Positions 1 through 64,000 of a stretch of DNA of 64,000 nucleotides are shown piece by piece (positions within the stretch are counted from its first letter, which is position 1; each line of letters starts with the position of its first letter). The position numbers and the translations under genes are program-made. This DNA is from Escherichia virus TH22: sequence record MT446396.1; one strand, 5' to 3'. The notes beneath the pieces were generated by a model. It made no database searches, was not told the DNA's origin, and saw only the letters and a list, made by a program, of their open reading frames with translations.

Positions 1-12
1 ATTGAACTCTAA

Positions 13-477
13 ATGATTGTTAACTATATTAAGGGCGATATTGTCGCCCTTTTTCTCGAAGGAAACATCATAGCTCATGGCTGTAACTGCTTCCATACAA
101 TGGGTTCAGGCGTTGCTGGCCAACTGGCAAAGGCTTACCCAAAAATTTTAGAAATGGATAAGACAACAACTGAATACGGTTCCCGAGAAAAACTCGGTGA
201 TATGTCTATTGTTTTTAAACATAAGCCAACTGGATTTGGTATGTGCTATAACCTTTATACCCAGTATGAACCGGGTCCAAATCTGGATTATGGCGCTTTA
301 GTAAATTGTATGATAGAATTAAATCTACAAGCAGAAACCCTTTTGTTTAAACCGGTAATTTATATTCCCAGGATTGGCTGTGGTATTGCAGGTGGTGATT
401 GGGATAAGGTTTCCCGGTTAATTGATATGTTTACTCCTGATATTGATTTGATAGTGGTGGATTATGAGTCAAACTAG
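13..477 (+). CDS. macro domain (ADP-ribose binding/hydrolase-like) protein
   Basis: 154-aa ORF; Gly-rich loops HGCNCFHTMGSGVAGQL and RIGCGIAGGDW resemble macro-domain ADP-ribose binding motifs. Confidence 0.65.
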   Translation: MIVNYIKGDIVALFLEGNIIAHGCNCFHTMGSGVAGQLAKAYPKILEMDKTTTEYGSREKLGDMSIVFKHKPTGFGMCYNLYTQYEPGPNLDYGALVNCMIELNLQAETLLFKPVIYIPRIGCGIAGGDWDKVSRLIDMFTPDIDLIVVDYESN

Positions 478-670
478 TATTCTTAAAAATGCTCACTGTG
501 AAAAGTGTAAATGGCCAGTTGTTTTTGCTTTATGCAACGATGAAATGATATGTGATTTTGATTATTGGTGCTATTGTTCTAATAAAGGGTGTGTGAATCA
601 TGCAGGCGCCGGTTTCTATTCCGGGTTTCAACCGTATCCAGACTTTGTAAAACAAGGTGAACCGAAATGA
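464..670 (+). CDS. hypothetical Cys-rich small protein (possible Zn-binding)
   Basis: 68 aa with multiple Cys pairs; start overlaps upstream stop (coupled). Confidence 0.35.
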   Translation: MSQTSILKNAHCEKCKWPVVFALCNDEMICDFDYWCYCSNKGCVNHAGAGFYSGFQPYPDFVKQGEPK

Positions 671-852
671 GTTTAAGTATTAGTCAGAAAAGTAGATTGT
701 TTGAGCTTATCCATGAGCTTTTGGACGAGCATACGGAAGCGAACGCTTTTTATGATGAATACGGCCCGATAGATGCCGAGCATCAGGAAGAATTTGCTAA
801 TCGGTTTGATGAGAAAGAAAACGAATTAATTGCTTATGTGAATACTCTTTAA
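667..852 (+). CDS. hypothetical acidic small protein
   Basis: 61-aa ORF overlapping neighbours; acidic composition. Confidence 0.35.
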   Translation: MSLSISQKSRLFELIHELLDEHTEANAFYDEYGPIDAEHQEEFANRFDEKENELIAYVNTL

Positions 853-861
853 GAAGGTGAT

Positions 862-1434
862 ATGGCGAGTTTAATTTATCATTACGCGGCAATGAATGCA
901 GGCAAAACAGCTTCATTGCTGACTGCAGCTTATTCCTATAAAGAGCGTGGAATGAGTGTGCTTTTGCTAAAACCTGTTATTGATAATCGGGACTCGGAAT
1001 CTGAAATTAAATCACGTATTGGTATTAGCCAGGAAGCAAACCTGGTAACGGCCGACATGAACCTGTTTGAATTCTATAAATGGGCCGAGTCTCAAAAGGA
1101 TATCCATTGTGTCCTGGTCGATGAAGCTCAATTTTTGTTACCAGAGCAAATTGACCAGTTAGCACGAGTGGTTGATAATTATAATATCCCCGTTATGTGT
1201 TACGGGCTAAGAACAGATTTTCGGGGTCAGTTATTTCCCGGTTCGGCCAGACTTCTGGCTATTTCGGATAAACTGGTTGAATTAAAGGGCGTCTGCCATT
1301 GCGGCCGGAAAGCAACCATGACCGCTCGAGTAATCGACGGTGCTGCTGTAAAGGTCGGCGAGCAAGTATTGGTCGGTGGGAATGAATCGTACGTATCTTT
1401 ATGCAGGAAACATTGGCTCGAATTGACAAGCTGA
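862..1434 (+). CDS. tk: thymidine kinase
   Basis: 190 aa; P-loop AMNAGKTASLL, Zn-ribbon CHCGRKA...C; closely matches T4 Tk. Confidence 0.95.
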   Translation: MASLIYHYAAMNAGKTASLLTAAYSYKERGMSVLLLKPVIDNRDSESEIKSRIGISQEANLVTADMNLFEFYKWAESQKDIHCVLVDEAQFLLPEQIDQLARVVDNYNIPVMCYGLRTDFRGQLFPGSARLLAISDKLVELKGVCHCGRKATMTARVIDGAAVKVGEQVLVGGNESYVSLCRKHWLELTS

Positions 1435-1441
1435 GGTCCTT

Positions 1442-1717
1442 ATGATATATAAGATTTGGACGTATATCTCTATTTTTGTTATTGCTGGAATTGCATTTAT
1501 CCCCACACAAACAGATAGCGAGAGATATGAAAGGGAAATTGAAATAGTAGCAAGCACGTACCATTCTGTTAATAAAGAATGCCCGAATAAAAATGGAATA
1601 AATTTACAAAAAGCACATTATATGCTGACTGTTACTAGCCCAGTGCAAAGAATATGGGTTGATAGACATTTTTCTGATTTATTTGCAATATATTGTTTCA
1701 AGTTTAAAAGATTATAA
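1442..1717 (+). CDS. hypothetical membrane protein
   Basis: 91 aa with N-terminal hydrophobic segment. Confidence 0.35.
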   Translation: MIYKIWTYISIFVIAGIAFIPTQTDSERYEREIEIVASTYHSVNKECPNKNGINLQKAHYMLTVTSPVQRIWVDRHFSDLFAIYCFKFKRL

Positions 1718-1720
1718 ATA
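1713..1720 (+). promoter_or_regulatory. T4-type late promoter core TATAAATA
   Basis: exact TATAAATA about 70 nt upstream of the rI-like start. Confidence 0.45.
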
Positions 1721-1791
1721 CAGTTACTAACTAGTATTCCGCTATGTTAAGGCTGCAAAGCGTAATCATGACCAACAATAAGGAGTCCTTT

Positions 1792-2088
1792 ATGGACCTT
1801 ATTCGAGGACTTTCTCTAAGTCTATTACTAATGGGCTGTTTAGGCCCAAATCTGTCCTCTGCTACAGATGGTAAATTTACCCAGTACGCAGATAGTGCGA
1901 TGCAAATCTATTCGCAATTCAAAGAACCCAGCGTCGAGCAGTCCGAACAATTTTGGGCTTTTATTAAAACCGAATGGAACAATAAGAGTCAATGTGTAAA
2001 TGAAATCACATGTCAAATTGATGGCCGGGCTGCTGCAGTCGAATACGCTAAATTAATGAAGGTAAAATTGGAAGATGAAATTCGATGA
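1792..2088 (+). CDS. rI: RI antiholin (lysis inhibition)
   Basis: 98 aa from ATG with AGGAG SD; N-terminal signal/SAR-like segment; C-terminus (SVEQSEQFWAF...C...C...KVKLEDE) resembles T4 RI; downstream of tk as in T4. Confidence 0.55.
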   Translation: MDLIRGLSLSLLLMGCLGPNLSSATDGKFTQYADSAMQIYSQFKEPSVEQSEQFWAFIKTEWNNKSQCVNEITCQIDGRAAAVEYAKLMKVKLEDEIR

Positions 2089-2458
2089 TTTCGTAACAGG
2101 TCGTGGGTCTGAGGTGGATTCATACATTGGGTGGCTATTAGTCTCTTTAGCATATTTTAAGTCCGCCCATCTTGAAACCAAAAGTTACGCCCGCCATAAA
2201 GCTTATGATTTCTACTTCACAGAAATCCAAGGTCCACTCGACCAGTTCAGTGAGCAATGGTTAGGTTACAGCGGGAAACAATACAAAGCTGCATTACCGT
2301 CCGCCTCGGACTTGCCGAAAGATACAATTTTGTTTTTAGATGAAATGATTAAAAGCTCTGAAAGAGTCTATAAAGTTGTGCCCAAGGCTATTCAATCGAC
2401 TCTGGACGATATCGTTGGCGTTTTCTTTCAAACCAAGTACCTGTTAACATTAGAGTAA
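2075..2458 (+). CDS. hypothetical protein
   Basis: 127-aa ORF, coupled to rI. Confidence 0.35.
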   Translation: MKFDDFVTGRGSEVDSYIGWLLVSLAYFKSAHLETKSYARHKAYDFYFTEIQGPLDQFSEQWLGYSGKQYKAALPSASDLPKDTILFLDEMIKSSERVYKVVPKAIQSTLDDIVGVFFQTKYLLTLE

Positions 2459-2462
2459 TTCA

Positions 2463-2492
2463 AAAGGTCTGCCTTCGGGTGGACCTTTTTTC
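2463..2492 (+). terminator. stem-loop + T-run terminator
   Basis: GGTC..TTCGG..GACC hairpin followed by TTTTTT. Confidence 0.5.
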
Positions 2493-2497
2493 ATTTA

Positions 2498-2558
2498 GGG
2501 GTTTACATCCTCATCAAAAGGGTGTACTATTATCCCATCAACTACTGAGGAGAATACA
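2498..2558 (+). promoter_or_regulatory. early promoter with conserved leader (family A: CATCAACTACTGAGGAG)
   Basis: GTTTACA -35-like, TACTAT -10-like, then conserved leader and SD before ATG 2559. Confidence 0.5.
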
Positions 2559-2762
2559 ATGAGAATTAAAAATATCAAGATTGATGCAGTTAATACTGGT
2601 GATGAGGTTGTTATCTATCTTAATGATTATGCAATCTTTATGGACAGTGCCACTGATGAAGAAGTGGTTGAACTCTTACAGAAAGCTCCATTTGAACTGT
2701 GTGAAGAAGATGCTACCCATCTTTCATCAGCAATTTTCTCATTATCATATGTGGTGGAATAA
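2559..2762 (+). CDS. hypothetical protein
   Basis: 67-aa ORF directly after family-A leader. Confidence 0.35.
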   Translation: MRIKNIKIDAVNTGDEVVIYLNDYAIFMDSATDEEVVELLQKAPFELCEEDATHLSSAIFSLSYVVE

Positions 2763-2998
2763 TGAAACTTACAAATACCATGGTTTCATTGGAATATGAA
2801 ACCAATAATCATATTCTTGAAATTAAGATATTTGATGACGGAAGCATATTTGCTGATTACCGCGGATATAGAATTCGCCTGGAAAAGGAACAGCTTAAAG
2901 ATGTTGAGCTTTTTAAAGAAACATTAAAAAGTTGTGGGTGTAAACTGAAAAATACTCAAGTCCAAGAATTAATTTCTACCATCAACAAATACTGGTGA
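2762..2998 (+). CDS. hypothetical protein
   Basis: 78-aa ORF, coupled. Confidence 0.3.
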   Translation: MKLTNTMVSLEYETNNHILEIKIFDDGSIFADYRGYRIRLEKEQLKDVELFKETLKSCGCKLKNTQVQELISTINKYW

Positions 2999-3002
2999 TA
3001 TT

Positions 3003-3185
3003 ATGTTAACTACTGAACAAATTGAAAAAATTATTAAACTCGCCTGGCATATTGAAAATGCATCTAATGACCTGGCAGTGGAATTATGTGAAGGCTATTC
3101 ATATTCTGGAATAGAACAGTGTAAGCGTGATTTGAATAGTTCTAAAGCTAATTTGGTTGAATATCTGAATGGGTTGAAAGCATAA
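3003..3185 (+). CDS. hypothetical protein
   Basis: 60-aa ORF. Confidence 0.3.
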   Translation: MLTTEQIEKIIKLAWHIENASNDLAVELCEGYSYSGIEQCKRDLNSSKANLVEYLNGLKA

Positions 3186-3442
3186 TGGCTGTTGGATTTG
3201 CAAAAGATGGCGCTGAACAGTTAGAGATGGAAGCGGTTGTACAAGCCGCTATCACCCATGCGAGAGCACAGGTTGCAGTTGAAAGGGAGTCTGCTGAATT
3301 CTGTTTTGACTGCGACGAAAAAATTCCTGAAGCGCGGAGACAAGCGATTAAGGGTGTGATATATTGTGTTGGTTGTCAATCAATGCATGATGAAATTTTT
3401 AAACGTGAGCCACGTAACTGTTGGCATAGGAGCATGAGATGA
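3185..3442 (+). CDS. DksA/TraR-type C4 zinc-finger protein
   Basis: CFDC-x17-CVGC spacing typical of DksA/TraR C4 zinc fingers. Confidence 0.55.
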   Translation: MAVGFAKDGAEQLEMEAVVQAAITHARAQVAVERESAEFCFDCDEKIPEARRQAIKGVIYCVGCQSMHDEIFKREPRNCWHRSMR

Positions 3443-3533
3443 TTTACTATCTTGAACCTTGGGCTTGGTTAATAATGGCTGTAGGGCCTGTTTTAATTGG
3501 TTTATTCTTTTCATGGTTAGCGAGGAAACTGTA

Positions 3534-3749
3534 ATGTTATACGACCCAAGTGGTAATTCTGAAAATGGTGTGATTGTTCTGGAGCCTGAGCATCCGACTG
3601 GTGAGGTGTACCGTACCGTTGAAGTGTGTGAATGTAATTTCGTTGAAGGAAATACCGGTGGGATTTCCATTGAGCAAGATGATGATGTTATTTACCTGGA
3701 TGCAAGCCAAGTAGAAGCTCTTTATAGTATTTTAAAACATAACCGTTAA
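3534..3749 (+). CDS. hypothetical acidic protein
   Basis: 71 aa from ATG with GAGGAA SD. Confidence 0.3.
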   Translation: MLYDPSGNSENGVIVLEPEHPTGEVYRTVEVCECNFVEGNTGGISIEQDDDVIYLDASQVEALYSILKHNR

Positions 3750-3761
3750 GAGGAAATTAAA

Positions 3762-4316
3762 ATGATTATTGAAAAATCTGGGTTGTTTGGTGACCTGACT
3801 GCCGATGTAATTGATAATGCAATCGTGCTTAAACAAGAAGATGATACAGTCGTTTTGACCATTCAAGATATTCAGAACCTGTACAAGTTGTCTGTTATTG
3901 ATGCAGAGCAGTATATTCGAACTCATAATCGTGTCTTTAAAATTAACGATGAAGTTGTGGCTTGGTTGTATCGAGGTGAAAATGGCTTTAATCTGGAAAC
4001 CGAATGGGCTTGTTTATCCATTAAAAACCGTTCAGAATTTTTAGAGAAAATTTTTAAACTGTTCCAAGAAGAGTGTGTACCTGAGCTCGAATGGAAAATC
4101 CATGGTTGTGATGCTATTATGCATTCAAGCGAAACCTTTGAAGGTGATGAAGAAGGTGATTATAATACTGAATTCAGTGTCCACCAACATCAAGGTCGCG
4201 ATATGTTATCTATCATCCAGACCCACGATGGTGAAGCTGAAGTAGTATTCACTAAAGACGAATTAAAAGTTCTGGTAAAATACCTGAACACTGTTATCCC
4301 AACTATGAACGCATAA
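3762..4316 (+). CDS. hypothetical strongly acidic protein
   Basis: 184 aa, rich in Asp/Glu. Confidence 0.4.
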   Translation: MIIEKSGLFGDLTADVIDNAIVLKQEDDTVVLTIQDIQNLYKLSVIDAEQYIRTHNRVFKINDEVVAWLYRGENGFNLETEWACLSIKNRSEFLEKIFKLFQEECVPELEWKIHGCDAIMHSSETFEGDEEGDYNTEFSVHQHQGRDMLSIIQTHDGEAEVVFTKDELKVLVKYLNTVIPTMNA

Positions 4317-4325
4317 GGAATTACA

Positions 4326-4778
4326 ATGATTATTAATGAAAACGCCTGGCACGTTAAATTACACGACCGTTTTTATGGCCATTATTCTCGCCCACACTCT
4401 TTGTGTGCTTACTTCTGGAAAATTGTATGGGTCTGCTTTATTTGTTCTGTGCTTGCAGGTAGTACAATCTTCGCCTTAACTGTTGCAGGTGCTGGTGTAT
4501 TGGAGCAGTTCTTTGTATTAAGTACTCCTGTTGGTTTAGGGTTAGGGTTTATTTTAGGACTAGCTACAATGGCTCTTATTTTGGCGGTAGCATTTGGTTT
4601 AATATATGGTCTAATGAATTTATGGGCCTGGTATGATTTACGTAAAGAAGAAAAAGAATGGGAACGAATTAAAGCCAAACGCGAAGGAAAGGAAATTAAA
4701 GAAAACGTTTTCATTCAATATATCAAAGCTCGTAAATCTAAGATGTGTCCGGTAATCCATTTTGAGGCGAAGAAATGA
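4326..4778 (+). CDS. hypothetical integral membrane protein
   Basis: 150 aa; 2-3 hydrophobic helices then charged KEEKEWERIKAKREGKE tail; stop overlaps next start (ATGA). Confidence 0.45.
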   Translation: MIINENAWHVKLHDRFYGHYSRPHSLCAYFWKIVWVCFICSVLAGSTIFALTVAGAGVLEQFFVLSTPVGLGLGFILGLATMALILAVAFGLIYGLMNLWAWYDLRKEEKEWERIKAKREGKEIKENVFIQYIKARKSKMCPVIHFEAKK

Positions 4779-5785
4779 GAACAGTTATGAAGGGATATTT
4801 TGGGTCCCATCTTTATGGAACAAGTACTCCGGAATCTGATGTCGATTTTAAGGAAATCTTTGTTCCACATCCACGTGATATTCTGTTAGGTACGGCAATG
4901 AATCATACAAACTTGAACACGAATAACACGGCATCCAAAAACACTAAAGACGATGTTGACCACGAGCTTTATAGCCTGAAATATTTCTTTAAACTGGCGG
5001 CTGAAGGTGAAACTGTTGCTCTGGACATGATTCACACTCCGGCTAACCTGGTAGTCAAATCCGATTTACCAGATGTATGGAAGTTTATCCAAGACAACCG
5101 TTCACGGTTCTATACGACCAACATGAAAGCATATTTGGGGTACGTCCGTAAGCAAGCTTCAAAATATGGTGTTAAAGGTTCTAGACTGGCTGCTTTACGT
5201 GGTGTACTGGCAATTGTTAACCAGATTCCTGAACAGTGGGTTGACTACCAAGAAGATGGTTCGACTAAACAACGTCGCACTAAAGTTGAAGATATTAAGC
5301 ATCGTCTCCCAGAGAATGAATTCTGTGAATGGGTATTCCATAACCATGAGAAAACCGGTCCTCAAACGTTTTATACTGTTCTCGGTCGCAAATACCAAAC
5401 TACTTTGTCATTAATCGAGCTTAAGCAATCTCTGAATAAACTTGATGCCGAATATGGTGAACGCGCTCGTAAGGCCGAAGCTAACGAAGGTATTGACTGG
5501 AAAGCTCTGAGCCACGCTTATCGTGCTGGATATCAGTTGAAGGAAATTTATATGACCGGTGACCTTCAATATCCTTTACGAACAGCCCCATTTATCCTTG
5601 AAATCAAACAAGGGCTACATGCTTTTAAAGATGTACAAGCTGAACTTGAAGCAATCGTCGATGAAGTCGAAACCAATGCCATCTGGGCGGCCAAGAACGG
5701 CATGCCCGATAAGGTAGACATGAAGTTCTGGGACAAGTTTGTTGAAGAGGTATATCTTGACAACCACAATTCCTATTATCGTTAA
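4775..5785 (+). CDS. Pol-beta superfamily nucleotidyltransferase (family unresolved)
   Basis: 336 aa; N-terminal GSHLYGTSTPESDVDF (GS...SDxD) nucleotidyltransferase signature, further Asp in VALDMIH; long helical C-terminal region. Confidence 0.6.
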   Translation: MRTVMKGYFGSHLYGTSTPESDVDFKEIFVPHPRDILLGTAMNHTNLNTNNTASKNTKDDVDHELYSLKYFFKLAAEGETVALDMIHTPANLVVKSDLPDVWKFIQDNRSRFYTTNMKAYLGYVRKQASKYGVKGSRLAALRGVLAIVNQIPEQWVDYQEDGSTKQRRTKVEDIKHRLPENEFCEWVFHNHEKTGPQTFYTVLGRKYQTTLSLIELKQSLNKLDAEYGERARKAEANEGIDWKALSHAYRAGYQLKEIYMTGDLQYPLRTAPFILEIKQGLHAFKDVQAELEAIVDEVETNAIWAAKNGMPDKVDMKFWDKFVEEVYLDNHNSYYR

Positions 5786-5980
5786 TGAAGAAATGAAGGT
5801 CTTCTTATCATATGGAAGACCCAATAAAGGTCGGCGCTGGTATCTCGAAGCAGTCTGTCGGAAAACTGGCAGACGAATCAACATTAAGTACACGTGTAAA
5901 CCAACTTCCAAACAAACCAGGCGTTTTGTTAACTGGGCTATCAATATTATAAGATTCCATAATTTTTGGAGTGCAATCTA

Positions 5981-6004
5981 AGGACCCTTCGGGGTCCTTT
6001 TTTA
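5981..6004 (+). terminator. intrinsic terminator
   Basis: GGACCCTTCGGGGTCC hairpin + T-run. Confidence 0.7.
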
Positions 6005-6084
6005 TTTTAAAAAGTAGTGTACAACAAGATGGTCATGAGGCATAATGATTCCATACTGAGTTACCAAATAAACTGGAGAATAAA
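6005..6084 (+). promoter_or_regulatory. early promoter with conserved leader (family B: CCATACTGAGTTACCAAA)
   Basis: AGTAGTGTACA, CATAAT -10, conserved leader, GGAGAATAAAATG. Confidence 0.55.
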
Positions 6085-6291
6085 ATGTTAGAATTAATCA
6101 AAGCTGCTGGTGAAAAAGGTCTGATGGTTAACACTCGTGACCCTGAACAACGTCAAGCATTTGGTGAGTTAAAAGCCAAAGGTCTGGTTAAAGCATCCCT
6201 TGGTATTGGTAATGCTTTGCGTGTGACTTTGACCCCTGCAGGTAAAGCAATGTTCTTCCCTAAACCATTACCAAAACGTCGTCGCAAGTGA
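6085..6291 (+). CDS. hypothetical basic-tailed protein
   Basis: 68-aa ORF after promoter cassette. Confidence 0.35.
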   Translation: MLELIKAAGEKGLMVNTRDPEQRQAFGELKAKGLVKASLGIGNALRVTLTPAGKAMFFPKPLPKRRRK

Positions 6292-6297
6292 GGAATT

Positions 6298-6600
6298 ATG
6301 AAAAAGTATGAAATTGACATGATTGATGCATGTCTGAAATCTGCTGACCATTTTAAATTGAAAATGCACAAGTTAAGAGGAATGGTCAAAACTCCAGAAG
6401 AGAAGAAACGTTATGCTCTGAAGGAGAAATGTAAAGCTCTTATCATGATGGATAAGCTGCAAATGGTCGCCGCAGAAGCTCACAGGACAAGAAAAGCAGA
6501 GGCTCTTGGTGTTTATATGGCTGAACAGATTCATCGCGCACAGCAAGCCGTTAAGAGCGCCTGGTTCAGTGGTGAAAATACTGAAAGAACTTTTAATTAA
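6298..6600 (+). CDS. hypothetical protein
   Basis: 100-aa ORF. Confidence 0.35.
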   Translation: MKKYEIDMIDACLKSADHFKLKMHKLRGMVKTPEEKKRYALKEKCKALIMMDKLQMVAAEAHRTRKAEALGVYMAEQIHRAQQAVKSAWFSGENTERTFN

Positions 6601-6602
6601 AT

Positions 6603-6670
6603 GTGTACACAAGTATGGGAGCGTGGCATAATGTTCCTATACTGAGTTACCAAACAAACGGGAGAATAAA
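6603..6670 (+). promoter_or_regulatory. early promoter with family-B leader
   Basis: GTGTACA, CATAAT, CTATACTGAGTTACCAAA, GGAGAATAAAATG. Confidence 0.55.
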
Positions 6671-7195
6671 ATGGAAGCCAAATCAATCTTTAATCTGATT
6701 AATTACAATAATGGTAATTTTAAATCAGAAGCACAAAGCAAGTTCTTTAATGATGTTGCTTGTGCAGGTGAGATTACAGTATCAGGTGGTCAAACTTATA
6801 AAAACGCCTGGAACTGGATTGTGACTGTTGATTCAGTTGGTATTGTTGATGTGTATAAAAACACTAACAAAAACCGCTCTTTGTTCTGGTCAAGAGAGAC
6901 TAATGCTGAGTATCAAGCGGCAAGAGCAAAGAAAAATATGCCAACTGAATCTGATATCCAAAACATCAAATCAGATATCCAATATTATGATGGTCTGATT
7001 GCTGAACAACAAGCAGTGCTTGATAAGTTCAATGAAATCAAAGCATGTAAAGAGATTCCTGAATTCATGCGGGAATCAGTTAATGAACAATACAATCTCA
7101 CTTCAGAGCGTATTGAAACCTATACCAAACAAAGAGCAGAGCGCCAGGTACTCCTTCAGAAGTTTGAAGAGCGTTTAAAGACGGTTCTCGCATAA
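6671..7195 (+). CDS. hypothetical protein with C-terminal coiled coil
   Basis: 174-aa ORF. Confidence 0.4.
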   Translation: MEAKSIFNLINYNNGNFKSEAQSKFFNDVACAGEITVSGGQTYKNAWNWIVTVDSVGIVDVYKNTNKNRSLFWSRETNAEYQAARAKKNMPTESDIQNIKSDIQYYDGLIAEQQAVLDKFNEIKACKEIPEFMRESVNEQYNLTSERIETYTKQRAERQVLLQKFEERLKTVLA

Positions 7196-7204
7196 ACGCT
7201 TTAT

Positions 7205-7258
7205 ACCAAGGATGGTATAATGGTTCTGACCTTTGATTAATCTATTGAGGAAATTATT
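7205..7258 (+). promoter_or_regulatory. early promoter (CCAAGGATGGTATAATGG type)
   Basis: TATAAT at 7216-7221 preceded by CCAAGGATGG; same motif recurs at 9222. Confidence 0.45.
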
Positions 7259-8107
7259 ATGTCACAAGCAATTAATGAAATTCGTTCTGAAGTTAAAAAA
7301 GTTGTTAAATTTAACAGTATTCCAAGCACTAAAGATGTGGTTTTAAATGTTCTATATATGATGTGGAATAAGTTCAATGTTTGTACTAATTCTGCTGAAT
7401 TCACTAAAATCTTTAATAAAACAACGGGCTTGCTTACATTAGAAGACCGAGTCATGAAATCTCTTCAACGTTCAGGTATGTTGTCTCGTGCTAATGTCAA
7501 AATTTTACTTAAAAATTATAATAAAGGTTATGACCTTTATGGTCGTGCGATTAGCACCATGACATTTGATGAAGTGGTCAAAGACCTTCATACTAACCAA
7601 CGACGTTTATTAGCTCTTGGTGCTCGTTTAGCAAGCGGTCAAGATAAACAAATGACCTTTAAAACCAATAATTCTTTAGATTATAAACTATTTAATGTTA
7701 TTAAAGGTCAAAATGAAGGCGAATACAGTATTTCTTCTTTTAGCGGATGTCAATACGAAAACTGGAAATTCCACCTCCGTTTGGCTTTGTCTGAACTCGA
7801 ACATCATGGGGTTCTTACCTTCTATGATGTTAAAACTGGAGGTGTCCAGCGCATTAAACTATGTCAAATTAAAGACCGAGTTGTAGTTGAGAGTCCTTCA
7901 GAGCAAGCTCCTAAAATGGAACCTGTTCCAGTGCGAAGCAATGAAAAATATTCAGAGCAAATTGAGCTTTTCACTAAACAGATTGAAGAACTTAACATCA
8001 CTATCCAGCAGCAAGATGATGAAATTTTCCGTCTGTCAGGACTGAACAATGCAGCGAAAGCCGAACGTCAGAAACTGATGAACGTTATTGAATTGCTTAA
8101 GGATTAA
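7259..8107 (+). CDS. hypothetical protein with C-terminal coiled coil
   Basis: 282-aa ORF. Confidence 0.45.
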   Translation: MSQAINEIRSEVKKVVKFNSIPSTKDVVLNVLYMMWNKFNVCTNSAEFTKIFNKTTGLLTLEDRVMKSLQRSGMLSRANVKILLKNYNKGYDLYGRAISTMTFDEVVKDLHTNQRRLLALGARLASGQDKQMTFKTNNSLDYKLFNVIKGQNEGEYSISSFSGCQYENWKFHLRLALSELEHHGVLTFYDVKTGGVQRIKLCQIKDRVVVESPSEQAPKMEPVPVRSNEKYSEQIELFTKQIEELNITIQQQDDEIFRLSGLNNAAKAERQKLMNVIELLKD

Positions 8108-8108
8108 T

Positions 8109-8324
8109 ATGACCATTTTGATTATCAGTATTATTTTTGGTTATCTTTTGACGGGATTTATTACTACCCTGTTGCTCCACAAGTTTGATAGTCCCTACGA
8201 AAGTGGGGACGAGTATGATGCGGTGTTCACAACATTTTGCTGGCCTATATTCTGGGTAGTCGCTGTTATAATGTGTGTGGCCTGGCCTTTTGCTAAACTC
8301 TATAAAAAATTATTTGGATTATGA
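8109..8324 (+). CDS. hypothetical small membrane protein
   Basis: about 72 aa, two hydrophobic segments; AAGGA SD. Confidence 0.35.
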   Translation: MTILIISIIFGYLLTGFITTLLLHKFDSPYESGDEYDAVFTTFCWPIFWVVAVIMCVAWPFAKLYKKLFGL

Positions 8325-8325
8325 T

Positions 8326-9207
8326 ATGAACATTAAAACACGTAAAGAATATTCTCGATTTGAACAGCGTGAAGGTCGTGCAACCCGTCTTATCGCGATG
8401 AATTCTCTGGTTAACTTTGGTAAAATCAAATCAGGTTCTGCCACCCAGGGGTATGGGCAACGTATTGTAAGAATTAACTCTCTGAATGATTACTGCCGCC
8501 GCCCTGCGTTTTTGTTTGGTGCCACAGTTCGTAAGAGCATTAAGGAAATCCTGGCTGGCGGGCTTCGTATTCGCAAGGCTCCGGTTAACATCAAGAACTA
8601 TAATTTTAACTCTGACAACTTGATTATCAATATCAAGAATGATGGTATACAGATTAAGTTCAAACCAACCACCAAGGGCGACGTTGCTCTTTGTGATACC
8701 TTTAAAGAGGTTATGGGTATCGCGCTGTTTTATATGCGCCATGCTGTTGAAGCATACACGTTTGAAGAAGATACAAATTATATCCACCAAACGGAAAAAT
8801 TCCTTAAAACTATAGTCATTGATATTAAATTAACTAAAGAATATCTTTTGTCTTATGCACCTTATCAAGAGAAAAAGGAACCAGAAATGGCAGAACATAT
8901 CCCTACTGCGACATATAACCCAGCAGTTACAGGTCAGTTTAAATCTTACGACCAGGCTAAAATTTCACCACTGGAAGTTAAAAATATGTATCAATGGAAA
9001 ATCCAGCCAAACAGCTCTCTTGAAATCTTTAACCCACCAATGAAGCCTATTGAGAGCTATCATGCTGATGCTATCCAGGAATCAGTCAACCGCTTAAACG
9101 GTCTGATTGAAGATGAGAAAAAGGGTATTCAGGATGTTCTGAATCGCATCAAGAATATGGAAACACAACGCAATAAATTGCAGGCGGCGATTTTAGCATT
9201 AAAATAA
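8326..9207 (+). CDS. hypothetical protein with C-terminal coiled coil
   Basis: 294 aa from internal ATG of track ORF 8275..9207. Confidence 0.4.
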   Translation: MNIKTRKEYSRFEQREGRATRLIAMNSLVNFGKIKSGSATQGYGQRIVRINSLNDYCRRPAFLFGATVRKSIKEILAGGLRIRKAPVNIKNYNFNSDNLIINIKNDGIQIKFKPTTKGDVALCDTFKEVMGIALFYMRHAVEAYTFEEDTNYIHQTEKFLKTIVIDIKLTKEYLLSYAPYQEKKEPEMAEHIPTATYNPAVTGQFKSYDQAKISPLEVKNMYQWKIQPNSSLEIFNPPMKPIESYHADAIQESVNRLNGLIEDEKKGIQDVLNRIKNMETQRNKLQAAILALK

Positions 9208-9208
9208 T

Positions 9209-9265
9209 GTTTACTTCCAAGGATGGAGGGAGTATAATGAATTCCTACTTTATGAGGAGAACACT
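9209..9265 (+). promoter_or_regulatory. early promoter
   Basis: GTTTAC -35, CCAAGGATGGAGGGAGTATAATG -10. Confidence 0.45.
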
Positions 9266-10255
9266 ATGACACGTAACGAATATATCCAGGCCTTTAACAC
9301 CACTATCGATGCAAAAGTAAAACCATTAATAGGTGAATCGGCTATCCTTTTAATTATCAATTACTGGTTAAATCAGATTGACTCGACGATTGTTGCATCC
9401 GGGCGCTTCAAGAAAGACATTGCGACTATTGCGAGCCGTGCCGGTAAAGATGATATCAAGAAAACTTTTAAAGGTTCCCGAGTCCTGGCATACCTGGTTA
9501 ATAAAGACCTTCTTAATAAGTTTGGCGTTGAATCCAGACATGGTAAAGGTACAATTGGATATCATTGGTTTGGTGATGTTGAAAAATACTACCTTGATAA
9601 ACAAGGCTATACTGTTTCTGAATTCGCAAATTGCTGGGCTCGTGAATTCAGAGATAACAAAATGTCTATCATCAAATCAGCGACAAAATTGATGGGTAGC
9701 GATTATCGCACTATCTCCCATTTGGCTGAGCACATGATAAATGTTAAAGAGTCTGGTGAAAACCAGGTAATTATTACAGTTAAGTATGAATTCTTTACGC
9801 CGGTAGCTACTCCAGAAAATGTCAAAAAGTATCTTGATGCCGCGAGCACGCTTACTTCACAGATGCAGTGCGCCCTTAACTATATGCGCACTGTTGAAAA
9901 AATTAAAGTAGACCCTATCACCAGTACTCATGGTTGGAAAGGTTGGAAAATTGTGGTGACATTACGCGAAGTTAAATGCGCAAAACAACCAACTGATGCA
10001 GAAATTTATAAAAAGAAAAGTGAGGAAATTATGAATGCTCCGCAAGAAACCACCCTTGAAGACCTGATTGATAATCTGAATAATGAGCCAGTGGAACAAA
10101 AAGCGCCTGAAATTGTTGCTCTGGAAATGGCGTATAATAAAGCTCTTGCTGTTAATAAAAAGGCAACTGAAGACTATACCAAAGCCAAGCGACTTTGGGA
10201 AGAATCAACTAATCGTCTGGATAAACTGGAACAGGCTCTGGAGCTACTGAAATGA
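9266..10255 (+). CDS. hypothetical protein with C-terminal coiled coil
   Basis: 329-aa ORF. Confidence 0.45.
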   Translation: MTRNEYIQAFNTTIDAKVKPLIGESAILLIINYWLNQIDSTIVASGRFKKDIATIASRAGKDDIKKTFKGSRVLAYLVNKDLLNKFGVESRHGKGTIGYHWFGDVEKYYLDKQGYTVSEFANCWAREFRDNKMSIIKSATKLMGSDYRTISHLAEHMINVKESGENQVIITVKYEFFTPVATPENVKKYLDAASTLTSQMQCALNYMRTVEKIKVDPITSTHGWKGWKIVVTLREVKCAKQPTDAEIYKKKSEEIMNAPQETTLEDLIDNLNNEPVEQKAPEIVALEMAYNKALAVNKKATEDYTKAKRLWEESTNRLDKLEQALELLK

Positions 10256-10545
10256 AACAACGTTTAGCTGAAGATATTGCAGAAACTGCATTTCCAGAAT
10301 GGACCCCCGCAGCGGGGTTTAATAAAGGTCTTATAAACTGGACTGATGATTATAGTCAGGTTCCCGATTGGGATATGGTAATGGCTATGGTTCGCCGCCG
10401 TGAACGTGCTTCTAAGAGCGTTCCTAACTGTCCAGAATGTGGAACTGAACAGGTCCAGTTAGTCCATTGGCAGACTAGTACTCTTCGTTACAAATGCAGA
10501 CATTGTAAACACAAATTTGAGCGAGACGAAAATGGCAAAGCGTAA
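10252..10545 (+). CDS. zinc-ribbon protein
   Basis: CPECG...CRHCKHKF (CxxC-x(n)-CxxC). Confidence 0.4.
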
Positions 10546-10774
10546 AGAATATCTTGAGACTGCTGATAAGGCGGTCCGTGAATTAACTCTGGCCTATTAT
10601 AAAGAACACGGTAAACTTCCGGATAGTTATTCAGTATTGAAATCTGCTTTAACTCGTTCATATAATAATATGCGTTCAGAAGTTTATGGTATTATGGTCA
10701 AACATAAAGAACAAACCGGTCAATACCCCGATTATACTGAGACCTTCAAACAAGTATTAGGAATTAAGGAATAA
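10517..10774 (+). CDS. hypothetical protein
   Basis: 85-aa ORF. Confidence 0.3.
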
Positions 10775-10775
10775 T

Positions 10776-11039
10776 ATGTTTAAAGTATATGGTTATGATT
10801 CATCTATTCATCGCTGTGTATTCTGCGATAATGCAAAACGTTTTTTGGATGTTAAAAAACAACCTTACGAGTTCATCAACGTTATGCCAGAAAAAGGTGT
10901 GTTTGATGATGAGAAGATTGCCCAACTCCTGGCTGCACTTGGTCGCGAATCTCAAATTGGTTTGACCATGCCGCAAGTATTTGCTCCTGACGGAAGTCAT
11001 ATTGGCGGCTTTGACCAACTGCGAGAATATTTTAAATGA
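10776..11039 (+). CDS. nrdC: thioredoxin/glutaredoxin (NrdC)
   Basis: 87 aa; active site CVFC; closely matches T4 NrdC. Confidence 0.85.
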   Translation: MFKVYGYDSSIHRCVFCDNAKRFLDVKKQPYEFINVMPEKGVFDDEKIAQLLAALGRESQIGLTMPQVFAPDGSHIGGFDQLREYFK

Positions 11040-11203
11040 TTGAATTATCGTTGGGTGTTTTGTATCTTATCATCGGTATTGGTTATGCTAAGACCCTAGC
11101 TAAATTAGATGATTTCGGTGCAGGTGACTTTTGCTGGTGGCTGACGTCTATGATTTGTTGGCCTTTATTTCTGGTTGGTGCTTCATTCTGGAACTTTAAA
11201 TGA
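11036..11203 (+). CDS. hypothetical small membrane protein
   Basis: 55 aa, hydrophobic; ATGA overlap with nrdC; below the ORF-track length cutoff. Confidence 0.3.
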   Translation: MIELSLGVLYLIIGIGYAKTLAKLDDFGAGDFCWWLTSMICWPLFLVGASFWNFK

Positions 11204-11376
11204 CCGAATTTGATATGGCTTATAAAACCTGCGCAAGAGAGTTTGATACTCCTGCGCCTAGTAAAGAAACCGTATTGGCAAATCTCCCGGATTGGTTAAA
11301 AGAAGAAGCCAACGAATGGGGTTGGACTGATACTTGTGTACGCGACCAGTTATTTGAATTTATGGTGGAATTATGA
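11200..11376 (+). CDS. hypothetical small protein
   Basis: 58 aa, coupled. Confidence 0.3.
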   Translation: MTEFDMAYKTCAREFDTPAPSKETVLANLPDWLKEEANEWGWTDTCVRDQLFEFMVEL

Positions 11377-11681
11377 GTGAATTAGACGGACAAACAATTT
11401 ATCTGGGCGATGGCAACGAAGACGACCTGGAATATAAACTATACGAATACATGGTCGCCCTGGCAAAGGAAGAAGGTATTGACTTTGCTGTGGCTAACCC
11501 GTATGGTGAGAACACTGTTGTAATTGGTGGCACTGCTTATGAAGTCCAATGGCAATACGTTGGGCTTGAATCTATAGAATATGAAGAAGATAAGCATGGC
11601 GATTGGCATCCGGTGGGTCCCTGGTACTGGGACGACGGCGAGCCTGATTTTGAAGTATCAAGCTATTGGAGTGACCAATGA
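11373..11681 (+). CDS. hypothetical highly acidic protein
   Basis: 102 aa, Asp/Glu/Tyr/Trp-rich. Confidence 0.35.
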   Translation: MSELDGQTIYLGDGNEDDLEYKLYEYMVALAKEEGIDFAVANPYGENTVVIGGTAYEVQWQYVGLESIEYEEDKHGDWHPVGPWYWDDGEPDFEVSSYWSDQ

Positions 11682-11998
11682 CTATTGAAAATGAATTAGA
11701 TGTTGATGCTGTTTTAAGCGAAATCATTGAAGACCATGATGCGTTTACTGAATCATACGAGTTTGAATTTTCGGACTACCTGGTTCCGGTTGAATTAGGC
11801 GAATGGACACAAACCGGCAAATACCAATATCGCCAGGCAATTTATTTCAGCAAAAAACATAATGTGCATGTGGCTGTAAACGAAACTCGTACCGGTTCTT
11901 ATCATACCGACTGGGACCATATGGTCCCGACTGTTGAACTGGTTAAGCTCCAAGAACGTGTCGTAACCCAAACTATCAGAGAATGGATTACGCTATAA
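11678..11998 (+). CDS. hypothetical acidic protein
   Basis: 106-aa ORF. Confidence 0.35.
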   Translation: MTIENELDVDAVLSEIIEDHDAFTESYEFEFSDYLVPVELGEWTQTGKYQYRQAIYFSKKHNVHVAVNETRTGSYHTDWDHMVPTVELVKLQERVVTQTIREWITL

Positions 11999-12115
11999 AA
12001 CCATGGTATACCGCTCGATGGGAAACCGTCGAGCCAGAGGAACCTGTTTACAACGATTCCGAAATAGATTATAATGAACCTTCAAACAATGATTTAATCG
12101 ATATGGAGTTTGGAT

Positions 12116-12289
12116 ATGAGTACCAAAATTGAAATTGGCCGTCATAAAGGCCGCCTGATTGAAAAATCACTTTATGAACTGTCGGATTCCCGTAAGTTAC
12201 CTGATGAAGAATCTGCTTTAATTTTTGCCGCGGCGGATTATATCCATTGGCTTGAAGCTCAACTTCGCTTTGCTGATGAGGCCTTCTGA
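12116..12289 (+). CDS. hypothetical small protein
   Basis: 57 aa; below track cutoff. Confidence 0.3.
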   Translation: MSTKIEIGRHKGRLIEKSLYELSDSRKLPDEESALIFAAADYIHWLEAQLRFADEAF

Positions 12290-12591
12290 TGAATTTATTT
12301 GAATTTGAAGGTAAAACTGTTCGTATTACTGAAGAAGATGTTGACCATTATGTTGACTGGCCTGAATTAAACGGCAATCGCGGTTTTGAGTCAGGCGAGC
12401 TCTGTGAAGGTGCTGAAGTTAAAATCTTGAAGGTGGAGATTTCTCCATGGGGCAATCCTGAAATCATTGGCGTAACTGCTATCGAATTCAATGGTAAGGT
12501 ATACGAATACACTAAAGAAATGTTTGAAGATACTAAAGCTTCATTCTGGTGTTTTTGGACTAACGATGATAATGAATTTGAGGTCGCATGA
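12289..12591 (+). CDS. hypothetical acidic protein
   Basis: 100-aa ORF. Confidence 0.35.
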   Translation: MNLFEFEGKTVRITEEDVDHYVDWPELNGNRGFESGELCEGAEVKILKVEISPWGNPEIIGVTAIEFNGKVYEYTKEMFEDTKASFWCFWTNDDNEFEVA

Positions 12592-12764
12592 AAACTGCAT
12601 TAGTCTATACCGAAAAGTTAAATGGTGTCAAGGTCTGGAAACTTCTTATTAAAGGAAGTCCTACCGACCAGTTTATGGCCACCTGTGTAGGATTGTATAC
12701 TCGTCCTACTAAAAAGATGATTCGTCAATTTAAACGGTTACACCGCGCGTTTTATAAGATTTAA
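12588..12764 (+). CDS. hypothetical small basic protein
   Basis: 58 aa; below track cutoff. Confidence 0.3.
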   Translation: MKTALVYTEKLNGVKVWKLLIKGSPTDQFMATCVGLYTRPTKKMIRQFKRLHRAFYKI

Positions 12765-12799
12765 TAAATACCCTTATCTAATAATGGTAAGGGTTTATT
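12765..12799 (+). promoter_or_regulatory. hairpin-embedded -10 element upstream of gene 49
   Basis: CCCTTATCTAATAATGGTAAGGG inverted repeat containing TAATAAT. Confidence 0.35.
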
Positions 12800-13273
12800 A
12801 TGTTGTTGACTGGCAAATTATACAAAGAAGAAAAACAAAAACTTTATGATGCACAAGCTGGTAAGTGTCCAATTTGCCACCGTGATTTGGACTCCGATGT
12901 TCAGGCCAACCATCTTGACCATGACCACGAATTGAACGGGCCAAAAGCTGGTAAGGTTCGCGGGTTACTATGCAATCTGTGCAATGGGACAGAAGGACAA
13001 ATGAAGCATAAGTTCAGCCGTTCGGGTCTGAAAAGTCGCGATGTTGACTACCTGGAATGGTTAGAGAGTTTGCTTGTCTATCTGAAATCTGATTATACCG
13101 AAAACAATATTCACCCCAATTTTGTAACAGACAAAGCCAAAGAGTTCGGTCGTCTGGGGAAAGAAGAAATGATTCGGGAAATGCTTTTGAATGGTATGAC
13201 TTATAATGAATCTGACACCAAAACACAATTAATGGCTTCATTTAAGAAGCAGCTTAGAAAGAGTTTAAAATGA
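12800..13273 (+). CDS. 49: endonuclease VII (Holliday-junction resolvase)
   Basis: 157 aa; Zn site CPICH...CNLCN, HLDHDHELNGPKAGKVRGLLC; near-collinear with T4 gp49. Confidence 0.9.
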   Translation: MLLTGKLYKEEKQKLYDAQAGKCPICHRDLDSDVQANHLDHDHELNGPKAGKVRGLLCNLCNGTEGQMKHKFSRSGLKSRDVDYLEWLESLLVYLKSDYTENNIHPNFVTDKAKEFGRLGKEEMIREMLLNGMTYNESDTKTQLMASFKKQLRKSLK

Positions 13274-15087
13274 CAATTGAAAACGAAATTGAAGGATTGA
13301 TTCATAAAACTAATAAAGACCTTTTAAACGAGAATGCTAATAAAGATTCTCGTGTTTTTCCAACTCAACGGGACCTTATGGCTGGTATTGTATCTAAACA
13401 CATTGCCAAAAATATGGTCGCGTCTTTTATTATGAAAGCACATGAAAGTGGAATTATTCATTTCCATGATATTGATTATTCCCCTGCTCTTCCATTTACT
13501 AATTGCTGTTTAGTAGATTTAAAAGGAATGCTTGAGAACGGATTTAAGCTTGGTAATGCACAGATTGAAACTCCTAAATCAATCGGTGTTGCTACTGCAA
13601 TTATGGCACAAATTACTGCACAGGTTGCTTCTCACCAATATGGCGGAACGACTTTTGCTAATGTAGACAAAGTATTTTCTCCTTATGTTAAACGTACATA
13701 CGCAAAACATATTGAAGATGCAGAAAAATGGCAAATCACTGATGCATTGAATTATGCCCAATCTAAAACAGAAAAAGACGTATACGATGCATTCCAAGCT
13801 TATGAATATGAAGTAAATACGCTCTTTAGTTCAAATGGGCAAACGCCTTTTGTGACAATTACGTTTGGCACGGGAACTGACTGGACTGAACGAATGATTC
13901 AGAAAGCAATTCTGAAAAATCGTATCAAAGGTCTTGGTCGCGATGGGATAACTCCTATTTTCCCTAAACTTGTTATGTTCGTTGAAGAAGGTGTTAATCT
14001 TTATAAAGACGACCCGAACTATGATATTAAGCAGCTTGCTCTAGAGTGTGCAAGCAAAAGAATGTATCCTGATATTATTTCAGCTAAGAACAATAAAGCT
14101 ATCACTGGTTCATCTATTCCTGTTTCTCCAATGGGTTGCCGTAGTTTCTTGGGCGTATGGAAAGATTCGACTGGTAATGAAATTCTTGATGGACGTAATA
14201 ATCTTGGTGTTGTAACACTGAATCTTCCTCGCATTGCGTTAGATTCTTATATTGGAACACAGTTCAATGAACAGAAATTTATCGAATTGTTCAATGAGCG
14301 AATGGATTTGTGTTTTGAAGCTTTGATGTGTAGAATTAGTTCTTTAAAAGGAGTTAAAGCGACTGTTGCTCCTATTCTTTACCAAGAAGGTGCATTCGGG
14401 GTTCGTCTTAAACCTGATGATGATATAATTGAGTTATTTAAAAACGGTAGAAGTTCAGTGTCTTTGGGATACATTGGTATTCACGAATTGAATATTCTTG
14501 CCGGTCGTGATATTGGGCAAGAAATTTTAACTAAAATGAATGCTCGTCTTAAGCAGTGGACTGAAAGAACCGGTTTTGCTTTTAGTTTGTATTCTACACC
14601 TGCTGAAAACCTTTGTTATCGCTTCTGTAAACTTGATACTGAAAAATATGGAAGTGTAAAAGATGTTACCGATAAAGGATGGTACACTAACAGTTTCCAC
14701 GTTTCAGTAGAAGAAAATATTACTCCGTTTGAAAAGATTTCTCGCGAAGCCCCATATCATTTCATTGCGACAGGTGGTCACATTTCTTATGTTGAACTTC
14801 CTGATATGAAAAATAACTTAAAAGGTCTTGAGGCTGTATGGGATTATGCCGCGCAACATTTAGATTATTTTGGTGTTAATATGCCAGTAGATAAATGTTT
14901 TACGTGTGGAAGTACCCATGAAATGACTCCTACTGAAAACGGATTTGTTTGTTCTATTTGTGGAGAAACTGACCCTAAAAAGATGAACACAATAAGAAGA
15001 ACTTGCGGTTATTTGGGAAATCCGAACGAACGTGGATTTAATCTCGGCAAAAATAAAGAAATCATGCATAGGGTTAAACACCAATGA
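13270..15087 (+). CDS. nrdD: anaerobic ribonucleoside-triphosphate reductase
   Basis: 605 aa; C-terminal Zn ribbon CFTCG...CSICG and glycyl-radical region RTCGYLG. Confidence 0.95.
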   Translation: MTIENEIEGLIHKTNKDLLNENANKDSRVFPTQRDLMAGIVSKHIAKNMVASFIMKAHESGIIHFHDIDYSPALPFTNCCLVDLKGMLENGFKLGNAQIETPKSIGVATAIMAQITAQVASHQYGGTTFANVDKVFSPYVKRTYAKHIEDAEKWQITDALNYAQSKTEKDVYDAFQAYEYEVNTLFSSNGQTPFVTITFGTGTDWTERMIQKAILKNRIKGLGRDGITPIFPKLVMFVEEGVNLYKDDPNYDIKQLALECASKRMYPDIISAKNNKAITGSSIPVSPMGCRSFLGVWKDSTGNEILDGRNNLGVVTLNLPRIALDSYIGTQFNEQKFIELFNERMDLCFEALMCRISSLKGVKATVAPILYQEGAFGVRLKPDDDIIELFKNGRSSVSLGYIGIHELNILAGRDIGQEILTKMNARLKQWTERTGFAFSLYSTPAENLCYRFCKLDTEKYGSVKDVTDKGWYTNSFHVSVEENITPFEKISREAPYHFIATGGHISYVELPDMKNNLKGLEAVWDYAAQHLDYFGVNMPVDKCFTCGSTHEMTPTENGFVCSICGETDPKKMNTIRRTCGYLGNPNERGFNLGKNKEIMHRVKHQ

Positions 15088-15554
15088 ATTATGATAGATT
15101 TTATCCTTGTGATTTTGTGAATGGCCCTGGATGCAGGGTCGTTCTTTTCGTTACAGGTTGTTTGCATAAATGTGAAGGGTGTTATAATAAATCAACATGG
15201 AATGCTAGAAATGGGGTTCCATTCACTGGTGAAACACTAGAACAATTAATTGAATGTTTGAATAATGATTATATAGAAGGATTAACTATAACTGGAGGAG
15301 ACCCTCTCTATCCTGATAACCGAGATGTTATTCACTCTGTGGTTCAAACTGTTAAAAATCTTTATCCAAATAAAAGCATTTGGATGTGGACAGGATATAA
15401 GTTTGAAGATATTAAACAACTAGAAATGCTTAAATATGTTGATGTTATTATTGATGGGAAGTATGAGAAAAATCTTCCGACCAAAAAACTGTGGCGAGGG
15501 TCAGATAATCAGCGACTTTGGTCAAATACCGATGGGGTGTGGAAACATGATTAA
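15084..15554 (+). CDS. nrdG: anaerobic RNR activating enzyme (radical SAM)
   Basis: 156 aa; CxxxCxxC-type cluster CLHKCEGCYN; coupled to nrdD. Confidence 0.9.
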   Translation: MNYDRFYPCDFVNGPGCRVVLFVTGCLHKCEGCYNKSTWNARNGVPFTGETLEQLIECLNNDYIEGLTITGGDPLYPDNRDVIHSVVQTVKNLYPNKSIWMWTGYKFEDIKQLEMLKYVDVIIDGKYEKNLPTKKLWRGSDNQRLWSNTDGVWKHD

Positions 15555-15668
15555 ATTTAATTATATTATGGATACTATAAATGATATGATTTTTCATTTT
15601 GGTCCAGAATTTTATTCGCAGTATAGTTTAGTGCTTATCAATGCTTGGTTAATCAATTAAGGGTAAAT

Positions 15669-15884
15669 ATGAATAAATTTCGTAATGCTGTTTCTGATAT
15701 CCTGGCCAATATTACATTTGTCCTGTTTATTGTGTGCCTTTTAATCCTGGTTATCCCATTTGGATTGCTGTTTGTGATGATTGGTGCCCTGAGTACTGAA
15801 AAGGGCCTTGAAGGGTCTGAGTTCGACAAACGAATCCAGGCTGTCCATAGTGTTATTGCTAAAATGATGAAGGTGAAAGAATGA
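15669..15884 (+). CDS. hypothetical membrane protein
   Basis: 72 aa, one long hydrophobic segment. Confidence 0.4.
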   Translation: MNKFRNAVSDILANITFVLFIVCLLILVIPFGLLFVMIGALSTEKGLEGSEFDKRIQAVHSVIAKMMKVKE

Positions 15885-16180
15885 AACGTTTCGAAGAATA
15901 TGTAGCTACTAATTGGACCGCATGGGACAAGTTCGGTGATGAATGGTACTTCCATGACTGTGACTTGGACCCGAAATTCTTTGCTGATAAAGAAGAAGAC
16001 CTTAAAGATATCTATGCTCTATCTGAGATTCATGGAATCAAACCGACGGTTTATTTCTCTTTCGATGACACAGGTTTCCTTATTCAGGTTTATGTCCCGT
16101 ATGCAACCGCCAGCGATGAAGAAGTTATTAAAACCTGGAACTACCAAGGAGTGATTTCCTGTGGGCCAAAACTCGACTAA
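15881..16180 (+). CDS. hypothetical protein
   Basis: 99-aa ORF. Confidence 0.35.
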   Translation: MKRFEEYVATNWTAWDKFGDEWYFHDCDLDPKFFADKEEDLKDIYALSEIHGIKPTVYFSFDDTGFLIQVYVPYATASDEEVIKTWNYQGVISCGPKLD

Positions 16181-16478
16181 GATTGAAATCTATGGTATCC
16201 CCGAAGAAGTCGGTCGATGCCCTGGTTGTATGCACGTCAGGAGCCTTCTGGGCTCCTTAAACCTTCCTTATACATTCTATTCAGTCCTTAACAAACAAGG
16301 CTCTGAAATCGCTTATGACAGGCCTTTAATCGTGTCTTTGGCTAAGCGTGGTGGATATCCTACTCTTAACATTCGTTACCCGGTGATTTTTGTCAATGAT
16401 GAAAAAATGACCAATATTCCTGCCTTTAAAACAAAACTGATATCCCTGGGGTACGACCAGGACTTAATTGAAGATTAA
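16161..16478 (+). CDS. thioredoxin-fold redoxin (NrdH-like by position)
   Basis: 105 aa, GTG start with AAGGAG SD; CPGC redox motif; lies between nrdG and gene 55 as nrdH does in T4. Confidence 0.45.
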   Translation: MGQNSTKIEIYGIPEEVGRCPGCMHVRSLLGSLNLPYTFYSVLNKQGSEIAYDRPLIVSLAKRGGYPTLNIRYPVIFVNDEKMTNIPAFKTKLISLGYDQDLIED

Positions 16479-16480
16479 AA

Positions 16481-16545
16481 AGGGGTGTACAAGCCCCTTT
16501 GAACGGTGTATCATTATCCCATCAACTACTGATGAGGAAAACAAA
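16481..16545 (+). promoter_or_regulatory. stem-loop + early promoter with family-A leader
   Basis: AGGGGTGTACAAGCCCCT hairpin, TATCATTAT, CCCATCAACTACTGATGAGG. Confidence 0.5.
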
Positions 16546-16722
16546 ATGGTTATTGAAGATAAAGAAATTAAAGTCAACCAGTATTATTCAATCAACGGCA
16601 AAGCTGTTTTAGTAACTGAAATATCTAGCCTGGATGTGTGGTATACCATAATTGACCTTGGTATTAAAATGATTTGTGACCGTGGAGTGTTTTGTTCGAT
16701 AGCTAAGGAAATTAAATTATGA
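16546..16722 (+). CDS. hypothetical protein
   Basis: 59 aa from ATG after family-A leader. Confidence 0.35.
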   Translation: MVIEDKEIKVNQYYSINGKAVLVTEISSLDVWYTIIDLGIKMICDRGVFCSIAKEIKL

Positions 16723-16973
16723 GCCTGAAATTACACTCAATGAAAAATATCATTACCCTTAATCTGGATGATGAGCGCCTAATTTTTCTCACCGTCACTG
16801 ATAAGAATATTGAAATTGCAAATGGTCCTAAGACTTATTGTTGCCCAGTGAAGAATTGGAAGCATGTAACCTTTTTGACCCTGTGCGACCGTCTGAAAGA
16901 CCTTAAGTTGGATTTGGATGTCAAAGATATTCAGTACATTAAAAATCTTATTGGATACAAACTGTTGAGGTAA
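16719..16973 (+). CDS. hypothetical protein
   Basis: 84-aa ORF. Confidence 0.3.
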   Translation: MSLKLHSMKNIITLNLDDERLIFLTVTDKNIEIANGPKTYCCPVKNWKHVTFLTLCDRLKDLKLDLDVKDIQYIKNLIGYKLLR

Positions 16974-16975
16974 CT

Positions 16976-17269
16976 ATGGGTAAAACTATTCGTCGTAAAG
17001 ATTTGTCTTCTAAAGATTTTAATTGCATAGCTAGACGTAAAGCGCCTGATGGTGTATCAGAAGAAACTTTAAACGAAAATATCTTCCGTTCAGACAAATG
17101 GAAGCGTATGCGTGGCGTTGATTCAGAAGTCAAGAATGAGATGAATCGTCAACTGCGTAAAGAAGTTCGTCAGTTGAAAAAAGATGTATACGTTGAGGAT
17201 GATTTGGATTATAATACTTCTCATCTTGTTGCAAAACGTAAATCAAACGAGTGCTATCGTTACAGCTGA
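16976..17269 (+). CDS. hypothetical basic protein
   Basis: 97-aa ORF. Confidence 0.3.
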   Translation: MGKTIRRKDLSSKDFNCIARRKAPDGVSEETLNENIFRSDKWKRMRGVDSEVKNEMNRQLRKEVRQLKKDVYVEDDLDYNTSHLVAKRKSNECYRYS

Positions 17270-17276
17270 GGAAAAC

Positions 17277-17408
17277 ATGAATATCAAACGAATGCTTTTT
17301 AAACAAGGATTATACGCTTTAAATTCTGCTCCAAAAGGCGATACAACTAAGTGGTCAGTAAATGACTGGATTAAATTTATTGATGAAAACGGTAACTGGA
17401 AAATTTAA
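17277..17408 (+). CDS. hypothetical small protein
   Basis: 43 aa from ATG with GAGGA SD. Confidence 0.25.
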   Translation: MNIKRMLFKQGLYALNSAPKGDTTKWSVNDWIKFIDENGNWKI

Positions 17409-17606
17409 ATGAATCCTGAATCTAAATTATCACAGCGAATTGTTGAATCTCGTCGTCAGTTCTTTGAAAATATGATAGCTCAAGGTATTGATGATGAAGT
17501 TTTTCTGAACTGGTTTTGGAATCTCTATTATTCAAAATGTGCAGGAACAATATTATTATCGGCCGCATTGATGTACGAAGGCTGGAAAGGCGCTAAAGCG
17601 CAGTAA
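17409..17606 (+). CDS. hypothetical protein
   Basis: 65-aa ORF. Confidence 0.3.
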   Translation: MNPESKLSQRIVESRRQFFENMIAQGIDDEVFLNWFWNLYYSKCAGTILLSAALMYEGWKGAKAQ

Positions 17607-17611
17607 AAACC

Positions 17612-17678
17612 AACGGGGTCATGGTATAATGACCCTAGGATAATAAAATTTTAATTTAATGAGACTGAGGAATATATC
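17612..17678 (+). promoter_or_regulatory. PeSL-type element (-10 inside a stem-loop)
   Basis: GGGGTCATGGTATAATGACCC hairpin with TATAAT in the loop. Confidence 0.5.
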
Positions 17679-18005
17679 ATGACTGCATCTATCACTAACA
17701 TCATCGCTAATTTCGCATTTGCTAAAGTTAACACTCTGATGAAATCTGGTTTTGTTACTCCTGAGATTCTGGACCAGTGGGAAGGCGATGTACAGAAACT
17801 GATTATTGCAGAAGGTCAGACAATGGGCAAAGCGCGTATTCGTGAAAGCCTTGTCCAGTATATCCTGAATGAATTTGATGTAGTAGCGTTTGGTTTACCG
17901 CTTCTGCGTGAAAACAAAGAAGTTTCTGATAAAGCTATCAAGCGTATGAAGGCCCAGCGCAAGAAGGGGTTTGTTGACCTGAAAATTGTTAAGGGTGCGA
18001 AATGA
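17679..18005 (+). CDS. hypothetical protein
   Basis: 108-aa ORF. Confidence 0.35.
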   Translation: MTASITNIIANFAFAKVNTLMKSGFVTPEILDQWEGDVQKLIIAEGQTMGKARIRESLVQYILNEFDVVAFGLPLLRENKEVSDKAIKRMKAQRKKGFVDLKIVKGAK

Positions 18006-18259
18006 TGTGTCCTGCTATTGAATTACCTGAAGGTGTTGCGGTAATAGTATCTTACAAGTATGCTAATGGAATTCGCCGAGCTCATAAAATTAGTCACGGT
18101 TACTATTTACAAAGGATTTTAAATTATTTCATTTCAATGGGATATGAATTCAGAATCTATCCTATGTGTACTAAAACCAAGTACACTAAAATCGATGCTT
18201 GGGAAGCTTGGGGGGAAGGTATGACATTAGACGAATTCCTGGACTACTTAAATGATTAA
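18002..18259 (+). CDS. hypothetical protein
   Basis: 85-aa ORF. Confidence 0.3.
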   Translation: MMCPAIELPEGVAVIVSYKYANGIRRAHKISHGYYLQRILNYFISMGYEFRIYPMCTKTKYTKIDAWEAWGEGMTLDEFLDYLND

Positions 18260-18518
18260 AATTAAACTCTCTCATTATGAGAAAAACCTGGAAATGATTG
18301 CTATGAAAGAAGAACTCCTGAATGATGTACGTCTGGCAGGTTATGCTGTTTGTGTCAATGATGTTGGTGTCCTCCAGATTGAAGGTGACCACTTTATTAT
18401 TGAATATGAATTTCATCAGTATTGGTTGTATGCTAAAGATGAAGTAGGTGGGATTGATTATGTTGACCAGTTTGATAAGCTTGACGATGTTTTAGAAGCT
18501 GCTCAGATGGTGTACTGA
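18252..18518 (+). CDS. hypothetical acidic protein
   Basis: 88-aa ORF. Confidence 0.3.
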   Translation: MIKIKLSHYEKNLEMIAMKEELLNDVRLAGYAVCVNDVGVLQIEGDHFIIEYEFHQYWLYAKDEVGGIDYVDQFDKLDDVLEAAQMVY

Positions 18519-18784
18519 TGCACATCAATCATACAATGATATCCGTCCAGGACCTGGGAACGTTTTGGGTGGATGAATTTATGAAAATAACATTCTTCCC
18601 GCACGCAGAAGGGTACGGCTCTTGGGAGTCCCATATTAGTATGCTGAATGAAGGGCAATACCGCAACGAACATGACCGCCTGATGGAATTCATTAGCGAT
18701 GCCGAGGTTATCCCTTATATTGACATTCATGAATTTAAGGCAATTATGGAGAAGGTCTTTCAGGCTTACTGTTTACTTCGCTAA
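18518..18784 (+). CDS. hypothetical protein
   Basis: 88-aa ORF. Confidence 0.3.
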   Translation: MHINHTMISVQDLGTFWVDEFMKITFFPHAEGYGSWESHISMLNEGQYRNEHDRLMEFISDAEVIPYIDIHEFKAIMEKVFQAYCLLR

Positions 18785-18794
18785 TGCTTTGTAT

Positions 18795-18832
18795 TAAGGA
18801 TGATATAATATTCATATACTAAGCGAGGCGAT
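18795..18832 (+). promoter_or_regulatory. promoter upstream of gene 55
   Basis: AAGGATGATATAATATTC; TATAAT at 18809-18814. Confidence 0.4.
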
Positions 18833-19390
18833 ATGAACGAAATTAAATTAACCAAGAATAACTATGTAAATAATAAAGAGCTTCTGAAAGCTATTTCGGA
18901 GTGGAAACAGAAGCTGAATGCGAACACCGACCCGAATAAAATTATTCGCCAGAACGACGTTATTGGTCTGGCAATTATGCTTATAGCCGAAGGTCTTAGC
19001 AAACGTTTCAACTTCTCCGGATATACCCAATCCTGGAAGCAAGAAATGATTGCAGACGGAATTGAGGCCGCAATAAAAGGTCTTCACAACTTCGACGAAA
19101 CAAAATACGATAATCCACATGCTTACATAACAATGGCTTGCTTCAATGCTTTCGTTCAGCGTATCAAAAAAGAACGTAAAGAAATGGCAAAGAAATATAG
19201 CTACTTCGTCCATAACGTGTATGATTCACGTGATGACGATATGGTGGCTCTGGCTGATGAAACATTTATCCAGGACATCTATGACAAAATGACACAGTAC
19301 GAATCCTCTTTAGTTAAAGCGCCAGGGTCTGATAAGAGCGCCAAAGATAAAGAAGGTGATTTGGATTTTTTATATGGAACATCAATTTGA
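18833..19390 (+). CDS. 55: late-transcription sigma factor gp55
   Basis: 185 aa; near-collinear with T4 gp55 (NYVNNKELL...[36 protein letters not shown]). Confidence 0.9.
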
Positions 19391-19607
19391 TATTACCGAT
19401 TTTTTAGATAAAATCGAGGAAGACTTTACTGCGCTCCCATATTTCATTAAACTTTATCTGCGAGACATAAAAGGTCTTCCAATTGATATCGACCCTTTAA
19501 ACGTCCGGAATCTGGAATTTACTTCACCGGATAATAACGTTGATTACCGTTATCATGTAGATAATGCTAATCTATATTTTACAATTGAGTTAACTCCCAA
19601 GGATTAA
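19374..19607 (+). CDS. hypothetical protein
   Basis: 77 aa; occupies the T4 alpha-gt interval. Confidence 0.3.
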
Positions 19608-19608
19608 T

Positions 19609-19920
19609 ATGCAAGCTCCAGATATTTCTCAACTGACCGATAAGCAGATTGAAGAAGCACAGGAACGTCTCGAAGAAGCGAACGCACTCGAAGCACAGAG
19701 TCAAGCGGCAAAGATTCTGAAAAAGAATGCTCGTGAAATTGCACGACTGAATAAGCATGCTCAAGGGGCAGTGCTGGAAAACAATTTTGAAGCATACAAA
19801 TATGCTTTAGTTAAACTGCGTGGAATTTACCGCCAACCAGTTACGGAAGACCTGATTAAGTTGATGTGGGAAACTACTCGCAAACAAATTTGGGAAATCG
19901 TAAATGGCATTAGTAAATAA
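19609..19920 (+). CDS. hypothetical protein
   Basis: 103-aa helical ORF. Confidence 0.35.
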   Translation: MQAPDISQLTDKQIEEAQERLEEANALEAQSQAAKILKKNAREIARLNKHAQGAVLENNFEAYKYALVKLRGIYRQPVTEDLIKLMWETTRKQIWEIVNGISK

Positions 19921-20104
19921 ACCTTTTAAACGGCTTCTTGTTGGAGCCGCTTTCAGACTTCGCTCATATGGTAATATCTGTATCAAGCAGACTGAAACCG
20001 AATATAAAATGGTTGGGCAGTATTCCGATGAAATTTTTCGGATTGAGCCTGTAGCCAAGGTTTGGGTGGATTCACATCAACTTAAGAAGTGGTGGCAACG
20101 ATGA
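19904..20104 (+). CDS. hypothetical protein
   Basis: 66-aa ORF. Confidence 0.3.
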   Translation: MALVNKPFKRLLVGAAFRLRSYGNICIKQTETEYKMVGQYSDEIFRIEPVAKVWVDSHQLKKWWQR

Positions 20105-20259
20105 TAACATGGACTGCCGGTTAATGAATGACGAATACGAAAAAGTTTAAGAGGTGTATTATGACTATTGATGATGTAAATATTCTTACTTCCGACGAAT
20201 TAAAACGATTGGGTAATATATTTCAAGACGAACATCCTGATTTTTAAGAGGTCATATGA

Positions 20260-20433
20260 ATGACGAATTCGACGGATTTTGATAAGATTAAATCTGATAA
20301 AAATGAGATGATACTTCAATTTGAAGCCGCTCGTATTAAAGCAGAAAATGAAGGTACTATTACCCATAAGAAAATCAAGTTCAAGTCTAATCGCGAACCT
20401 CTGTATGGTGTATTAATTGGAAAGGAAGCCTAG
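20260..20433 (+). CDS. hypothetical small protein
   Basis: 57 aa; below track cutoff. Confidence 0.3.
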   Translation: MTNSTDFDKIKSDKNEMILQFEAARIKAENEGTITHKKIKFKSNREPLYGVLIGKEA

Positions 20434-20446
20434 TGCTTCCTTTTTG
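20423..20446 (+). terminator. intrinsic terminator
   Basis: GGAAGCCTAGTGCTTCC hairpin + TTTTT. Confidence 0.6.
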
Positions 20447-20629
20447 CTTTATATTCGGGATGATAAAATGAACCAACTGAGGAGATTATATGGAATTATT
20501 TTTAGGATATGTTGTGTTATTCATGGCATTCTACACATTCACACGAGCTTGTTGGATAGGATTCTTTTCTACTCCTGACGGGTTCATTTCAATAATTTTA
20601 TTTTGCACTGCGATAACGGCGCTTGGCTT

Positions 20630-21649
20630 ATGAAAATTTTAAATTTAGGTGATTGGCACTTGGGTGTCAAAGCTGACGACCCATGGGCTCAAAACATTCA
20701 ACGTGATGGTATTTTACAGGCGATTGCATATTCCAAAGCAAATGGAATTAAAGTCTGGATTCAATATGGTGATATTTTTGACGTCCGTAAGGCTGTAACG
20801 CATAAGACAATGGAATTCAGCCGCGAGATTATGGAACTCCTTCGTGAAGCAGGAATTACTATGCACACGATAGTCGGGAACCATGACATGAATCTGAAGA
20901 ATAAGATTCATCCTAATGCTATCACCGAACTCCTGAATAAGTATGACCATGTTAAAATCTACGACAAGCCAACGACTGTTGATTTTGACGGTTGTCAGAT
21001 TGATATGATTCCATGGATGTGTGACGAGAACGCGACTGACATTCATCAACACATCAAAACTTCTGGTGCCGAATATTGCATCGGTCACTGGGAATTAACC
21101 GGGTTTTATTTCTATAAAGGATTGAAATCCCACGGGCTTGAGCCTGATTTCCTTAAGAAGTACAAGCAAGTTTGGTCTGGGCACTTCCATACCATTTCGG
21201 AAGCTGCGAACGTTAAGTACATAGGAACGCCATGGACATTAACAGCAGGTGATGAGAATGACCCGCGCGGATTCTGGGAATTTGATACAGAAACCGAAGA
21301 GATGAAATTTATTCCGAATGAAACCACTTGGCATCGGAAGATTTTCTATCCAAACGAAACTATTAACTACGACGACTTCAAAGACTTATCAGTCCGTGTT
21401 ATTGTAGAAAAAGTCGATAAAGACCTGACCAAGTTCGAATCTGAATTAGAAAAGCGTGTACATGAATTGCGTGTTGTCAATAAGGTTGATAACAGTGTTG
21501 ATACGACTGACTCCGAAGAAGAGTTAGACATAAAACGCTTAACTGATATGATGGCAGAATATATTGATGCATTACCTGACACCAATGAGAAAGAATCAAA
21601 AGCTCTTAAAGCATTGGCCAACAAATTATATCTTGAGGTGCAACCGTGA
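20630..21649 (+). CDS. 47: recombination endonuclease subunit gp47 (Mre11-like)
   Basis: 339 aa from ATG; phosphoesterase motifs LGDWHLG, GDIFD, GNHD; collinear with T4 gp47. Confidence 0.9.
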   Translation: MKILNLGDWHLGVKADDPWAQNIQRDGILQAIAYSKANGIKVWIQYGDIFDVRKAVTHKTMEFSREIMELLREAGITMHTIVGNHDMNLKNKIHPNAITELLNKYDHVKIYDKPTTVDFDGCQIDMIPWMCDENATDIHQHIKTSGAEYCIGHWELTGFYFYKGLKSHGLEPDFLKKYKQVWSGHFHTISEAANVKYIGTPWTLTAGDENDPRGFWEFDTETEEMKFIPNETTWHRKIFYPNETINYDDFKDLSVRVIVEKVDKDLTKFESELEKRVHELRVVNKVDNSVDTTDSEEELDIKRLTDMMAEYIDALPDTNEKESKALKALANKLYLEVQP

Positions 21650-21909
21650 GACTTTATGATTTTAATGAAGCGGGGCTTGAACATATCCGCGAATGTGATG
21701 TGGTTGACGACGATAATCAACCGAATACTATTAAGTATTGGTTTGAAGCTATCACTGACCGGGAAACCGGTCAACTTATCAAAGTCTATGTAGTCACCGA
21801 TTGGGCCGTAGAATTTAGTTTTAATGTAATGGAAGATGATACTCCAGAGACATTAATTCATATGGCTGAATCATGCATCAAGGATGCTTATTACGATGAA
21901 GACTTTTGA
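21646..21909 (+). CDS. hypothetical acidic protein
   Basis: 87-aa ORF. Confidence 0.3.
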   Translation: MRLYDFNEAGLEHIRECDVVDDDNQPNTIKYWFEAITDRETGQLIKVYVVTDWAVEFSFNVMEDDTPETLIHMAESCIKDAYYDEDF

Positions 21910-22102
21910 ATTTAATCTTGATGATGAATTTGTAGCAAATATTGATTATACCGAAGAAGATTCTAGATATGTCGGAATAATTTATATCACATCAAAAACG
22001 GCGCAGGGAGTGGTTTGCATGGCTGAATTTGATGAATGCTTTTTAGATTATGATGATATGATAGAATGGTCTAAAAGATACATTAAAAGGAATCTTTTGT
22101 GA
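21884..22102 (+). CDS. hypothetical acidic protein
   Basis: 72-aa ORF. Confidence 0.3.
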   Translation: MLITMKTFEFNLDDEFVANIDYTEEDSRYVGIIYITSKTAQGVVCMAEFDECFLDYDDMIEWSKRYIKRNLL

Positions 22103-23781
22103 AGACTTTTAAGCTTAAGAAAGTTATCTATAAAAATATTATGTCGGTTGGTGCTCAACCGATTACTGTTGAACTGGATAAAGTCCAGAAAACTCTTGTA
22201 ACTGGCAAGAATGGCGCAGGTAAATCTACGTTCCTTGAAGCGGTTACCTTTGCTATGTTCGGTAAGCCTTTCCGTGATGTAAAGAAAGGTCAGCTGATTA
22301 ACTCGAGCAACAAAAAAGATATGCTCGTTGAATTGTGGATGGAATATGATGGAAAAGAATACTATATCAAACGCGGGCAAAAACCCAATGTTTTTGAAAT
22401 CTCTTGTGGCGGTAAACGTCTTGATGAATCTGCCAGCAGTAAAGACTTCCAAGCGGAATTTGAACAGCTTATCGGAATGTCCTACGCAAGCTTCAAACAA
22501 ATTGTCGTACTCGGCACAGCTGGATATACCCCTTTTATGGGCCTATCCACTCCTGCAAGAAGAAAACTCGTCGAAGACCTGTTAGAGGTTTCTGTACTGG
22601 CCGATATGGATAAGCTGAACAAATCTCTTATCCGCGAAGTCAATAGTCAAATCCAGGTAATGGATGTGCAGCATGATGGTATCGTTCAACAGATTAAAAT
22701 CTATCAGGACAACGAAGACCGTCAAAGAAAATTGTCAGGTGATAATCTGTTGCGGCTGCAAACGATGTATGATGAACTTGCTACAGAAGCACGTGGAATC
22801 AAGGCAACTATCGAAGAAGCAACAACAAGACTGACCGAGATAATTTTGGGAGAAGACCCCGAGCACGAACTCACAAAGTTAAAGCAGGAATCATTCCTGA
22901 TTAAATCGAAGATTGACGATTACCGAAAGGTTGTTGGTCTGTACGAGAAGGGCGGTTGTTGTCAGACTTGTGCCAGTCAGTTGCATCCAGGAGACCCTAT
23001 TGTCGCCAGGATTGAGTCAAAGATTGAAGAATGTAATGCATCAGCTGATAAGCATAAAGCTCGCCAGAATGCTGTTCAAGAGCAATTTGATGCGTATACC
23101 AAGGCAAGACAAAACCAGCGTACAATAGCTCAAGACATTCAAACTAAGAAACAAACCTTAGTCCAGACTGTCGAAAAAGCTAAAAAGGTTAAAGCATTAA
23201 TCGAGCAAGCTAAGTCAGAATTTATTGACCATGCAGCAGACATTAAAATGCTTCAAGACCAGCTTGATAAAATAGTCAAACAGAAATCCGACCTTGTGAT
23301 GGAAAAATATCAACGTGGTATCCTAACGGATATGCTGAAAGATTCTGGTATTAAGGGCGCGATTATTAAGAAATATATTCCTATCTTTAATAAGCAGATA
23401 AACGCTTATCTTAAAGTTATGGAAGCTGATTATAGCTTTACGTTAGATGAAGAGTTCAACGAAACGATTAAATCTCGTGGTCGTGAAGACTTTAGTTATG
23501 CATCATTTAGCCAGGGTGAAAAAGCTCGTATAGATATTGCATTGCTGTTTACATGGCGCGATATTGCTGCGAAAGTATCTGGTGTTAATATTAACACATT
23601 GATTCTGGATGAAGTTTTTGACTCGGCCACTGACGTAGAGGGTGTTAAAGCAATTGCTACCATCCTGAACAAATTGGAAGACACCAACATCTTTATCATC
23701 AGCCACCGAGACCATGACCCGGAAGCATACGGGCAACATCTCCAGATGAAAAAAGTTGGTCGATTCACTGTTATGGAATAA
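22099..23781 (+). CDS. 46: recombination endonuclease subunit gp46 (Rad50/SbcC-like ATPase)
   Basis: 560 aa, GTG start; Walker A GKNGAGKST, central coiled coil with CxxC hook (CCQTC), signature/Walker B region LILDEVFD. Confidence 0.9.
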   Translation: MKTFKLKKVIYKNIMSVGAQPITVELDKVQKTLVTGKNGAGKSTFLEAVTFAMFGKPFRDVKKGQLINSSNKKDMLVELWMEYDGKEYYIKRGQKPNVFEISCGGKRLDESASSKDFQAEFEQLIGMSYASFKQIVVLGTAGYTPFMGLSTPARRKLVEDLLEVSVLADMDKLNKSLIREVNSQIQVMDVQHDGIVQQIKIYQDNEDRQRKLSGDNLLRLQTMYDELATEARGIKATIEEATTRLTEIILGEDPEHELTKLKQESFLIKSKIDDYRKVVGLYEKGGCCQTCASQLHPGDPIVARIESKIEECNASADKHKARQNAVQEQFDAYTKARQNQRTIAQDIQTKKQTLVQTVEKAKKVKALIEQAKSEFIDHAADIKMLQDQLDKIVKQKSDLVMEKYQRGILTDMLKDSGIKGAIIKKYIPIFNKQINAYLKVMEADYSFTLDEEFNETIKSRGREDFSYASFSQGEKARIDIALLFTWRDIAAKVSGVNINTLILDEVFDSATDVEGVKAIATILNKLEDTNIFIISHRDHDPEAYGQHLQMKKVGRFTVME

Positions 23782-23815
23782 TGCTTTAAACAAGGATGTT
23801 ATAATAGAGGCTATT

Positions 23816-24007
23816 ATGGCTGACTTCTTAACCGGGCAGCATTTACTGGCTGTCCCTGAAATTAAACGGTATGTGTTAGTTAATACCTTTTCGAAAGATG
23901 AACACCTTGTCACTGAACGTGACTTGCAAAACGCTTTCGGTGAAGAATATGTTAAAATAATCGCGAACAGACACAATGCCTGGTTCGCATATGAATACTT
24001 TGATTAA
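23816..24007 (+). CDS. hypothetical protein
   Basis: 63 aa from ATG after CAAGGATGTTATAAT promoter-like element. Confidence 0.3.
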   Translation: MADFLTGQHLLAVPEIKRYVLVNTFSKDEHLVTERDLQNAFGEEYVKIIANRHNAWFAYEYFD

Positions 24008-24031
24008 TTGATAATGAATAGAGAGAATATT

Positions 24032-24439
24032 ATGAACAACGTAACTGCTAAAGATATCCAAGTTAAAACCATCCGCACCGACGCTAACCCACATAACCAA
24101 AACCGTGTGCGCAAATCCTGGGTTCTGGCCTGTGATGAAGCATCTGCTACCCGTCTGCAGTCTCTGCCGCAAGAAATTAAATTCATGCTGTACGGTGTGA
24201 TTGATACTGATGTATCTGATAAGTGGATTGAACTGATGCGTAATCACTACAACGATTCACTGGCTGCTGGTGCTAAACTGGTTATCGACCGTGACGGTTC
24301 CGAACGTCTTGAAGATGATTATTGTGTTAATTCTGACGACCATCTGGTGCAAGCTGGTTCTATTATTGCTGCGCAACTTCCAGAGTATATTGAATCTCTT
24401 CCGGAAGCTATCCGCAAACAAATGGCAGTTGTTGCTTAA
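24032..24439 (+). CDS. RpbA-like protein (by position only)
   Basis: 135 aa between genes 46 and 45 where T4 rpbA lies; no motif support. Confidence 0.3.
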   Translation: MNNVTAKDIQVKTIRTDANPHNQNRVRKSWVLACDEASATRLQSLPQEIKFMLYGVIDTDVSDKWIELMRNHYNDSLAAGAKLVIDRDGSERLEDDYCVNSDDHLVQAGSIIAAQLPEYIESLPEAIRKQMAVVA

Positions 24440-24469
24440 TTAATTTTGATTTGAATAAAAGGTAATTAA

Positions 24470-25165
24470 ATGAAATTCTCTAAAGACACTATCACAGTTC
24501 TGAAAAACTTCACTTCCATTTACTCTGGCATTATGCTTAAGCCAGGTAATACCATCCTGACTCGTTCCGTAACTGGAGCGTCATACGGCGAAGCCGAAAT
24601 CAATGATACAATTGACTTTGAAGCTGCAATTTATGACTTGAACGGCTTCTTAAGTATTCTTAGCCTGGTAACTGACCAAGCTGAAGTATCTCTGGCTGAA
24701 GACGCATCAAACATCATTATCAAAGACCAACGTTCAACGATTCACTGGCCTGCAGCAGACCCGAGCACTATCGTGTTCCCTGCTAAGAAGATTCCTTTCC
24801 CGGTAGCTAAGGTTATCTTCGACCTGAAAGGTAGTGACCTGCAGCAGCTTCTGCGTGTGGCTGGTGGTTTGTCTCTGGATACTTTTGCAATCACCAACAA
24901 AGACGGTAAGATTGTTATCCATGGTTATAATCAGCTCGAAGATAAAGAGTTAGCGCGTCCATTGTATTCCCTGGTGTGCGGCGACTACGAAGGTGATGCA
25001 GCGTTTAAATTTATCATTAACAAACTGAACATGAAAATGATTCCGGCCGATTACCGTGTTATGCTTTGGGCGAAAGATGATAAATTTGCTACGAAGTTTG
25101 AAGGCACACAAGCAAGCTATGTGATTGCAATGGAACAAGGCTCTAGCCACGAATTCCAAGATTAA
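24470..25165 (+). CDS. 45: sliding clamp gp45
   Basis: 231 aa; collinear with T4 gp45 (LKNFTSIYSGIMLKPG..., FKFIIN). Confidence 0.95.
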   Translation: MKFSKDTITVLKNFTSIYSGIMLKPGNTILTRSVTGASYGEAEINDTIDFEAAIYDLNGFLSILSLVTDQAEVSLAEDASNIIIKDQRSTIHWPAADPSTIVFPAKKIPFPVAKVIFDLKGSDLQQLLRVAGGLSLDTFAITNKDGKIVIHGYNQLEDKELARPLYSLVCGDYEGDAAFKFIINKLNMKMIPADYRVMLWAKDDKFATKFEGTQASYVIAMEQGSSHEFQD

Positions 25166-25221
25166 TAAATGGGGCTTCGGCCCCATGGAGTACAAAGTAG
25201 AAACTAATATGAGGAAAATAT

Positions 25222-26181
25222 ATGTTAACGGTTAATGACAAAGAATTCATGTGGGAACAAAAATACCGCCCAGGTACATTATCAGAGTGTATTCTTCCGG
25301 CTCATGATAAAGAAACATTAGAGGCGATTGTTAAAAAAGGTTTGATTCCCAACTTGATTCTGGTCAGTAGTTCCCCTGGTACTGGTAAGACAACAGTTGC
25401 GAAAGCTATGTGTGCGGATACAAATTCCGATATGCTGTTTGTTAACGGCTCCGATTGCCGAATTGACTTTGTGCGTAATGAATTGACTCGCTTTGCATCA
25501 TCTAAATCAATCGAAGGTCGCCGCAAGGTAATCGTTATCGATGAGTTCGACCGCGCGGGTCTGGCTGAATCACAACGACACCTTCGTAGCTTTATGGAAG
25601 CTTATTCGAGCAACTGTTCAATCATTATGACCGCGAACAATATCGATGGCATCATCACTCCGCTGCAGTCTCGTTGTCGCGTAATTAAGTTTGGTGAAGC
25701 AACTCCAGCTGACCAGACCACTATGATGAAAGAGATGATTCATCGTGCAGTCGCGATATGTAAAAACGAAGGCGTTGAAATCGAAGACCTGAAAGTTGTT
25801 GCTGCTCTGGTTAAGCATAATTTCCCGGACCTGCGTAAGACAATTAATGAGCTTGACCGTTACTCCGCAAAGGGTGTTATCGATTCTGGTATTCTAAGCA
25901 TCGTGACAAACAATCGCACACCAATTGATGATGTGATTGATGCCCTTAAAGACCGTAACTTTAAAGTTCTCCGTGGCCTGGCTCCTAAGCATGCAAATGA
26001 TTATTCAAGCTTCATTGCAAAGCTGGCTGATGAAATGTATGGCAAACTGACTGGTGCAAGCATCATCCGTATGTATGAGATTGTGGGTGAGAATAATCAG
26101 TACCATGGCATTGCAGCCAATACCGAAGTTCACTTGACTTATCTGTTTGCTCAACTGGCTGGGGAAATGAAATGGCTGTAA
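25222..26181 (+). CDS. 44: clamp loader large subunit gp44
   Basis: 319 aa; AAA+ Walker A SPGTGKTT, Walker B VIVIDEFD. Confidence 0.9.
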   Translation: MLTVNDKEFMWEQKYRPGTLSECILPAHDKETLEAIVKKGLIPNLILVSSSPGTGKTTVAKAMCADTNSDMLFVNGSDCRIDFVRNELTRFASSKSIEGRRKVIVIDEFDRAGLAESQRHLRSFMEAYSSNCSIIMTANNIDGIITPLQSRCRVIKFGEATPADQTTMMKEMIHRAVAICKNEGVEIEDLKVVAALVKHNFPDLRKTINELDRYSAKGVIDSGILSIVTNNRTPIDDVIDALKDRNFKVLRGLAPKHANDYSSFIAKLADEMYGKLTGASIIRMYEIVGENNQYHGIAANTEVHLTYLFAQLAGEMKWL

Positions 26182-26750
26182 GTCTCTTTGATGATGACGT
26201 TCAATTAAACGAACATGAGGTTGCGTGGAAATCACGCGACTTTAACAAAATTCAGGAATTGTCCGATTCATACAAAGAGAAAGCAGAAAATGAATTGTTC
26301 GCGATTCTTAATGACATAACCGTTAGTAAAAAACCACGAAACCTGATTCAATCGGAAAACTACAATAAATTCTGGTTAGAAAACGCATTGAGCCAACATG
26401 TCGATTGCATCATGCAGGTGAACGTGATGAACTTAATCGGTTCCGGGTTAACAGACCAACAGCATTATAATTATTTGCTGCATGCGGTTCCACAAGGCAA
26501 GCGTTATGGCAAATGGGCTAAGGCTGAGCCGGATGTAGTCAGCGTCCAGCTTGTGTTAAAGCTTTTAATGAAATATTATACAATTAATGCAGATGATGCT
26601 TTGATGTATATGGAAACATTGAAAGTCAAAGGTAGTCTTAAAGATGTTTTGAAAAAGACAAAAGGTCTGGTGACGGATGAATTCTTAAAGACCGTTACCA
26701 GTAATGTGAAAGAACAAAAAGAAATTAAAAAACAAATATTGGAATGGTAA
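26172..26750 (+). CDS. 62: clamp loader small subunit gp62
   Basis: 192 aa; overlaps 44 stop; synteny 44-62-regA. Confidence 0.8.
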   Translation: MAVSLFDDDVQLNEHEVAWKSRDFNKIQELSDSYKEKAENELFAILNDITVSKKPRNLIQSENYNKFWLENALSQHVDCIMQVNVMNLIGSGLTDQQHYNYLLHAVPQGKRYGKWAKAEPDVVSVQLVLKLLMKYYTINADDALMYMETLKVKGSLKDVLKKTKGLVTDEFLKTVTSNVKEQKEIKKQILEW

Positions 26751-26751
26751 A

Positions 26752-27120
26752 ATGATTGAAATTACATTAAAGCAACCTGAAGACTTCCTGAAAGTTAAAG
26801 AAACTCTGACCCGTATGGGCATCGCAAATAATAAAGACCGTGTACTTTACCAGAGCTGTCACATCCTCCAAAAGCAAGGCCGTTACTATATTGTTCACTT
26901 CAAAGAAATGCTGCGCATGGATGGCCGCCAGGTGGATATTGATGGTGAAGACTATCAGCGCCGTGATTCCATCGCTCAACTGCTCGAAGACTGGGGCTTA
27001 ATCACTATCAAAGAAGAAGAGCATAATGAATTGTTTGCAGTAACAAACAACTTCCGTGTTATCTCCTTTAAACAAAAAGACGACTGGAAGCTCGTAGCCA
27101 AATACACAATTGGCAATTAA
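26752..27120 (+). CDS. regA: translational repressor RegA
   Basis: 122 aa; near-collinear with T4 RegA (MIEITLK...NNFRVISFKQK...KYTIGN). Confidence 0.9.
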   Translation: MIEITLKQPEDFLKVKETLTRMGIANNKDRVLYQSCHILQKQGRYYIVHFKEMLRMDGRQVDIDGEDYQRRDSIAQLLEDWGLITIKEEEHNELFAVTNNFRVISFKQKDDWKLVAKYTIGN

Positions 27121-27129
27121 TTTAAAGCA

Positions 27130-27151
27130 AAGGGACTTCGGTCCCTTTTGT
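27130..27151 (+). terminator. intrinsic terminator
   Basis: AGGGACTTCGGTCCCT hairpin + TTTT. Confidence 0.6.
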
Positions 27152-27209
27152 AGTATAATAACATCAAGTCATAAACAAAAGTCAATCACTCGACTATAAA
27201 GGAAACCAA

Positions 27210-29924
27210 ATGCAAGAATTTTATTTAACTATCGAACAAATCGGTGACAACCTACTCGAACGATACATTGACAAGAATGGTCATGAACGTGTTCGTGAAA
27301 TCCCCTATGCCCCGTGCCTGTTTATGCATGCCCGCGAAGACCAAGCTGCAAAATATACAGACATCTATAATAAAGGTTGCGTGAAAAAAGAATTCGATTC
27401 CATGCGTGATGCATCCCAGTGGATGAAGCGAATGAATGACATGGGTCTCGAAGCTATGGGTATGGATGACTTTAAACTCGCATACTTGTCCGACCGTTAC
27501 CCGCACGAAATCAAATACGATTCAAGTAAAATCCGTGTGGCTAACTTCGATATCGAGGTGACATCTCCTGATGGGTTCCCTGAGCCGTCTGAAGCACGTC
27601 ACCCTATTGATGCCCTGACGCACTATGATTCGATAGACGATAAATTCTATGTCTTTGACCTTTTGGGCTCACCATACGCCACTGTGGAGCAATGGTCTAT
27701 CGATATTGCTGCTAAGCTGCAAGAAGATGGCGGTGATGAAGTCCCTGAAGAAATCCTGGAAAAAATTGTTTATATGGCTTTCGATTCAGAAGAAGAAATG
27801 CTCCAACAGTATTTGGTATTCTGGAACGAGAAAACTCCGGTTATGTTAACTGGTTGGAACATCGAGAAGTTTGATATTCCATATATCTACAACCGCCTTA
27901 AAAATGTATTTGGTGAAGCTACGGCAAAACGTTTGAGTCCACATCGTCGTACAAAAGTTAAGGTCATTAACAACGGTTTCGGTGAAGAACAAGAAATCGT
28001 TCAGATTCTGGGTATCTCTGTTCTGGATTATCTGGACCTGTATAAAAAGTTCAGCTTCACAAACCAACCGTCTTATTCGTTGGATTATGTTGCGGAATCT
28101 GAGCTGGGTGTTGGTAAACTCCCGTATGATGGCCCGATTTCTAAACTGCGCGAATCAAATCACCAACGGTATATTTCTTATAACATCATCGATGTTTATC
28201 GTGTTGTACAGATTGACCGTAAGCGTCAGTTTATTAACCTTAGCCAGTCAATGGGTTATTATGCAAAAATGCAGATTCAGTCTGTATTCAGCCCAATCAA
28301 AACTTGGGATGCGATTATCTTTAACAGCCTGAAGACTCAAAATAAAGTCATTCCGGAAACCAAATCACATGTTCGTCAATCGTTCCCAGGTGCATTTGTT
28401 AAGGAACCGATTCCGAACGCATACAAATACGTTATGAGCTGTGACTTAACATCTCTGTATCCGAGCATCATCCGACAGATTAACATTAGTCCAGAAACGA
28501 TTGCCGGGTCATTTACACCAGCGCCAATGTACGAATACATCGCAGGAACTGCTGACCGTCCATCTGATACATTTAGTTGTGCTCCAAACGGTATGATGTA
28601 TTTTAAAGATGTTGCGGGTATTATTCCAACAGAAGTCACCAAGGTGTTTAATCAGCGTAAAGAGCACAAAGGTTATATGCTTGCGGCTCAACGTAATGGT
28701 GAACTGATTAAGGAAGCCCTGCGTAATCCAGGAACTGGTACAACCGAGCCTGAAGTTGATTATCGTTATGACTTTGATGATAATATGAAAACAACCTTGC
28801 ATGGTCTGAATCAAACAGTTCTGAATGGTATGTTGTACAAAGCGCAGATGGAAGAAGTTGCAGGCATGACCGCACAGATTAACCGTAAACTGCTTATCAA
28901 CAGTTGTTATGGCGCTCTGGGTAATATCTGGTTCCGTTACTTTGACCTGCGAAATGCAACCGCGATTACATCTTTCGGACAACTTACATTGCAGTGGATT
29001 GAGCGTAAAGTTAACGAATATTTTGATAGTGTTTGTGGTACAAGTGGTGAAACATATGTATTCTATGGCGATACTGACTCCATTTATATCCAGTGCGATA
29101 ACCTGATTAAAAAGGTTGGTGGCGAATCTAAATTCCGCGATACAAACCACCTGGTTGACTTCATGGACAAGTTTGCGAAAGACCGTCTGGAACCAGCAAT
29201 CGATAAAGCTTTCCGTGAGCTGGCTGAATACATGAACAACAAACAGCACCTTATGTTTATGGACCGTGAAGCGATTGCATGTCCTCCGTTGGGTTCTAAA
29301 GGTGTTGGTGGATTCTGGACGGCGAAGAAGCGTTATGCTCTGAACGTGTACGATATGGAAGGCACCCGATATGCTGTTCCGAAACTGAAAATCATGGGTC
29401 TGGAAACTCAAAAGTCGAGTACGCCAAAAGCATGTCAGAAAGCCCTGAAAGAATGTATCCGTCGCATGCTGCAAGAAGGTGAAGAATCTCTGCAGACATA
29501 CTTCAAGGAATTCAATAAGGAATTTAATGAGCTTAACTACATGACAATCGCAGGTGTATCATCGGTTAACAACATCCAGAAATATAATGAGGGTGGTTTC
29601 CCTGGATTTAAGTGTCCGGCTCATATCAAAGGCGTGCTCGCTTACATGCGTGCAACCAAAGGGTTGAAGACTGTTCCACAAATCATGGAAGGGGAAAAGG
29701 TGTATGTGCTTCCTCTTAAAGTTGGTAACCCGTTTGGCGAAACTGTGATTGCATGGCCATCAGGGATTGAACTCCCGATTGAAATTCGTGACCAGGTTCT
29801 GCAGTGGATGGACTACAACACACTGTTCCAGAAGACTTTTGTCAAACCGTTAACGGGGTTCTCTGAAGCAGCAAAGGTTGATTACGAAAAGAAAGCAACT
29901 CTTTTTGATATGTTTGACTTTTAA
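27210..29924 (+). CDS. 43: DNA polymerase gp43 (family B, 3'-5' exonuclease)
   Basis: 904 aa; exo motif FDIEV; polymerase motifs YPSII, YGDTDS. Confidence 0.95.
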   Translation: MQEFYLTIEQIGDNLLERYIDKNGHERVREIPYAPCLFMHAREDQAAKYTDIYNKGCVKKEFDSMRDASQWMKRMNDMGLEAMGMDDFKLAYLSDRYPHEIKYDSSKIRVANFDIEVTSPDGFPEPSEARHPIDALTHYDSIDDKFYVFDLLGSPYATVEQWSIDIAAKLQEDGGDEVPEEILEKIVYMAFDSEEEMLQQYLVFWNEKTPVMLTGWNIEKFDIPYIYNRLKNVFGEATAKRLSPHRRTKVKVINNGFGEEQEIVQILGISVLDYLDLYKKFSFTNQPSYSLDYVAESELGVGKLPYDGPISKLRESNHQRYISYNIIDVYRVVQIDRKRQFINLSQSMGYYAKMQIQSVFSPIKTWDAIIFNSLKTQNKVIPETKSHVRQSFPGAFVKEPIPNAYKYVMSCDLTSLYPSIIRQINISPETIAGSFTPAPMYEYIAGTADRPSDTFSCAPNGMMYFKDVAGIIPTEVTKVFNQRKEHKGYMLAAQRNGELIKEALRNPGTGTTEPEVDYRYDFDDNMKTTLHGLNQTVLNGMLYKAQMEEVAGMTAQINRKLLINSCYGALGNIWFRYFDLRNATAITSFGQLTLQWIERKVNEYFDSVCGTSGETYVFYGDTDSIYIQCDNLIKKVGGESKFRDTNHLVDFMDKFAKDRLEPAIDKAFRELAEYMNNKQHLMFMDREAIACPPLGSKGVGGFWTAKKRYALNVYDMEGTRYAVPKLKIMGLETQKSSTPKACQKALKECIRRMLQEGEESLQTYFKEFNKEFNELNYMTIAGVSSVNNIQKYNEGGFPGFKCPAHIKGVLAYMRATKGLKTVPQIMEGEKVYVLPLKVGNPFGETVIAWPSGIELPIEIRDQVLQWMDYNTLFQKTFVKPLTGFSEAAKVDYEKKATLFDMFDF

Positions 29925-29925
29925 G

Positions 29926-29996
29926 TGTTTACAACGGCAAAGGATTGCCGTATGATTACTCCATCAACTACTGATGATTAAATTAAGGATATTAAA
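29926..29996 (+). promoter_or_regulatory. early promoter with family-A leader
   Basis: GTTTACA, TATGATTACT, CCATCAACTACTGATGA. Confidence 0.5.
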
Positions 29997-30239
29997 ATGG
30001 AAACATTAATTGCAGGTACTGTTGTTCTTGGTGCTGGTTCTTTCTTCCTGGCTGCACTGGCATATTTTCTGCCGTGGATTATCGCGCTACTGCGAGGAAC
30101 CAAAAGTAATTGCGGAATCTTCTTTGTTAACCTCCTGTTAGGTTGGACAATGGTCGGGTGGTTTATTGCATTTATCTGGGCACTCGTTGCTGAACGTAAA
30201 TCAAACGCACAAGTAATTATCATCAAGGAAACCAAATGA
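29997..30239 (+). CDS. imm: superinfection immunity membrane protein (Imm-like)
   Basis: 80-aa two-helix membrane protein immediately downstream of gene 43, as T4 imm. Confidence 0.45.
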   Translation: METLIAGTVVLGAGSFFLAALAYFLPWIIALLRGTKSNCGIFFVNLLLGWTMVGWFIAFIWALVAERKSNAQVIIIKETK

Positions 30240-30379
30240 AGATGATTACAATTATTGTACTGATTGCATTTTTTGGTATGTCAATCTATTGGGCAATAAT
30301 GACTCCACATATGATTCCAACTTTAATTTTGGGTTGGGTATTTTTGGGGCTCCAAGCCCGCTATGAATGTTTTAATTGA
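30236..30379 (+). CDS. hypothetical small membrane protein
   Basis: 47 aa hydrophobic; ATGA overlap with imm; below track cutoff. Confidence 0.3.
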   Translation: MKMITIIVLIAFFGMSIYWAIMTPHMIPTLILGWVFLGLQARYECFN

Positions 30380-30389
30380 GGAAAATACA

Positions 30390-30893
30390 ATGAAAAAGTT
30401 AGCTATCGCAGCTGTTATACTGTTATCTGGTTGTGCTTACCAGGGTGATGTAGTTAATGCCAGTGAGATTGGTAAAGCGCGAATTGCTGCAGACCGTCAG
30501 GTGCATAATGGTTCCTTTGATTTCAAAGGTGGTACTGGACTTATCTACAAACGCGACAACAATCAATGTGGAAATAACTGCGCGAAATATGCTCAACAAG
30601 AAATTGAGTACAAACGCGAGCAAGCTGCGAAGCATGATGAAGTAATCGCTAAATTAGAAGCAGAAACTAAGCGACAAAATGACTTGGATACTGTTAACCA
30701 GATTTCACAGGTCTGTATGTCATACATCAATATGCAGATAAACATCATGCGCGCGGAAGCTTATCAGGCAGCAGAGGCTGGTTCTCCAAAAGCTAATGAG
30801 TATCGCGATATGTATCAGCGTTCTGCTCAAAACCGTCTGAGCTATATTAATAAATGTGTAGCTAAAGAGAAAGCACGCCAAGGTATTAACTAA
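30390..30893 (+). CDS. putative lipoprotein
   Basis: signal peptide with lipobox LLSGC; coiled-coil-like C-terminus; occupies the interval where T4 has 42/beta-gt. Confidence 0.5.
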   Translation: MKKLAIAAVILLSGCAYQGDVVNASEIGKARIAADRQVHNGSFDFKGGTGLIYKRDNNQCGNNCAKYAQQEIEYKREQAAKHDEVIAKLEAETKRQNDLDTVNQISQVCMSYINMQINIMRAEAYQAAEAGSPKANEYRDMYQRSAQNRLSYINKCVAKEKARQGIN

Positions 30894-30978
30894 CATTAAT
30901 TGCTCTAAAAATACAGTGATATAATTATCCTATCTTAAACCTGTGAGAAAAATATAATGGTGCCTATGGAAAAAATGA

Positions 30979-32157
30979 ATGTCTATTGCAGATTTGAAAT
31001 CCCGTTTGATTAAAGCTTCTACATCCAAAATGACTGCGACTCTTACTAAGTCCAAGTTTTTTAATGATAAAGATGTAGTTCGTACAAAAATCCCGATGCT
31101 GAACATTGCAATCAGCGGTGCACTAGATGGTGGTATGCAGTCAGGTTTGACTATTTTTGCTGGTCCGTCAAAACACTTTAAATCCAATATGGGTTTAACG
31201 ATGGTCTCTGCATATATGAACAAATACCCCGATGCAATCTGTTTGTTCTATGATTCAGAATTTGGTATCACAGAAGCATATCTTCGTGCAATGAAAGTTG
31301 ACCCGGAACGTGTTATTCACACACCAATCCAGTCGGTTGAACAATTGAAAGTTGATATGGTTAACCAGCTTGAAGCAATTGAGCGTGGTGAAAAAGTCAT
31401 TATCTTTATTGACTCAATCGGTAACATGGCGTCTAAAAAAGAAACAGAAGATGCGATGAACGAAAAAGTCGTTGGCGATATGACTCGCGCTAAATCCCTG
31501 AAATCTCTATTCCGTATTGTTACCCCATATTTTAGTATCAAGGATATCCCTTGTGTCGCGGTTAACCATACAATTGAGACGATTGAGATGTACAGCAAAA
31601 CCGTTATGACCGGTGGTACAGGTGTTATGTATTCTGCAGACACCGTATTCATTATCGGTAAACGTCAGATTAAAGAAACTGGTAAAGAACTTGAAGGTTT
31701 CCAATTTGTTCTGAACGCCGAAAAATCTCGTATGGTCAAAGAGAAAAGTAAATTCTTCATTGATGTAAAATTCGATGGGGGTATTGACCCGTATTCTGGC
31801 CTGCTTGATATGGCAATGGAAATTGGATTTGTGGTGAAACCGAAAGTTGGTTGGTATAACCGTGAATATCTTGATGTTGAGACCGGTGAAATGGTCCGCG
31901 AAGAAAAATCATGGCGTGCAAAAGATACTAACTGTACCGAATTCTGGGGTCCATTGTTCAAGCACGAACCTTTCCGTGATGCAATCAAACGACATTACCA
32001 GCTGGGTGCAATCGATAGCAATGCTGTTGTTGACGCCGAAGTTGATGCGCTTATTGCCTCCAAGGTTGAAAAATACTCTGCCCCTGAAGGTAAGGCAAAA
32101 CCATCTGCGGCAGATATCGAAAACGATTTAGATATGATGGAAGACCTTGATGAATGA
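30979..32157 (+). CDS. uvsX: recombinase UvsX (RecA-like)
   Basis: 392 aa; Walker A GPSKHFKS; collinear with T4 UvsX. Confidence 0.95.
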   Translation: MSIADLKSRLIKASTSKMTATLTKSKFFNDKDVVRTKIPMLNIAISGALDGGMQSGLTIFAGPSKHFKSNMGLTMVSAYMNKYPDAICLFYDSEFGITEAYLRAMKVDPERVIHTPIQSVEQLKVDMVNQLEAIERGEKVIIFIDSIGNMASKKETEDAMNEKVVGDMTRAKSLKSLFRIVTPYFSIKDIPCVAVNHTIETIEMYSKTVMTGGTGVMYSADTVFIIGKRQIKETGKELEGFQFVLNAEKSRMVKEKSKFFIDVKFDGGIDPYSGLLDMAMEIGFVVKPKVGWYNREYLDVETGEMVREEKSWRAKDTNCTEFWGPLFKHEPFRDAIKRHYQLGAIDSNAVVDAEVDALIASKVEKYSAPEGKAKPSAADIENDLDMMEDLDE

Positions 32158-32491
32158 TATCGATTTATCTGATTTAGATAATTTCGAGAAAGATGCGGAG
32201 GGAGCTAAGGCTCCTTCTGTGCCTTACTACGAAAAAAGTTTGGAGATTATCCGGCAATCCATGGGAACCGTACGACAGGAAATTCTGTTATCACTCCCTG
32301 ATGGGTCCAATCACATTGTGTACGTAACCGGAATTAAAATTGAACCATCTGGAAAAGTTTCAGTTGATTTCGGCACCCCTTCTGAAGACCGCAAAGCGGA
32401 GCTTGCAGTGCATGTAGAAAAGTGTGTTACAATGCAAATACAAGATGAAATTGATAAGATTAAAATGAAAAAGAGGTGGTGGAAGTGGTAG
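32147..32491 (+). CDS. 40: gp40-like head vertex assembly protein (by synteny)
   Basis: 114-aa ORF between uvsX and 41. Confidence 0.5.
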   Translation: MMNDIDLSDLDNFEKDAEGAKAPSVPYYEKSLEIIRQSMGTVRQEILLSLPDGSNHIVYVTGIKIEPSGKVSVDFGTPSEDRKAELAVHVEKCVTMQIQDEIDKIKMKKRWWKW

Positions 32492-33915
32492 AAACTATTT
32501 TATCCCAGCTACTCTTTAACAAGGAATATTTTGTTAAAGTCTGGCCATATCTGAATAGCACATATTTTGAAAAGGGTCCCGCGAAGACCCTTTTTAATAC
32601 GATTAACGAACACGTAAAAGAATATCAAGCTGTACCAACTAAGACTGCACTTGATATTGCACTTGACAACTCTGACCTTTCTGAAGTCGAATATGAAGGC
32701 ACAAAGAAACTTTTAGGAGTCCTGGCCGATACTCCAGAAGACCAGGAATGGTTGGTTAGAGAAACCGAAAAGTATGTACAGAAGTCTGCGATGTTCAATG
32801 CCACATCCAGGATTATCGAAATCCAGAGTAATGCCGAACTTCCTAAAGATAAACGTGATAAACGAATCCCGGATATCGGTGCTATCCCTGACATCATGCG
32901 TGATGCATTGTCCATCTGTTTTGATTCTGCCCTTGGTCATGACTGGTTAAACGATTACGAGGCTCGATTCCAGACTTATCTGAACAAATCGAAGAAAGTT
33001 CCGTTCCGCATTAACATCCTGAATAAAATTACGAAAGGCGGGGTTGAGTACGGTACAGAGAACGTTTTACTAGCCGGGACGAATGTCGGTAAATCTCTGG
33101 GGCTTTGTTCGTTAGCGGCTGACTATCTTCAGACTGGTCATAACGTTCTTTATATAAGCATGGAAATGGCCGAAGAAGTATGTGCCAAACGTATTGATGC
33201 CAACTTGCTGGATGTATCTCTGGATGATATTGATGAAGGTCATATATCATGGGCGGAATATAAAGCTAAGATGGAAAAATGGCGTGCTTCCGGGACTCTC
33301 GGGACTCTGAAGATAAAACAATATCCAACTGGTGGTGCTCATGCGGATACCTTCCGTGCATTACTGAACGAGTACAAACTGAAGCAAGGGTTTGTACCGG
33401 ATGTGATTATTGTTGACTACCTGGCAATCTGTGCAAGCTCAAGACTGAAAACGTTTACCGAAAACAGTTACGGCCTGATTAAGATGGTTGCAGAAGAACT
33501 TCGTGGTCTGGCAGTTGAGAAAAATGTGGTCTTGTGGACTGCAGCGCAGACAACCAGGGGCGCGAACGTTGCAGCCGAGATTGATATGGCTGACATTGCA
33601 GAATCCTTTGGTATTGCTCACACGGCTGACTTTATGCTGGGTGTTGTTGAGACCGAAGAATTCGCTCAAATGGGGCTGCAGTTAATCAAACAGCTTAAGT
33701 CTCGTTATGGTGATAAGAACTACTATAATAAATTCAAGATGGGTGTTAAGAAAGGTAATCAGCGCTGGTATGAGGTTGATGATGATTCGGCTCCTAAACA
33801 AGGCCCTACGGTTAAAGAAGCCACCGGTGAGATGAATCGCCAGGCCGAAATGAATCGACAAACCAGGGTCAACAGGAGCGACCTGGATGACCTTGCTGCT
33901 CAAATGAAATTTTAA
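32485..33915 (+). CDS. 41: replicative DNA helicase gp41 (DnaB-like)
   Basis: 476 aa from GTG with AAGAGG SD; Walker A GTNVGKS; collinear with T4 gp41. Confidence 0.9.
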   Translation: MVETILSQLLFNKEYFVKVWPYLNSTYFEKGPAKTLFNTINEHVKEYQAVPTKTALDIALDNSDLSEVEYEGTKKLLGVLADTPEDQEWLVRETEKYVQKSAMFNATSRIIEIQSNAELPKDKRDKRIPDIGAIPDIMRDALSICFDSALGHDWLNDYEARFQTYLNKSKKVPFRINILNKITKGGVEYGTENVLLAGTNVGKSLGLCSLAADYLQTGHNVLYISMEMAEEVCAKRIDANLLDVSLDDIDEGHISWAEYKAKMEKWRASGTLGTLKIKQYPTGGAHADTFRALLNEYKLKQGFVPDVIIVDYLAICASSRLKTFTENSYGLIKMVAEELRGLAVEKNVVLWTAAQTTRGANVAAEIDMADIAESFGIAHTADFMLGVVETEEFAQMGLQLIKQLKSRYGDKNYYNKFKMGVKKGNQRWYEVDDDSAPKQGPTVKEATGEMNRQAEMNRQTRVNRSDLDDLAAQMKF

Positions 33916-33925
33916 AATATTTTAA

Positions 33926-33949
33926 AAGGGGCTTACGGCCCCTTTTTCT
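33926..33949 (+). terminator. intrinsic terminator
   Basis: GGGGCTTACGGCCCC hairpin + TTTTT. Confidence 0.65.
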
Positions 33950-33986
33950 TATGTTATAATGACCCTATCAACTACTGGAGAATAAA
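33950..33986 (+). promoter_or_regulatory. early promoter with family-A leader
   Basis: TATAAT 33955-33960 then CTATCAACTACTGGAG. Confidence 0.5.
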
Positions 33987-34304
33987 ATGAAAACTATTGA
34001 TTGCAAGGCGGAATACAAAGTTTATTATCATGGCTCAAGCTCTAATGCTGGAATCCAAAATATGCTTTGCCCTCCTGATGCAACTGGTGTTCTGTCAGAA
34101 GTTGGGCGTAAGAAAAATTTAGGGCGTGTGTTTTTTACTGAAGATATTGGTTTGGCGCGTATCTATGCAGGAAGAGCAGCTCGCTCATATGGAGGAGAAC
34201 CCCGTCTTTATCGTGTGATTGCACCTGTTGACGTGGTTTGTTTAAATGATACTAAAGGCGCAACCGTTTATCACGCCGCCTGGGCCTTCTGTGAGGAAAT
34301 CTAA
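33987..34304 (+). CDS. hypothetical protein with PARP-like HGS / G-x-[VI]-[FY]-F-[AT]-[DE] motifs
   Basis: 105 aa; YYHGSSSNAGI ... GRVFFTEDIGLARIY resembles the NAD-binding signature of H-Y-E class ADP-ribosyltransferases; too short for a full catalytic domain. Confidence 0.4.
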   Translation: MKTIDCKAEYKVYYHGSSSNAGIQNMLCPPDATGVLSEVGRKKNLGRVFFTEDIGLARIYAGRAARSYGGEPRLYRVIAPVDVVCLNDTKGATVYHAAWAFCEEI

Positions 34305-34508
34305 ATGTATAAATTAGAGAACGTAGTGTTTATTGGTTGGTTTGAAAATGGTAATATGTTTACCAAAGAAACCGCGCTGGATGTTAGTGACCAAAATATG
34401 ATTGAATGGGTTACAGTGCAGTATGCAGAAGTGAATAATGCGCTGGTTAAAGCCTTTGTTAATGACAATAAAGTTTTTGAATATGATGCCCGCATTGAGG
34501 AAATTTAA
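34305..34508 (+). CDS. hypothetical small protein (Dmd-like by size/position only)
   Basis: 67 aa in the 41-61 interval where T4 carries dmd. Confidence 0.25.
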   Translation: MYKLENVVFIGWFENGNMFTKETALDVSDQNMIEWVTVQYAEVNNALVKAFVNDNKVFEYDARIEEI

Positions 34509-34748
34509 ATGAATATCACATTAATGAAACCTACCCCTAGTTCTTTTTGGAATAAATCTTTTGGTAAGCATAATATGTTTATCCAACGCACCGTAAGCAG
34601 CTGGGAACTAGTTCTTTCGGAAGACCATGGCGGTTATGAACAAGAATACGTAGAGTTCTTCGAATTTCCTGTGAAACCTACCAAGCGTCAGATTCGTCAG
34701 ACAAAACGCAAATTCCGTAAAATTTATCTGGAAGATGCATTAAAATAG
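34509..34748 (+). CDS. hypothetical protein with basic C-terminal tail (PTKRQIR)
   Basis: 79 aa; tail motif shared with ORF 35901..36122. Confidence 0.3.
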   Translation: MNITLMKPTPSSFWNKSFGKHNMFIQRTVSSWELVLSEDHGGYEQEYVEFFEFPVKPTKRQIRQTKRKFRKIYLEDALK

Positions 34749-34805
34749 TGTACAACAAAGGGATAATGCTGTATATTATCCATATCAACTACTGAGGAGA
34801 TTGAA
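34748..34805 (+). promoter_or_regulatory. early promoter with family-A leader
   Basis: GTGTACA, TATATTAT, CCATATCAACTACTGAGGAG. Confidence 0.5.
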
Positions 34806-35099
34806 ATGAAAAAGTTATTAATCGCGGCAATTCTTACCGTAGCATCATGTGGTACAGCTCCAGTTACTGCTGGACTTGATAAAAACCTTTGTGAGTGGTC
34901 TATGACTGCGGACCAAACTGATGTTGAAACTCAAATTCGCGCTGACATCATGAATATTACTAAACGTGACCGCCCTGATATGGTTAAAGAAGTATCTGAC
35001 CAATTGACTTCTGGTGACGTTATGCAGTATAACTATGTTCTGTATTGCGATGCTTCATTTGACAATAGCAAAATTGTTCAATGGGTTACAGGTGAATAA
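34806..35099 (+). CDS. sp: Spackle-like periplasmic superinfection-exclusion protein
   Basis: 97 aa, signal peptide (LTVASCG); size and position (61.3 slot between 41 and 61) match T4 Sp. Confidence 0.5.
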   Translation: MKKLLIAAILTVASCGTAPVTAGLDKNLCEWSMTADQTDVETQIRADIMNITKRDRPDMVKEVSDQLTSGDVMQYNYVLYCDASFDNSKIVQWVTGE

Positions 35100-35100
35100 A

Positions 35101-35538
35101 ATGATTAACAGAAATTTGGTTATCAAAAAACTTCGTTGTAAAAATCCAAATGCGCAGGCATACAGGGTGTTTTGGAGCGACGAAATTCAATATCTGGGTT
35201 ATTTTCTTGTTGATAGTGATGATAGAATTACGTTTGCTCATAAACTTCTTAACAAAGAATTAAACCATTGGAAAGAACTTATTGCAGTCAAGTCTAAATT
35301 ATTTTCGCGCAATACAATGCACCAATTGGTTTATTTTTTCGCTGATGGTATTCCTGACAAGGTTGAGTTTGAAGGGTTTGAATTTAAAGACATCAACCCT
35401 GACAATGAATTGAATGACAGTATTGTTAATATGGGTATCCCTGGCAAGTACATCAAAAACAGTCTTTTGAAAATTCTGGAAAATCCTGTTTATTCAGTTG
35501 ACGACCAGATTTTTAATGCCTTCATGAAGCGAGATTAG
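35101..35538 (+). CDS. hypothetical protein
   Basis: 145 aa; C-terminus DDQIFNAFMKRD repeated in next ORF. Confidence 0.35.
   Translation: MINRNLVIKKLRCKNPNAQAYRVFWSDEIQYLGYFLVDSDDRITFAHKLLNKELNHWKELIAVKSKLFSRNTMHQLVYFFADGIPDKVEFEGFEFKDINPDNELNDSIVNMGIPGKYIKNSLLKILENPVYSVDDQIFNAFMKRD
35499..35536 (+). repeat. 36-38 bp direct repeat, copy 1
   Basis: GACGACCAGATTTTTAATGCCTTCATGAAGCGAGATTAG; near-identical to 35860..35897. Confidence 0.8.
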
Positions 35539-35539
35539 T

Positions 35540-35899
35540 ATGAGTTATTATAATTTTCTGAATTTTGAACTGGTGAGCAATAATAATGGTAATGCTCACT
35601 ATGAATTTCGTGAGCCCCGTTATAATCAGGCGATTGGTTATATCATCGTTAAAGATGGTGTTATCATAAAGGCTCGTTCGTTTATGACAATGAATGGGCC
35701 TTGTGAAGATAATCGTGGTTATCCATTTGATAAAAAGAACGTACGCGATTGTGCAGTATGGATAACCGGAAACCCTGAAATTGGGGTCATGATATCTACT
35801 GAAGCAAATGACATTCTGGAAGGGGCTTGGGTTAAAGCTCAAGAACCGCCTACTGATATTGATGACCAGATTTTTAATGCCTTCATGAAGCGAGGTTAA
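35540..35899 (+). CDS. hypothetical protein (bracketed by direct repeats)
   Basis: 119-aa ORF ending DDQIFNAFMKRG. Confidence 0.35.
   Translation: MSYYNFLNFELVSNNNGNAHYEFREPRYNQAIGYIIVKDGVIIKARSFMTMNGPCEDNRGYPFDKKNVRDCAVWITGNPEIGVMISTEANDILEGAWVKAQEPPTDIDDQIFNAFMKRG
35860..35897 (+). repeat. 36-38 bp direct repeat, copy 2
   Basis: GATGACCAGATTTTTAATGCCTTCATGAAGCGAGGTTAA. Confidence 0.8.
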
Positions 35900-35900
35900 T

Positions 35901-36122
35901 ATGTTTGTTTTGACCCAATTCTCTAAAGCAATATATAGTTACTCTTGTCAGTGGGAAGTCTTTATTGATACTCCGTCTCCCAAGTATGGAGTTTTTGGAC
36001 GAGTAACTACTCAAGCTTATGTTGCACGACCGACCAAACGTCAGATTCGTAAACTTAAAAAGGCACATCGTCAATTGATTAAAAGAAGGGAACAATATGA
36101 GTGCAATGTGTACGGGCTCTAA
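35901..36122 (+). CDS. hypothetical protein with basic C-terminal tail (PTKRQIR)
   Basis: 73-aa ORF. Confidence 0.3.
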   Translation: MFVLTQFSKAIYSYSCQWEVFIDTPSPKYGVFGRVTTQAYVARPTKRQIRKLKKAHRQLIKRREQYECNVYGL

Positions 36123-36288
36123 GATTTCGGTCTTCCAGATTTTTGAAGAATATGAAATCGTGTCGCAAGACCAAGAAGCAATCCATGTTATCGCTGATGA
36201 TGGTGTTACCTGGATTATTCCGTTGTATCATGAAGACACTTATGAAGTGACTGATGCAAATGGTGATAAAGCTATCTTCGTTGTATAA
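36097..36288 (+). CDS. hypothetical acidic protein
   Basis: 63-aa ORF. Confidence 0.3.
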   Translation: MSAMCTGSKISVFQIFEEYEIVSQDQEAIHVIADDGVTWIIPLYHEDTYEVTDANGDKAIFVV

Positions 36289-36291
36289 ATA
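36284..36291 (+). promoter_or_regulatory. T4-type late promoter core TATAAATA
   Basis: exact TATAAATA 17 nt upstream of a small ORF. Confidence 0.4.
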
Positions 36292-36307
36292 GCGGAAAGG
36301 GGGTGTT

Positions 36308-36475
36308 ATGAAAACATTCAAAGATTTTATCAACGAAGATATGGCTGCCGGTGATGCAGGTGGAAACCCAACTAATATCGCAACAGGTACCACTTCCGGG
36401 GCAGTTGTCAATAAAGGCCCTGAACAAATCCCATCAAAAAAGCGTAAGAATAAAGACGATAAACCTACAGTATAA
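36308..36475 (+). CDS. hypothetical small Gly/Lys-rich protein
   Basis: 55 aa with GGGGTG-containing SD; followed by hairpin; below track cutoff. Confidence 0.3.
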   Translation: MKTFKDFINEDMAAGDAGGNPTNIATGTTSGAVVNKGPEQIPSKKRKNKDDKPTV

Positions 36476-36507
36476 TGGTCCTTCGGGGCCATTGAAATGA
36501 GGAAACT

Positions 36508-37536
36508 ATGTCATATATTGATAGAGAATTTGCAGTCAGAGCTTTATCGTATCAACCACGTTATAGAGAAGTCACCGGGAGCACATTTAAGGCAAACTGT
36601 CGTTGCAAGGTTTGTGGTGACTCCCAGAAAGATTCGCACAAGGCTCGATTCTGGGCGTATACCAATCCGTCTGATGGTGCGGTTTACGTGAAATGTTTTA
36701 ACTGTGACTACTCCACGCATATAAGCAAATACATAAAAGAGTTTGAGCCGGATTTGCACCGGGAATATATGGTTGAGAAGTACAAGGAAAACGCCTTCGG
36801 TCGACAACGTAATGAAGTTGCAGAAGCTCCGAAAGAACAAGAAAAAACTCCGGTTATTGAAGAGCTTGCTTTTTGCGAAAGAATCGATACTTTACCAGAA
36901 GCGCATCCGATAGTTAAGTATGTGAAAAGTCGGTGTATTCCGAGCAATGTTTGGAACCGGTTATGGTTTACAAACAAATGGCCTGCATTAGTTAACTCCG
37001 TTAATCCTGGGACGTATAAGAATGAAACGAATGAACCACGCTTGGTTATTCCTATCTTCAACGGCAAAAAAGAAATCGAATCTTTCCAAGGACGAGCTCT
37101 TCGCAAAGATGCACCACAAAAATATATCACAATCAAAGCTCACCCAGAAGCTTCCAAAGTCTATGGCGTAGACAAGATTGATGAGCGCAAGCGCGTGTGG
37201 GTAATGGAAGGTCCGATTGATAGTTTGTTTATCCCTAACAGCATTGCGATAACCGGTGGAACATTAGCATTGGAAGCCGTTCCTTATGCTGAAACCCGAG
37301 TATGGGTAATGGACAACGAGCCAAGACATCCGGATACGATTAAACGTATGAAGAAGCTCGTTGAAGCGGGTGAAGCCGTTATGTTCTGGGACAATGCACC
37401 ATGGCATACGAAAGACATAAATGAGATGGTTAAATCGGAGGGCGCAACCCCTGAACAAATCGAATCATATATGGCCGATAACATTGCTCAAGGGTTGATG
37501 GCGAGAATGCGACTTTCGAAGTACGCAAAAGTTTAG
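36508..37536 (+). CDS. 61: DNA primase gp61
   Basis: 342 aa; N-terminal Zn ribbon CRCKVCG...CFNCD, TOPRIM-like EGPIDSLF / VMDNEP. Confidence 0.9.
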   Translation: MSYIDREFAVRALSYQPRYREVTGSTFKANCRCKVCGDSQKDSHKARFWAYTNPSDGAVYVKCFNCDYSTHISKYIKEFEPDLHREYMVEKYKENAFGRQRNEVAEAPKEQEKTPVIEELAFCERIDTLPEAHPIVKYVKSRCIPSNVWNRLWFTNKWPALVNSVNPGTYKNETNEPRLVIPIFNGKKEIESFQGRALRKDAPQKYITIKAHPEASKVYGVDKIDERKRVWVMEGPIDSLFIPNSIAITGGTLALEAVPYAETRVWVMDNEPRHPDTIKRMKKLVEAGEAVMFWDNAPWHTKDINEMVKSEGATPEQIESYMADNIAQGLMARMRLSKYAKV

Positions 37537-37654
37537 GAAGGGATTCCGGTAAGTTCCACAGAAAAACATCAAGAGCTAAAAAGCCCATGATGTTTCTTGT
37601 CTTTCTTACTGGTTAATTTCCAAATCCGATGGAATAATATTCACATTATTCCAT

Positions 37655-37852
37655 CTATATAAGGCCGATTAATGCCAGTAAAATATCTACAACTGATTCG
37701 AGTGCAATGACTGGTAATATAACACCATGTGTCAATGCAACAGGGGCAACAACGAAGTTCCAGAGTAGAACTAAACAGAGTATCGAAAGGACCAGAATCG
37801 TTCGCTTACGACTGCCTTTGATGGCTTGAATTAGACTAGATAGTTTGAGCAT
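37655..37852 (-). CDS. hypothetical small membrane protein (opposite strand)
   Basis: 65 aa from ATG with GGAGGA SD (track ORF 37655..37882 -); two hydrophobic helices; CATAAATA late-promoter-like element upstream on the - strand. Confidence 0.4.
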   Translation of the reverse strand: MLKLSSLIQAIKGSRKRTILVLSILCLVLLWNFVVAPVALTHGVILPVIALESVVDILLALIGLI

Positions 37853-37879
37853 ATATCCTCCTTCCGTGTATTTATGCTT

Positions 37880-37937
37880 CAAACCAATATGATATAATTA
37901 ACATACAAAATAACATGAATTGATAAGGAAAAATATA
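37880..37937 (+). promoter_or_regulatory. promoter upstream of gene 56
   Basis: TATAAT at 37893-37898. Confidence 0.4.
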
Positions 37938-38456
37938 ATGGCTCATTTTAATGAATGTTCACAACTGATTGCCGGTGTTGATAAAGCTGAAGAAGCTTAT
38001 GACAATGCAATTACAAAAGGTACTGACCCGCTGCAGATTATGCTTGATATGCAGAAATCATTGCAAGTTCGTCTGGCTACTGAAAAACCAGAATATAACT
38101 CACATCCAGATGAATTGGCTACTGCAGGTGATGTTGTTGCATGGCTTCGTAACCAGAAAGATTATGTCGACGACGAATTCCGTGAACTTCTGACTTCTCT
38201 CGGTGGTATGTCTAATGGCGAGAAAGCTGCATCTAGTGTATGGAAACCATGGAAAGTCCAACATGCTGAATTCCGTAATCGTCGTATTGATGAGTTGTCT
38301 CCCGAAGACCAGCTCGAAATTAAATTTGAGATGATTGATATCCTGCACTTTGTTCTGAACATGTTCCATGGCCTTGGACTGACTGCAGAAGAAATCTTTA
38401 AATTGTATTACCTGAAAAACGCTGAGAACTTTGCTCGTCAGGACCGGGGTTATTAA
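37938..38456 (+). CDS. 56: dCTPase/dUTPase-type NTP pyrophosphatase gp56 (MazG-like)
   Basis: 172 aa from MAHFNEC; collinear with T4 gp56 (EFRELLTSLG, MIDILHFVLN, FARQDRGY). Confidence 0.8.
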   Translation: MAHFNECSQLIAGVDKAEEAYDNAITKGTDPLQIMLDMQKSLQVRLATEKPEYNSHPDELATAGDVVAWLRNQKDYVDDEFRELLTSLGGMSNGEKAASSVWKPWKVQHAEFRNRRIDELSPEDQLEIKFEMIDILHFVLNMFHGLGLTAEEIFKLYYLKNAENFARQDRGY

Positions 38457-38458
38457 GT

Positions 38459-38466
38459 TATAAATA
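38459..38466 (+). promoter_or_regulatory. late promoter TATAAATA for soc
   Basis: exact TATAAATA about 30 nt upstream of the soc start. Confidence 0.55.
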
Positions 38467-38497
38467 CACCCGTAATTAAACAACAAAGGAGTTAATT

Positions 38498-38731
38498 ATG
38501 GGTGGTTTCGTTAATATCAAAACCTTTACGCATCCAGCTGGTGAAGGTAAAGAAGTTAAAGGTGTTGAAGTATCTGTTCCGTTTGAAATCTATTCAAATG
38601 AGCATCGTATTGCAAATGCACACTATCAGACTTTTCCTTCCGAAAAGGCCGCTTATGTCACCGTAGCGTCTAGTGCAGCTGATTGGCGAACTAAGAACGC
38701 GGCGATGTTTACGCCTACCCCAGTAGTTTAA
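38498..38731 (+). CDS. soc: small outer capsid protein Soc
   Basis: 77 aa; GFVNIKTF...AHYQTFPSEKAAY matches T4 Soc. Confidence 0.75.
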   Translation: MGGFVNIKTFTHPAGEGKEVKGVEVSVPFEIYSNEHRIANAHYQTFPSEKAAYVTVASSAADWRTKNAAMFTPTPVV

Positions 38732-38735
38732 TTAT

Positions 38736-38759
38736 AGGGACTCTTCGGAGTCCCTTTTT
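38736..38759 (+). terminator. intrinsic terminator
   Basis: GGGACTCTTCGGAGTCCC hairpin + TTTTT. Confidence 0.7.
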
Positions 38760-38807
38760 GCTTTTAATAGAAGCGGTATAATTATTTCAATTACAGAGGA
38801 GAATACT

Positions 38808-39005
38808 ATGTTAAACCGTTGGATTAAACCAAACAAAGCTTTAGATGAAATTATTGCGCATGATGTCCATTTTAAGTATGGTCTGGGTGTGTTTGATGAA
38901 GTTATCGTACATTCATTCATGATGCATGACGATGACTCTTTAGAATTCAATATTGAAATCAGTTATGATGATGGTCAAGTTGAATTTAAACGAGGTTTCC
39001 TATGA
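38808..39005 (+). CDS. hypothetical protein
   Basis: 65-aa ORF. Confidence 0.3.
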   Translation: MLNRWIKPNKALDEIIAHDVHFKYGLGVFDEVIVHSFMMHDDDSLEFNIEISYDDGQVEFKRGFL

Positions 39006-39343
39006 TTAGTTGGCTCAAGAATTTATTCAAGACTAAACCAAACGAGGGCGTGGTTCCAGTTAGCCCGCCAGATGTTAAGCTAAGAGAATATGCTTACATG
39101 GGTGATGGTATGATGGAAGAAGTGGTCAAATCGAAATCAAAAGACCTATATTCTACAATGTCAGAAGAAGACTTACAAAAACGTTTAACTCGACTGCAAG
39201 AACAAAGAGCCCAAGCGCAAAGCAGTATCGATACTACTTCGATTGTGGTCACCGCTGCCGCAGTTAGTTCGTGGACCGGTGATTCGTCTTATTCCTCCTA
39301 TGATTCGGGAAGCTGTGATTCGTCTTCCAGCTCGTGTGATTAA
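39002..39343 (+). CDS. hypothetical protein with Ser/Cys-rich low-complexity C-terminus
   Basis: 113 aa ending SSYSSYDSGSCDSSSSSCD. Confidence 0.3.
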   Translation: MISWLKNLFKTKPNEGVVPVSPPDVKLREYAYMGDGMMEEVVKSKSKDLYSTMSEEDLQKRLTRLQEQRAQAQSSIDTTSIVVTAAAVSSWTGDSSYSSYDSGSCDSSSSSCD

Positions 39344-39538
39344 ATGAGAATTACAAGTTGGCTTAAAGATTGGTTGGTTACTCCAGGGATTGATGATTCC
39401 TGGGTGGCCAGAGCCGAGGAAGAAATGCAGCGCGAAGCCGAAGAATGGGCCGTTAACGGGCTTAAAGCCATGCAGGAAAAGAAGACCGAACGAGCAGCGC
39501 TTAAACTGATGCGTGATATCTACGGAGATAAATCATGA
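39344..39538 (+). CDS. hypothetical protein
   Basis: 64-aa ORF. Confidence 0.3.
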
Positions 39539-39684
39539 CACAAGAAGATGCTGAACGCCGAGCAAAAGAAGCACTGGATTTGCTTTTGAAAATTGGCAGT
39601 AAAATGATGGAAGAAAACGAAAAGTACATCAAGGAAAATAAAGTTCCTGATGGTCCATTAGTCGGTAAGAGGAAAACATTATGA
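39535..39684 (+). CDS. hypothetical small protein
   Basis: 49 aa; below track cutoff. Confidence 0.25.
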
Positions 39685-40163
39685 AAGTATATGAATTAGA
39701 ATTCTATGTCCGTGATTCGGCAGGTCAAACACGACCTTACGATGCTACCGCATGCCTTATCATGGTTTACAATGGCATGGATTCGGTCACTGCATTGGAA
39801 ACAAAATTAATGAACTTGACGATGCCAGAAAACGTTATGCTGAAGGTATTTCATAGAAAAAACGTTGATGTTGCCGAAGGGTGTCCGTTTACTGTTTCTG
39901 AAGCTCTGCACATCAAAGGCTATCGTCACCCAGACCTTTATGGCGAAGATACCATTTTCTATAAAGATAGAGATAAAATGGCCACTGAACGTCTTCAAGG
40001 TCGCACATATCTGATTTCCACTACCGACGACCTTGCTGAAGTCGAACGTCAGATTTGGAAACACTTTGATATTGGTCTGCGCTTTACTTTAACAGAAGAA
40101 GCTCTGCACGATACTAAAGTCCGAGCTCGTATGTATGGTTACGGCCCTATCGGTGGTTACTAA
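39681..40163 (+). CDS. hypothetical protein
   Basis: 160-aa ORF upstream of the mod genes (T4 mrh region). Confidence 0.35.
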
Positions 40164-40340
40164 TGGATTTATTTGAACTTTTTGAAGAGCCTAAAGCTCC
40201 TACGGAAGCCCGTGTGGACCTAGTTGACGAACTTGATGCGATTATACAGAAGCACGGTTTTAGCCTCCCAATGGAAGTTCTACGCGACCTGGCCTCATAT
40301 TACGATGACCCACCTCCATGGGCACCATGGGTGAAACAAT
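40164..40340 (+). CDS. hypothetical acidic protein
   Basis: 58 aa; below track cutoff. Confidence 0.25.
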
Positions 40341-40587
40341 GAACTGGTTAACAAATATTCCCACATCGGCGCTGGATATCGACCGTAAACATGCTCATAA
40401 GGAAATCGAGCAACAAAAAATTAATCGTTTACAAAGGCTTAAGACTGAATCCGAGACAATTAAAGTCGAAACCCCGATAAAATCGAAAAGTTCTTACTCA
40501 TCATATCAATCTCCATCATACCAATCTCCGATTGGTATGGCCGTAGACATTGCAGTCTTTGGCGTTCCACTTGGAGTGTTTAAGTAG
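40339..40587 (+). CDS. hypothetical protein with Ser/Tyr-rich segment
   Basis: 82 aa; SSYSSYQSPSYQSP then hydrophobic tail. Confidence 0.3.
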   Translation: MNWLTNIPTSALDIDRKHAHKEIEQQKINRLQRLKTESETIKVETPIKSKSSYSSYQSPSYQSPIGMAVDIAVFGVPLGVFK

Positions 40588-40643
40588 TTTACTTACTCCC
40601 CTCCTAATGACATAATGGTCTTTCTTACAACAGAGAGACCATT
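40586..40643 (+). promoter_or_regulatory. promoter + hairpin abutting the modB-like start
   Basis: GTTTAC, CATAAT; inverted repeat AATGGTCT...AGACCATT ends at the ATG. Confidence 0.4.
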
Positions 40644-41204
40644 ATGAACATCATCAAATCTGATACCGAACCCAACCAGTTAAAATTTAGTGAAATGGAG
40701 ATAGCTTCATTATTTGAATGCCGTACATCAAAGGTTGATAAGACCTTGCATTCAAATGTCAACTCAATCATCAAGTCAAGGTTGTCTATACCCGATACAG
40801 TCTTGTGGCGCGGGGTAACCCAGCAAGAGATTGATTTGTTAGATGAAGCAAAAGAATCAATGCAACCTTTTGAATTTGGACGGATAACCTCCTTTACAGA
40901 AGACTATGGTATTGCCAGGGATTTTGCTGCAATGGAATATGTGACTAGGACTATCGTCAGATTGAATCAGACCAAAGCTTTTTGTTACCATGATGCGATG
41001 CGCAAAATCGCACTTGATGTTCCACTTGAATTCTTCAATACAGCTTCTGGTTCCGCACGGGCAGCTACATTAAGGCGTGAAGAATACATGGACATGATTG
41101 ATTCCGAGCTTGAATGGTTTGTTCCAGTTGACCAGAAATTCGTGGTAGTTGATGCTGGATTTATTGATGATTATTATGTTCTTGACTGTGTACAAGAGCA
41201 ATAA
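40644..41204 (+). CDS. modB: ADP-ribosyltransferase, ModB-like (R-S-E class)
   Basis: 186 aa; R in LWRG, S-x-T in SFT, E-x-E in ELEWFVP; upstream paralog as modB is in T4. Confidence 0.65.
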   Translation: MNIIKSDTEPNQLKFSEMEIASLFECRTSKVDKTLHSNVNSIIKSRLSIPDTVLWRGVTQQEIDLLDEAKESMQPFEFGRITSFTEDYGIARDFAAMEYVTRTIVRLNQTKAFCYHDAMRKIALDVPLEFFNTASGSARAATLRREEYMDMIDSELEWFVPVDQKFVVVDAGFIDDYYVLDCVQEQ

Positions 41205-41248
41205 GACACGTTAAGATGTTCCTATCAACTACTGATGAGGATAATAAA
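41182..41248 (+). promoter_or_regulatory. early promoter with family-A leader
   Basis: TTGACTGTGTACA ... CCTATCAACTACTGATGAGG. Confidence 0.45.
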
Positions 41249-41863
41249 ATGCTGTACACTGATGACGTTTTGAATGGAATTATTGACACTGCCGCTTCTA
41301 GTGAGTCTTTTCGTAACCAATGCCAAGCGGAGATTGATGCTCTTTATACAGATAATGAGCAATCAGTACTCTGGCAGTGTATGGAAAATAAACCTGACCT
41401 GATTCAAGAAGACTTGTCCAGGATTATCCGCAACAATCTGAATACTGCACCACCCCCGGCGTTGTTCCGTGGTATATCAAAGAAAACTATGGAATACCTG
41501 GAAGATTTAAGATATGTTGGTGCAACGATTGAATTCAATCGTGTAATGAGTTTTTCCAGGGACTGGCAGGTTGCAAGAAATTTCGCATCATACAGTTTCT
41601 ATGGAACAAGGAATATTTTCTGCATAAACAATGCACCATATGCGTATAACTATCAGGAAGCAATCTTCAAAATGATTTGTGGTGCTCCTCCTGAAGAGTT
41701 CAATGGTGCATATCCAGAAGCAACCAGGAAGTCAAACTTGCACCTGGTTAATGATGAAGATGAGTTTATGTTTCCCGCTGGGACTACGCTCCGCGTAGAC
41801 TTGATTGAAACACACCCATTGAATAACCTGTATACTGTTTGGCATTTGACTGTTTTGAACTAA
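41249..41863 (+). CDS. modA: ADP-ribosyltransferase, ModA-like (R-S-E class)
   Basis: 204 aa; LFRG, SFS, EDEFMFP; paralog of the upstream gene. Confidence 0.65.
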   Translation: MLYTDDVLNGIIDTAASSESFRNQCQAEIDALYTDNEQSVLWQCMENKPDLIQEDLSRIIRNNLNTAPPPALFRGISKKTMEYLEDLRYVGATIEFNRVMSFSRDWQVARNFASYSFYGTRNIFCINNAPYAYNYQEAIFKMICGAPPEEFNGAYPEATRKSNLHLVNDEDEFMFPAGTTLRVDLIETHPLNNLYTVWHLTVLN

Positions 41864-41922
41864 CCAAAGACCTTAGAACCATTATACACAGTAAAAATAA
41901 AAGCGTTAAAGGCGAAAAAGTG

Positions 41923-41998
41923 GTGTACATGAAAGATGAACGGTGTATAATAATTTCATACTGAGTTACCAAATCGTCCGTAAGATGAGAAAAATATC
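41923..41998 (+). promoter_or_regulatory. early promoter with family-B leader
   Basis: GTGTACA, TATAAT, TTCATACTGAGTTACCAAA. Confidence 0.5.
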
Positions 41999-42745
41999 AT
42001 GACTTTATCAAAAACCAAAACGCTGAAAGTTAAACGTCGCCTGGAACACACTCAAGCTTCTGCTAAACGTCGTGGCAAGGACTTTAACCTGGATTTCAAT
42101 TACCTGGTTAACATTCTTGACCAAAAAGTTTGTGCTTATTCTGGTGAAACATTTAATAACTCTATTGAAGGTGAGAAGTTATCATTAGAGCGTTTTAACA
42201 ATGACATTGGTTATATCAAAGGTAATGTTATTCCTGTTAAAAAGAAATACAACACCATGCGTTCTGATTGGTCCCTGGATGAGCTTAAACAACGTCGTGA
42301 TGATGTTGCTGTAAAAATTGCTCGTCCATCTGTCAAGAAGATTGAAAAGTTAAATCTGACTGCAGAGAAATGGGAACAGATTAAAAAGTCATATACCCAT
42401 ATCAAGAACATCCAACACAAACGTGAGAATCGCGTTAAGCATTATGCTCAAATGAGTAAATCAGAGCAGTCCAAAGAAAACCAATTAAAAATGGTTGCTC
42501 TGAAGGCTCGCATTGATGGTTCCCGTATTGCGGAAGGTCATGAGCTTACTAAATTGAACGTCTTGCTCAAAGGTAATGACTGGAAAGTTACCAAGAAATT
42601 AACTAATGCTGAAACGCTTTTTGATTGCTATGATAAAATCATTCAAGGTCTTGAGCGTTTTGAGAAGATTGGTTTTATTGGTAAATTAAAACTGAAACGT
42701 GGTCTGCCTTTGAACGCGTCAATTTTTAAACTGATTAGAGGTTAA
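41999..42745 (+). CDS. srd: Srd-like protein (by synteny) with degenerate HNH-like N-terminal module
   Basis: 248 aa between mod genes and dda; CAYSG...LSLERFNNDIGYIKGNV resembles an HNH motif lacking catalytic His; Lys-rich C-terminal half. Confidence 0.35.
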   Translation: MTLSKTKTLKVKRRLEHTQASAKRRGKDFNLDFNYLVNILDQKVCAYSGETFNNSIEGEKLSLERFNNDIGYIKGNVIPVKKKYNTMRSDWSLDELKQRRDDVAVKIARPSVKKIEKLNLTAEKWEQIKKSYTHIKNIQHKRENRVKHYAQMSKSEQSKENQLKMVALKARIDGSRIAEGHELTKLNVLLKGNDWKVTKKLTNAETLFDCYDKIIQGLERFEKIGFIGKLKLKRGLPLNASIFKLIRG

Positions 42746-42746
42746 T

Positions 42747-43046
42747 GTGATGTACTACGCATATGTGCTGGTCCACAAAGATAAAGATGGTTTTGAACAC
42801 CCATTGGAGTATGATGGAAAGGTTACCTTATACACCACAAAAGTGGGCGCAGAATATGAACTTGCCAACTATTCATATACTACAAGCCGCTATTTACGCA
42901 TGGGACGTATTGAAACAGTATGCACACCTAGAAAATGGTGGTTTGATAAGTGGGAAACAAAAACTGTTTTTCCTACTGAAGAACACGCACGAGAATTGAA
43001 ATTAATTTTAGATACTTTATATGTTAAGCGAGTAAAATTGGCATGA
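42747..43046 (+). CDS. hypothetical protein
   Basis: 99-aa ORF coupled to dda. Confidence 0.35.
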   Translation: MMYYAYVLVHKDKDGFEHPLEYDGKVTLYTTKVGAEYELANYSYTTSRYLRMGRIETVCTPRKWWFDKWETKTVFPTEEHARELKLILDTLYVKRVKLA

Positions 43047-44371
43047 TTAAATTTGAAGACTTGAACACAGGACAAAAAGAAGCTTTTGATTATATTACTG
43101 AAGCTATTCAGCGACGTTCAGGGGAATGTATCACTCTGAATGGTCCAGCTGGCACAGGTAAGACCACTCTGACAAAATTTGTCATTGACCACTTAGTGCG
43201 TAATGGAGTTATGGGAATTGTGCTTGCTGCACCAACTCACCAGGCGAAAAAAGTTTTATCTAAATTGTCTGGTCAAACAGCGAATACAATCCATAGTATC
43301 TTGAAGATTAACCCAACGACATATGAAGACCAAAACGTTTTTGAACAGCGCGAAATGCCTGACATGTCAAAATGCAATGTTCTGGTTTGTGATGAAGCAA
43401 GTATGTATGACGGGTCTCTGTTTAAGATTATTCTTAACTCTGTTCCTGAATGGTGCACTATTCTTGGAATTGGTGATATGCACCAGCTGCAGCCAGTTGA
43501 CCCGGGAAGCACACAGCAAAAGATAAGCCCGTTCTTTACGCATCCTAAGTTCAAACAGATTCATCTGACTGAGGTCATGCGAAGCAATGCTCCTATCATT
43601 GAAGTGGCGACAGAAATTCGCAATGGCGGCTGGTTCCGTGACTGTATGTATGAAGGTCATGGCGTGCAAGGTTTCACCTCACAAACCGCTTTAAAGGATT
43701 TCATGGTAAACTATTTCAGTATTGTAAAAGATGCTGATATGTTGATGGAAAACAGGATGTATGCATACACGAATAAATCAGTTGAAAAACTGAACAATAT
43801 TATTCGTCGCAAGCTCTATGAAACGGATAAAGCATTTTTACCGTATGAAGTCCTGGTTATGCAAGAGCCGCACATGAAAGAGCTGGAATTTGAAGGTAAG
43901 AAATTCAGCGAAACCATTTTTAATAATGGTCAGTTGGTTCGCATCAAGGATTGCAAATACACTTCCACTATTCTCCGCTGTAAAGGCGAATCGCACCAGT
44001 TAGTGATTAATTACTGGGACCTGGAAGTTGAGTCAATTGATGAAGATGAAGAATATCAGGTTGACCGCATCAAAGTTTTACCAGAAGACCAGCAACCAAA
44101 ATTCCAGGCATATCTGGCGAAAGTTGCTGACACATACAAACAGATGAAAGCCGCTGGTAAACGTCCAGAGTGGAAAGACTTCTGGAAAGCGCGCAGGACC
44201 TTCTTGAAAGTCCGTGCTCTTCCGGTCAGTACAATCCACAAGGCCCAAGGCGTTTCAGTGGACAAAGCATTCATCTATACTCCATGCATCCATATGGCCG
44301 AAGCTTCATTAGCGAGCCAGTTGGCTTATGTTGGAATCACACGAGCGAGGTACGACGCATATTATGTATAA
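43043..44371 (+). CDS. dda: DNA helicase Dda (SF1)
   Basis: 442 aa; Walker A GPAGTGKTT, DEASM; collinear with T4 Dda. Confidence 0.9.
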   Translation: MIKFEDLNTGQKEAFDYITEAIQRRSGECITLNGPAGTGKTTLTKFVIDHLVRNGVMGIVLAAPTHQAKKVLSKLSGQTANTIHSILKINPTTYEDQNVFEQREMPDMSKCNVLVCDEASMYDGSLFKIILNSVPEWCTILGIGDMHQLQPVDPGSTQQKISPFFTHPKFKQIHLTEVMRSNAPIIEVATEIRNGGWFRDCMYEGHGVQGFTSQTALKDFMVNYFSIVKDADMLMENRMYAYTNKSVEKLNNIIRRKLYETDKAFLPYEVLVMQEPHMKELEFEGKKFSETIFNNGQLVRIKDCKYTSTILRCKGESHQLVINYWDLEVESIDEDEEYQVDRIKVLPEDQQPKFQAYLAKVADTYKQMKAAGKRPEWKDFWKARRTFLKVRALPVSTIHKAQGVSVDKAFIYTPCIHMAEASLASQLAYVGITRARYDAYYV

Positions 44372-44609
44372 AGTACATAAAGAAGATTTAGATAATCTTA
44401 TCTATGGTATTCAGGACGCGGTTGAATTTTTCGAAGATAATCCGACTATCGTCGTGCAGGGTAATTACGTTTTGCTGGAACTGAATCTTATTCGGAAACG
44501 TATGGCCGCGATTGAATATTTTAACAATGAAGAGCCAGGGATTTTTATCTCCGACTATGTTGCTGGTGAAATTCAGAAATTAAAAGAGATGTGCGATGGT
44601 TGCTGGTGA
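44364..44609 (+). CDS. hypothetical protein (3' end extended by tandem duplication)
   Basis: 81 aa from ATG overlapping dda stop; C-terminus runs through the 40-bp duplication. Confidence 0.35.
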   Translation: MYKVHKEDLDNLIYGIQDAVEFFEDNPTIVVQGNYVLLELNLIRKRMAAIEYFNNEEPGIFISDYVAGEIQKLKEMCDGCW

Positions 44610-44640
44610 AATTCAAAAATTAAAAGAGATGTGCGATGAT
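44561..44640 (+). repeat. tandem direct duplication, 2 x 40 bp (38/40 identical)
   Basis: TGCTGGTGAAATTCAGAAATTAAAAGAGATGTGCGATGGT followed by TGCTGGTGAAATTCAAAAATTAAAAGAGATGTGCGATGAT; copy 2 carries the dexA SD and ATG. Confidence 0.9.
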
Positions 44641-45319
44641 TGATGCTATTATTGACTTTGAAACTCTGGGAAACGGCTCGAAGGGAGCCGTTATTGACCT
44701 GGCTCTGATTACATTCGAATCTGACCCTGCTATTGTGGAATCATTCGAAACCCTGGTTAATCGCGGCAAACGTATCAAGTTTAGCCTTGAATACCAAAAA
44801 GGTAAGCGTCTGTTCGATACAACAACCATGGGTTGGTGGAAAAAGCAATCAGCAGAAGCCCGTGTTAACTTGGCTCCTTCTGCGCAAGATGTTGATACTC
44901 TGACCGGTATCCAACAGGCAATTGATTATCTGAATGGTAATGGAATTAACAAATACGAAAGCCTTATGTGGTGTCGTGGAATGTCTTTTGACTTCCCGTT
45001 GTTTGTTGACCTTATCCGTGACCTACAGCGCAATGAGGGTATTCCCGAGCGTGAATTGAATACCTATGGCCTGGAGCCGGTTGTATTCTGGAACCAGCGA
45101 GATATCAGGACAGCAATCGAAGCCCTATCACTCGTCCGTAAGATGTGTGAAACTCCATTACCAAAGGGGACTTTAGATGGATTTGTGGCGCATGATTCGG
45201 TGCATGACTGCGCGAAAGATATTTTGATGCTTAAGTACGCCCAGCGCTATGCTCTTGGTTTAGATGAAGTTCCTTCCGAAGAAGATGCAGACCCGTTATC
45301 TTTACCGAAAAAACGATAA
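44636..45319 (+). CDS. dexA: exonuclease A (DnaQ/DEDD-like)
   Basis: 227 aa; exo I motif IIDFETLG, C-terminal HDSVHDC; downstream of dda as in T4. Confidence 0.8.
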   Translation: MIDAIIDFETLGNGSKGAVIDLALITFESDPAIVESFETLVNRGKRIKFSLEYQKGKRLFDTTTMGWWKKQSAEARVNLAPSAQDVDTLTGIQQAIDYLNGNGINKYESLMWCRGMSFDFPLFVDLIRDLQRNEGIPERELNTYGLEPVVFWNQRDIRTAIEALSLVRKMCETPLPKGTLDGFVAHDSVHDCAKDILMLKYAQRYALGLDEVPSEEDADPLSLPKKR

Positions 45320-45325
45320 AAAGTA

Positions 45326-45386
45326 GTGTACAAGGCCAATGGAAAGAGACATAATCATCTCATCAACTACTGATGAGGATAACAAA
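45326..45386 (+). promoter_or_regulatory. early promoter with family-A leader
   Basis: GTGTACA, CATAAT, CTCATCAACTACTGATGAGG. Confidence 0.5.
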
Positions 45387-45644
45387 ATGATTACTTCTTT
45401 TGAAATTGGCCAACAATATGAAATGTCTGCTCTTCAAGCTGCTGAAGCAGGTCTGACTGAAGCGTTTGAATGTGCATTTACAAATATTCGTGGTAAAATC
45501 TTTACTGTCAATAAAATTGCGGTATATGATAAAGAAACAGACATGAACAAAGGCATCTACCTGAACGTGTCAAACGCCAAAGGTCGTCGTGAAATTATGG
45601 TTGTACAACCTAATCAACTGGCGATGTTCAATAAGGTTGCATAA
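45387..45644 (+). CDS. hypothetical protein
   Basis: 85 aa from ATG after family-A leader. Confidence 0.35.
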   Translation: MITSFEIGQQYEMSALQAAEAGLTEAFECAFTNIRGKIFTVNKIAVYDKETDMNKGIYLNVSNAKGRREIMVVQPNQLAMFNKVA

Positions 45645-46396
45645 TGAAACCAGAATTTATTGACTTTGATGTTGTAAGTATGTATGTTCGCCCAATTAAA
45701 CCATTAAAACTTGAGAAACAAAATATGACTATTGAAATTAACAAAACTTATCATCTGGTTAAACCTATTACTCAAAACGCAGCTATGATTTCTGGGTATA
45801 ATACTCTGGCTGATGCTTTAGGTGAAGGTGAATTTATTGTTGAAACTTTTGTAAAAAGTAACTGGTTTTATAACGCATATATTCTGCATGCACGTCGCCT
45901 TGATACTAATGAAGTAGAAAAAATTATTGTTTATGAAGCTGAGATTGAGCTCTTCAAGGAAGTTGAAGAAACTCCTATCAAAGTTGGCAAAATCTATCAA
46001 CTTGTTGGATATGGTGATTTTGATAATACTAATGCATTGAATGCCGGTTGGCGCGTACTGAAAGGTATTTTTGGATTTGCTCCATTTACCGTTAAAACAG
46101 TTAAGTACCACAATCACCAAAGCATCTTTGAATTTACTGCGGTCAATGAATCAGGTGACAATCTTGAAGCTATCCTTTATCCGCGTGAATCTGTACTGCT
46201 GGAAGAAGTTAGCGAACTGGGTGACCCTATTGACTTGTTATGTAAACCAGTTCAAATCAAACGCCCATTTAACAGTTCCATTTGTGGTTGGGTAACAGAC
46301 CAGTGGATTGAAGATGGCGTTGAACTCCTGAACGTTGTTCATGCTGGTGAATTTACTGTTGTTCCACGTTCCATGGTTGTTGAAATTTTTAATTAA
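45644..46396 (+). CDS. hypothetical protein
   Basis: 250 aa; C-terminal about 40 aa paralogous to that of 46475..46966. Confidence 0.4.
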   Translation: MKPEFIDFDVVSMYVRPIKPLKLEKQNMTIEINKTYHLVKPITQNAAMISGYNTLADALGEGEFIVETFVKSNWFYNAYILHARRLDTNEVEKIIVYEAEIELFKEVEETPIKVGKIYQLVGYGDFDNTNALNAGWRVLKGIFGFAPFTVKTVKYHNHQSIFEFTAVNESGDNLEAILYPRESVLLEEVSELGDPIDLLCKPVQIKRPFNSSICGWVTDQWIEDGVELLNVVHAGEFTVVPRSMVVEIFN

Positions 46397-46402
46397 ATTT
46401 AA

Positions 46403-46474
46403 GTGTACAAACTCTTGGGGTCAGAGTATAATGACCCCACTGGAGAATAAACTTATTAACCAAGAGAGAAAATT
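46403..46474 (+). promoter_or_regulatory. PeSL-type cassette (family C)
   Basis: GTGTACAAACTCTTGGGGTCAGAGTATAATGACCCCACTGGAG; 43 nt identical to 57280..57322. Confidence 0.6.
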
Positions 46475-46966
46475 ATGAAAGTTGAAGCTGGTGATATTGT
46501 ACGTGTTTCTAAAGAATCTCGTTCTAAAGCTGCTGGTCGTTTTGTTGAGGTTGTGGGTCTTCGCACTAATTTAGTAGGTGGAATTAAAGAAGTTAAAGTG
46601 CGTATTATTCCTAAAAATGGTCAGACTGAAACTCAATTGGCTTATGTGCATCCTAAATTCCTGGAATCAACCGAATTTACTGGGTACATCGCTCCTGTGA
46701 CCGAAGAAGTTGAAACCATTGACCAGTCTCATGTTGGGGTTGATTTTAAATGGAAATTGGGCAAAGGTGTCTTTTTTGTTTCACCTAAACCGTTTGAATA
46801 TGTTGACGAACCTTTTGGTACTTATGAAACCACTAGCATGTCTGGTTACATCACAGACCAGTGGGTTGAAGAAGGCGTTAAGCTCTATAACATTGTGTTC
46901 CTTGGAACCTTTAAGGTGGTTCCTGAAAGCTTTATCGTTGAGTATGCTGATATTCATCGTGCCTAA
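46475..46966 (+). CDS. hypothetical protein
   Basis: 163 aa; shares C-terminal module with upstream ORF. Confidence 0.4.
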   Translation: MKVEAGDIVRVSKESRSKAAGRFVEVVGLRTNLVGGIKEVKVRIIPKNGQTETQLAYVHPKFLESTEFTGYIAPVTEEVETIDQSHVGVDFKWKLGKGVFFVSPKPFEYVDEPFGTYETTSMSGYITDQWVEEGVKLYNIVFLGTFKVVPESFIVEYADIHRA

Positions 46967-47014
46967 ATTATAAAAATGATAGGGTAATTTTGCCCTATCA
47001 ATGAGGAGAATATT

Positions 47015-47239
47015 ATGTTTAATGAAGATTGTGTGACCACTTCCCTGACCGCTGAAGAGTTTTGGGACACTGCTGAAAGTGATAAAGTGATTGTGAAGAA
47101 AAACATCAATGAATTTCTTTGCACCACTGATATCATTTATGTGTATGCAGACAAAGACGCAGAATTACCTAGCTATGCGCTGTTCCGCGAAGAATCAGAA
47201 GATGGTACAGATTTTTGGAAGGAGATTTATAATGTCTAA
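47015..47239 (+). CDS. hypothetical acidic protein
   Basis: 74-aa ORF. Confidence 0.3.
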   Translation: MFNEDCVTTSLTAEEFWDTAESDKVIVKKNINEFLCTTDIIYVYADKDAELPSYALFREESEDGTDFWKEIYNV

Positions 47240-47603
47240 ATTTGAAACTGATAAGTGGTATTATTTTAAAGATAATGTTGCTGAAAGCAGATTCCGTTTG
47301 TTATGCACAGATAATGATAATATAGCCAATGCTATAATCAATGGCGAGGGATTTAGACCAGTCAGAATTGAAGATGGTGATGTGTATAAAATGGAATTAT
47401 CAACTGGTGAATTTGTGAGTCTATTCATAAAGGAAGACGAATTCCGTTTCTTTGAAGAAGAAAAAGATGACGATACTGAAGATGAATGCGAAGACGCAGC
47501 TACATCTGAACCAAGCGAATTCCCTTTGACTAAAATCACCATTTCTAATAACTCTGAAGCCTGGACCGTTTACCAGATGTTGAAAGCACACTTTAAGGAA
47601 TAA
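47232..47603 (+). CDS. hypothetical protein with poly-acidic segment
   Basis: 123 aa from ATG with GGAG SD; EEEKDDDTEDECEDAATSE stretch. Confidence 0.35.
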   Translation: MSKFETDKWYYFKDNVAESRFRLLCTDNDNIANAIINGEGFRPVRIEDGDVYKMELSTGEFVSLFIKEDEFRFFEEEKDDDTEDECEDAATSEPSEFPLTKITISNNSEAWTVYQMLKAHFKE

Positions 47604-47604
47604 C

Positions 47605-47781
47605 ATGCCACTTTATGATTACAAATGCCAATCTGATGACTGCGCGAAAGAATACGAAAAAATCAAGAAAATCTCTGAAAGAGATAATGATGTTTGTCCT
47701 GATTGTCATCGGCTGGCTGTTCGGTTAGTCTCGGCTCCCAAACATGTTAATGGCGGTTTTTACGACCTGCTGACTAAGTGA
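47605..47781 (+). CDS. FmdB-like zinc-ribbon protein
   Basis: 58 aa: MPLYDYKCQSDDC...VCPDCH; below track cutoff. Confidence 0.45.
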   Translation: MPLYDYKCQSDDCAKEYEKIKKISERDNDVCPDCHRLAVRLVSAPKHVNGGFYDLLTK

Positions 47782-47787
47782 GAAATT

Positions 47788-48048
47788 ATGAAATACATTA
47801 ATCGTTCTATTGCTGCGCTGGTTCTGGCAGTTTCATTAGCTGGTTGTACTGATGCAGATAACGCCATTCGTGTATTAGATGCAAACGGCTATGAGCAAAT
47901 CCAAATCACCGGATATAATTGGTTCTCTTGTGGTAAAGATGATTTCCAACACACAGGCTTTACGGCCGTGGGTCCAACTGGTAAGAAAGTTGAAGGAACT
48001 GTTTGTTCTGGTTTGTTGTTCAAGAATTCAACCATCCGATTTGAATGA
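47788..48048 (+). CDS. putative lipoprotein
   Basis: signal peptide with lipobox SLAGC. Confidence 0.45.
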   Translation: MKYINRSIAALVLAVSLAGCTDADNAIRVLDANGYEQIQITGYNWFSCGKDDFQHTGFTAVGPTGKKVEGTVCSGLLFKNSTIRFE

Positions 48049-48055
48049 GGATATT

Positions 48056-48460
48056 ATGTTTAAAATTGGAAAGAGTTATTGCATTAAAGATTTAGATGGC
48101 TTCCTTAAACATGTCGGTATGCCCGGTTGCATTTTGAACCAGCAAGGAACCTCTATTATTGATTTGATTACTACCAAAGAGTTTTCAGTCACCAAGATGG
48201 AAGCAAATGTTGTGACGGAATTTAGTACTATCGATGGAACTGGATTTTCTTTCCATAGTCGTAATGGAACCGGTCTTATTTTTGGTGATGAATTTAAATA
48301 TTTTGAAGAAGCTCCGGTAAAGGAATGTGATTCTGAAATAACCGAACAGGAATCAAAAGAGGATATCGTTGTTACCGGTGGCGATGTTATTATTACGGTT
48401 AAAACTGAAGCCGGTCGCCTACAAGCTATTAAAATGTTAGAGCAGCTTCGATTCAAATAA
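48056..48460 (+). CDS. hypothetical protein
   Basis: 134 aa from internal ATG of track ORF 47879..48460. Confidence 0.35.
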   Translation: MFKIGKSYCIKDLDGFLKHVGMPGCILNQQGTSIIDLITTKEFSVTKMEANVVTEFSTIDGTGFSFHSRNGTGLIFGDEFKYFEEAPVKECDSEITEQESKEDIVVTGGDVIITVKTEAGRLQAIKMLEQLRFK

Positions 48461-48480
48461 AAGGCCTTCGGGCCTTTTTG
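48461..48480 (+). terminator. intrinsic terminator
   Basis: AGGCCTTCGGGCCT hairpin + TTTT. Confidence 0.7.
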
Positions 48481-48525
48481 CTTTAAAATATGTGACTTAT
48501 AATACCTCCATACACAAGAGGAAAG

Positions 48526-50358
48526 ATGATGATTAATAATGAAATTAAAGTACTCTCGGACGTCGAGCATATCAAAAAACGTTCCGGGATGTATATTGGT
48601 TCCAGTTCAAATGAAGCGCATGAGCGATTCTTGTTTGGTGAATATAAGTCCGTAAGCTATGTTCCTGGTATTGTAAAACTGATTGATGAAATTATTGATA
48701 ACTCTGTTGATGAAGCAATTCGCACCAGTTTTAAATTTGCCAATAAAATTGATGTTCAAATTAAAGACAATCAGATTTCGGTTTCTGATAATGGCCGTGG
48801 TATTCCACAAGCAATGGTTACAGACCAAAACGGTGAACAAATCCCTGGCCCTGTTGCAGCATGGACTATTCCAAAAGCAGGTGGCAACTTCGGTGATGAT
48901 GCTGAACGTAAAACTGGCGGGATGAATGGCGTCGGGTCTTCTCTGACCAATATTTTCTCTGTATTGTTCACCGGGATTACCGCTGATGGTGCAAATGAAA
49001 TCACCGTTAACTGCTCCAATGGTATGGAAAACAAAGGTTGGTCTACCAAGAAATCTAAGGGTAAAGGTACAACTGTTATTTTTGTTCCGGACTTCAGTCA
49101 CTTTGAAGAAAATAGTCTGTCCCAGATTTATCTGGATATTACATTGGACCGTCTGCAGACTCTTGCGGTTGTTTATCCGGATATTCAGTTTACCTTTAAT
49201 GGTAAAAAGGTTGATGGCAATTTCAAGAAGTTCGCCAAGCAATTCGGAACCGAAGTTGTTATCCAGGAAACTGATACAGTATCGATGGCCTTTACGACTA
49301 GCCCGGATGGTTTCCGCCAGTTGACTTATGTCAACAACATTCATACAAAGAATGGTGGGCACCACGTTGAATGTGTTATGGATGATATCTGTGAACATCT
49401 TCAGCCAGCCATTAAACGCAAATATAAAGGCATTGAGGTGACAAAGGCACGAGTTAAAGAATGCCTCACCATGCTTATGTTCATCCGCGATATGAGCAAC
49501 ATGCGATTTGATTCCCAGACTAAGGAGCGATTGACTTCTCCGGCTGGTGAAATTCGAAATCACATTAAGATTGATGCCAAGAAAATCGCACAAGCTATTC
49601 TGAAAAATGAACCGCTGATTATGCCGATTGTTGAAGCTGCATTAGCCCGTAAATTGGCTGCAGAGAAAGCAGCAGAGACCAAGGCGAATAAGAAAGCTTC
49701 AAAGGCCAAGGTGCAAAAGCATATCAAGGCTAACGAATGGGGCAATGATAAGCTGGAAACGACTCTGTTCCTGACCGAAGGTGATTCTGCAACCGGTCCA
49801 TTTATCAAGGTCCGCGACCGTGAATTACAAGGTGCTTATCCGTTACGTGGTAAGTTCAAAAACACATGGGGTCTGAAAGCTGTTGACGTTATGAAGAACG
49901 CCGAAGCCTTTGATGTTTGTGCGATTACTGGTTTAACGATTGGACAACCGGCCGAGAATATGAATTACCGAAACATTGCTATCATGACAGATGCGGATGT
50001 GGATGGTGTTGGTAGTATCTATCCATCGTTATTGGCGTTTTTCAGTAACTGGCCGGAGCTGTTCCATGAAGGGCGAATTCGCTTTGTGAAAACTCCTGTT
50101 ATTATTGCGCAGCTCAAAGATAAACAAGAATGGTTTTATTCTCTTCCTGATTATGAAGAAGCTAAGGATAAACTTCCGAAGCATACTATCAGATATATAA
50201 AGGGACTTGGTTCTCTGGAAGATGCCGAGTACAAACGCGTATTGCTCGAACCGGTATTCGAAGTTGTTCAATTGCCCGACAACTGGAAAGAACTGTTCGA
50301 AATGCTCTTCGGTAAAGATTCCCAGCAGCGTAAAGATTGGATGAATGCAACACTATAA
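48526..50358 (+). CDS. 39: DNA topoisomerase II large subunit (GyrB-like), fused 39+60 type
   Basis: 610 aa; GHKL ATPase and TOPRIM; single uninterrupted ORF covering the part T4 encodes separately as gene 60. Confidence 0.9.
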   Translation: MMINNEIKVLSDVEHIKKRSGMYIGSSSNEAHERFLFGEYKSVSYVPGIVKLIDEIIDNSVDEAIRTSFKFANKIDVQIKDNQISVSDNGRGIPQAMVTDQNGEQIPGPVAAWTIPKAGGNFGDDAERKTGGMNGVGSSLTNIFSVLFTGITADGANEITVNCSNGMENKGWSTKKSKGKGTTVIFVPDFSHFEENSLSQIYLDITLDRLQTLAVVYPDIQFTFNGKKVDGNFKKFAKQFGTEVVIQETDTVSMAFTTSPDGFRQLTYVNNIHTKNGGHHVECVMDDICEHLQPAIKRKYKGIEVTKARVKECLTMLMFIRDMSNMRFDSQTKERLTSPAGEIRNHIKIDAKKIAQAILKNEPLIMPIVEAALARKLAAEKAAETKANKKASKAKVQKHIKANEWGNDKLETTLFLTEGDSATGPFIKVRDRELQGAYPLRGKFKNTWGLKAVDVMKNAEAFDVCAITGLTIGQPAENMNYRNIAIMTDADVDGVGSIYPSLLAFFSNWPELFHEGRIRFVKTPVIIAQLKDKQEWFYSLPDYEEAKDKLPKHTIRYIKGLGSLEDAEYKRVLLEPVFEVVQLPDNWKELFEMLFGKDSQQRKDWMNATL

Positions 50359-50361
50359 ATA
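50354..50361 (+). promoter_or_regulatory. T4-type late promoter core TATAAATA
   Basis: exact TATAAATA followed by perfect 16-bp palindrome GGGAGAATATTCTCCC (50367-50382) and SD. Confidence 0.4.
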
Positions 50362-50400
50362 GATGTGGGAGAATATTCTCCCGTCTTATAGGAGAAGTCC

Positions 50401-50553
50401 ATGAAAAAGTGGTGGGTTACGTTGTCAAATGGCGAATACGGTTATCTGTGGGCCGAGACTAAACCTCTGTTTGCATCCTTTGTCACCATTATGTGCGAGA
50501 CCTGGGATGGTGAATACTATACCGCATATGGGCAAGTCTATAAAGTTGAGTAG
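50401..50553 (+). CDS. hypothetical small Trp/Tyr-rich protein
   Basis: 50 aa; AGGAGAAG SD; followed by terminator; below track cutoff. Confidence 0.3.
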   Translation: MKKWWVTLSNGEYGYLWAETKPLFASFVTIMCETWDGEYYTAYGQVYKVE

Positions 50554-50557
50554 CCAA

Positions 50558-50580
50558 AAGGACCTTCGGGTCCTTTTTTA
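50558..50580 (+). terminator. intrinsic terminator
   Basis: AGGACCTTCGGGTCCT hairpin + TTTTT. Confidence 0.7.
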
Positions 50581-50629
50581 TTATGTACAAGCCACAAAAA
50601 TTGTGTTAAGATATCCTTGAGGTGAACAT

Positions 50630-50914
50630 ATGATTATGTCTGACGGAAGTTTAGTTAATCTGCAGAATGTTGCACGTTGTATTATGGAAGCTGGTCTGAG
50701 GAAGGTACAGGAACTCCCAGATAGCGACAGGAAGCGAAGTTACTTGTTGGCTGTAAGAACAGCAGCCATGAGCATTAAGGCTGGTCAGAAGGTCCCTGAG
50801 GAGCGAATTGAAGCACTCCTTGCATTGATATACCATGGCCAAGAACATAAAGCTACCATGCGTAGTATGAGAAAAATATTGCAGGAGATTGGAAATGACA
50901 AACTTCAAAGTTAA
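50630..50914 (+). CDS. hypothetical protein
   Basis: 94-aa ORF. Confidence 0.35.
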   Translation: MIMSDGSLVNLQNVARCIMEAGLRKVQELPDSDRKRSYLLAVRTAAMSIKAGQKVPEERIEALLALIYHGQEHKATMRSMRKILQEIGNDKLQS

Positions 50915-51098
50915 TATGGAACTGTTTGATAAAGCTGTCCATAAAGAATACCGTGTTATCCAACGATTTTTTGATATAAGAGAAGCTGAAGAGTTTAAAG
51001 AACGCTTCAAAGAAATCCGTATTAAAATAGCTTCAGACACCGCAACAAAGGATGAACTTCTTGAAGTTGCAGAATTAATCAAACGTAACATAAAGTGA
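50895..51098 (+). CDS. hypothetical protein
   Basis: 67 aa from ATG with GGAG SD. Confidence 0.3.
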   Translation: MTNFKVNMELFDKAVHKEYRVIQRFFDIREAEEFKERFKEIRIKIASDTATKDELLEVAELIKRNIK

Positions 51099-51105
51099 GA
51101 AAAAC

Positions 51106-53340
51106 ATGATTTTAGAAACTGAAAAGGAAACAATCCTTGGTAATGGTGCCAAGGCATCAGCATTCACAATCCAGGCATCTCCAAAGGTGTTTAAGATTCT
51201 GACCAGTGACCTTTATACAAATAAGGTGCGCGCGGTTGTTCGTGAGCTGATTACCAATATGATTGATGCTCATATGCTCAATGGTTGTCAGGATAAATTC
51301 ATTGTTCAAGCTCCTGGTGAACTGGACCCACGCTTTGTGTGTCGTGACTTTGGTCCAGGTATGAGTGATTTCCAGATTCGTGGTGATGAAAACACTCCAG
51401 GTCTGTATAACAGTTTCTTTGCATCATCCAAGGCCGAATCTAATGATTTTATTGGTGGCTTTGGTTTGGGCTCTAAATCTCCGTTCAGTTATACAGAGAC
51501 GTTTAGCCTGATTTCGTATCATGATGGTCAAGTTAATGGTTATGTCGCTTATATGGACGGCGATGGTCCACAGATTAAGCCAACCTTTAGCGAACCAATG
51601 AAACCTGGCGACCGCACAGGGATTGAAGTTGTTGTCCCGGTTGATAGTAATGATTTTGGTAAGTTCCGCCACGAGATTGCATATATCATGCGCCCATTTG
51701 CTGGACTGGCTGAAGTACAAGGCGTAGGCGAAATTAATTATTTCCCGGAATTTGATGATTATTATGCTCCAGAGCGTATTAATTATAGCAGTCCAGAACG
51801 TTATGGGCTTTATGCAATTTACGGTGGAATTGTTTATCCAATTGCTGACGGTTATACAAAGAAAACCTGGATGACTGCCAAAAATGATGTTGTCTTTATT
51901 AAGTTCCCGATGGGTTCGTTGGATATTGCACCTTCTCGCGAAGCATTATCACTGGACAAACGTACTGTAGCAAATATCGTTGAACGTATTGAATCGCTTG
52001 ATAAGAAGGTCATGGAAGATGATTGTAAGAAATGGCAGGAAACAGAATGTATCCGCCATACGTATCGCGAATTGCAGAGTCTGAGTTATGAAGCTCGTAA
52101 TTTTCTGAAAGCTCGTAATGCTGAAACGAAATTTACGAAATCGCAATTGACCTTTAACCAGATGTACGAAATGTTCGAGCTGGATAAAGACCTTATTAAT
52201 GCCGGGGTTGTCTATGATATCTATAGCACTACCCGTCTGAAACGTCTGCGCAACTCAAGCTCGAACACGAATACTGCAAGTCTGACGAGCATGTTTGGTA
52301 TTCAGAATAATACCTTGAACATTGTTATTGACGATGCTAAAGGGCGAATTGCGATGATTCGTGGTATCAGTTCAATGCTATATGACACCAGCGCGAAAGC
52401 CAAAAAGCTCAAAGCATCTGGTAAAGTCCCGACTGTACAAGGTAGTAGTCTATTGTTCGTTGACCCAACCAGCGAAATTCAAACATGTCTGATGGTTCAA
52501 CTTCAAGAACGATTTAAAGGCGATACAGTTAATATCTATCGTACGTCTGAACTGACCGCCCTTGTAAAAGACTGGATTCCGGTTGCTGACCCGAAAGCGC
52601 GCGTTAAGTCAAAGACTCCATCATTGATTCGTTGGACTAAAACTAATGGCAAATGGCAGTCTGTTGAAGAATTTACATGTGCAGCTGATGCAGAGGAAAT
52701 CGATGGTTATGCTGTATTCATTAACCGCAGTAGCATTTCCCCGTTGAATCAAGAATATGGCACCACGACCTTCGGGACCCAGACATTGTGTAAACTGGCA
52801 AACCTGTTGGAAATCAATGAATTCTGTGTTATTCGTCCACAGCTTCAGAAAAAGATTACCAAGCTGGCGCAGTGTGATTGTCTGATTGAAGCTGCAGTCA
52901 ATCGTTATGTGGAATTGATTGATGCGGTTGATGCGGACCAGTACATTGCCGCTTCAAGCCGTTCACGTTATTATATTCCTATCCTGTCTGAATATGCAGA
53001 ACTGAATTTTATGTTCAAGTATTTTTATGCAAAAGATGTTCAGAAAGATGTGAATACTGACTATGCCGAACTAATGCAGTTCAATAAGTTCTTTGCTTAT
53101 AACGCATATAACAGTGGAACAGTTGATAAGACCATGCAGGAAACTCTGGTCCTTTGTAATAAGATTTATGACGACCTGACCAAAAACGCTTCGGTAACAA
53201 GCGATAAAATGGTTTTTGAATTTGAAAAGAATCACCCGATTGTTTCACACTTTTTATATAACCGTAACGCCATGTCAACTGAACAAGTACAGAACGTTGC
53301 TCAAATCATGAAGGCCGTGGAAGCGGCCAATAAGGAATAA
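51106..53340 (+). CDS. rIIA: rIIA (membrane-associated lysis-inhibition/exclusion protein, GHKL-like N-domain)
   Basis: 744 aa; N-terminal 300 aa near-collinear with T4 rIIA (TEKETILGNG..., RAVVRELITNMIDAH, GGFGLGSKSPF). Confidence 0.95.
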   Translation: MILETEKETILGNGAKASAFTIQASPKVFKILTSDLYTNKVRAVVRELITNMIDAHMLNGCQDKFIVQAPGELDPRFVCRDFGPGMSDFQIRGDENTPGLYNSFFASSKAESNDFIGGFGLGSKSPFSYTETFSLISYHDGQVNGYVAYMDGDGPQIKPTFSEPMKPGDRTGIEVVVPVDSNDFGKFRHEIAYIMRPFAGLAEVQGVGEINYFPEFDDYYAPERINYSSPERYGLYAIYGGIVYPIADGYTKKTWMTAKNDVVFIKFPMGSLDIAPSREALSLDKRTVANIVERIESLDKKVMEDDCKKWQETECIRHTYRELQSLSYEARNFLKARNAETKFTKSQLTFNQMYEMFELDKDLINAGVVYDIYSTTRLKRLRNSSSNTNTASLTSMFGIQNNTLNIVIDDAKGRIAMIRGISSMLYDTSAKAKKLKASGKVPTVQGSSLLFVDPTSEIQTCLMVQLQERFKGDTVNIYRTSELTALVKDWIPVADPKARVKSKTPSLIRWTKTNGKWQSVEEFTCAADAEEIDGYAVFINRSSISPLNQEYGTTTFGTQTLCKLANLLEINEFCVIRPQLQKKITKLAQCDCLIEAAVNRYVELIDAVDADQYIAASSRSRYYIPILSEYAELNFMFKYFYAKDVQKDVNTDYAELMQFNKFFAYNAYNSGTVDKTMQETLVLCNKIYDDLTKNASVTSDKMVFEFEKNHPIVSHFLYNRNAMSTEQVQNVAQIMKAVEAANKE

Positions 53341-53341
53341 T

Positions 53342-54313
53342 ATGTTTAATATCAAATGTATGTCTAAAGCCGAACAAGCTGATGTGGTCCAGATGTATTC
53401 AACGGGCAATTATACCCAGCCTGAATTGGCAGAATATTTTGCTGTGTCCGTTGACACCATTCGCCGCGTTTTGAAAAATGATAAAGAATCAAAATTAGCT
53501 AAAACCATTTCTGCATCACTGAAAGCAGCTGTTGGTGTGGCGATTAATGCTCCGGTGACAGTAACGGTTGAAGTCCCGGTTACTGATACAATCGGCGGAA
53601 GCCGACCGGAAATCGTATGGAATGCATCAAGCAAATTCGTTTCCATCACTGAAGGCCGTACAGTCTGGAACGCAACAAAAGACCATAAACACTTTGATGA
53701 TATTATTCAGGCACTCAAAGAATCTCGTTTTGACGATGCTATCGAGTTTATCTCAATCAAAGCTGCAGTACAAAAATATGTGAAAGGCGATGTGCGTATT
53801 GAAGGCGGTAGTCTGTTCTATCAGGGAATTGAACTGCGCTCTGGTCTGGTTACTCGTATCATCGATTCAATGCAAAATGGCGAAGACTTTGAATTCTATC
53901 TGCCGTTCCTTGAGAATCTCCTTGAGAACCCGAGTGAGAAAGCTGTGCAGCGTTTGTTTGACTTCCTGGTTGCAAACGATATCGAAATCACCGAAGACGG
54001 TCATTTCATCGCATGGAAAATGGTTCGTGCAACTTACAAAGATTGTCACTCAAACACATTCGACAACAGCCCTGGTCAATATGTTAAAATGCCGCGCTCT
54101 CGTGTGAATGACAACGACGAACAAACCTGTTCAACTGGACTGCACGTTTGTTCTAAAGGTTATATCGGAAGTGGTTTTGGTCATGGTGATGGACGCATCG
54201 TATCCTGTAAAGTTCACCCGCGTGATGTTGTAAGTATCCCGGTTGATTATAACGATTCCAAAATGCGGGTCTGTGGTTACTTAGTCCTTGATGATGTAAC
54301 TGAACAATTCTAA
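53342..54313 (+). CDS. rIIB: rIIB
   Basis: 323 aa; collinear with T4 rIIB (MFNIKCMSK..., SPGQYVKMPRSRVNDNDEQTCSTGLHVCSKGYIG). Confidence 0.95.
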   Translation: MFNIKCMSKAEQADVVQMYSTGNYTQPELAEYFAVSVDTIRRVLKNDKESKLAKTISASLKAAVGVAINAPVTVTVEVPVTDTIGGSRPEIVWNASSKFVSITEGRTVWNATKDHKHFDDIIQALKESRFDDAIEFISIKAAVQKYVKGDVRIEGGSLFYQGIELRSGLVTRIIDSMQNGEDFEFYLPFLENLLENPSEKAVQRLFDFLVANDIEITEDGHFIAWKMVRATYKDCHSNTFDNSPGQYVKMPRSRVNDNDEQTCSTGLHVCSKGYIGSGFGHGDGRIVSCKVHPRDVVSIPVDYNDSKMRVCGYLVLDDVTEQF

Positions 54314-54346
54314 ATTAATCGGGGCTTCGGCCCCTAATGAGGCTTT

Positions 54347-54544
54347 ATGTTAGGTTTCCAAGCACGTGCAGTTGAAGAACATGACCAGCTGGTTTTGAAA
54401 ATTAATGCTCTTGAAGAATTTATTAAGGGCGGTGTTTTTGAAACTCTCGATGCTCGTCAACAAGGTCTTTTGATTGCCCAGTTAGATGCGATGGGTGCTT
54501 ATGCTCATGTACTGGCAACTCGTATCTCTTATTTTGGTGAATAA
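54347..54544 (+). CDS. hypothetical protein
   Basis: 65-aa ORF. Confidence 0.3.
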   Translation: MLGFQARAVEEHDQLVLKINALEEFIKGGVFETLDARQQGLLIAQLDAMGAYAHVLATRISYFGE

Positions 54545-54547
54545 ATT

Positions 54548-54868
54548 ATGATTAACTATATGAACGTTGGCGATGAATCTATTAACGAAATTCGATTGCA
54601 TGGTAATCATGTTGCGGATATTGTTTATTGTGTTGATTGTCATTATGCTTCCACAAAGTCAACTGGCCGGTTATATGCGAGAGACATCATTCTTGCAACG
54701 AAAGAAGAACTTCGTAGTCTGGACCATTCTACTCTAGCCGAAAGTGCCAGAATTTATTATGGCGTCGTTCATGTAGACAAAGTTTATATTGGCAGTGATT
54801 ATCAAGAGCAAGCTGAGCAAAATTCTTTGGATGTTGTCGAAAAATCCGATATGTATTTTAAAGGATGA
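54548..54868 (+). CDS. hypothetical protein
   Basis: 106-aa ORF. Confidence 0.3.
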   Translation: MINYMNVGDESINEIRLHGNHVADIVYCVDCHYASTKSTGRLYARDIILATKEELRSLDHSTLAESARIYYGVVHVDKVYIGSDYQEQAEQNSLDVVEKSDMYFKG

Positions 54869-54872
54869 GCTG

Positions 54873-55466
54873 ATGATTCAGAAGAGTAAAACATGGGAGC
54901 ATCTGAAAAAGATGCCCTCCTTTCTTTATACAAAGGAAGACTTAACCCCCGAATCCCTGCAAAAGATTGTAGACACTGCCAGGTATTCATTGCGTAAAGA
55001 CCCAGGTCAGGACCGTGAGCAAGTCATGCAAAGATGTATGGTGGCTACAATGGCTGAACAAGCTATTGCTAAATGGACTTCAGGTTTTTTATGTGGTGGC
55101 GATGAAGATTACGATAATCCTTATTCCTTTGCATTTGATGTAGTTTCGAAGGAAGGGGTGAGAATCGAAGTCAAGACCCACCAGTCTGGTTCCAAATGGA
55201 TATCCGTGCATACTGGTCACCAGGGTGATTATCCGCATGGTTACGGGATTAATCTTGGTCCTTTTATGCAGCACAAGCTTGCCGACCTTATGATTATGCT
55301 CGATGTAAAAGAGACTCTCAAAGGTTGTAGATTTAAACCAAAATTCCTTGCTGGACCTGGTGCTTTCGTTCCTGAGTCTGGTCTTGTGCAGAAGTCACAA
55401 GGGGATGGTTGGTACCTCCGTTCTTGTTCAGAAGAAAAATTTCCCTATCACCGGTTTACAAGCTGA
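54873..55466 (+). CDS. hypothetical protein with PD-(D/E)xK-like motif (candidate nuclease)
   Basis: 197 aa; FDVVSKEGVRIEVK fits the D-x(n)-E-x-K pattern; in the interval where T4 has denB. Confidence 0.35.
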   Translation: MIQKSKTWEHLKKMPSFLYTKEDLTPESLQKIVDTARYSLRKDPGQDREQVMQRCMVATMAEQAIAKWTSGFLCGGDEDYDNPYSFAFDVVSKEGVRIEVKTHQSGSKWISVHTGHQGDYPHGYGINLGPFMQHKLADLMIMLDVKETLKGCRFKPKFLAGPGAFVPESGLVQKSQGDGWYLRSCSEEKFPYHRFTS

Positions 55467-55513
55467 ACCAACTATGTAATAATGTCCTCATACCAACAAA
55501 TGAGGGCATTATC

Positions 55514-55789
55514 ATGGAACACGTTACTACTCACAACATCAAACAAATTCTTATTCAAGCACTCAAAAACAATAACATCAATTTTCCAACCCATGAAATT
55601 TTTGATGTGGTATTCAACGAAGTTCAGGGTCAAGTTGCATATTATGACGTTATCGTTTATCTTTCAGAATTTGAAGTCTATCACCTGACTGAAATTGCTT
55701 TCTATCTCTATCGTGGGACTGCAGATTTCACTGGGGTTGTGAATGCAGTTGGTGCATATAAAGAAGTTAAAGAACAAATGCAAAATTAA
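55514..55789 (+). CDS. hypothetical protein
   Basis: 91-aa ORF. Confidence 0.3.
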   Translation: MEHVTTHNIKQILIQALKNNNINFPTHEIFDVVFNEVQGQVAYYDVIVYLSEFEVYHLTEIAFYLYRGTADFTGVVNAVGAYKEVKEQMQN

Positions 55790-55799
55790 TTAAAAAGTA

Positions 55800-55864
55800 G
55801 TGTACATCAGTATGGAGTCTATTGTATAATGATTCCATACTGAGTTACCAAACTGGAGAATAAA
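55800..55864 (+). promoter_or_regulatory. early promoter with family-B leader
   Basis: AGTAGTGTACA, TATAAT, TTCCATACTGAGTTACCAAA. Confidence 0.55.
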
Positions 55865-56020
55865 ATGAAACCTGCTCAATATGCAATGACTTTATACCTT
55901 GAAGTTAATGGCGATATTACTGAATTTTTTAAATTAATGCAACAACGCGGAAAAAGTTTTGCAGTTACTGAGCGTCAATTTTACGCTTGCCGTAAAAATA
56001 CATACAATCGTTATGCGTGA
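55865..56020 (+). CDS. hypothetical small protein
   Basis: 51 aa; below track cutoff. Confidence 0.25.
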   Translation: MKPAQYAMTLYLEVNGDITEFFKLMQQRGKSFAVTERQFYACRKNTYNRYA

Positions 56021-56030
56021 GGAAAACAGA

Positions 56031-56291
56031 ATGGATATTAAATTATACTACGCCAAACACAAAGTTACAGGTAAAGTTGTTGCCGCCATGTACGATGCAT
56101 CAGGTGAAGATGTTATTACGGAATTATCCCTTTCTAATTGTAGATTTCTTCGTCCTTTGCTAGCATCAAAAAAAGATTTACAAAAACTTATCGACGGTAA
56201 ATTAGATAATGTCGATGGTATAGATATTCATTATGAACTCCGCCATGCACTGAATGATGGGTTTATGGAAATAAAAGAGATAGTATTATGA
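56031..56291 (+). CDS. hypothetical protein
   Basis: 86-aa ORF. Confidence 0.3.
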   Translation: MDIKLYYAKHKVTGKVVAAMYDASGEDVITELSLSNCRFLRPLLASKKDLQKLIDGKLDNVDGIDIHYELRHALNDGFMEIKEIVL

Positions 56292-56381
56292 GTAGCAAAA
56301 CCTGGTGTCTTATCTGGATGTTGTGTATCCCAGTAATTTGCGTTTGTTTTAGTTTATTATTATTGAAACTTGCATAAAAGA

Positions 56382-56436
56382 GTGTACATCTCCAGTGGTT
56401 GTAGTATAATGAACCTATCAACTACTGGAGATGATT
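56382..56436 (+). promoter_or_regulatory. early promoter with family-A leader
   Basis: GTGTACA, TATAAT, CCTATCAACTACTGGAG. Confidence 0.5.
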
Positions 56437-56547
56437 ATGAAAAACTTACTTAAAGCAATTTGGAACATGTTTGTGTTGTTAATGGTATTGAGCATTTTCC
56501 CAATCGTTTTTATGATTGACCATGTACGTGTATTCTTTAACTTCTGA
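56437..56547 (+). CDS. hypothetical small hydrophobic peptide
   Basis: 36 aa, one transmembrane-like helix; GGAG SD. Confidence 0.25.
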   Translation: MKNLLKAIWNMFVLLMVLSIFPIVFMIDHVRVFFNF

Positions 56548-56557
56548 GGAAAATATT

Positions 56558-56704
56558 ATGGGTAATCGAATTTATAAAGTAAAGCTGCACGGTAAAGTGA
56601 TTGCAACCCTTAGCTTTAATGCTTATATCAGTGCTGATTGTGCTCGTGATATCCTCATTGAGGAAGGTTATAGCAAATACATCCAAATTGAAGAAATTCT
56701 TTAA
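56558..56704 (+). CDS. hypothetical small protein
   Basis: 48 aa; TTCTGAGGAAAATATTATG leader, the same leader repeated before 56722. Confidence 0.25.
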   Translation: MGNRIYKVKLHGKVIATLSFNAYISADCARDILIEEGYSKYIQIEEIL

Positions 56705-56721
56705 CTTCTGAGGAAAACATT

Positions 56722-56925
56722 ATGAAACTTTTTAAAGATGTTGCAGTTGGTGAGAGCTTTGTATTACATAATGGTCAACAACTGATTCGTATTTCTCCTT
56801 TACAAGTTGGCGGCGAATTACAGCCTGTAAATGCTACAGACCTTTATGATTCAACTAAGCGTTTTTGCGTAGGCCCTAGTGTACAGTGCCTTACCGTTGA
56901 TGAACTGATGGCTATTTCTGAATAA
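56722..56925 (+). CDS. hypothetical protein
   Basis: 67-aa ORF with the same leader. Confidence 0.3.
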   Translation: MKLFKDVAVGESFVLHNGQQLIRISPLQVGGELQPVNATDLYDSTKRFCVGPSVQCLTVDELMAISE

Positions 56926-56935
56926 GGAAAATATT

Positions 56936-57280
56936 ATGTCTAAAGTATTTTTTGGTAATCGCAACATTATGTTCTTTAAACAGATTAGCGTATCAGAAGC
57001 ATTTGATTTAAGTTATTCAGGTGGTACAAAAGCTGTTAACCTTAAAAATTTGATGTCTGCAGAATTTGCATTCTATCAGGACCCTGAAACTGGTTTCTAC
57101 AAATTTATTAAGTTCCGCATGACTATGGACCGAGATTATCGCGATGTTTATTATACAAGTTATGAGAGTGTTATCAATGCAATTCGCGAAGCTTATGGAT
57201 TGGATTCGTTGTCTCTTGACCGCTTGTATAATGCTACTTTTTATACGAGCGGATTTATTTTAGAACAACTTCAAAAATAG
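56936..57280 (+). CDS. hypothetical protein
   Basis: 114-aa ORF. Confidence 0.3.
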   Translation: MSKVFFGNRNIMFFKQISVSEAFDLSYSGGTKAVNLKNLMSAEFAFYQDPETGFYKFIKFRMTMDRDYRDVYYTSYESVINAIREAYGLDSLSLDRLYNATFYTSGFILEQLQK

Positions 57281-57353
57281 TGTACAAACTCTTGGGGTCA
57301 GAGTATAATGACCCCACTGGAGCACAAAACTTTAACTTACTGAGGAAATTAAT
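57281..57353 (+). promoter_or_regulatory. PeSL-type cassette (family C)
   Basis: 43-nt core identical to 46403..46445. Confidence 0.6.
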
Positions 57354-57803
57354 ATGACTACTTACATGACCCGTCGTGACGTACTGAATGCTGGCGCTAC
57401 CACTGTTGCTTACATCCATAATGGTAATTATGTCGCAGGGCGTCCAACTAAAGAAGCTATCACCCAACCAGGTTTTTATTTCGTGGTTAAAGGTGAAGGC
57501 GAATCACGTATTGTTGCTGCACGTTTTTACGTTGGTAACCAACGTTCACAACAAGGGTTTGACACTGTATTAAGTCACATCCGCAAACAGCGTTCTCAAC
57601 TGTCTCGCACAATGGCGAACAATGGTGTTATCTATGAAGTCCTGTTTGTTCCAGTTTCTAAAATGAAACCTCTGACAACTGGTTATGGTAAAGGTCAAAT
57701 TGCGATGGCGTTCACACGCTCGCATAGTTCTGATTGCCAGACCCTTTCAGAAATGAATCGCATGCTTGCTGATAACTTTAAATTCATTCTGCAGAGTTAT
57801 TAA
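57354..57803 (+). CDS. ndd: nucleoid disruption protein Ndd
   Basis: 149 aa; position upstream of stp/52 and recalled similarity to T4 Ndd ([31 protein letters not shown]). Confidence 0.55.
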
Positions 57804-57804
57804 T

Positions 57805-57978
57805 ATGAGACATTTCTTTGCAATGGGTTACTTATTTGTTTTAGCACTATTTGTTATTACAGGAGCCTTTATAGCCTTTGGCGCTCCATTTAATGATAAA
57901 GTTGCTGTTACTATGTGCTTTAGTGGTGGGTATATCTGTTTTGAACGCTTATGCAAAATGTGTGGTATATATGAGTAA
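57805..57978 (+). CDS. hypothetical small membrane protein
   Basis: 57 aa hydrophobic; below track cutoff. Confidence 0.3.
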
Positions 57979-58051
57979 TTTCCATAATGAACATGTGATG
58001 CAATGGCATCGTCATAATCTGAAATTAACTGGCGTCTTCGGGCGCCCTTGA
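57971..58051 (+). CDS. stp: Stp peptide (activator of host anticodon nuclease PrrC via EcoprrI)
   Basis: 26-aa [29 protein letters not shown]; length, position (ndd-stp-52) and sequence match T4 Stp as recalled. Confidence 0.6.
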
Positions 58052-58058
58052 GGAAAAT

Positions 58059-58220
58059 ATGATTATCCTAGTTTTTATTGAACTTATTATAGCTATTGTT
58101 TGTTCGGTTTGCTTCTTTTTAGGCGTGTGGACCCCTGGTCCGCTATTCTTAAGTTTTCTGTTTATTGGCTGGATTCTTTCTACTTTTGTCGGTTTACTTA
58201 AGATGATTAAAAATGATTAA
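58059..58220 (+). CDS. hypothetical small membrane protein (ac-like by position)
   Basis: 53 aa hydrophobic, between stp and gene 52; below track cutoff. Confidence 0.3.
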   Translation: MIILVFIELIIAIVCSVCFFLGVWTPGPLFLSFLFIGWILSTFVGLLKMIKND

Positions 58221-58361
58221 GAAAATCCTGGGCTACTCGTTAGCCCTTGCTGCCTTATTGGTAGCGCTGTATTATGGAGTTGTATTTGCATTAGTGCAGA
58301 TTGTGCTTTTTATTTCTGATGCTATAATGGCAGTACATTCGTTAATCTGGTAAGGTGATAT

Positions 58362-59741
58362 ATGTCTGACGTTTTAAGTATGATGTCCAAACAGTTCAGT
58401 GATTCCATGGGGACCCTTAACCCACGCAGTCTAAAAGACATTATTGATGTGGAAGCATTGTCATATGCTATCTACACTGTGGAAGGTCGTGCCATCCCAA
58501 ACATGATTGATGGTTTTAAACCAGTTCACAGATTTGTTATGGCGAGAGCATTAGACCTGGCACGCGGTGATAAGAATAAATTTCATAAGGTTGCATCCAT
58601 CGCAGGTGGCGTAGCTGATTATGGTTATCACCATGGTGAAGCATCAGCGGAAGAAGCAACTTCTGGTCTGGTTGCAACATATAAAAATGAATATCCTATG
58701 TTTGATGGGCAAGGTAACTTTGGTTCCAGAATGGTGCCAGAAGCATCATCAGCTCGTTATGTATTCGCAAGGGTTTCAAAGAACTTTTATAACTTGTTTA
58801 AGGATACAGAATATGCTCCGGTCCATCCTGATGAAGAACATAAGCCTCCTGCTTTTTATCTTCCTGTTATTCCTACTGTATTACTTAACGCCACTTCTGG
58901 GATTGCTGTTGGCTTCGCTACTGATATTCTGCCTCATTCGTTCCAGGACGTCAAGGAAGCTGTTAAAGCTATCGTGGAAGGTCGGGAACCGGTTGCTCCG
59001 AAAGTAAAATATCCAGAATTCCGCGGTAAAGTGGTTGAGCTGGAAGAGCCTGGCAAGTATGAGCTTCATGGCACATACAAAATGACTTCCAGGACCCAAA
59101 TGGAAATTACTGAAATTCCGGTCCAATGGAACCTGGAAAAGTATACAAGTAAAATACTTGACCCGTTGGAAGAGAAAGGTTTTATCACCTGGAAAGATAA
59201 CTGCGGTGAGCATGGTTTTGGGTTTAAGATTAAATTCCGCAAAGAATACAAGTTGGATGGTACTGAACAAGAAAATCATGAGAAAATCATGAAAGACTTT
59301 GGTCTGATTGAGAAGCTCTCCCAGAACTTAACGGTGCTTAATCACAAAGGCAAACTGGCCGAATACACCAACACGCTTGACCTGATTCGCGATTTCGTTG
59401 ATGTTCGTAAGACTTATGTTCAAGTGCGAATTGACAGTAAGATTAAAGAAACTGAAGCAGCGTTTAAACTGGCCCGGGCAAAAGTATTCTTTATTAAAGA
59501 AGTGATTGACGGTAAGGTTGTTATCCAGGGGAAACCTCGTAAGAAGTTGATTGAGGAACTCCAGGCGAGTGAAATATATGGCGATTATGCAGAGAAGTTA
59601 GTGGCGATGAACATCTACCATATGACCTCTGATGAAGCCAAGAAGCTTGCAGACGAAGCAAAGGCTAAGAAAGCTGAGCATGAGTACTGGAAGACAACTG
59701 ATGTTAAAACTGAATACCTTAATGATTTGGAGGCTCTATGA
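58362..59741 (+). CDS. 52: DNA topoisomerase II medium subunit gp52 (GyrA-like)
   Basis: 459 aa; collinear with T4 gp52 (AIPNMIDGFKPV.RF, active-site region SSARYVFARVS). Confidence 0.9.
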   Translation: MSDVLSMMSKQFSDSMGTLNPRSLKDIIDVEALSYAIYTVEGRAIPNMIDGFKPVHRFVMARALDLARGDKNKFHKVASIAGGVADYGYHHGEASAEEATSGLVATYKNEYPMFDGQGNFGSRMVPEASSARYVFARVSKNFYNLFKDTEYAPVHPDEEHKPPAFYLPVIPTVLLNATSGIAVGFATDILPHSFQDVKEAVKAIVEGREPVAPKVKYPEFRGKVVELEEPGKYELHGTYKMTSRTQMEITEIPVQWNLEKYTSKILDPLEEKGFITWKDNCGEHGFGFKIKFRKEYKLDGTEQENHEKIMKDFGLIEKLSQNLTVLNHKGKLAEYTNTLDLIRDFVDVRKTYVQVRIDSKIKETEAAFKLARAKVFFIKEVIDGKVVIQGKPRKKLIEELQASEIYGDYAEKLVAMNIYHMTSDEAKKLADEAKAKKAEHEYWKTTDVKTEYLNDLEAL

Positions 59742-59834
59742 GTTTTGGAGTGGAGTTTGCATTGCTTTGTATTTTTGCGGCAATCGCAGGTGTGATTGTT
59801 GGTATGTTTATTGGTAATAAGATAGATAAAGACT

Positions 59835-59858
59835 AGGACCCTTCGGGGTCCTTTTTTA
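59835..59858 (+). terminator. intrinsic terminator
   Basis: GGACCCTTCGGGGTCC + TTTTTT; same hairpin as at 5982. Confidence 0.7.
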
Positions 59859-59949
59859 TTTTAAAAAGTAGTGTACAATCCCCTTGACCCGCTGCATAAT
59901 AATTCCATACTGAGTTACACAATGAATCACAAAAACTTTGGAGAATAAA
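59859..59949 (+). promoter_or_regulatory. early promoter with family-B leader
   Basis: AGTAGTGTACA, CATAAT, TTCCATACTGAGTTAC. Confidence 0.5.
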
Positions 59950-60165
59950 ATGTTTACTGCACAACAGAATGAAGGTCAAGAATACATTAACATCAAATTC
60001 AAATCTAACAAAGAAGCTTGCTATTACTACTTTGACATGTTCAAACTGGCGAATTCTAAAGAAGAACGTAAACAAGCGATTGATGTGATTGTTTCTACTT
60101 CCCATATGAAACGTACTGTGGTACAATCATATGCATCAAATTACATGAAATCTATTAAGGGATAA
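59950..60165 (+). CDS. hypothetical protein
   Basis: 71-aa ORF. Confidence 0.3.
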   Translation: MFTAQQNEGQEYINIKFKSNKEACYYYFDMFKLANSKEERKQAIDVIVSTSHMKRTVVQSYASNYMKSIKG

Positions 60166-60167
60166 TT

Positions 60168-60776
60168 GTGAACAAGTTAAATTATATCGTTAAATGCTCC
60201 CAGAACGCGCTGCATGAGACTGATGTCAATGCTCTGGTGTTTGTATACAAAAACAACTTTGTGAGTCCAGAGGTTGTTTTAGACCAGCAGAACACATCAA
60301 TTGATAGTGTGCAGACCTTGTTGAATAACAACTATGTTGAAGCTTCTGGTGATGGTTTGATGATTACAGAAAAGGGTGTTGGCCTTATTCTGGATGCAGC
60401 TGAACTTTGGGCGAATGAAAATAATCCTGACCTTCTGGAAGTGAAGAAGACAAGAACAAAACGCGGTGTGACTGATGAAATGGAAGCGACTGCAGAATAT
60501 ATCAAAGAGCAATTGTTGTCTATTGATATTGACTTTAAGAGCATTTCAGAAGACCGCAGCAATCTGATTGTGAAGTTCAAGCGTATCAAGACATTAAAAC
60601 AGATTGATGTACGTCGTGATGGTCAGATTCGCGTACATGCGTATAATACTGAACAAAAGATAGTAAAACAGTTTACAGACGTGGGATTTAGCGTTAAAGT
60701 GGGTGGATTGAATACCTACATTGACAACGTTATGTCAACTGAAAACATTCAACATGTTATTAACATCTTAAAGTGA
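60168..60776 (+). CDS. motA: MotA-like middle-transcription activator (by synteny)
   Basis: 202 aa, GTG start with AGGGA SD; between gene 52 and asiA as T4 motA. Confidence 0.45.
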   Translation: MNKLNYIVKCSQNALHETDVNALVFVYKNNFVSPEVVLDQQNTSIDSVQTLLNNNYVEASGDGLMITEKGVGLILDAAELWANENNPDLLEVKKTRTKRGVTDEMEATAEYIKEQLLSIDIDFKSISEDRSNLIVKFKRIKTLKQIDVRRDGQIRVHAYNTEQKIVKQFTDVGFSVKVGGLNTYIDNVMSTENIQHVINILK

Positions 60777-60783
60777 GGAAATT

Positions 60784-61116
60784 ATGAATAAGCTGAATAT
60801 TGTTAATGAATTGCGCGCTTGTGTAGAACCTACTCAAGAGGGTTGGGATGTTTGGTATCATGGCGCTTACCTTGGAACTATTATCAAGGTCAAAGCTGGT
60901 CAGTATCTTATCCATCGTCAGGATGATGCAGTAGCTCCGTTTGGTGCACGCAAGAACTTCATGGCAGCGATTGGTGCCTTTGTTCCAGCAGCATATGAAG
61001 TATATAAAGCTGACTACAAAGAATACCAGGAATCACAACCAGTTATTCGCTCAATTGGTGTTAATAAAGCTCAACAGAAAAGTCTGTGGCAACGTGTTAA
61101 AGGTTGGTTCAAATGA
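60784..61116 (+). CDS. hypothetical protein
   Basis: 110-aa ORF. Confidence 0.3.
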
Positions 61117-61601
61117 ATCCATTAAAAGGTAAAGAATTATCCTTTAAAGACCGTATAGCTTTATTAGATAAAGCTCTTTCTCGCGAGACTCCAGAAAGCC
61201 TCGCTGCTAAATTACGGGCATATGGTGATTACACCGAATATAATGAAGAAGATGTCCTGGAAGAAGTCCCGGAAATCTGTTGGCAGATTGCTCATTGGAA
61301 CAACAATGAAAAATATCAGCGCCGGATTGTGTGCGCAGCCAACCGCTTCAGGTTAAAAGATGGTGGGACTCTGGTTATTCCTGGTGCCAGACATTATTCA
61401 AAAGATATGGCAGAAGTTCTTGACCAGGTAAGTGATAAACTTGTGTCAGACCATGTTTGTGGTGATAATCAAGGATTCATTGACCAATACAGCAATTACT
61501 GGACCCGCGAAGAAGCAATGATTATTGCGACTTATGCAAATCAGGTGCGCATTGAACGTGGCGGTAGTGAGAAAGAACTTTATTCAGAGGACCTTTACTA
61601 A
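61104..61601 (+). CDS. hypothetical protein
   Basis: 165-aa ORF. Confidence 0.3.
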
Positions 61602-61879
61602 TGAACCTTAAACAACTCCAAATTGATGCGATTGAAAACCATATTAATCATATCAAACGGCTGAATACCATGATGGAAGACAACTGGGGAACTTATGTTA
61701 ACCAGCCAGGTTGGGATGCCCTAGACCATGAATATATAAAGGATATTAGTGATAACACATATAGAGTTAGAGAAGGCCTGAAACCATTCCTGCGTGATAT
61801 GTATATTGCGACCAATAAAGAAATTATTAGTTCTCTTGAATACCAATTAAGGAAATTGTATGAACAACCTGGTAGCTAA
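61601..61879 (+). CDS. hypothetical protein
   Basis: 92-aa ORF. Confidence 0.3.
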   Translation: MNLKQLQIDAIENHINHIKRLNTMMEDNWGTYVNQPGWDALDHEYIKDISDNTYRVREGLKPFLRDMYIATNKEIISSLEYQLRKLYEQPGS

Positions 61880-62191
61880 ACACGATTTCAATAAGGCGTC
61901 TGTCCATAAGGACAAGAAGAAAACAGAAATGCAGTCCAAACGTAAGCAGAAGCACAAGGGGAATCACTATGAGTCATAACTTAGAGAATGCCATCACTGG
62001 TCAGCGTACACGCGAGCAGGCTTGCTTTGAGGAATTCCTTGGAGCTGATTTTAAGTTCCAGGAACCAGTTGAACAGATGTATCAGGAATATGTTGTACAG
62101 ATGGAAAATCATGTGTACAACCCAGAGGAATAATAGTACAATATCCTTACTGAATAATTGAATGTCTTATTGAATACTTGAGTAAATTAAA

Positions 62192-62467
62192 ATGACTAAA
62201 TTTGAAATCGTTTCTGAAATTGTTACTGTAACTTCAATTTTGATTAAAACCGACCGGGAAGATATTACGATGAAGCGTGATGTGTTTATCGCGTTTTTGA
62301 ATGAGTTGGGATTGAGGAATGAGAATGGTAATGAGTTAAACAATGTATCGTTTAACAAGTTGTTTAAAAGTTTATCTGAAGATGAAATTGAACAAATCAT
62401 TGAACAATTTAACGAAGGATTCGAAGATATACACCGTTATCTTATGATGTATACCTCCGGATTCTAA
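62192..62467 (+). CDS. asiA: anti-sigma70 factor AsiA
   Basis: 91 aa; EIVTVTSILIK..REDI...FIAFLNE.G...FNEGFE..HRYL.MYT matches T4 AsiA; convergent with t. Confidence 0.75.
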   Translation: MTKFEIVSEIVTVTSILIKTDREDITMKRDVFIAFLNELGLRNENGNELNNVSFNKLFKSLSEDEIEQIIEQFNEGFEDIHRYLMMYTSGF

Positions 62468-63117
62468 CGTGTACGCCCAAGCGTACGACCTGCTTGTCCA
62501 CACATAGCAGAAAGCCTATCAAAACCAAGGATAGGTTTTTGCTTATACCAGTACAGCGAGACTGTACCTGCATAAACGTTTTCCAAATTAAAGAATGGGC
62601 AGCTGAACATATATGAGAAGCTGCTTTTTTTCTTTGTTGGTAAGAATACAGATTCCGTACTGGATTCAAAATAATTACCATTAACCCCCGCCAAATATTC
62701 TGCTGAAGTTTTATCTATTGGAAACCCACCCAAATTTTTTTCGTCGACTGTATCAGGCAATATCCCCTCATATCCCACCATATCCACAAAGTAGTTAAGG
62801 TTAGTTGGTCTAAAAGAATATATTGCTGTAAAGTCTGCTCCACTTGACGAGTGGACTATCTGGATTTGCTCGATAGCTGCAATTTTAAATCTGTTATCCT
62901 GGTCTTGCCTTATCATTTCTGTGTACGAGGCATATGAAGCATCCCTGTACGCATCTAAAATTGCATCACCTTTATACCAGATTACCACCATTAAAAATAA
63001 TAGAACAATAACTAGTACCCGGGAAAAAACAACTTTCCCGGTCGCATTATCTTTAAAAATTCTATCAAGAAGTCCAAAAAGTAGATCGGGTATTGATATT
63101 CCTACTTTTGGTTCCAT
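62464..63117 (-). CDS. t: holin T
   Basis: 217 aa; single N-terminal TM; near-collinear with T4 T (DLLFGLLDRIFKDNATGKV..., YSFRP.NLNYFVD, YMFSCP.FNL.N.YAGT). Confidence 0.9.
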   Translation of the reverse strand: MEPKVGISIPDLLFGLLDRIFKDNATGKVVFSRVLVIVLLFLMVVIWYKGDAILDAYRDASYASYTEMIRQDQDNRFKIAAIEQIQIVHSSSGADFTAIYSFRPTNLNYFVDMVGYEGILPDTVDEKNLGGFPIDKTSAEYLAGVNGNYFESSTESVFLPTKKKSSFSYMFSCPFFNLENVYAGTVSLYWYKQKPILGFDRLSAMCGQAGRTLGRTR

Positions 63118-63139
63118 ACTTTCTCCTTAACTTTAAAGA

Positions 63140-63147
63140 TATTTATA
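63140..63147 (-). promoter_or_regulatory. late promoter TATAAATA for t
   Basis: - strand TATAAATA 20 nt upstream of SD AAGGAGAAAGT-ATG. Confidence 0.55.
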
Positions 63148-63152
63148 AGTTC

Positions 63153-63937
63153 TTAACTAAGCCAAGGACCATAAATCGTACCTGTCGCGCCCCATGCAGG
63201 AGCAGAAACGGCAACAGCAGCTCCAGAACCGCCACCGGCGCCGACTTTTAGAACTTTACCGCCATCGTGCCATGCGTTCTGGCCTGCACCACCGGCATCG
63301 CCGCCACGACCCGAGTGGGCATTACCATAATCGTATCCACTGCCAGGGCTTTCATAAGAAGCACCACCGCCGGAGTATGCACCACCACCACCTGGACCAA
63401 ATGGGCGTCCGCCTCCACCGCCGATATCTTGCCAGTTTGCACCCGAGTGAGGCCGATAAGCAATGGCACCGCCACCACCACCGCCGCCACAGATAACCCC
63501 ATAGTTCCAAATACGTAGTCTATGACCTATATGGTTGACTATACAATCACCACCCCATTGACCGTTACCGTCTCCACCTGAGTGGGTCCAACCACCGTGT
63601 CCACCACGTCCCCACATATGAACCCCGCCATGAATAGTCAAATTGACATATTCATTAGGTGTATCGCCGTTCATAAAGAACAATGGAACGTTACGGTCGT
63701 AAGATACTATATCGCCTACAATATTGAACACAATAGGCGCGCTACCAGCTTCAAAGCAGCGGTCTCATTAAAGTTATGGTTTGCCGTTATAGTGTGAATT
63801 ACTTCAACAGACCGACCTATCATATTGCCCATCCAAAACGGAGCACCCATTCTCAATCGCTGGGCGGCGCCGCCCATCCAATTTTGTCCAGTATTAACTA
63901 CTGCAGACCACCCTACCCACGGTCCTTCAACTGCCAT
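63153..63937 (-). pseudogene. 38: receptor-recognising adhesin gp38 (T2-type, Gly-rich motifs), split across two frames
   Basis: N-terminal part (63716..63937, ATG with GGAGG SD) and Gly-rich C-terminal part (63153..about 63764) are in different frames; the C-part frame shows TAA TGA directly upstream of [18 protein letters not shown]. Confidence 0.6.
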
Positions 63938-63949
63938 ATAAACCTCCAA

Positions 63950-63966
63950 GGGGCCGAAGCCCCTCT
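63950..63966 (-). terminator. GC hairpin between genes 37 and 38
   Basis: GGGGCCGAAGCCCC palindrome directly upstream of the gene 38 SD. Confidence 0.4.
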
Positions 63967-64000
63967 TATTATTTTAACAATGATTTAATTAATGCTTTAA

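What the first reader, a model, noticed from the sequence alone, without database searches (positions are those of the whole stretch)
13..852. Macro-domain operon upstream of tk in a genome with two ADP-ribosyltransferases
ORF 13..477 has the paired Gly-rich loops of a macro domain (ADP-ribose binding/hydrolysis) and is coupled to a Cys-rich 68-aa protein and a small acidic protein before tk. The phage also encodes two R-S-E class ADP-ribosyltransferases (40644..41863). A phage macro domain could erase ADP-ribose marks, either moderating its own Mod enzymes or countering host ADP-ribosylating defences such as DarT, whose cognate antitoxin DarG is itself a macro domain.
Basis: partly seen in the sequence, partly recalled or inferred. 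Interest (0 to 1): 0.65.

Follow-up and report, generated by a model that had tools for sequence, protein, structure and literature searches.

The report
T4 Tk.4/AdfM anti-DarT2 macrodomain orthologue

Summary
ORF 13..477 encodes a 154-aa macro domain: Pfam PF01661 scores above its cutoff, and an AlphaFold model (pLDDT 94.9) matches TARG1, BT1257, Poa1p and DarG. A 7-Cys zinc-binding protein, a small acidic protein and tk follow it.

The window is a T4-like Gaprivervirus, 99.7% identical to phage UPEC01. The three genes are the orthologues of T4 tk.4, tk.3 and tk.2. The macro protein is 93.5% identical to T4 Tk.4.

The HIDEN-SEQ preprint (bioRxiv 10.1101/2025.11.20.689424) found tk.4 as the single T4 gene needed on a DarTG2 host. 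A clean knockout became sensitive, and the gene was renamed adfM.

My added detail is that Tk.4 is not a lysine-type DarG look-alike. The position of the catalytic lysine of DarG, TARG1 and PhiKZ AdfM holds an invariant Gln84, as in SCO6735 and BT1257. SCO6735 is a proven thymidine-ADP-ribose DNA hydrolase.

The "operon" is a slice of a longer T4 transcription unit (vs through mobD.7). The two small genes occur only in enterobacterial T4-like phages and were not hits in the DarTG2 screen. A link to ModA/ModB is unsupported.

Novelty: already known. Interest: low.

The parts
1..16 (+). 3' end of the upstream vs gene (valyl-tRNA synthetase modifier). Its TGA stop (14-16) overlaps the macro ATG (13-15).
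   Evidence: Sequence. UPEC01 and VR7 annotations place the end of vs at this position.
13..477 (+). tk.4 / adfM orthologue: a 154-aa single-domain macrodomain of the ALC1-like class, Gln-type (SCO6735/BT1257-like). Key residues are D9, H22, N25, G31/G33, Q84, G122/G124 and W130.
   Evidence: Pfam Macro. PHROG 335. AF2 pLDDT 94.9. Foldseek matches to TARG1, BT1257, Poa1p and DarG. 93.5% identity to T4 Tk.4. Residue mapping.
464..670 (+). tk.3-like 68-aa protein with 7 Cys, Pfam PF23895 Phage_zn_bind; function unknown.
   Evidence: VR7 annotates the same position as tk.3. Found in 777 phage records, all enterobacterial T4-likes.
667..852 (+). tk.2-like 61-aa acidic protein (pI 4.3), Pfam DUF7438 PF24219; function unknown.
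   Evidence: VR7 annotates the same position as tk.2. Found in 741 phage records.
862..1434 (+). tk, thymidine kinase.
   Evidence: PF00265 E=4.5e-57. PHROG 592.
2462..2489 (+). First terminator-like hairpin downstream (12-bp stem plus T run). It is the likely 3' limit of the transcription unit that contains the macro gene.
   Evidence: This is a consensus scan only.
40644..41863 (+). Context only: a tandem pair of ModA/ModB-like ADP-ribosyltransferases (186 aa and 215 aa). They are not linked to the macro gene by position or by any test made here.
   Evidence: PHROG 832 'RNA polymerase ADP-ribosylase'. R/S/ExE motifs in the translations. No Pfam hit above cutoff.

Best explanation
ORF 13..477 is the orthologue of phage T4 tk.4 (adfM), a stand-alone macrodomain that protects the phage from the host DarTG2 toxin-antitoxin defence. 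DarT2 ADP-ribosylates thymidines in single-stranded phage DNA and blocks replication. The phage protein most likely binds the ADP-ribose through its two Gly-rich loops and hydrolyses the thymine-N3-ribose bond, restoring the DNA.

It would do this by the lysine-independent mechanism described for Streptomyces SCO6735. In that mechanism Gln (here Q84), held by Asn (here N25), positions the distal ribose, and a backbone-held water starts catalysis.

What is shown here: fold, family, orthology, synteny and conservation of the catalytic positions. What is shown by others for the T4 orthologue: genetic requirement against DarTG2. What is inferred: the enzymatic step for Tk.4 itself, and that this particular phage meets DarTG2 hosts.

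The tk.3-like and tk.2-like neighbours are syntenic small T4-like genes of unknown function, not parts of the mechanism.
For: Macro identity:
- Pfam hit above cutoff.
- AF2 pLDDT 94.9, pTM 0.89.
- Foldseek top hits TARG1 (TM 0.74-0.81), BT1257, Poa1p and the DarG macrodomains.
- PDB profile search: BT1257 3e-20, TARG1 1.5e-17, SCO6735 1e-15, Mtb DarG 7.5e-12.

Orthology:
- The window is 99.7% identical to UPEC01 and about 97-98% identical to the VR7 and VR20 Gapriverviruses.
- VR7 labels the same genes vs, tk.4, tk.3, tk.2 and tk.
- The protein is 144/154 identical to the ORF between vs and tk in the T4 derivative T4_ev240.

Function of the T4 orthologue:
- tk.4 was the single significant hit on a DarTG2 host, and the knockout became sensitised (10.1101/2025.11.20.689424).

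Mechanism:
- In profile and MAFFT alignments Q84 occupies the column of TARG1 K84, DarG K80 and the PhiKZ AdfM 'FPTK' lysine. N25 aligns with SCO6735 N27, DarG N22 and PhiKZ N23. G124 aligns with SCO6735 G128. A126 sits where TARG1 has D125.
- SCO6735 cleaves thymidine-linked ADPr from DNA. Its Q85A mutant is dead, N27S is nearly dead and G128E is reduced (PMC9411070).
- Across the window protein and 119 homologues down to about 39% identity, Q84 is 120/120, and N25, H22 and G124 are each 118/118 of ungapped rows.
- A different phage macrodomain, PhiKZ gp104, removes DarT2-made ADPr from DNA in vitro (PMC13309987). This shows the strategy works in phages.
Against: - No biochemical assay of any Tk.4-family protein was found. 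The preprint itself says enzymatic removal 'seems likely'.
- SCO6735 also inhibits DarT by direct interaction when catalytically dead, so protection could be partly non-enzymatic.
- The SCO6735 mobile loop with DNA-binding K89/K94 is 5 residues shorter here and lacks those lysines, and K34 is S32. DNA handling may therefore differ.
- The genetic evidence is a preprint on T4, not on this phage.
- About 40%-identical homologues sit in RNA-repair neighbourhoods, which hints at other or additional substrates in the family.
Confidence: 0.8

Rival explanations
1. The protein protects against DarT2 mainly without catalysis. It would bind and inhibit the DarT2 toxin, or shield ADP-ribosylated DNA, with the macro fold serving as a binding module.
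For: Catalytically dead SCO6735 Q85A inhibits DarT in vitro, more strongly than dead DarG or TARG1 (PMC9411070). The T4 data are genetic only.
Against: Every position tied to catalysis in SCO6735 is invariant across the window protein and 119 homologues. That pattern is expected for an enzyme rather than a binder. The protein has no second, DarT-binding domain like DarG2 (154 aa, single domain). Toxin-specific binding would be a narrow defence for a gene found in 2768 phage records on many hosts.
Confidence: 0.1
2. The protein is a small-molecule ADP-ribose-derivative hydrolase. Examples are ADP-ribose-1''-phosphate phosphatase as in yeast Poa1p, O-acetyl-ADP-ribose deacetylase, or a degrader of ADPr-derived immune signals. 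It would serve RNA repair or NAD metabolism, and the DarTG2 phenotype would be secondary.
For: PHROG 335 and many GenBank records call it 'phosphatase'. Poa1p matches at E=1e-9 with the single sequence and 1.9e-15 with the profile, and shares the H-x-C-N-C motif. Homologues at about 40% identity lie next to an AAA_33 kinase, a T4 Rnl1-type RNA ligase and PDDEXK genes. Iyer, Aravind and colleagues argued that phage Macro domains may prefer soluble ADPr derivatives (PMC9503650).
Against: The only experimental phenotype for the T4 orthologue is loss of resistance to DarTG2, a DNA-thymidine ADP-ribosylating system. The nearest full-length characterised relatives by sequence are SCO6735 and BT1257, and SCO6735 acts on DNA. 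'Phosphatase' is an annotation label, not a test. The two roles are not mutually exclusive.
Confidence: 0.07
3. The macro domain moderates the phage's own ADP-ribosyltransferases (Alt, ModA, ModB) by erasing their marks on host proteins or RNA.
For: The genome does carry a ModA/ModB-like pair. Arginine-specific macrodomains exist in principle; Legionella MavL is cited in the reference list seen. SCO6735 and TARG1 also act on protein and RNA-uracil ADPr.
Against: There is no positional link, since the ARTs lie 40 kb away. The macro family occurs in 2768 phage records over many groups, including Pseudomonas, Vibrio, Campylobacter and Lysinibacillus phages. That is far beyond the T4-like phages, the only group known to me to carry Alt/Mod (not tested here). 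The hydrolytic macro classes reviewed in PMC7050489 act on Asp/Glu esters, OAADPr and nucleic-acid ends, with Arg-ADPr assigned to ARH1. The preprint text I read reports the tk.4 knockout defect in the presence of DarTG2; growth without the defence system was not checked here.
Confidence: 0.03

Closest known systems
Phage T4 Tk.4 = AdfM (anti-DarT factor Macrodomain), bioRxiv 10.1101/2025.11.20.689424
   Same: 93.5% amino-acid identity over the full length. Same position between vs and tk.3/tk. Same single-domain size.
   Different: The window protein is 154 aa against 159 aa (the C-terminal tail differs). In this Gaprivervirus only two small ORFs separate it from tk, against five in T4_ev240. 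Function in this phage was not tested.
Streptomyces coelicolor SCO6735 (PDB 5E3B) and Bacteroides BT1257 (PDB 2FG1/2AFC): Gln-type ALC1-like macrodomains
   Same: H-x-C-N motif, Gln at the TARG1-K84/DarG-K80 position, and the P-R-I-G-C-G-[IL]-A-G-G-x-W loop. They are the best sequence hits in the PDB. SCO6735 hydrolyses thymidine-linked ADPr on DNA and needs Q85, N27 and G128.
   Different: Only 26-28% identity. The mobile loop after the Gln is about 5 residues shorter and lacks SCO6735 K89/K94. K34 is Ser here. These are cellular proteins, not phage proteins.
DarG2 antitoxin macrodomain (T. aquaticus 5M31/5M3E, M. tuberculosis 5M3I) and PhiKZ gp104 'AdfM' (PMC13309987)
   Same: Same fold and class. 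Same conserved Asn (N25 = DarG N22 = PhiKZ N23). Same biological target system, DarT2. PhiKZ AdfM is also a stand-alone phage macrodomain.
   Different: The catalytic Lys of the 'FPTK' motif is Gln here. There is no DarT-binding C-terminal domain and no adjacent darT gene. PhiKZ gp104 matches DarG at E=9e-25, while the window protein matches PhiKZ gp104 only at profile level (96.7% hhalign probability, 23% identity). This suggests two independent phage recruitments that share one name.
Human TARG1/OARD1 (PDB 4J5S)
   Same: Best structural match (TM 0.74-0.81). TARG1 also removes thymidine-linked ADPr from DNA (title and abstract of PMC8501950).
   Different: The catalytic dyad K84/D125 is replaced by Q84/A126.
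Yeast Poa1p ADP-ribose-1''-phosphate phosphatase (PDB 6LFQ)
   Same: Shared N-terminal motif I-x-Y-[IV]-K-G-[DN] ... H-x-C-N-C. Good fold match.
   Different: With the single sequence only the N-terminal half aligns well. Its substrate is a small molecule, and no phosphatase activity has been shown for the phage family.

Membership tests
Macro domain (Pfam PF01661) | Profile score above Pfam's gathering cutoff over the whole domain | tested here: met
   33.5 bits against a cutoff of 22, E=4.4e-8, profile positions 2-117 of 118.
Macro domain (Pfam PF01661) | Three-layer alpha/beta/alpha macro fold | tested here: met
   AF2 model pLDDT 94.9. 182 PDB chains at E<=1e-3; all 50 listed are macrodomains or engineered proteins built on macro-like scaffolds. 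Top TM-scores 0.74-0.81.
Macro domain (Pfam PF01661) | ADP-ribose-binding elements: adenine-contacting Asp, conserved Asn, and two Gly-rich loops | tested here: met
   D9, N25, MGSGVAG (30-36) and IGCGIAGG (121-128) align with the same elements of TARG1, DarG and SCO6735. Conserved in the window protein and 119 homologues. Ligand binding itself was not tested.
T4 Tk.4 / AdfM orthologous group | High full-length identity to T4 Tk.4 | tested here: met
   144/154 identical, E=6e-113.
T4 Tk.4 / AdfM orthologous group | Conserved position between vs and tk.3/tk | tested here: met
T4 Tk.4 / AdfM orthologous group | Confers resistance to DarTG2 | not testable with these tools
   Shown for T4 only, by transposon screen and clean knockout.
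SCO6735/BT1257-type (Gln-type) ALC1-like macrodomain | Gln in place of the TARG1 K84 / DarG K80 lysine, and no TARG1 D125 | tested here: met
   Q84 and A126. Q is 120/120 in the family alignment.
SCO6735/BT1257-type (Gln-type) ALC1-like macrodomain | Asn27 and Gly128 equivalents required for T-ADPr hydrolysis | tested here: met
   N25 and G124, each 118/118. Mutant data for SCO6735 are in PMC9411070.
SCO6735/BT1257-type (Gln-type) ALC1-like macrodomain | Extended mobile loop with DNA-binding Lys89/Lys94 | tested here: not met
   The loop after Q84 is about 5 residues shorter and has no Lys (QYEPGPNLDY against QHGMKTGSKGAPVRY).
SCO6735/BT1257-type (Gln-type) ALC1-like macrodomain | Hydrolysis of thymidine-linked ADP-ribose on ssDNA | not testable with these tools
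   Needs an enzyme assay.
DarG2 antitoxin (Lys-type, including PhiKZ gp104 AdfM) | Catalytic lysine in the F-P-T-K motif | tested here: not met
   Gln84 is in that column.
DarG2 antitoxin (Lys-type, including PhiKZ gp104 AdfM) | Second DarT-interacting domain and an adjacent darT gene | tested here: not met
   The protein is a 154-aa single domain. Its neighbours are vs and tk.3.
Poa1p-like ADP-ribose-1''-phosphate phosphatase | Sequence and fold similarity to Poa1p, including His23 | tested here: inconclusive
   Single-sequence match mainly over residues 3-73 (E about 1e-9). Profile match at 1.9e-15. H22 is conserved, but H22 is also shared with SCO6735, BT1257 and TARG1.
Poa1p-like ADP-ribose-1''-phosphate phosphatase | Appr-1''-p phosphatase activity | not testable with these tools
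   The 'phosphatase' label in PHROG 335 and RefSeq is annotation only.

The most novel reading that the evidence does not exclude
The T4-type AdfM may be a broad-spectrum pyrimidine-base ADP-ribose eraser, acting on thymine in ssDNA, uracil in RNA, and perhaps acidic protein residues. This is the range now shown for SCO6735. If so, it would disarm more than DarT2, for example RNA-targeting ADP-ribosyltransferase defences. It would also represent a second, mechanistically distinct (Gln-type, lysine-free) phage solution that evolved independently of the DarG-like PhiKZ AdfM. A weaker extension is that the always-adjacent Tk.3 zinc protein or the Tk.2 acidic protein modulates it.
Probability: 0.2. 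Interest if true: 0.5.

Novelty: already known. Interest (0 to 1): 0.2.

Why it matters
The finding is a correct blind prediction of a phage counter-defence: a macro domain erasing DarT-made ADP-ribose on DNA. The T4 orthologue has since been shown genetically to do this job, so the window adds no new kind of system.

The residual value is mechanistic. The T4-type protein lacks the DarG/TARG1 catalytic lysine and matches the Gln-type SCO6735 enzymes. Two different phage proteins now called 'AdfM' (T4 Tk.4 and PhiKZ gp104) are therefore likely independent recruitments with different chemistry. That is worth a sentence in annotation and a simple enzyme assay. Many database records still label this gene 'phosphatase' or 'hypothetical protein', and those labels could be updated.

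Tried and rejected
- I looked for a functional tie between the macro gene and its two small neighbours. tblastn of each against 50,697 phage records gave 777 and 741 records, all enterobacterial T4-likes, against 2768 for the macro. Neighbourhoods of three distant macro homologues (L003-L006) contain neither small family. T4 interleaves other ORFs. I rejected the idea of a three-gene module.
- I looked for a dedicated promoter. The sigma-70-like scan gave no more sites than shuffles, both in the window start and in the 4 kb upstream taken from UPEC01. One MotA-box-like TTTGCTTTA lies inside tk.3. No conclusion is possible from these.
- Pfam did not recognise the ModA/ModB-like proteins above cutoff. 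PHROGs did.
- The hhalign alignment of the family profile to the single PhiKZ gp104 sequence was shifted by two residues around the catalytic strand. I did not rely on it. I used HMM alignments to two DarG structures and TARG1, plus a MAFFT L-INS-i alignment, which agree with one another.
- tRNA and Rfam scans of the whole window found nothing.
- The CmdTAC paper was checked for a macro-domain link to T4 and contains none.
- Not run, because they were not needed for the verdict: the 1.84-billion-protein representative search, a second structure prediction (for Tk.3 or Tk.2), and scans of the metagenome and genome collections.

Full report
**What is there.** The first 1.5 kb of the window carries four tightly packed + strand ORFs.
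- 13..477 encodes 154 aa.
- 464..670 encodes 68 aa and overlaps the first ORF by 14 nt.
- 667..852 encodes 61 aa and starts in an ATGA overlap.
- 862..1434 encodes 190 aa and starts 9 nt after the previous stop.

Pfam assigns them, in order, to Macro (PF01661, E=4.4e-8, 33.5 bits against a cutoff of 22), Phage_zn_bind (PF23895, 1.3e-28), DUF7438 (PF24219, 6e-16) and thymidine kinase (PF00265, 4.5e-57). PHROGs agrees; it labels the macro family PHROG 335 'phosphatase'. The 68-aa protein has 7 Cys. The 61-aa protein has pI 4.3.

**Where it comes from.** The window is a T4-like phage. Its first 3 kb are 99.7% identical to Escherichia phage UPEC01 (genus Gaprivervirus) and about 97-98% identical to the VR7 and VR20 Gapriverviruses.

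In VR7 the same genes are annotated vs, tk.4, tk.3, tk.2, tk, an ORF, rI and mobD.7. The window simply begins at the last codons of vs, whose TGA overlaps the macro ATG (ATGA at 13-16). No terminator-like hairpin appears until 2462..2489. Promoter-like sites are no more frequent than in shuffled sequence, either here or in the 4 kb upstream taken from UPEC01.

The 'macro-domain operon' is therefore a slice of a longer T4-type transcription unit, not a self-contained three-gene module.

**The macro domain is real and intact.** An AlphaFold2 model built on 42 family members has mean pLDDT 94.9 and pTM 0.89. Foldseek against the PDB returns TARG1/OARD1 first (TM 0.74-0.81). Then come Bacteroides BT1257, yeast Poa1p, the DarG macrodomains of T. 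aquaticus, M. tuberculosis and Thermosipho, and then viral macrodomains.

By sequence profile the order is BT1257 (3e-20), TARG1 (1.5e-17), Streptomyces SCO6735 (1e-15), Poa1p (1.9e-15) and Mtb DarG (7.5e-12). This places the protein in the ALC1-like class of macrodomains, as defined in PMC7050489.

**It is T4 Tk.4, and Tk.4 already has a function.** The protein is 144/154 identical to the ORF between vs and tk in the T4 derivative T4_ev240. Homologues occur in 2768 of 50,697 phage records. These include T4-likes and many other groups on Escherichia, Klebsiella, Salmonella, Pseudomonas, Vibrio, Acinetobacter and Aeromonas, and even Campylobacter and Lysinibacillus. This fits the survey finding that about 41% of myoviruses encode a Macro domain (PMC9503650).

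The HIDEN-SEQ preprint (bioRxiv 10.1101/2025.11.20.689424, November 2025) infected a DarTG2-expressing E. coli with a T4 transposon library. It found tk.4 as the single significant hit, showed that a clean knockout is DarTG2-sensitive, and renamed the gene adfM, for anti-DarT factor Macrodomain. Enzymatic removal of ADP-ribose from DNA is stated there as likely, not demonstrated.

**A refinement on mechanism.** The preprint compares Tk.4 with Mtb DarG. A second phage protein also named AdfM, PhiKZ gp104, is truly DarG-like. It matches Mtb DarG at 9e-25 and keeps the F-P-T-K motif. It removes DarT2-made ADP-ribose from an oligonucleotide in vitro, and its N23A mutant is weakened (PMC13309987).

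The Tk.4 family differs at the catalytic column. Three kinds of alignment agree on the following mapping: HMM alignments of the family profile to TARG1 and to two DarG structures, and a MAFFT L-INS-i alignment.
- Window Q84 sits in the column of TARG1 K84, DarG K80 and the PhiKZ lysine.
- A126 sits where TARG1 has D125.
- N25 aligns with DarG N22, PhiKZ N23 and SCO6735 N27.
- The motifs H-x-C-N, [TG]-Q and P-R-I-G-C-G-[IL]-A-G-G-x-W are shared specifically with SCO6735 and BT1257.

SCO6735 lacks both TARG1 catalytic residues, yet it efficiently cleaves thymidine-linked ADP-ribose from DNA. Its Q85A mutant is dead, N27S is nearly dead and G128E is reduced. The proposed mechanism uses Gln to position the distal ribose and a backbone-held water (PMC9411070).

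All three positions are kept here (Q84, N25, G124). Across the window protein and 119 homologues down to about 39% identity, Q84 is 120/120, and N25, H22 and G124 are each 118/118 of ungapped rows.

My best reading is that Tk.4/AdfM is a Gln-type, SCO6735-like thymidine-ADP-ribose hydrolase, recruited by phages independently of the Lys-type PhiKZ AdfM. Two caveats apply:
- The SCO6735 mobile loop with DNA-binding lysines is about 5 residues shorter here.
- Catalytically dead SCO6735 can also inhibit DarT by direct interaction, so a non-enzymatic contribution is not excluded.

**The neighbours.** The zinc-binding (tk.3-like) and acidic (tk.2-like) proteins occur in 777 and 741 phage records, all enterobacterial T4-likes. 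In T4_ev240 three further small ORFs are interleaved among tk.4, these two genes and tk. Distant macro homologues have quite different neighbours: an AAA_33 kinase, an Rnl1-type RNA ligase and PDDEXK in two contigs, and dUTPase and ribonucleotide reductase in another. In the DarTG2 screen only tk.4 was a hit. I therefore treat the two small genes as syntenic passengers of unknown function.

**The ADP-ribosyltransferases.** ORFs 40644..41204 and 41216..41863 match PHROG 832 'RNA polymerase ADP-ribosylase' and show R / S / E-x-E motifs. They are preceded by an Mrh-like gene (PF24070), as in T4 by my recollection of the T4 map. They are the ModA/ModB-like pair.

Nothing links them to the macro gene. 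They lie 40 kb away. The macro family is far more widespread than T4-like phages. The hydrolytic macro classes act on Asp/Glu esters, O-acetyl-ADPr and nucleic acids, while Arg-ADPr is assigned to ARH1 in the review read here. An arginine-specific macrodomain, Legionella MavL, does exist as a separate family (reference seen), so this idea is unlikely rather than impossible.

**Rivals.** Three alternatives remain:
- non-catalytic DarT2 inhibition (0.1);
- a small-molecule ADPr-derivative hydrolase of the Poa1p type, supported only by annotation labels, partial similarity and the RNA-repair neighbourhood of distant homologues (0.07);
- erasing the phage's own Alt/Mod marks (0.03).

**Verdict.** This is a well-conserved, already named anti-defence gene of T4-like phages, so novelty is 'already known' and interest is low. 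The points worth passing on are the Gln-for-Lys difference from DarG and PhiKZ AdfM, and the outdated 'phosphatase' or 'hypothetical' labels in many records.

Noticed in passing
L003 10..2957 and L004 317..2998 (metagenomic phage contigs): Macro homologues about 40% identical to the window protein lie directly downstream of an AAA_33 (Pnk-like) kinase, a T4 Rnl1-type RNA ligase and a PDDEXK nuclease gene. This is an RNA-repair-type neighbourhood, which suggests that some family members may process RNA-repair by-products or RNA-linked ADPr.
   Followed up: partly
window 1442..1717 (+): A 91-aa ORF with a hydrophobic N-terminus sits between tk and rI and has no Pfam hit. UPEC01 labels it 'endoribonuclease', while VR7 says 'similar to JS98 ORF099c'. 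It has no tblastn match in the corresponding T4_ev240 region.
   Followed up: partly
window 3762..4316 and the mobD.x ORFs at about 2559..3200 (UPEC01 record MW233709): The closest GenBank record carries product names that seem to be propagated from gene-name prefixes. 'Thymidine kinase' is applied to a protein that is Pfam T4_y05I_N/C. 'Molybdopterin-guanine dinucleotide biosynthesis protein MobD' is applied to small mobD.x ORFs. 'Endoribonuclease' and 'valyl-tRNA synthetase modifier' are applied to unrelated small ORFs.
   Followed up: partly
window 4775..5785 (+): A 336-aa protein with an RlaP hit (PF10127, RNA repair pathway DNA polymerase beta family nucleotidyltransferase, E=1.2e-10).
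   Followed up: no
window 524..532 (+): A MotA-box-like TTTGCTTTA lies inside the tk.3-like ORF and could be a middle-promoter element feeding tk. There are 5 matches in 11 kb of L001 against 1.9 expected, and this is the only one on the coding strand.
   Followed up: no
window 667..852 (+): The DUF7438 acidic protein has a sub-threshold hit to PF09720 Unstab_antitox (putative addiction-module component), E=0.006, 17 bits against a cutoff of 23.3.
   Followed up: no
GenBank OL964745.1 53148..53544 (hit H41): A record named 'Escherichia phage T4' (159,752 bp) carries a macro gene only 54% identical to the window protein, split into two pieces and annotated as two macro-domain CDSs. It is either not T4 proper or has a disrupted tk.4.
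   Followed up: no
window 2462..2489 (+): A strong terminator-like hairpin (12-bp stem, GC-rich core, T run) lies right after the mobD.7-like ORF (DUF5856). It is the first such site downstream of the macro gene.
   Followed up: no

Follow-up and report, generated by a model that had tools for sequence, protein, structure and literature searches.

An RlaP-family nucleotidyltransferase, the ortholog of T4 NrdC.11, and its gene neighbours in Escherichia virus TH22

A stretch of 64,000 nt from Escherichia virus TH22 (MT446396.1), here called the window, contains an ORF for a 150-amino acid membrane protein (4326..4778, + strand) whose end overlaps, in the tetranucleotide ATGA (4775..4778, +), the start of an ORF for a 336-amino acid protein carrying the signature of the Pol-beta nucleotidyltransferases (NTases; 4775..5785, +). 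Both ORFs and their overlap are present as originally predicted. The question which the pair raises is what reaction the NTase carries out for the phage, and whether the membrane protein takes part in it. The original prediction treated the two as a coupled module, and proposed either RNA-end modification or repair, or a signalling or anti-defence function.

The locus and its transcription unit

The source phage is a T4-like coliphage resembling VR7 and VR25, and window positions 3000-6100 show 94-97% identity to VR25, VR26, VR7 and UPEC01. The + strand of the window is in reverse orientation relative to the T4 map; along it tk.4 (macro domain), tk, rI and rI.-1 are succeeded by homologs of the mobD.x genes, the membrane protein gene and the NTase gene. 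The gene of the Tk.4 homolog (13-477, +; Pfam Macro E=4.4e-8) belongs to another transcription unit and precedes the NTase gene by about 4 kb. Macro domains act on ADP-ribose phosphate products, among them the ones that arise when an RNA 2'-phosphate is removed.

Nine + strand genes are found between two terminators. The upstream one (2462..2489, +), a hairpin resembling an intrinsic terminator with a 12-pair stem and a T run, ends the preceding rI / rI.-1 unit. It is followed by a promoter-like site, TTTACA-17-TACTAT (2502..2530, +), which is a consensus match only; the promoter scan gave as many sites in total as expected from shuffled sequence, and only its position 5' of the nine-gene unit recommends this one. 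The first six genes of the unit (2559..4316, +) are, from their ORFs and family matches, homologs of T4 mobD.5-mobD.1. Among them are genes for a DksA/TraR zinc finger protein (3185-3442, +; Pfam), an acidic DUF7189 protein (ending at 3749, +; Pfam) and a y05I/MobD.1 homolog (3762-4316, +; family match). The DUF7189 ORF was called as 3459-3749 (+) with a TTG start, but since the DUF7189 match begins only at residue 26 the true start is probably the ATG at 3534, giving a protein of 71 amino acids with a pI of 4.1. The zinc finger, the acidic proteins (pI 4.1-4.5 in this unit), the closing terminator (5980-5999) and, far downstream, stp (57971-58051) had all been listed in the original prediction and are all present.

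The membrane protein and NTase genes follow, with a GAGG 9-10 nt 5' of the NTase ATG; translational coupling of the two genes through the ATGA overlap is possible. The unit had been described as an operon of eight genes, which overlooked a ninth, a gene for a basic protein of 62 amino acids (5793..5981, +) that starts 7 nt past the NTase stop. Its presence rules out that 5786-5980 is a spacer or specifies an RNA. The unit ends at an intrinsic terminator, GGACCC-TTCG-GGGTCC followed by a T run (5980..5999, +). Thus, three closely packed genes, for the membrane protein, the NrdC.11 ortholog and the small basic protein, close an operon of the early type. An Rfam scan of 2400-6400 gave no meaningful match, and PADLOC found none for five proteins of the nine-gene unit.

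The small basic protein (pI 11.5) matches phrog_8921 (E=1.6e-32) and Pfam DUF7279 (E=8.4e-8). Its gene was found in 211 phage records, often unannotated (for example in RZ, MN01, QL01 and IME341), and lies directly 3' of the NTase gene in every examined locus where it was detected, among them 14 of the 80 loci scanned in viral contigs. It was not found in T4, where nrdC.11, unlike the NTase gene of the window, is without a small basic gene on its 3' side.

Family, fold and catalytic residues of the nucleotidyltransferase

The NTase is 82.1% identical to T4 NrdC.11 (AAD42629.1) over residues 1-336, the two proteins being of equal length. Its map position also matches, the order tk, rI, rI.-1, mobD.5-mobD.1, nrdC.11 being conserved. 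On sequence and gene order it is the ortholog of NrdC.11. It had been stated that the T4 core set includes no such enzyme; the T4 ortholog contradicts this, as do the NrdC.11 homologs that tblastn revealed in 1547 phage records. Among 1.84 billion representative proteins, searched exhaustively, there are 3054 relatives. The unannotated genome of phage TH15 encodes an identical protein (100%, tblastn), while 99% identical proteins of VR7 and VR25 are public under the labels 'nucleotidyltransferase' or 'NrdC.11'. Many other GenBank records call the NrdC.11 orthologs 'thioredoxin', apparently inherited from the gene name nrdC, and one record describes its ortholog as an HNH homing endonuclease; both labels are annotation errors. 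The match of the nrdC.11 orthologs to a nucleotidyltransferase family (COG3541) was published in 2006 (PMC1524935), and the enzyme family and its predicted role have already been described by others; this is no new kind of system.

The protein matches Pfam PF10127 (RlaP) with E=1.2e-10 and 41.9 bits against a Pfam cut-off of 23, in an alignment which spans only residues 8-134, or profile positions 25-142 of 249; it also matches phrog_388 ('nucleotidyltransferase'; E=2.7e-132). The catalytic signature, G10-S11 ... D22-x-D24, lies in residues 10-25 (GSHLYGTSTPESDVDF; 4802..4849, +), and the alignment of homologs identifies D84 (codon 5024..5026, +), in the sequence ALDMIH, as the third catalytic acidic residue. 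Among 64 homologs with 34-83% identity, G10, D22 and D24 never vary, and S11 and D84 are kept in at least 90%; in the C-terminal part R230, H247 and R250 are invariant, and K243 is conserved in 90% or more. Because of the PF10127 and phrog_388 matches and this conservation, the hG[GS]...DxD signature is no chance motif.

An AlphaFold model derived from the 64-homolog alignment has a pLDDT of 93.5 and comprises an N-terminal alpha/beta NTase domain, a long helix (118-149), a beta-rich insert (154-208) and C-terminal helices (213-335). The region after the NTase domain, which had been described as a helical domain, is not purely helical in the model. The best matches of the model in fold searches are NTase structures, with no chain described as RlaP among the matches; the PDB yielded nothing significant by sequence or by profile. 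The assignment to the Pol-beta superfamily made in the original prediction is upheld by the above-threshold PF10127 match, phrog_388, the conserved residues and the NTase fold of the model. Of the RlaP, CCA-adding and CD-NTase families listed there, only RlaP/PF10127 is supported. We conclude that the protein is a member of the RlaP/PF10127 family with an intact catalytic triad.

Two enzymes of this family, PfRlaP and PaRlaP, encoded in rtcB operons of Pseudomonas, were characterised in a 2025 preprint (PMC12776372). Both attach one or two NMPs to the 3'-OH of RNA, prefer Mn2+ and discriminate little between NTPs; ends with a 3' phosphate, DNA and proteins are not substrates (PMC12776372). The broken end of a cleaved-tRNA mimic was preferred, full-length tRNA- and rRNA-sized species in total RNA were labelled too, and aminoacylation was higher for repaired tRNA lacking one anticodon-loop nucleotide (PMC12776372). 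The same work named T4 NrdC.11 as an RlaP family member and proposed RlaP as an antidote to RloC-like nucleases, which excise a nucleotide after the cut (PMC12776372), a prediction made earlier for phage RlaP genes (PMC7824862). In the PfRlaP crystal structure a cleft lies between the NTase domain and a C-terminal helical domain. The window NTase shares with the Pseudomonas enzymes PF10127, the three catalytic acidic residues and the succession of an NTase domain and a helical domain, and relatives of the window protein, like the Pseudomonas genes, stand beside RNA repair genes. The two groups differ in that the assayed enzymes belong to cluster 1a and T4 NrdC.11 to cluster 5 (PMC12776372), that only the N-terminal domain of the window protein aligns with the RlaP profile, and that Pseudomonas RlaP is partnered by RtcB/RtcA whereas the partners in the phage clade are 5'-phosphate ligases (Rnl1/Rnl2) and healing enzymes of the PNKP type. 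The beta-rich insert of the model may be a further difference.

RNA repair genes and the membrane protein in the neighbourhood of NrdC.11-type genes

No RNA repair gene was found in the 64-kb window by tblastn with Pnkp, Rnl1 and Rnl2 seeds, and in T4 pseT and rnlA lie some 78-81 kb from nrdC.11. More distant members of the clade were taken from viral and metagenome contigs, and their neighbours were identified by seeded jackhmmer searches, the matches being checked by Pfam. One block, on a metagenomic contig of 8.5 kb from a distant T4-like phage (L117, the same as L140), holds in this order and on one strand the genes for Rnl1, the membrane protein homolog, ThyX, a metallophosphoesterase, a kinase (AAA_33) and the NTase (991-6311); this may be an ancestral arrangement. 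Elsewhere an HD+AAA_33 protein, Rnl1 and the NTase are encoded by directly adjacent genes (L144), or the NTase is accompanied by a phosphoesterase and Rnl1 (L148) or by a phosphoesterase (L145). Rnl2-like ligase and PseT-like genes are located within a few kb of the NTase gene in L125 and L133, and in phiM12 the NrdC.11-type gene is flanked by two RNA ligase genes. A PNKP 3'-phosphatase domain (PF25109, E 1e-42 to 1e-47) abuts or overlaps the NTase start in three loci (L169, 173-640; L190, 1254-1697; L219, 799-1281), and in a fourth a stand-alone domain of this type is one gene away (L172, 5716-6180). These four HAD_PNKP genes upstream of the NTase, all on environmental phage contigs, specify proteins of about 150 amino acids without a kinase domain. 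A phosphoesterase suggested by jackhmmer in L173 failed to be confirmed by Pfam.

Pairwise identities between the NTases of the repair-linked loci are for the most part 40-56% (77-84% among L169, L190 and L219), so the linkage to repair genes occurs in at least eight lineages. In the metagenome scan RNA-repair genes were near the NTase gene in about 10 of 80 loci, many of which are short. Direct adjacency was seen in about 6 of the 80, versus some 2% per locus expected from T4 gene density, a crude estimate given the many short contigs. A 3'-phosphatase gene directly upstream is what one would expect for an enzyme requiring a 3'-OH. These neighbourhoods favour a role of the NrdC.11-type NTases in tRNA repair and, as evidence from the phage clade itself, independently back the idea that NrdC.11 restores nucleotides lost to anticodon nucleases of the RloC type.

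The membrane protein matches phrog_944 (E=1.5e-53). Two long hydrophobic helices form a transmembrane hairpin in its model, which at a pLDDT of 67 was used for topology only; the soluble N-terminus contains the motifs M-I-N-x-N-S-W-H and L-C-x-Y-F-W, and the basic C-terminus ends in K-x-C-P-x-I-x-F. An indexed protein search gave close relatives only (54% identity or more), and the wider family was built from tblastn matches and the loci themselves. H9, C27 and C141 are invariant in an alignment of 13 sequences (A3) and are aligned in eight further members, and distant phrog_944 homology is credible because motifs at both soluble ends are conserved. A two-helix hairpin would put His9, Cys27 and Cys141 on one side of the membrane, making a metal site or a disulfide possible.

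How closely the membrane protein gene is tied to the NTase gene depends on the distance at which one looks. It precedes the NTase gene on the same strand in all but one of 40 loci (39) that have an NTase with 59% or more identity to that of the window, and likewise in T4-like phages of Acinetobacter, at spacings ranging from direct overlap to some 2.5 kb. It is a long-standing neighbour of the NTase in this phage lineage. Its sequence falls to 27-38% identity where the NTase holds 68-83%. In T4 the slot directly 5' of nrdC.11, which the membrane protein gene fills in the window, is occupied by the gene for the MobD homing endonuclease, and the membrane protein gene is absent; in VR26 mobD is inserted between the two genes. 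The 5' junction of nrdC.11 is thus an insertion site of MobD (T4, L001 4238-5017; VR26, L002/L058). Most loci with a more distant NTase have no membrane protein gene within 6 kb, and of the 80 loci in the metagenome scan just 3 have it near the NTase gene. Conversely, Ceceduovirus phages and three metagenomic contigs possess the gene with neither an NTase nor a repair gene nearby. The neighbours of the homologs in L054, L055 and L057 include no RNA-repair gene within 5 kb and no Pfam family at E<=0.01, apart from one match far below threshold. The NTase has no need of the membrane protein. What survives of the coupled module is the ATGA overlap and the close-range synteny; the MobD insertions in T4 and VR26, the rarity of the pairing in the metagenome loci and the occurrences of the membrane protein without an NTase speak against an obligate unit.

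Two cases outside the Tevenvirinae place the membrane protein among RNA repair genes. In L117 its homolog comes just after Rnl1, and in Pseudomonas phage PAK_P4 it is encoded between the phosphoesterase side of a cassette and an Rnl1-kinase pair. The PAK_P4 cassette (L028, 1943-5764), which specifies an HD phosphohydrolase, a metallophosphoesterase, an HTH protein, the membrane protein homolog, an Rnl1-type RNA ligase and an AAA_33 kinase, resembles the RNA-repair set, in an unrelated phage. Two cases out of about six lineages are suggestive but too few for a functional claim, and the membrane protein may be what is left of a cassette for repair in an ancestor. It is conceivable, if doubtful, that the phrog_944 protein, with His9, Cys27 and Cys141 on its cytoplasmic ends, is a real accessory of phage RNA repair, perhaps a tether or regulator of the repair enzymes at the inner membrane. 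In that case its pairing with NrdC.11 in the Tevenvirinae would be a vestige of an ancestral cassette for Rnl1, the membrane protein, a phosphoesterase, a kinase and RlaP, whole in L117 and in part in the Pseudomonas Pakpunavirus, and the DUF7279 protein perhaps an RNA-binding cofactor of the NTase.

Proposed role and alternatives

The best explanation, and in our judgement the probable one, is that the NrdC.11 ortholog is an RlaP-family NTase which adds untemplated nucleotides in the course of tRNA repair. After cleavage by an RloC-like anticodon nuclease of the host, the phage polynucleotide kinase-phosphatase would strip the 3' phosphate from the 5' half of the tRNA. The NrdC.11 ortholog would then add one or two untemplated nucleotides to the broken RNA 3'-OH, the dephosphorylated 5' half being the likeliest substrate, and the phage RNA ligase would reseal the tRNA that had lost nucleotides. 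The observations beneath this scheme are orthology, family membership, the intact triad, the fold and the repeated adjacency to genes for RNA end-healing and sealing; the activity itself, the substrate and the biological role are inferred. Of the hypotheses offered at the outset RNA-end repair is the best supported, from the neighbourhoods of the relatives and the published RlaP biochemistry (PMC12776372). The predicted context is that of the T4 Pnkp (PseT) and Rnl1 pathway directed against PrrC, since PNKP phosphatases, kinases and Rnl1 adjoin the distant NrdC.11-type genes. The classical pathway, in contrast, is without an NTase step, which would be needed only after nucleotide loss, as in damage of the RloC type. 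Laboratory T4 tolerates deletion of nrdC.11-mobD.3 (PMC9825161); an anti-defence role that matters only under certain conditions would agree with this, without being proved by it.

The chemistry predicted for the family would be identical if the enzyme tailed RNA 3' ends outside repair, for instance to direct host or phage transcripts, or the 3' ends of tRNAs, towards decay, stabilisation or maturation. The labelling of full-length tRNA- and rRNA-sized species by the characterised enzymes, their low NTP specificity and the lack of linkage between the Tevenvirinae gene and repair genes would all suit such a function, which we nevertheless consider unlikely: the recurrent neighbours of the relatives, genes for a 3'-phosphatase, a kinase and Rnl1, suggest broken ends and not intact transcripts as the target, and it was the cleaved-tRNA mimic that the characterised enzymes preferred. 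That the target is not RNA at all, and the NTase AMPylates a protein, such as a HEPN RNase toxin of the host, or else a small molecule, in the manner of MNT/ANT enzymes, is rather improbable. The MntA model match reaches 13.2 bits against a cut-off of 60 while PF10127 is above threshold, the neighbours of the relatives are RNA end-healing and sealing enzymes and not toxins, and the characterised RlaP enzymes left proteins unlabelled.

The order of the two genes, membrane protein then NTase, recalls the Hailong system, and HalB is the top structural match of the NTase model. By this analogy the NTase would make an oligonucleotide, for instance oligodeoxyadenylate, that gates the adjacent membrane protein or, in an anti-Hailong module, keeps the HalA channel of the host closed. 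The likeness to HalB amounts to 13% identity and a shared minimal fold, and the idea is at odds with both the PF10127 profile assignment and the dispensability of the membrane protein gene. HalA/HalB differ from the window pair in belonging to a different Pfam family and in being encoded by the host and not by a phage, and the window pairing is not conserved. In its published description HalA has a TM domain and a cytoplasmic crown, which the much smaller two-helix hairpin of 150 amino acids does not resemble. We think a Hailong-like function very unlikely. A signalling NTase of the cGAS/DncV type or a CCA-adding enzyme is suggested only by the generic hG[GS]...DxD motif, common to the whole superfamily, and can scarcely be entertained. 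The signalling hypothesis of the original prediction receives no backing from the fold matches, which contain no CD-NTase, or from Pfam or PADLOC, which gave no cGAS or CD-NTase match; and the CCA-adding family, also named there, is absent from the fold matches, with no Pfam match to the PolyA_pol/CCA head domain.

Two minor new leads come from the analysis: the small basic gene, left unannotated in many records, and the conserved membrane protein with its sporadic association with RNA repair genes. T4 NrdC.11 has been on record as a nucleotidyltransferase match since 2006 and as an RlaP since 2025, and the idea that it serves in the repair of RloC damage is testable in T4, a classic model phage for which mutants and hosts are already available.

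Follow-up and report, generated by a model that had tools for sequence, protein, structure and literature searches.

The window, a stretch of 64,000 nucleotides from Escherichia virus TH22 (MT446396.1), derives from a VR7-like Gaprivervirus, and between positions 6,671 and 10,255 it carries four consecutive open reading frames on the plus strand, whose C-termini (...KTVLA, ...IELLKD, ...AILALK and ...LELLK) are exactly those quoted in an earlier note made from these letters. The setting given there, the accessory region between tk (862-1434) and nrdC (10776-11039), is also correct, as are the lengths of 174, 282 and 329 amino acids; the third protein, however, has 293 residues from the ATG at 8326 or 310 from the GTG at 8275, and not 294. 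The genes bear the VR7 names nrdC.8, nrdC.6, nrdC.5 and nrdC.4, and the DNA of the region is 97% identical to that of phages TH55 and UPEC07 and 93% identical to VR7. nrdC.8 (6671-7195, plus strand, 174 aa) matches PHROG 2274 (E 4e-99) and agrees with the VR7 annotation, as does nrdC.4 (9266-10255, plus strand, 329 aa; PHROG 1435, E 7e-138), near-identical homologues of which carry PF26897. nrdC.6 (7259-8107, plus strand, 282 aa) is identified by PHROG 2257 (E 4e-122) and by synteny with VR7, its near-identical homologues carrying PF26899, and the product of nrdC.5 (8326-9207, plus strand, 293 aa) scores 388 bits on the Pfam family DUF7235 (PF23882; cut-off 30) over residues 1-293. Based on the DNA identity, the VR7 gene names and the PHROG and Pfam matches of each gene, the four ORFs are the Gaprivervirus orthologues of the T4 non-essential early genes nrdC.8, nrdC.6, nrdC.5 and nrdC.4. 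They are real, conserved genes under purifying selection: all four are found in 15 of 15 complete related loci, and a coarse within-genus analysis gave dN/dS values of 0.07-0.21 for heads and tails alike, with no sign of positive selection. An NCBIfam search gave no matches. The labels "replication protein" and "thioredoxin" attached to these genes in some records were rejected, having no backing from Pfam or structure; the erroneous "thioredoxin" label recurs for them in many GenBank and UniProt entries.

A promoter for each gene, as had been proposed earlier, can be recognized before nrdC.8, nrdC.6 and nrdC.4, but not before nrdC.5. Upstream of nrdC.8 lies an early-type promoter-like site (6604-6632, plus strand) with TGTACA, a 17-nt spacer and TG-n-CATAAT; the -10 element and leader of this site (6627-6654) form a cassette that is repeated in the region. 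Direct reading of the gap between nrdC.8 and nrdC.6 reveals an extended -10 element, TGGTATAAT (7213-7221, plus strand), and nrdC.4 is preceded by a T4-early-type promoter-like site (9210-9238, plus strand; GTTTAC ... TATAAT). nrdC.5, which has no promoter of its own, is packed behind a 71-aa predicted membrane ORF (8109-8324, plus strand; PHROG 7899) that is kept in related genera. This ORF begins 1 nt past the nrdC.6 stop and nrdC.5 begins 1 nt past the stop of the ORF; nrdC.6 and nrdC.5 appear, from this stretch of sequence, to be co-transcribed. At the distal end, the nrdC.4 stop overlaps the nrdC.2 start.

The earlier note had also grouped the four proteins by a common coiled-coil C-terminus, and this likeness holds for NrdC.6, NrdC.5 and NrdC.4 but not for NrdC.8. 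These three, together with NrdC.3 of T4, end in a helix of about 50 residues with a 3.5-residue hydrophobic periodicity, the last two heptads of which form the end-anchored motif K-L-x-x-A-[I/L]-x-x-L-K, present in the ORFs at 7259-8107, 8326-9207 and 9266-10255. In a C-terminally anchored, ungapped comparison of the last 14 residues, all six pairs among NrdC.6, NrdC.5, NrdC.4 and T4 NrdC.3 reached z = 3.6-4.7, with composition-shuffle p ≤0.0008 throughout. The family-averaged hydrophobicity of NrdC.6, NrdC.5, NrdC.4 and NrdC.3 peaks at a period of 3.45-3.50 (p 0.0005-0.02) by a simple in-house measure, as distinct from a trained coiled-coil predictor, and long helices of at least four heptads are found in the AF2 models of NrdC.5 and NrdC.6. 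In NrdC.6 the tail comprises residues 229-282 (7943-8104, plus strand), ending ...RQKLMNVIELLKD, and is modelled as two helices (232-260 and 264-281) separated by one kink; in NrdC.5 it is a single helix assigned to residues 242-293 (9049-9204, plus strand; 242-292 in the model), ending ...RNKLQAAILALK, both assignments drawing on the anchored comparison, AF2 and periodicity. The NrdC.4 tail (residues 281-329; 10106-10252, plus strand; PEIVALE...), supported by invariant alignment columns, the anchored comparison and periodicity, is the most conserved stretch of its family, with invariant residues E312, E313, R317, E322 and Q323.

Neither the periodicity nor the motif is shared by NrdC.8. Its tail (...KTVLA) gave z ~0 in the anchored comparison and no match to the tail HMM; its hydrophobicity peaks unconvincingly at 4.0 or 3.3, with no 3.5-residue periodicity; and its hhalign probability is at most 2.6% against every family of NrdC.3, NrdC.4, NrdC.5 and NrdC.6. 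The likeness of an NE(Q/K)Y...TKQ segment to the start of the NrdC.6 tail was considered as a sign that NrdC.8 is a truncated member of the tail family, and was rejected in view of the hhalign result and of the composition-corrected BLASTP match between NrdC.8 and NrdC.6 (E = 0.066). As judged from these comparisons, NrdC.8 stands apart as a small protein unrelated to the tail family. Matches to NrdC.8 are held by 745 phage records, all but four of them at 60% identity or more, and its gene is consistently placed after nrdC.9, with nrdC.6 or nrdC.7 following it.

The tails alone are a weak signal. Pairwise BLASTP among the four proteins yields weak matches (E 6e-4 to >1), and tail-only hhalign gives E values of 2e-4 to 0.09, weak in absolute terms. 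Leave-one-family-out tail HMMs did not significantly recover the omitted tail among 705 window ORFs (E 0.8-15); we therefore claim no database-level significance for the tail by itself. Such local alignment and HMM statistics, and the well-known tendency of coiled coils to spurious similarity, could be taken to mean that the likeness is convergent, the tails sharing neither origin nor function but only the generic composition of coiled coils or amphipathic helices. We hold this to be very improbable indeed: the anchored offset was the best of about 550, heptad-shifted ones included, in five of six pairs, the single-copy homologue in Merlin ends in the same motif (...RQKLASAVEALNE), and the heads are related too.

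This last point departs from the earlier description of the N-terminal regions as unrelated. By hhalign, the heads of NrdC.4 and NrdC.3 are clearly homologous (98%, E 2e-13) and those of NrdC.5 and NrdC.4 probably so (72%, E 3e-5), and NrdC.6 aligns weakly when compared directly with NrdC.4 or NrdC.5 (E 0.02-0.05; 0.026 with NrdC.4). Single-copy genes provide further hhalign links, EnC07_80 matching NrdC.6 (P 4.7e-4 over 195 columns), Ac3_119 matching NrdC.5 (1.9e-4), and Merlin91 matching both NrdC.5 (1.7e-3) and EnC07_80 (1e-3), as against P 0.18-0.5 for an unrelated control protein. The order of three shared head motifs is constant across all the alignments. In the NrdC.6 model (pLDDT 78.6) a helical N-domain (residues 1-124) precedes a ββ-α-ββ core (145-202) and a disordered linker (207-228); in the NrdC.5 model, which is moderately confident (pLDDT 66.6), the head (1-177) has a helix at 60-82, ββ at 99-112, a helix at 120-136 and ββ at 141-169, followed by a disordered linker (178-241). 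A helix-ββ-α-ββ core is thus common to both, and in Foldseek searches the NrdC.6 and NrdC.5 models matched the same BFVD proteins, namely A0A7G3KGN9 (E 4e-9 and 1e-7, respectively), A0A0A0PZG4 (3.5e-8 and 4.8e-6) and the NrdC.6-like protein of Sf25 (1e-20 and 5.8e-3). Iterated hmmsearch with default filters over 1016 local ORFs brought NrdC.3 and NrdC.4 together but no other families, leaving NrdC.5 and NrdC.6 apart from NrdC.4, and the three family profiles had no relevant match among PDB sequences. Taken together, the profiles, AF2 models and Foldseek matches indicate that NrdC.3, NrdC.4, NrdC.5 and NrdC.6 form one superfamily with a head core, a disordered linker and a coiled-coil tail.

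In the distant T4-like phages Moonvirus, Karamvirus and Lazarusvirus, a single gene of about 335 aa stands alone upstream of nrdC, and NrdC.6, NrdC.5 and NrdC.4 (with NrdC.3 where present) appear to have arisen by tandem expansion from one such gene. Since the heads are homologous and the models share a fold core and Foldseek matches, the shared tail is explained by tandem paralogy of whole genes. The earlier picture of a modular family with variable heads and a common tail thus survives in part: three of the four proteins have the tail, and it is better conserved than the heads, but the heads are not unrelated modules set on a shuffled tail. That unrelated heads received a mobile tail by domain exchange, as a common docking or oligomerization cassette, is in our view quite improbable. 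It would fit the far better conservation of tails than of heads between genera (78% versus 40% in NrdC.4, 76% versus 45% in NrdC.5 and 69% versus 36% in NrdC.6), the repeated promoter/leader cassettes of the region, which could promote recombination, and the metagenomic NrdC.4 relative P0062, whose tail is near-identical while its head is only ~30-35% identical. However, the head of P0062 can still be aligned from end to end, and the tails of the paralogues have diverged from one another as much as the heads, being alike in the last two heptads only. Moreover, a full-length NrdC.4 profile, tail included, matched seven representatives among 1.84 billion: four near-full-length proteins (three of NrdC.4 type and one NrdC.3 matched over the head) and three fragments (43-95 aa), among them a 56-aa one that matches tail positions only. 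The search thus brought up no wider family. No longer protein of another kind with a C4-like tail was found among these representatives.

Within the one superfamily, the tail helix might instead dock all members onto the same host or phage partner, or might join the paralogues into hetero-oligomers. The strong conservation of surface tail positions outside a/d within each family (identity 0.77-0.89), the invariant residues of the NrdC.4 tail, the co-location of the three genes and the apparent co-transcription of nrdC.6 and nrdC.5 are in keeping with this. However, what is conserved across paralogues in the last two heptads is confined to positions a, d and g plus the terminal Lys. The surface positions differ from one paralogue to another, a pattern that speaks against a single docking surface common to all, and we regard this alternative as unlikely. 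We consider it probable that the ORFs are VR7-like orthologues among which NrdC.6, NrdC.5 and NrdC.4, with NrdC.3, are strongly diverged tandem paralogues of head-linker-tail design and putative anti-defence proteins, NrdC.8 being separate. In this scheme, a single ancestral gene encoding ~335 residues would have been duplicated in tandem to give NrdC.6, NrdC.5 and NrdC.4, plus NrdC.3 in Tequatrovirus, and each paralogue would have kept its head with the helix-ββ-α-ββ core, a fast-changing disordered linker and the heptad-repeat tail helix of ~50 residues. NrdC.3, NrdC.4, NrdC.5 and NrdC.6 would act as anti-defence proteins, the fast-diverging head of each presumably binding a different host immune protein and the conserved tail most likely associating with itself into a coiled coil, which would make the protein multivalent.

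An effector role for these genes is plausible by analogy with NrdC.5 of T4 and Bas37_0203 of phage KarlGJung (Bas37). T4 NrdC.5 works against Dsr1, a SIR2-type defence system of E. coli ECOR17, and T4 nrdC.5 restores infection of Dsr1-carrying cells (Srikant et al., eLife 2022, PMC9391042). The window protein is 28% identical to T4 NrdC.5 over ~305 columns across head, linker and tail (E 2e-26), comparison with the Bas37 counterpart gave the same homology result, and phmmer with the window NrdC.5 recovered the T4-type proteins as the same family (E ~1e-20). At such a level of identity to the tested T4 protein, the anti-Dsr1 activity may not carry over, and the transfer of this function to the window NrdC.5 is uncertain. 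More broadly, it is possible, and we suggest it only tentatively, that NrdC.3, NrdC.4, NrdC.5 and NrdC.6 and the lone ~335-aa genes that other Straboviridae carry upstream of nrdC constitute an unrecognized anti-defence superfamily, in which the tail oligomerizes a hypervariable head and each paralogue acquired its own immune target after tandem duplication. If so, NrdC.4 and NrdC.6 would be predicted inhibitors of defence systems yet to be assigned. These genes have long counted among the "dark matter" of the T4 genome. This one-family view predicts that NrdC.4, NrdC.6 and NrdC.3 each neutralize a particular host defence, that specificity maps to the head and that the tail is needed for assembly or potency; these predictions are anchored by the known anti-Dsr1 phenotype of one member, NrdC.5.

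Among the closest known systems is T4 NrdC.5, the positional orthologue of the ORF at 8326-9207, with which it has the tail motif in common; it exceeds the window protein by 47 residues, however, and its last tail residues are ...ALNALN, as opposed to ...ILALK in the window protein. T4 NrdC.4 and T4 NrdC.6, both uncharacterized, are the direct orthologues of the ORFs at 9266-10255 and 7259-8107, respectively, although the T4 reference NrdC.6 (275 aa) is without the canonical tail that other Tequatroviruses (295-296 aa) have. The likewise uncharacterized NrdC.3 is a further paralogue confined to Tequatrovirus, and the window has no nrdC.3. T4 nrdC.3-nrdC.8 are dispensable in the laboratory host, and so are the corresponding Bas37 genes. 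This is reminiscent of the neighbouring T4-type genes nrdC.1 and 49.2, which inhibit Septu and OLD, respectively: they belong to the same accessory island around nrdC and are early, non-essential and of phenotype only on defence-carrying hosts, but they encode small unrelated proteins that lack the head-linker-tail architecture. For NrdC.8 the counterpart is Bas37_0203, which a preprint (HIDEN-SEQ, 10.1101/2025.11.20.689424) reports to inhibit Druantia type III and of which NrdC.8 is, by full-length alignment (69% identity, E 5e-92), an orthologue. Bas37_0203 occupies the same position between nrdC.9 and nrdC.7/nrdC.6 as the ORF at 6671-7195, and its group too stands outside the coiled-coil-tail family, but it comes from another genus and its inhibitor status is reported, in the preprint, for the Bas37 allele. 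By this analogy, Druantia III inhibition is the likely role of NrdC.8 in TH22, and such a putative role would help in forecasting which hosts therapeutic T4-like phages can infect.

What this analysis adds is the evidence uniting NrdC.3, NrdC.4, NrdC.5 and NrdC.6 of T4-like phages in one head-linker-coiled-coil superfamily, of which we found no mention in the searchable literature. In the window, three such proteins are encoded by NrdC.6 (7259-8107, 282 aa), NrdC.5 (8326-9207) and NrdC.4 (9266-10255, 329 aa), in a row that begins with NrdC.8 (6671-7195, 174 aa), all on the plus strand; T4 nrdC.3, whose product ends ...NAIEVLK, is a fifth gene of this kind. Across the 4.8 kb that span the four ORFs, identity reaches 97% with Escherichia phages TH55 and UPEC07 and 93% with vB_EcoM_VR7, and by this measure the genus of the closest relatives is Gaprivervirus (Tevenvirinae). 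The VR7 record names the four ORFs nrdC.8, nrdC.6, nrdC.5 and nrdC.4, and its annotation flanks the row with nrdC.9 on one side and nrdC.2/nrdC.1/nrdC on the other. With tk at 862-1434 and nrdC at 10776-11039, the earlier note was therefore correct in placing the row in the tk-nrdC region; its coordinates, lengths and C-terminal sequences also stand, apart from the length of the third protein, which counted from its ATG is 293 aa and not 294. Each ORF has one full-length match (E 1e-99 to 1e-138) to a PHROG family of unknown function (2274, 2257, 2351 and 1435), NrdC.5 matches Pfam DUF7235 with 388 bits, and PF26897 and PF26899 are assigned to homologues of NrdC.4 and NrdC.6, respectively. All four genes are found in 15 of the 15 complete related loci collected, within-genus dN/dS is 0.07-0.21 in heads and tails alike, and as judged from sequence the four are genuine genes on which selection acts. 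Numerous GenBank and UniProt records label NrdC.4, NrdC.5, NrdC.6 and NrdC.8 'thioredoxin', and one public record labels NrdC.4 'replication protein'; these wrong labels have apparently spread from the gene names, and none of the four proteins has a detectable thioredoxin or glutaredoxin domain. The same island holds a further conserved accessory gene, the nrdC.11 orthologue (4775-5785), with an RlaP-type nucleotidyltransferase domain (DNA polymerase beta family). A short way upstream of tk, 13-477 encodes a 154-aa Macro-domain protein; in T4-like phages, orphan enzymes resembling antitoxins reportedly counter DarTG1 (PMC11257639).

The N-terminal heads, previously described as unrelated, are in fact related. 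Family alignments join NrdC.4 to NrdC.3 (hhalign 98%, E 2e-13) and NrdC.5 to NrdC.4 (72%, E 3e-5); three motifs (SR-L-LSYLVN-D-L-FG, F-x5-ILKSA-KL-GD-RT and L-x2-AL-x2-M-x2-VE) keep a constant order in the NrdC.3, NrdC.4, NrdC.5 and NrdC.6 alignments, and a long helix followed by ββ-α-ββ is common to the AlphaFold2 models of NrdC.5 and NrdC.6. Among predicted viral structures, both models match two proteins of distant T4-like phages, A0A7G3KGN9 (E 4e-9 for NrdC.6, 1e-7 for NrdC.5) and A0A0A0PZG4 (E 3.5e-8 and 4.8e-6), and the NrdC.5 model matches an NrdC.6-like protein of phage Sf25 (E 5.8e-3, probability 0.99). Direct sequence evidence between NrdC.6 and either NrdC.4 or NrdC.5 is weak (hhalign E 0.02-0.05), and iterated hmmsearch with default filters did not merge the families. 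In Merlin (Moonvirus), EnC07 (Karamvirus) and fHyAci03 (Lazarusvirus), the region around nrdC contains a single gene of this type, 333-335 aa long, whose product has the three motifs and also a long helix-like tail at the C-terminus, ending ...RQKLASAVEALNE in Merlin and ...LEETIKILSK in fHyAci03. Such single-copy homologues link by hhalign to NrdC.6 (EnC07_80, P 4.7e-4 over 195 columns), to NrdC.5 (Ac3_119, P 1.9e-4; Merlin91, P 1.7e-3) and to one another (EnC07_80 to Merlin91, P 1e-3), against P 0.18-0.5 for an unrelated 336-aa control protein. Given the chain NrdC.6 – EnC07 – Merlin – NrdC.5 – NrdC.4 – NrdC.3, together with the structural cross-matches, these proteins are best read as one superfamily; a modular tail on unrelated heads does not fit. 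The distant genera sampled have a single copy, Gaprivervirus and JS98/Dhakavirus-like loci three, and Tequatrovirus four. When 1.84 billion representative proteins were searched with a full NrdC.4 profile, seven matched, and on such profile matches the NrdC.4 family is restricted to T4-like phages.

The similarity between tails is modest. When the last 14 residues of NrdC.6, NrdC.5, NrdC.4 and T4 NrdC.3 were compared without gaps and anchored at the C-terminus, all six pairs gave z = 3.6-4.7, the anchored offset ranking top of about 550 in five of them. The tails agree in their last two heptads, K-L-x-x-A-[I/L]-x-x-L-K, where conservation falls on positions a, d and g and on the terminal Lys. 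Tail-only hhalign gave E 2e-4 to 0.09; the C-terminal register was found in six of six pairs with smaller, first-pass alignments and held in four with deeper ones, and leave-one-family-out tail HMMs did not recover the tail of the omitted family. Family-averaged hydrophobicity over the last 49-50 residues has a period of 3.45-3.50 in NrdC.6, NrdC.5, NrdC.4 and NrdC.3 (p 0.0005-0.02 versus shuffles), with which a crude heptad score agrees. The AlphaFold2 model of NrdC.5 has one 51-residue helix (242-292) after a 65-residue disordered linker, and that of NrdC.6 has helices 232-260 and 264-281, also after a disordered linker. These analyses show both the head-linker-tail architecture and the heptad pattern. 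NrdC.8 is, by the same comparisons, a protein apart: its tail gives z ~0 when anchored, its hydrophobicity peaks at a period of 4.0 or 3.3, and it has no significant similarity to NrdC.6 (E 0.066). Similar heptad-like C-termini, claimed for all four proteins, are thus a property of NrdC.6, NrdC.5 and NrdC.4. Reference T4 NrdC.6 (275 aa; 10067-10894 of NC_000866) ends ...IEELIFLFNNMMMKFSDYLD, without the canonical tail; NrdC.6 of other Tequatroviruses (comparison loci L011-L013) has 295 aa and the canonical tail, ending ...KLIKIVDLLKS, and the T4 stock of HIDEN-SEQ has nrdC.6 annotated as an 891-bp gene, which suggests that the reference either has a frameshift or reflects a strain difference. 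In the 155-kb phage vB_EcoM_005, NrdC.4 (7941-8912) has lost about 33 residues from inside the tail with the last 11 in frame, and NrdC.8 (5606-6031) has an internal deletion with ...ERLKTVLA retained; these deletions may hint that the extreme C-termini matter, or else reflect gene decay.

Between genera, aligned sequences show tails much better conserved than heads (78% versus 40% in NrdC.4, 76% versus 45% in NrdC.5, and 69% versus 36% for NrdC.6 against the T4 type), and most invariant columns of the NrdC.4 family sit in the tail. Constraint is lowest in the linkers (dN/dS 0.2-0.5). The NrdC.5 linker (8857-9048) has dS ~1.0 and dN 0.21 within one genus (against loci L001 and L007-L009), next to a head and tail with dS 0.16-0.21, which suggests that its alleles are mosaic. 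In P0062, a metagenomic NrdC.4 relative on a 1716-bp contig, the head shares about 30-35% identity with every other member, yet the tail is nearly the same as in Gaprivervirus; mosaicism is one possible cause, extreme constraint on the tail another. The sole NrdC.5 record of Shigella phage SP18 is 170 aa, about half of NrdC.5. We propose that the head would be the specificity element, binding a host immune protein, that the tail would form a coiled coil making the protein oligomeric, and that duplication followed by head divergence would widen the target range. The tail may instead dock to a partner, given that its surface positions are also well conserved within each family; these positions differ between paralogues, however, which argues against a single common docking surface.

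T4-early-type promoter-like sequences lie on the plus strand upstream of nrdC.8 (6604-6632, TGTACA-17-TGgCATAAT), nrdC.6 (7213-7221, TGGTATAAT) and nrdC.4 (9210-9238, GTTTAC...TATAAT), but none occurs in the gap before nrdC.5, so that the suggestion of a promoter for every gene holds for the other three. An ORF of 71 aa (8109-8324), encoding a predicted membrane protein (PHROG 7899), is separated by 1 nt from the nrdC.6 stop upstream and by 1 nt from the nrdC.5 ATG downstream; given these gaps and the missing promoter, nrdC.6, this ORF and nrdC.5 look like a single transcription unit. The ORF is kept in Gaprivervirus and JS98/Dhakavirus-like loci; in its stead, T4 encodes another membrane protein, NrdC.7, whose gene lies between nrdC.8 and nrdC.6. 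A -10 plus leader cassette, (C/T)ATAAT-G-TTCC-TACTGAGTTACCAAA, is present in five conserved copies (0 expected by chance), all on the plus strand (6041-6068, 6627-6654, 41946-41973, 55825-55852 and 59895-59922), and looks like a repeated early-promoter/5'UTR element; such cassettes have been proposed as drivers of gene shuffling in T4-type phages. The copies upstream of nrdC.8 and of a 68-aa ORF (6085-6291) are alike for about 70 nt, as far as the start codon. Upstream of the latter ORF, 5980-6046 holds a strong stem-loop terminator (AAGGACCCTTCGGGGTCCTT then a T run) directly followed by a promoter-like site.

All four are already catalogued among the accessory genes of T4, and for two of them an anti-defence phenotype of a relative has been published or described in a preprint. 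Insertions are tolerated in T4 nrdC.3-nrdC.8 and their Bas37 counterparts in the laboratory host; this tolerance, the phenotypes of T4 NrdC.5 and Bas37_0203, and those of neighbouring genes make counter-defence the likeliest function throughout the row. Of the effector family proposed earlier, the conserved tail and effector-like role fit, while NrdC.8 falls outside. When T4 nrdC.5 is expressed, a deletion mutant can again infect cells with Dsr1 of ECOR17 (Srikant et al., PMC9391042); NrdC.5 of the window aligns with the T4 protein over head and tail, at an identity of only 28%. Among the neighbouring genes, nrdC.1 and 49.2 are inhibitors of Septu and OLD, respectively. Bas37_0203, the Druantia type III inhibitor of phage KarlGJung (Bas37) according to the HIDEN-SEQ preprint (10.1101/2025.11.20.689424), was located in MZ501089 via the preprint supplement and the BASEL tables, and is an NrdC.8 orthologue with 69% identity to the NrdC.8 of the window over its full length.
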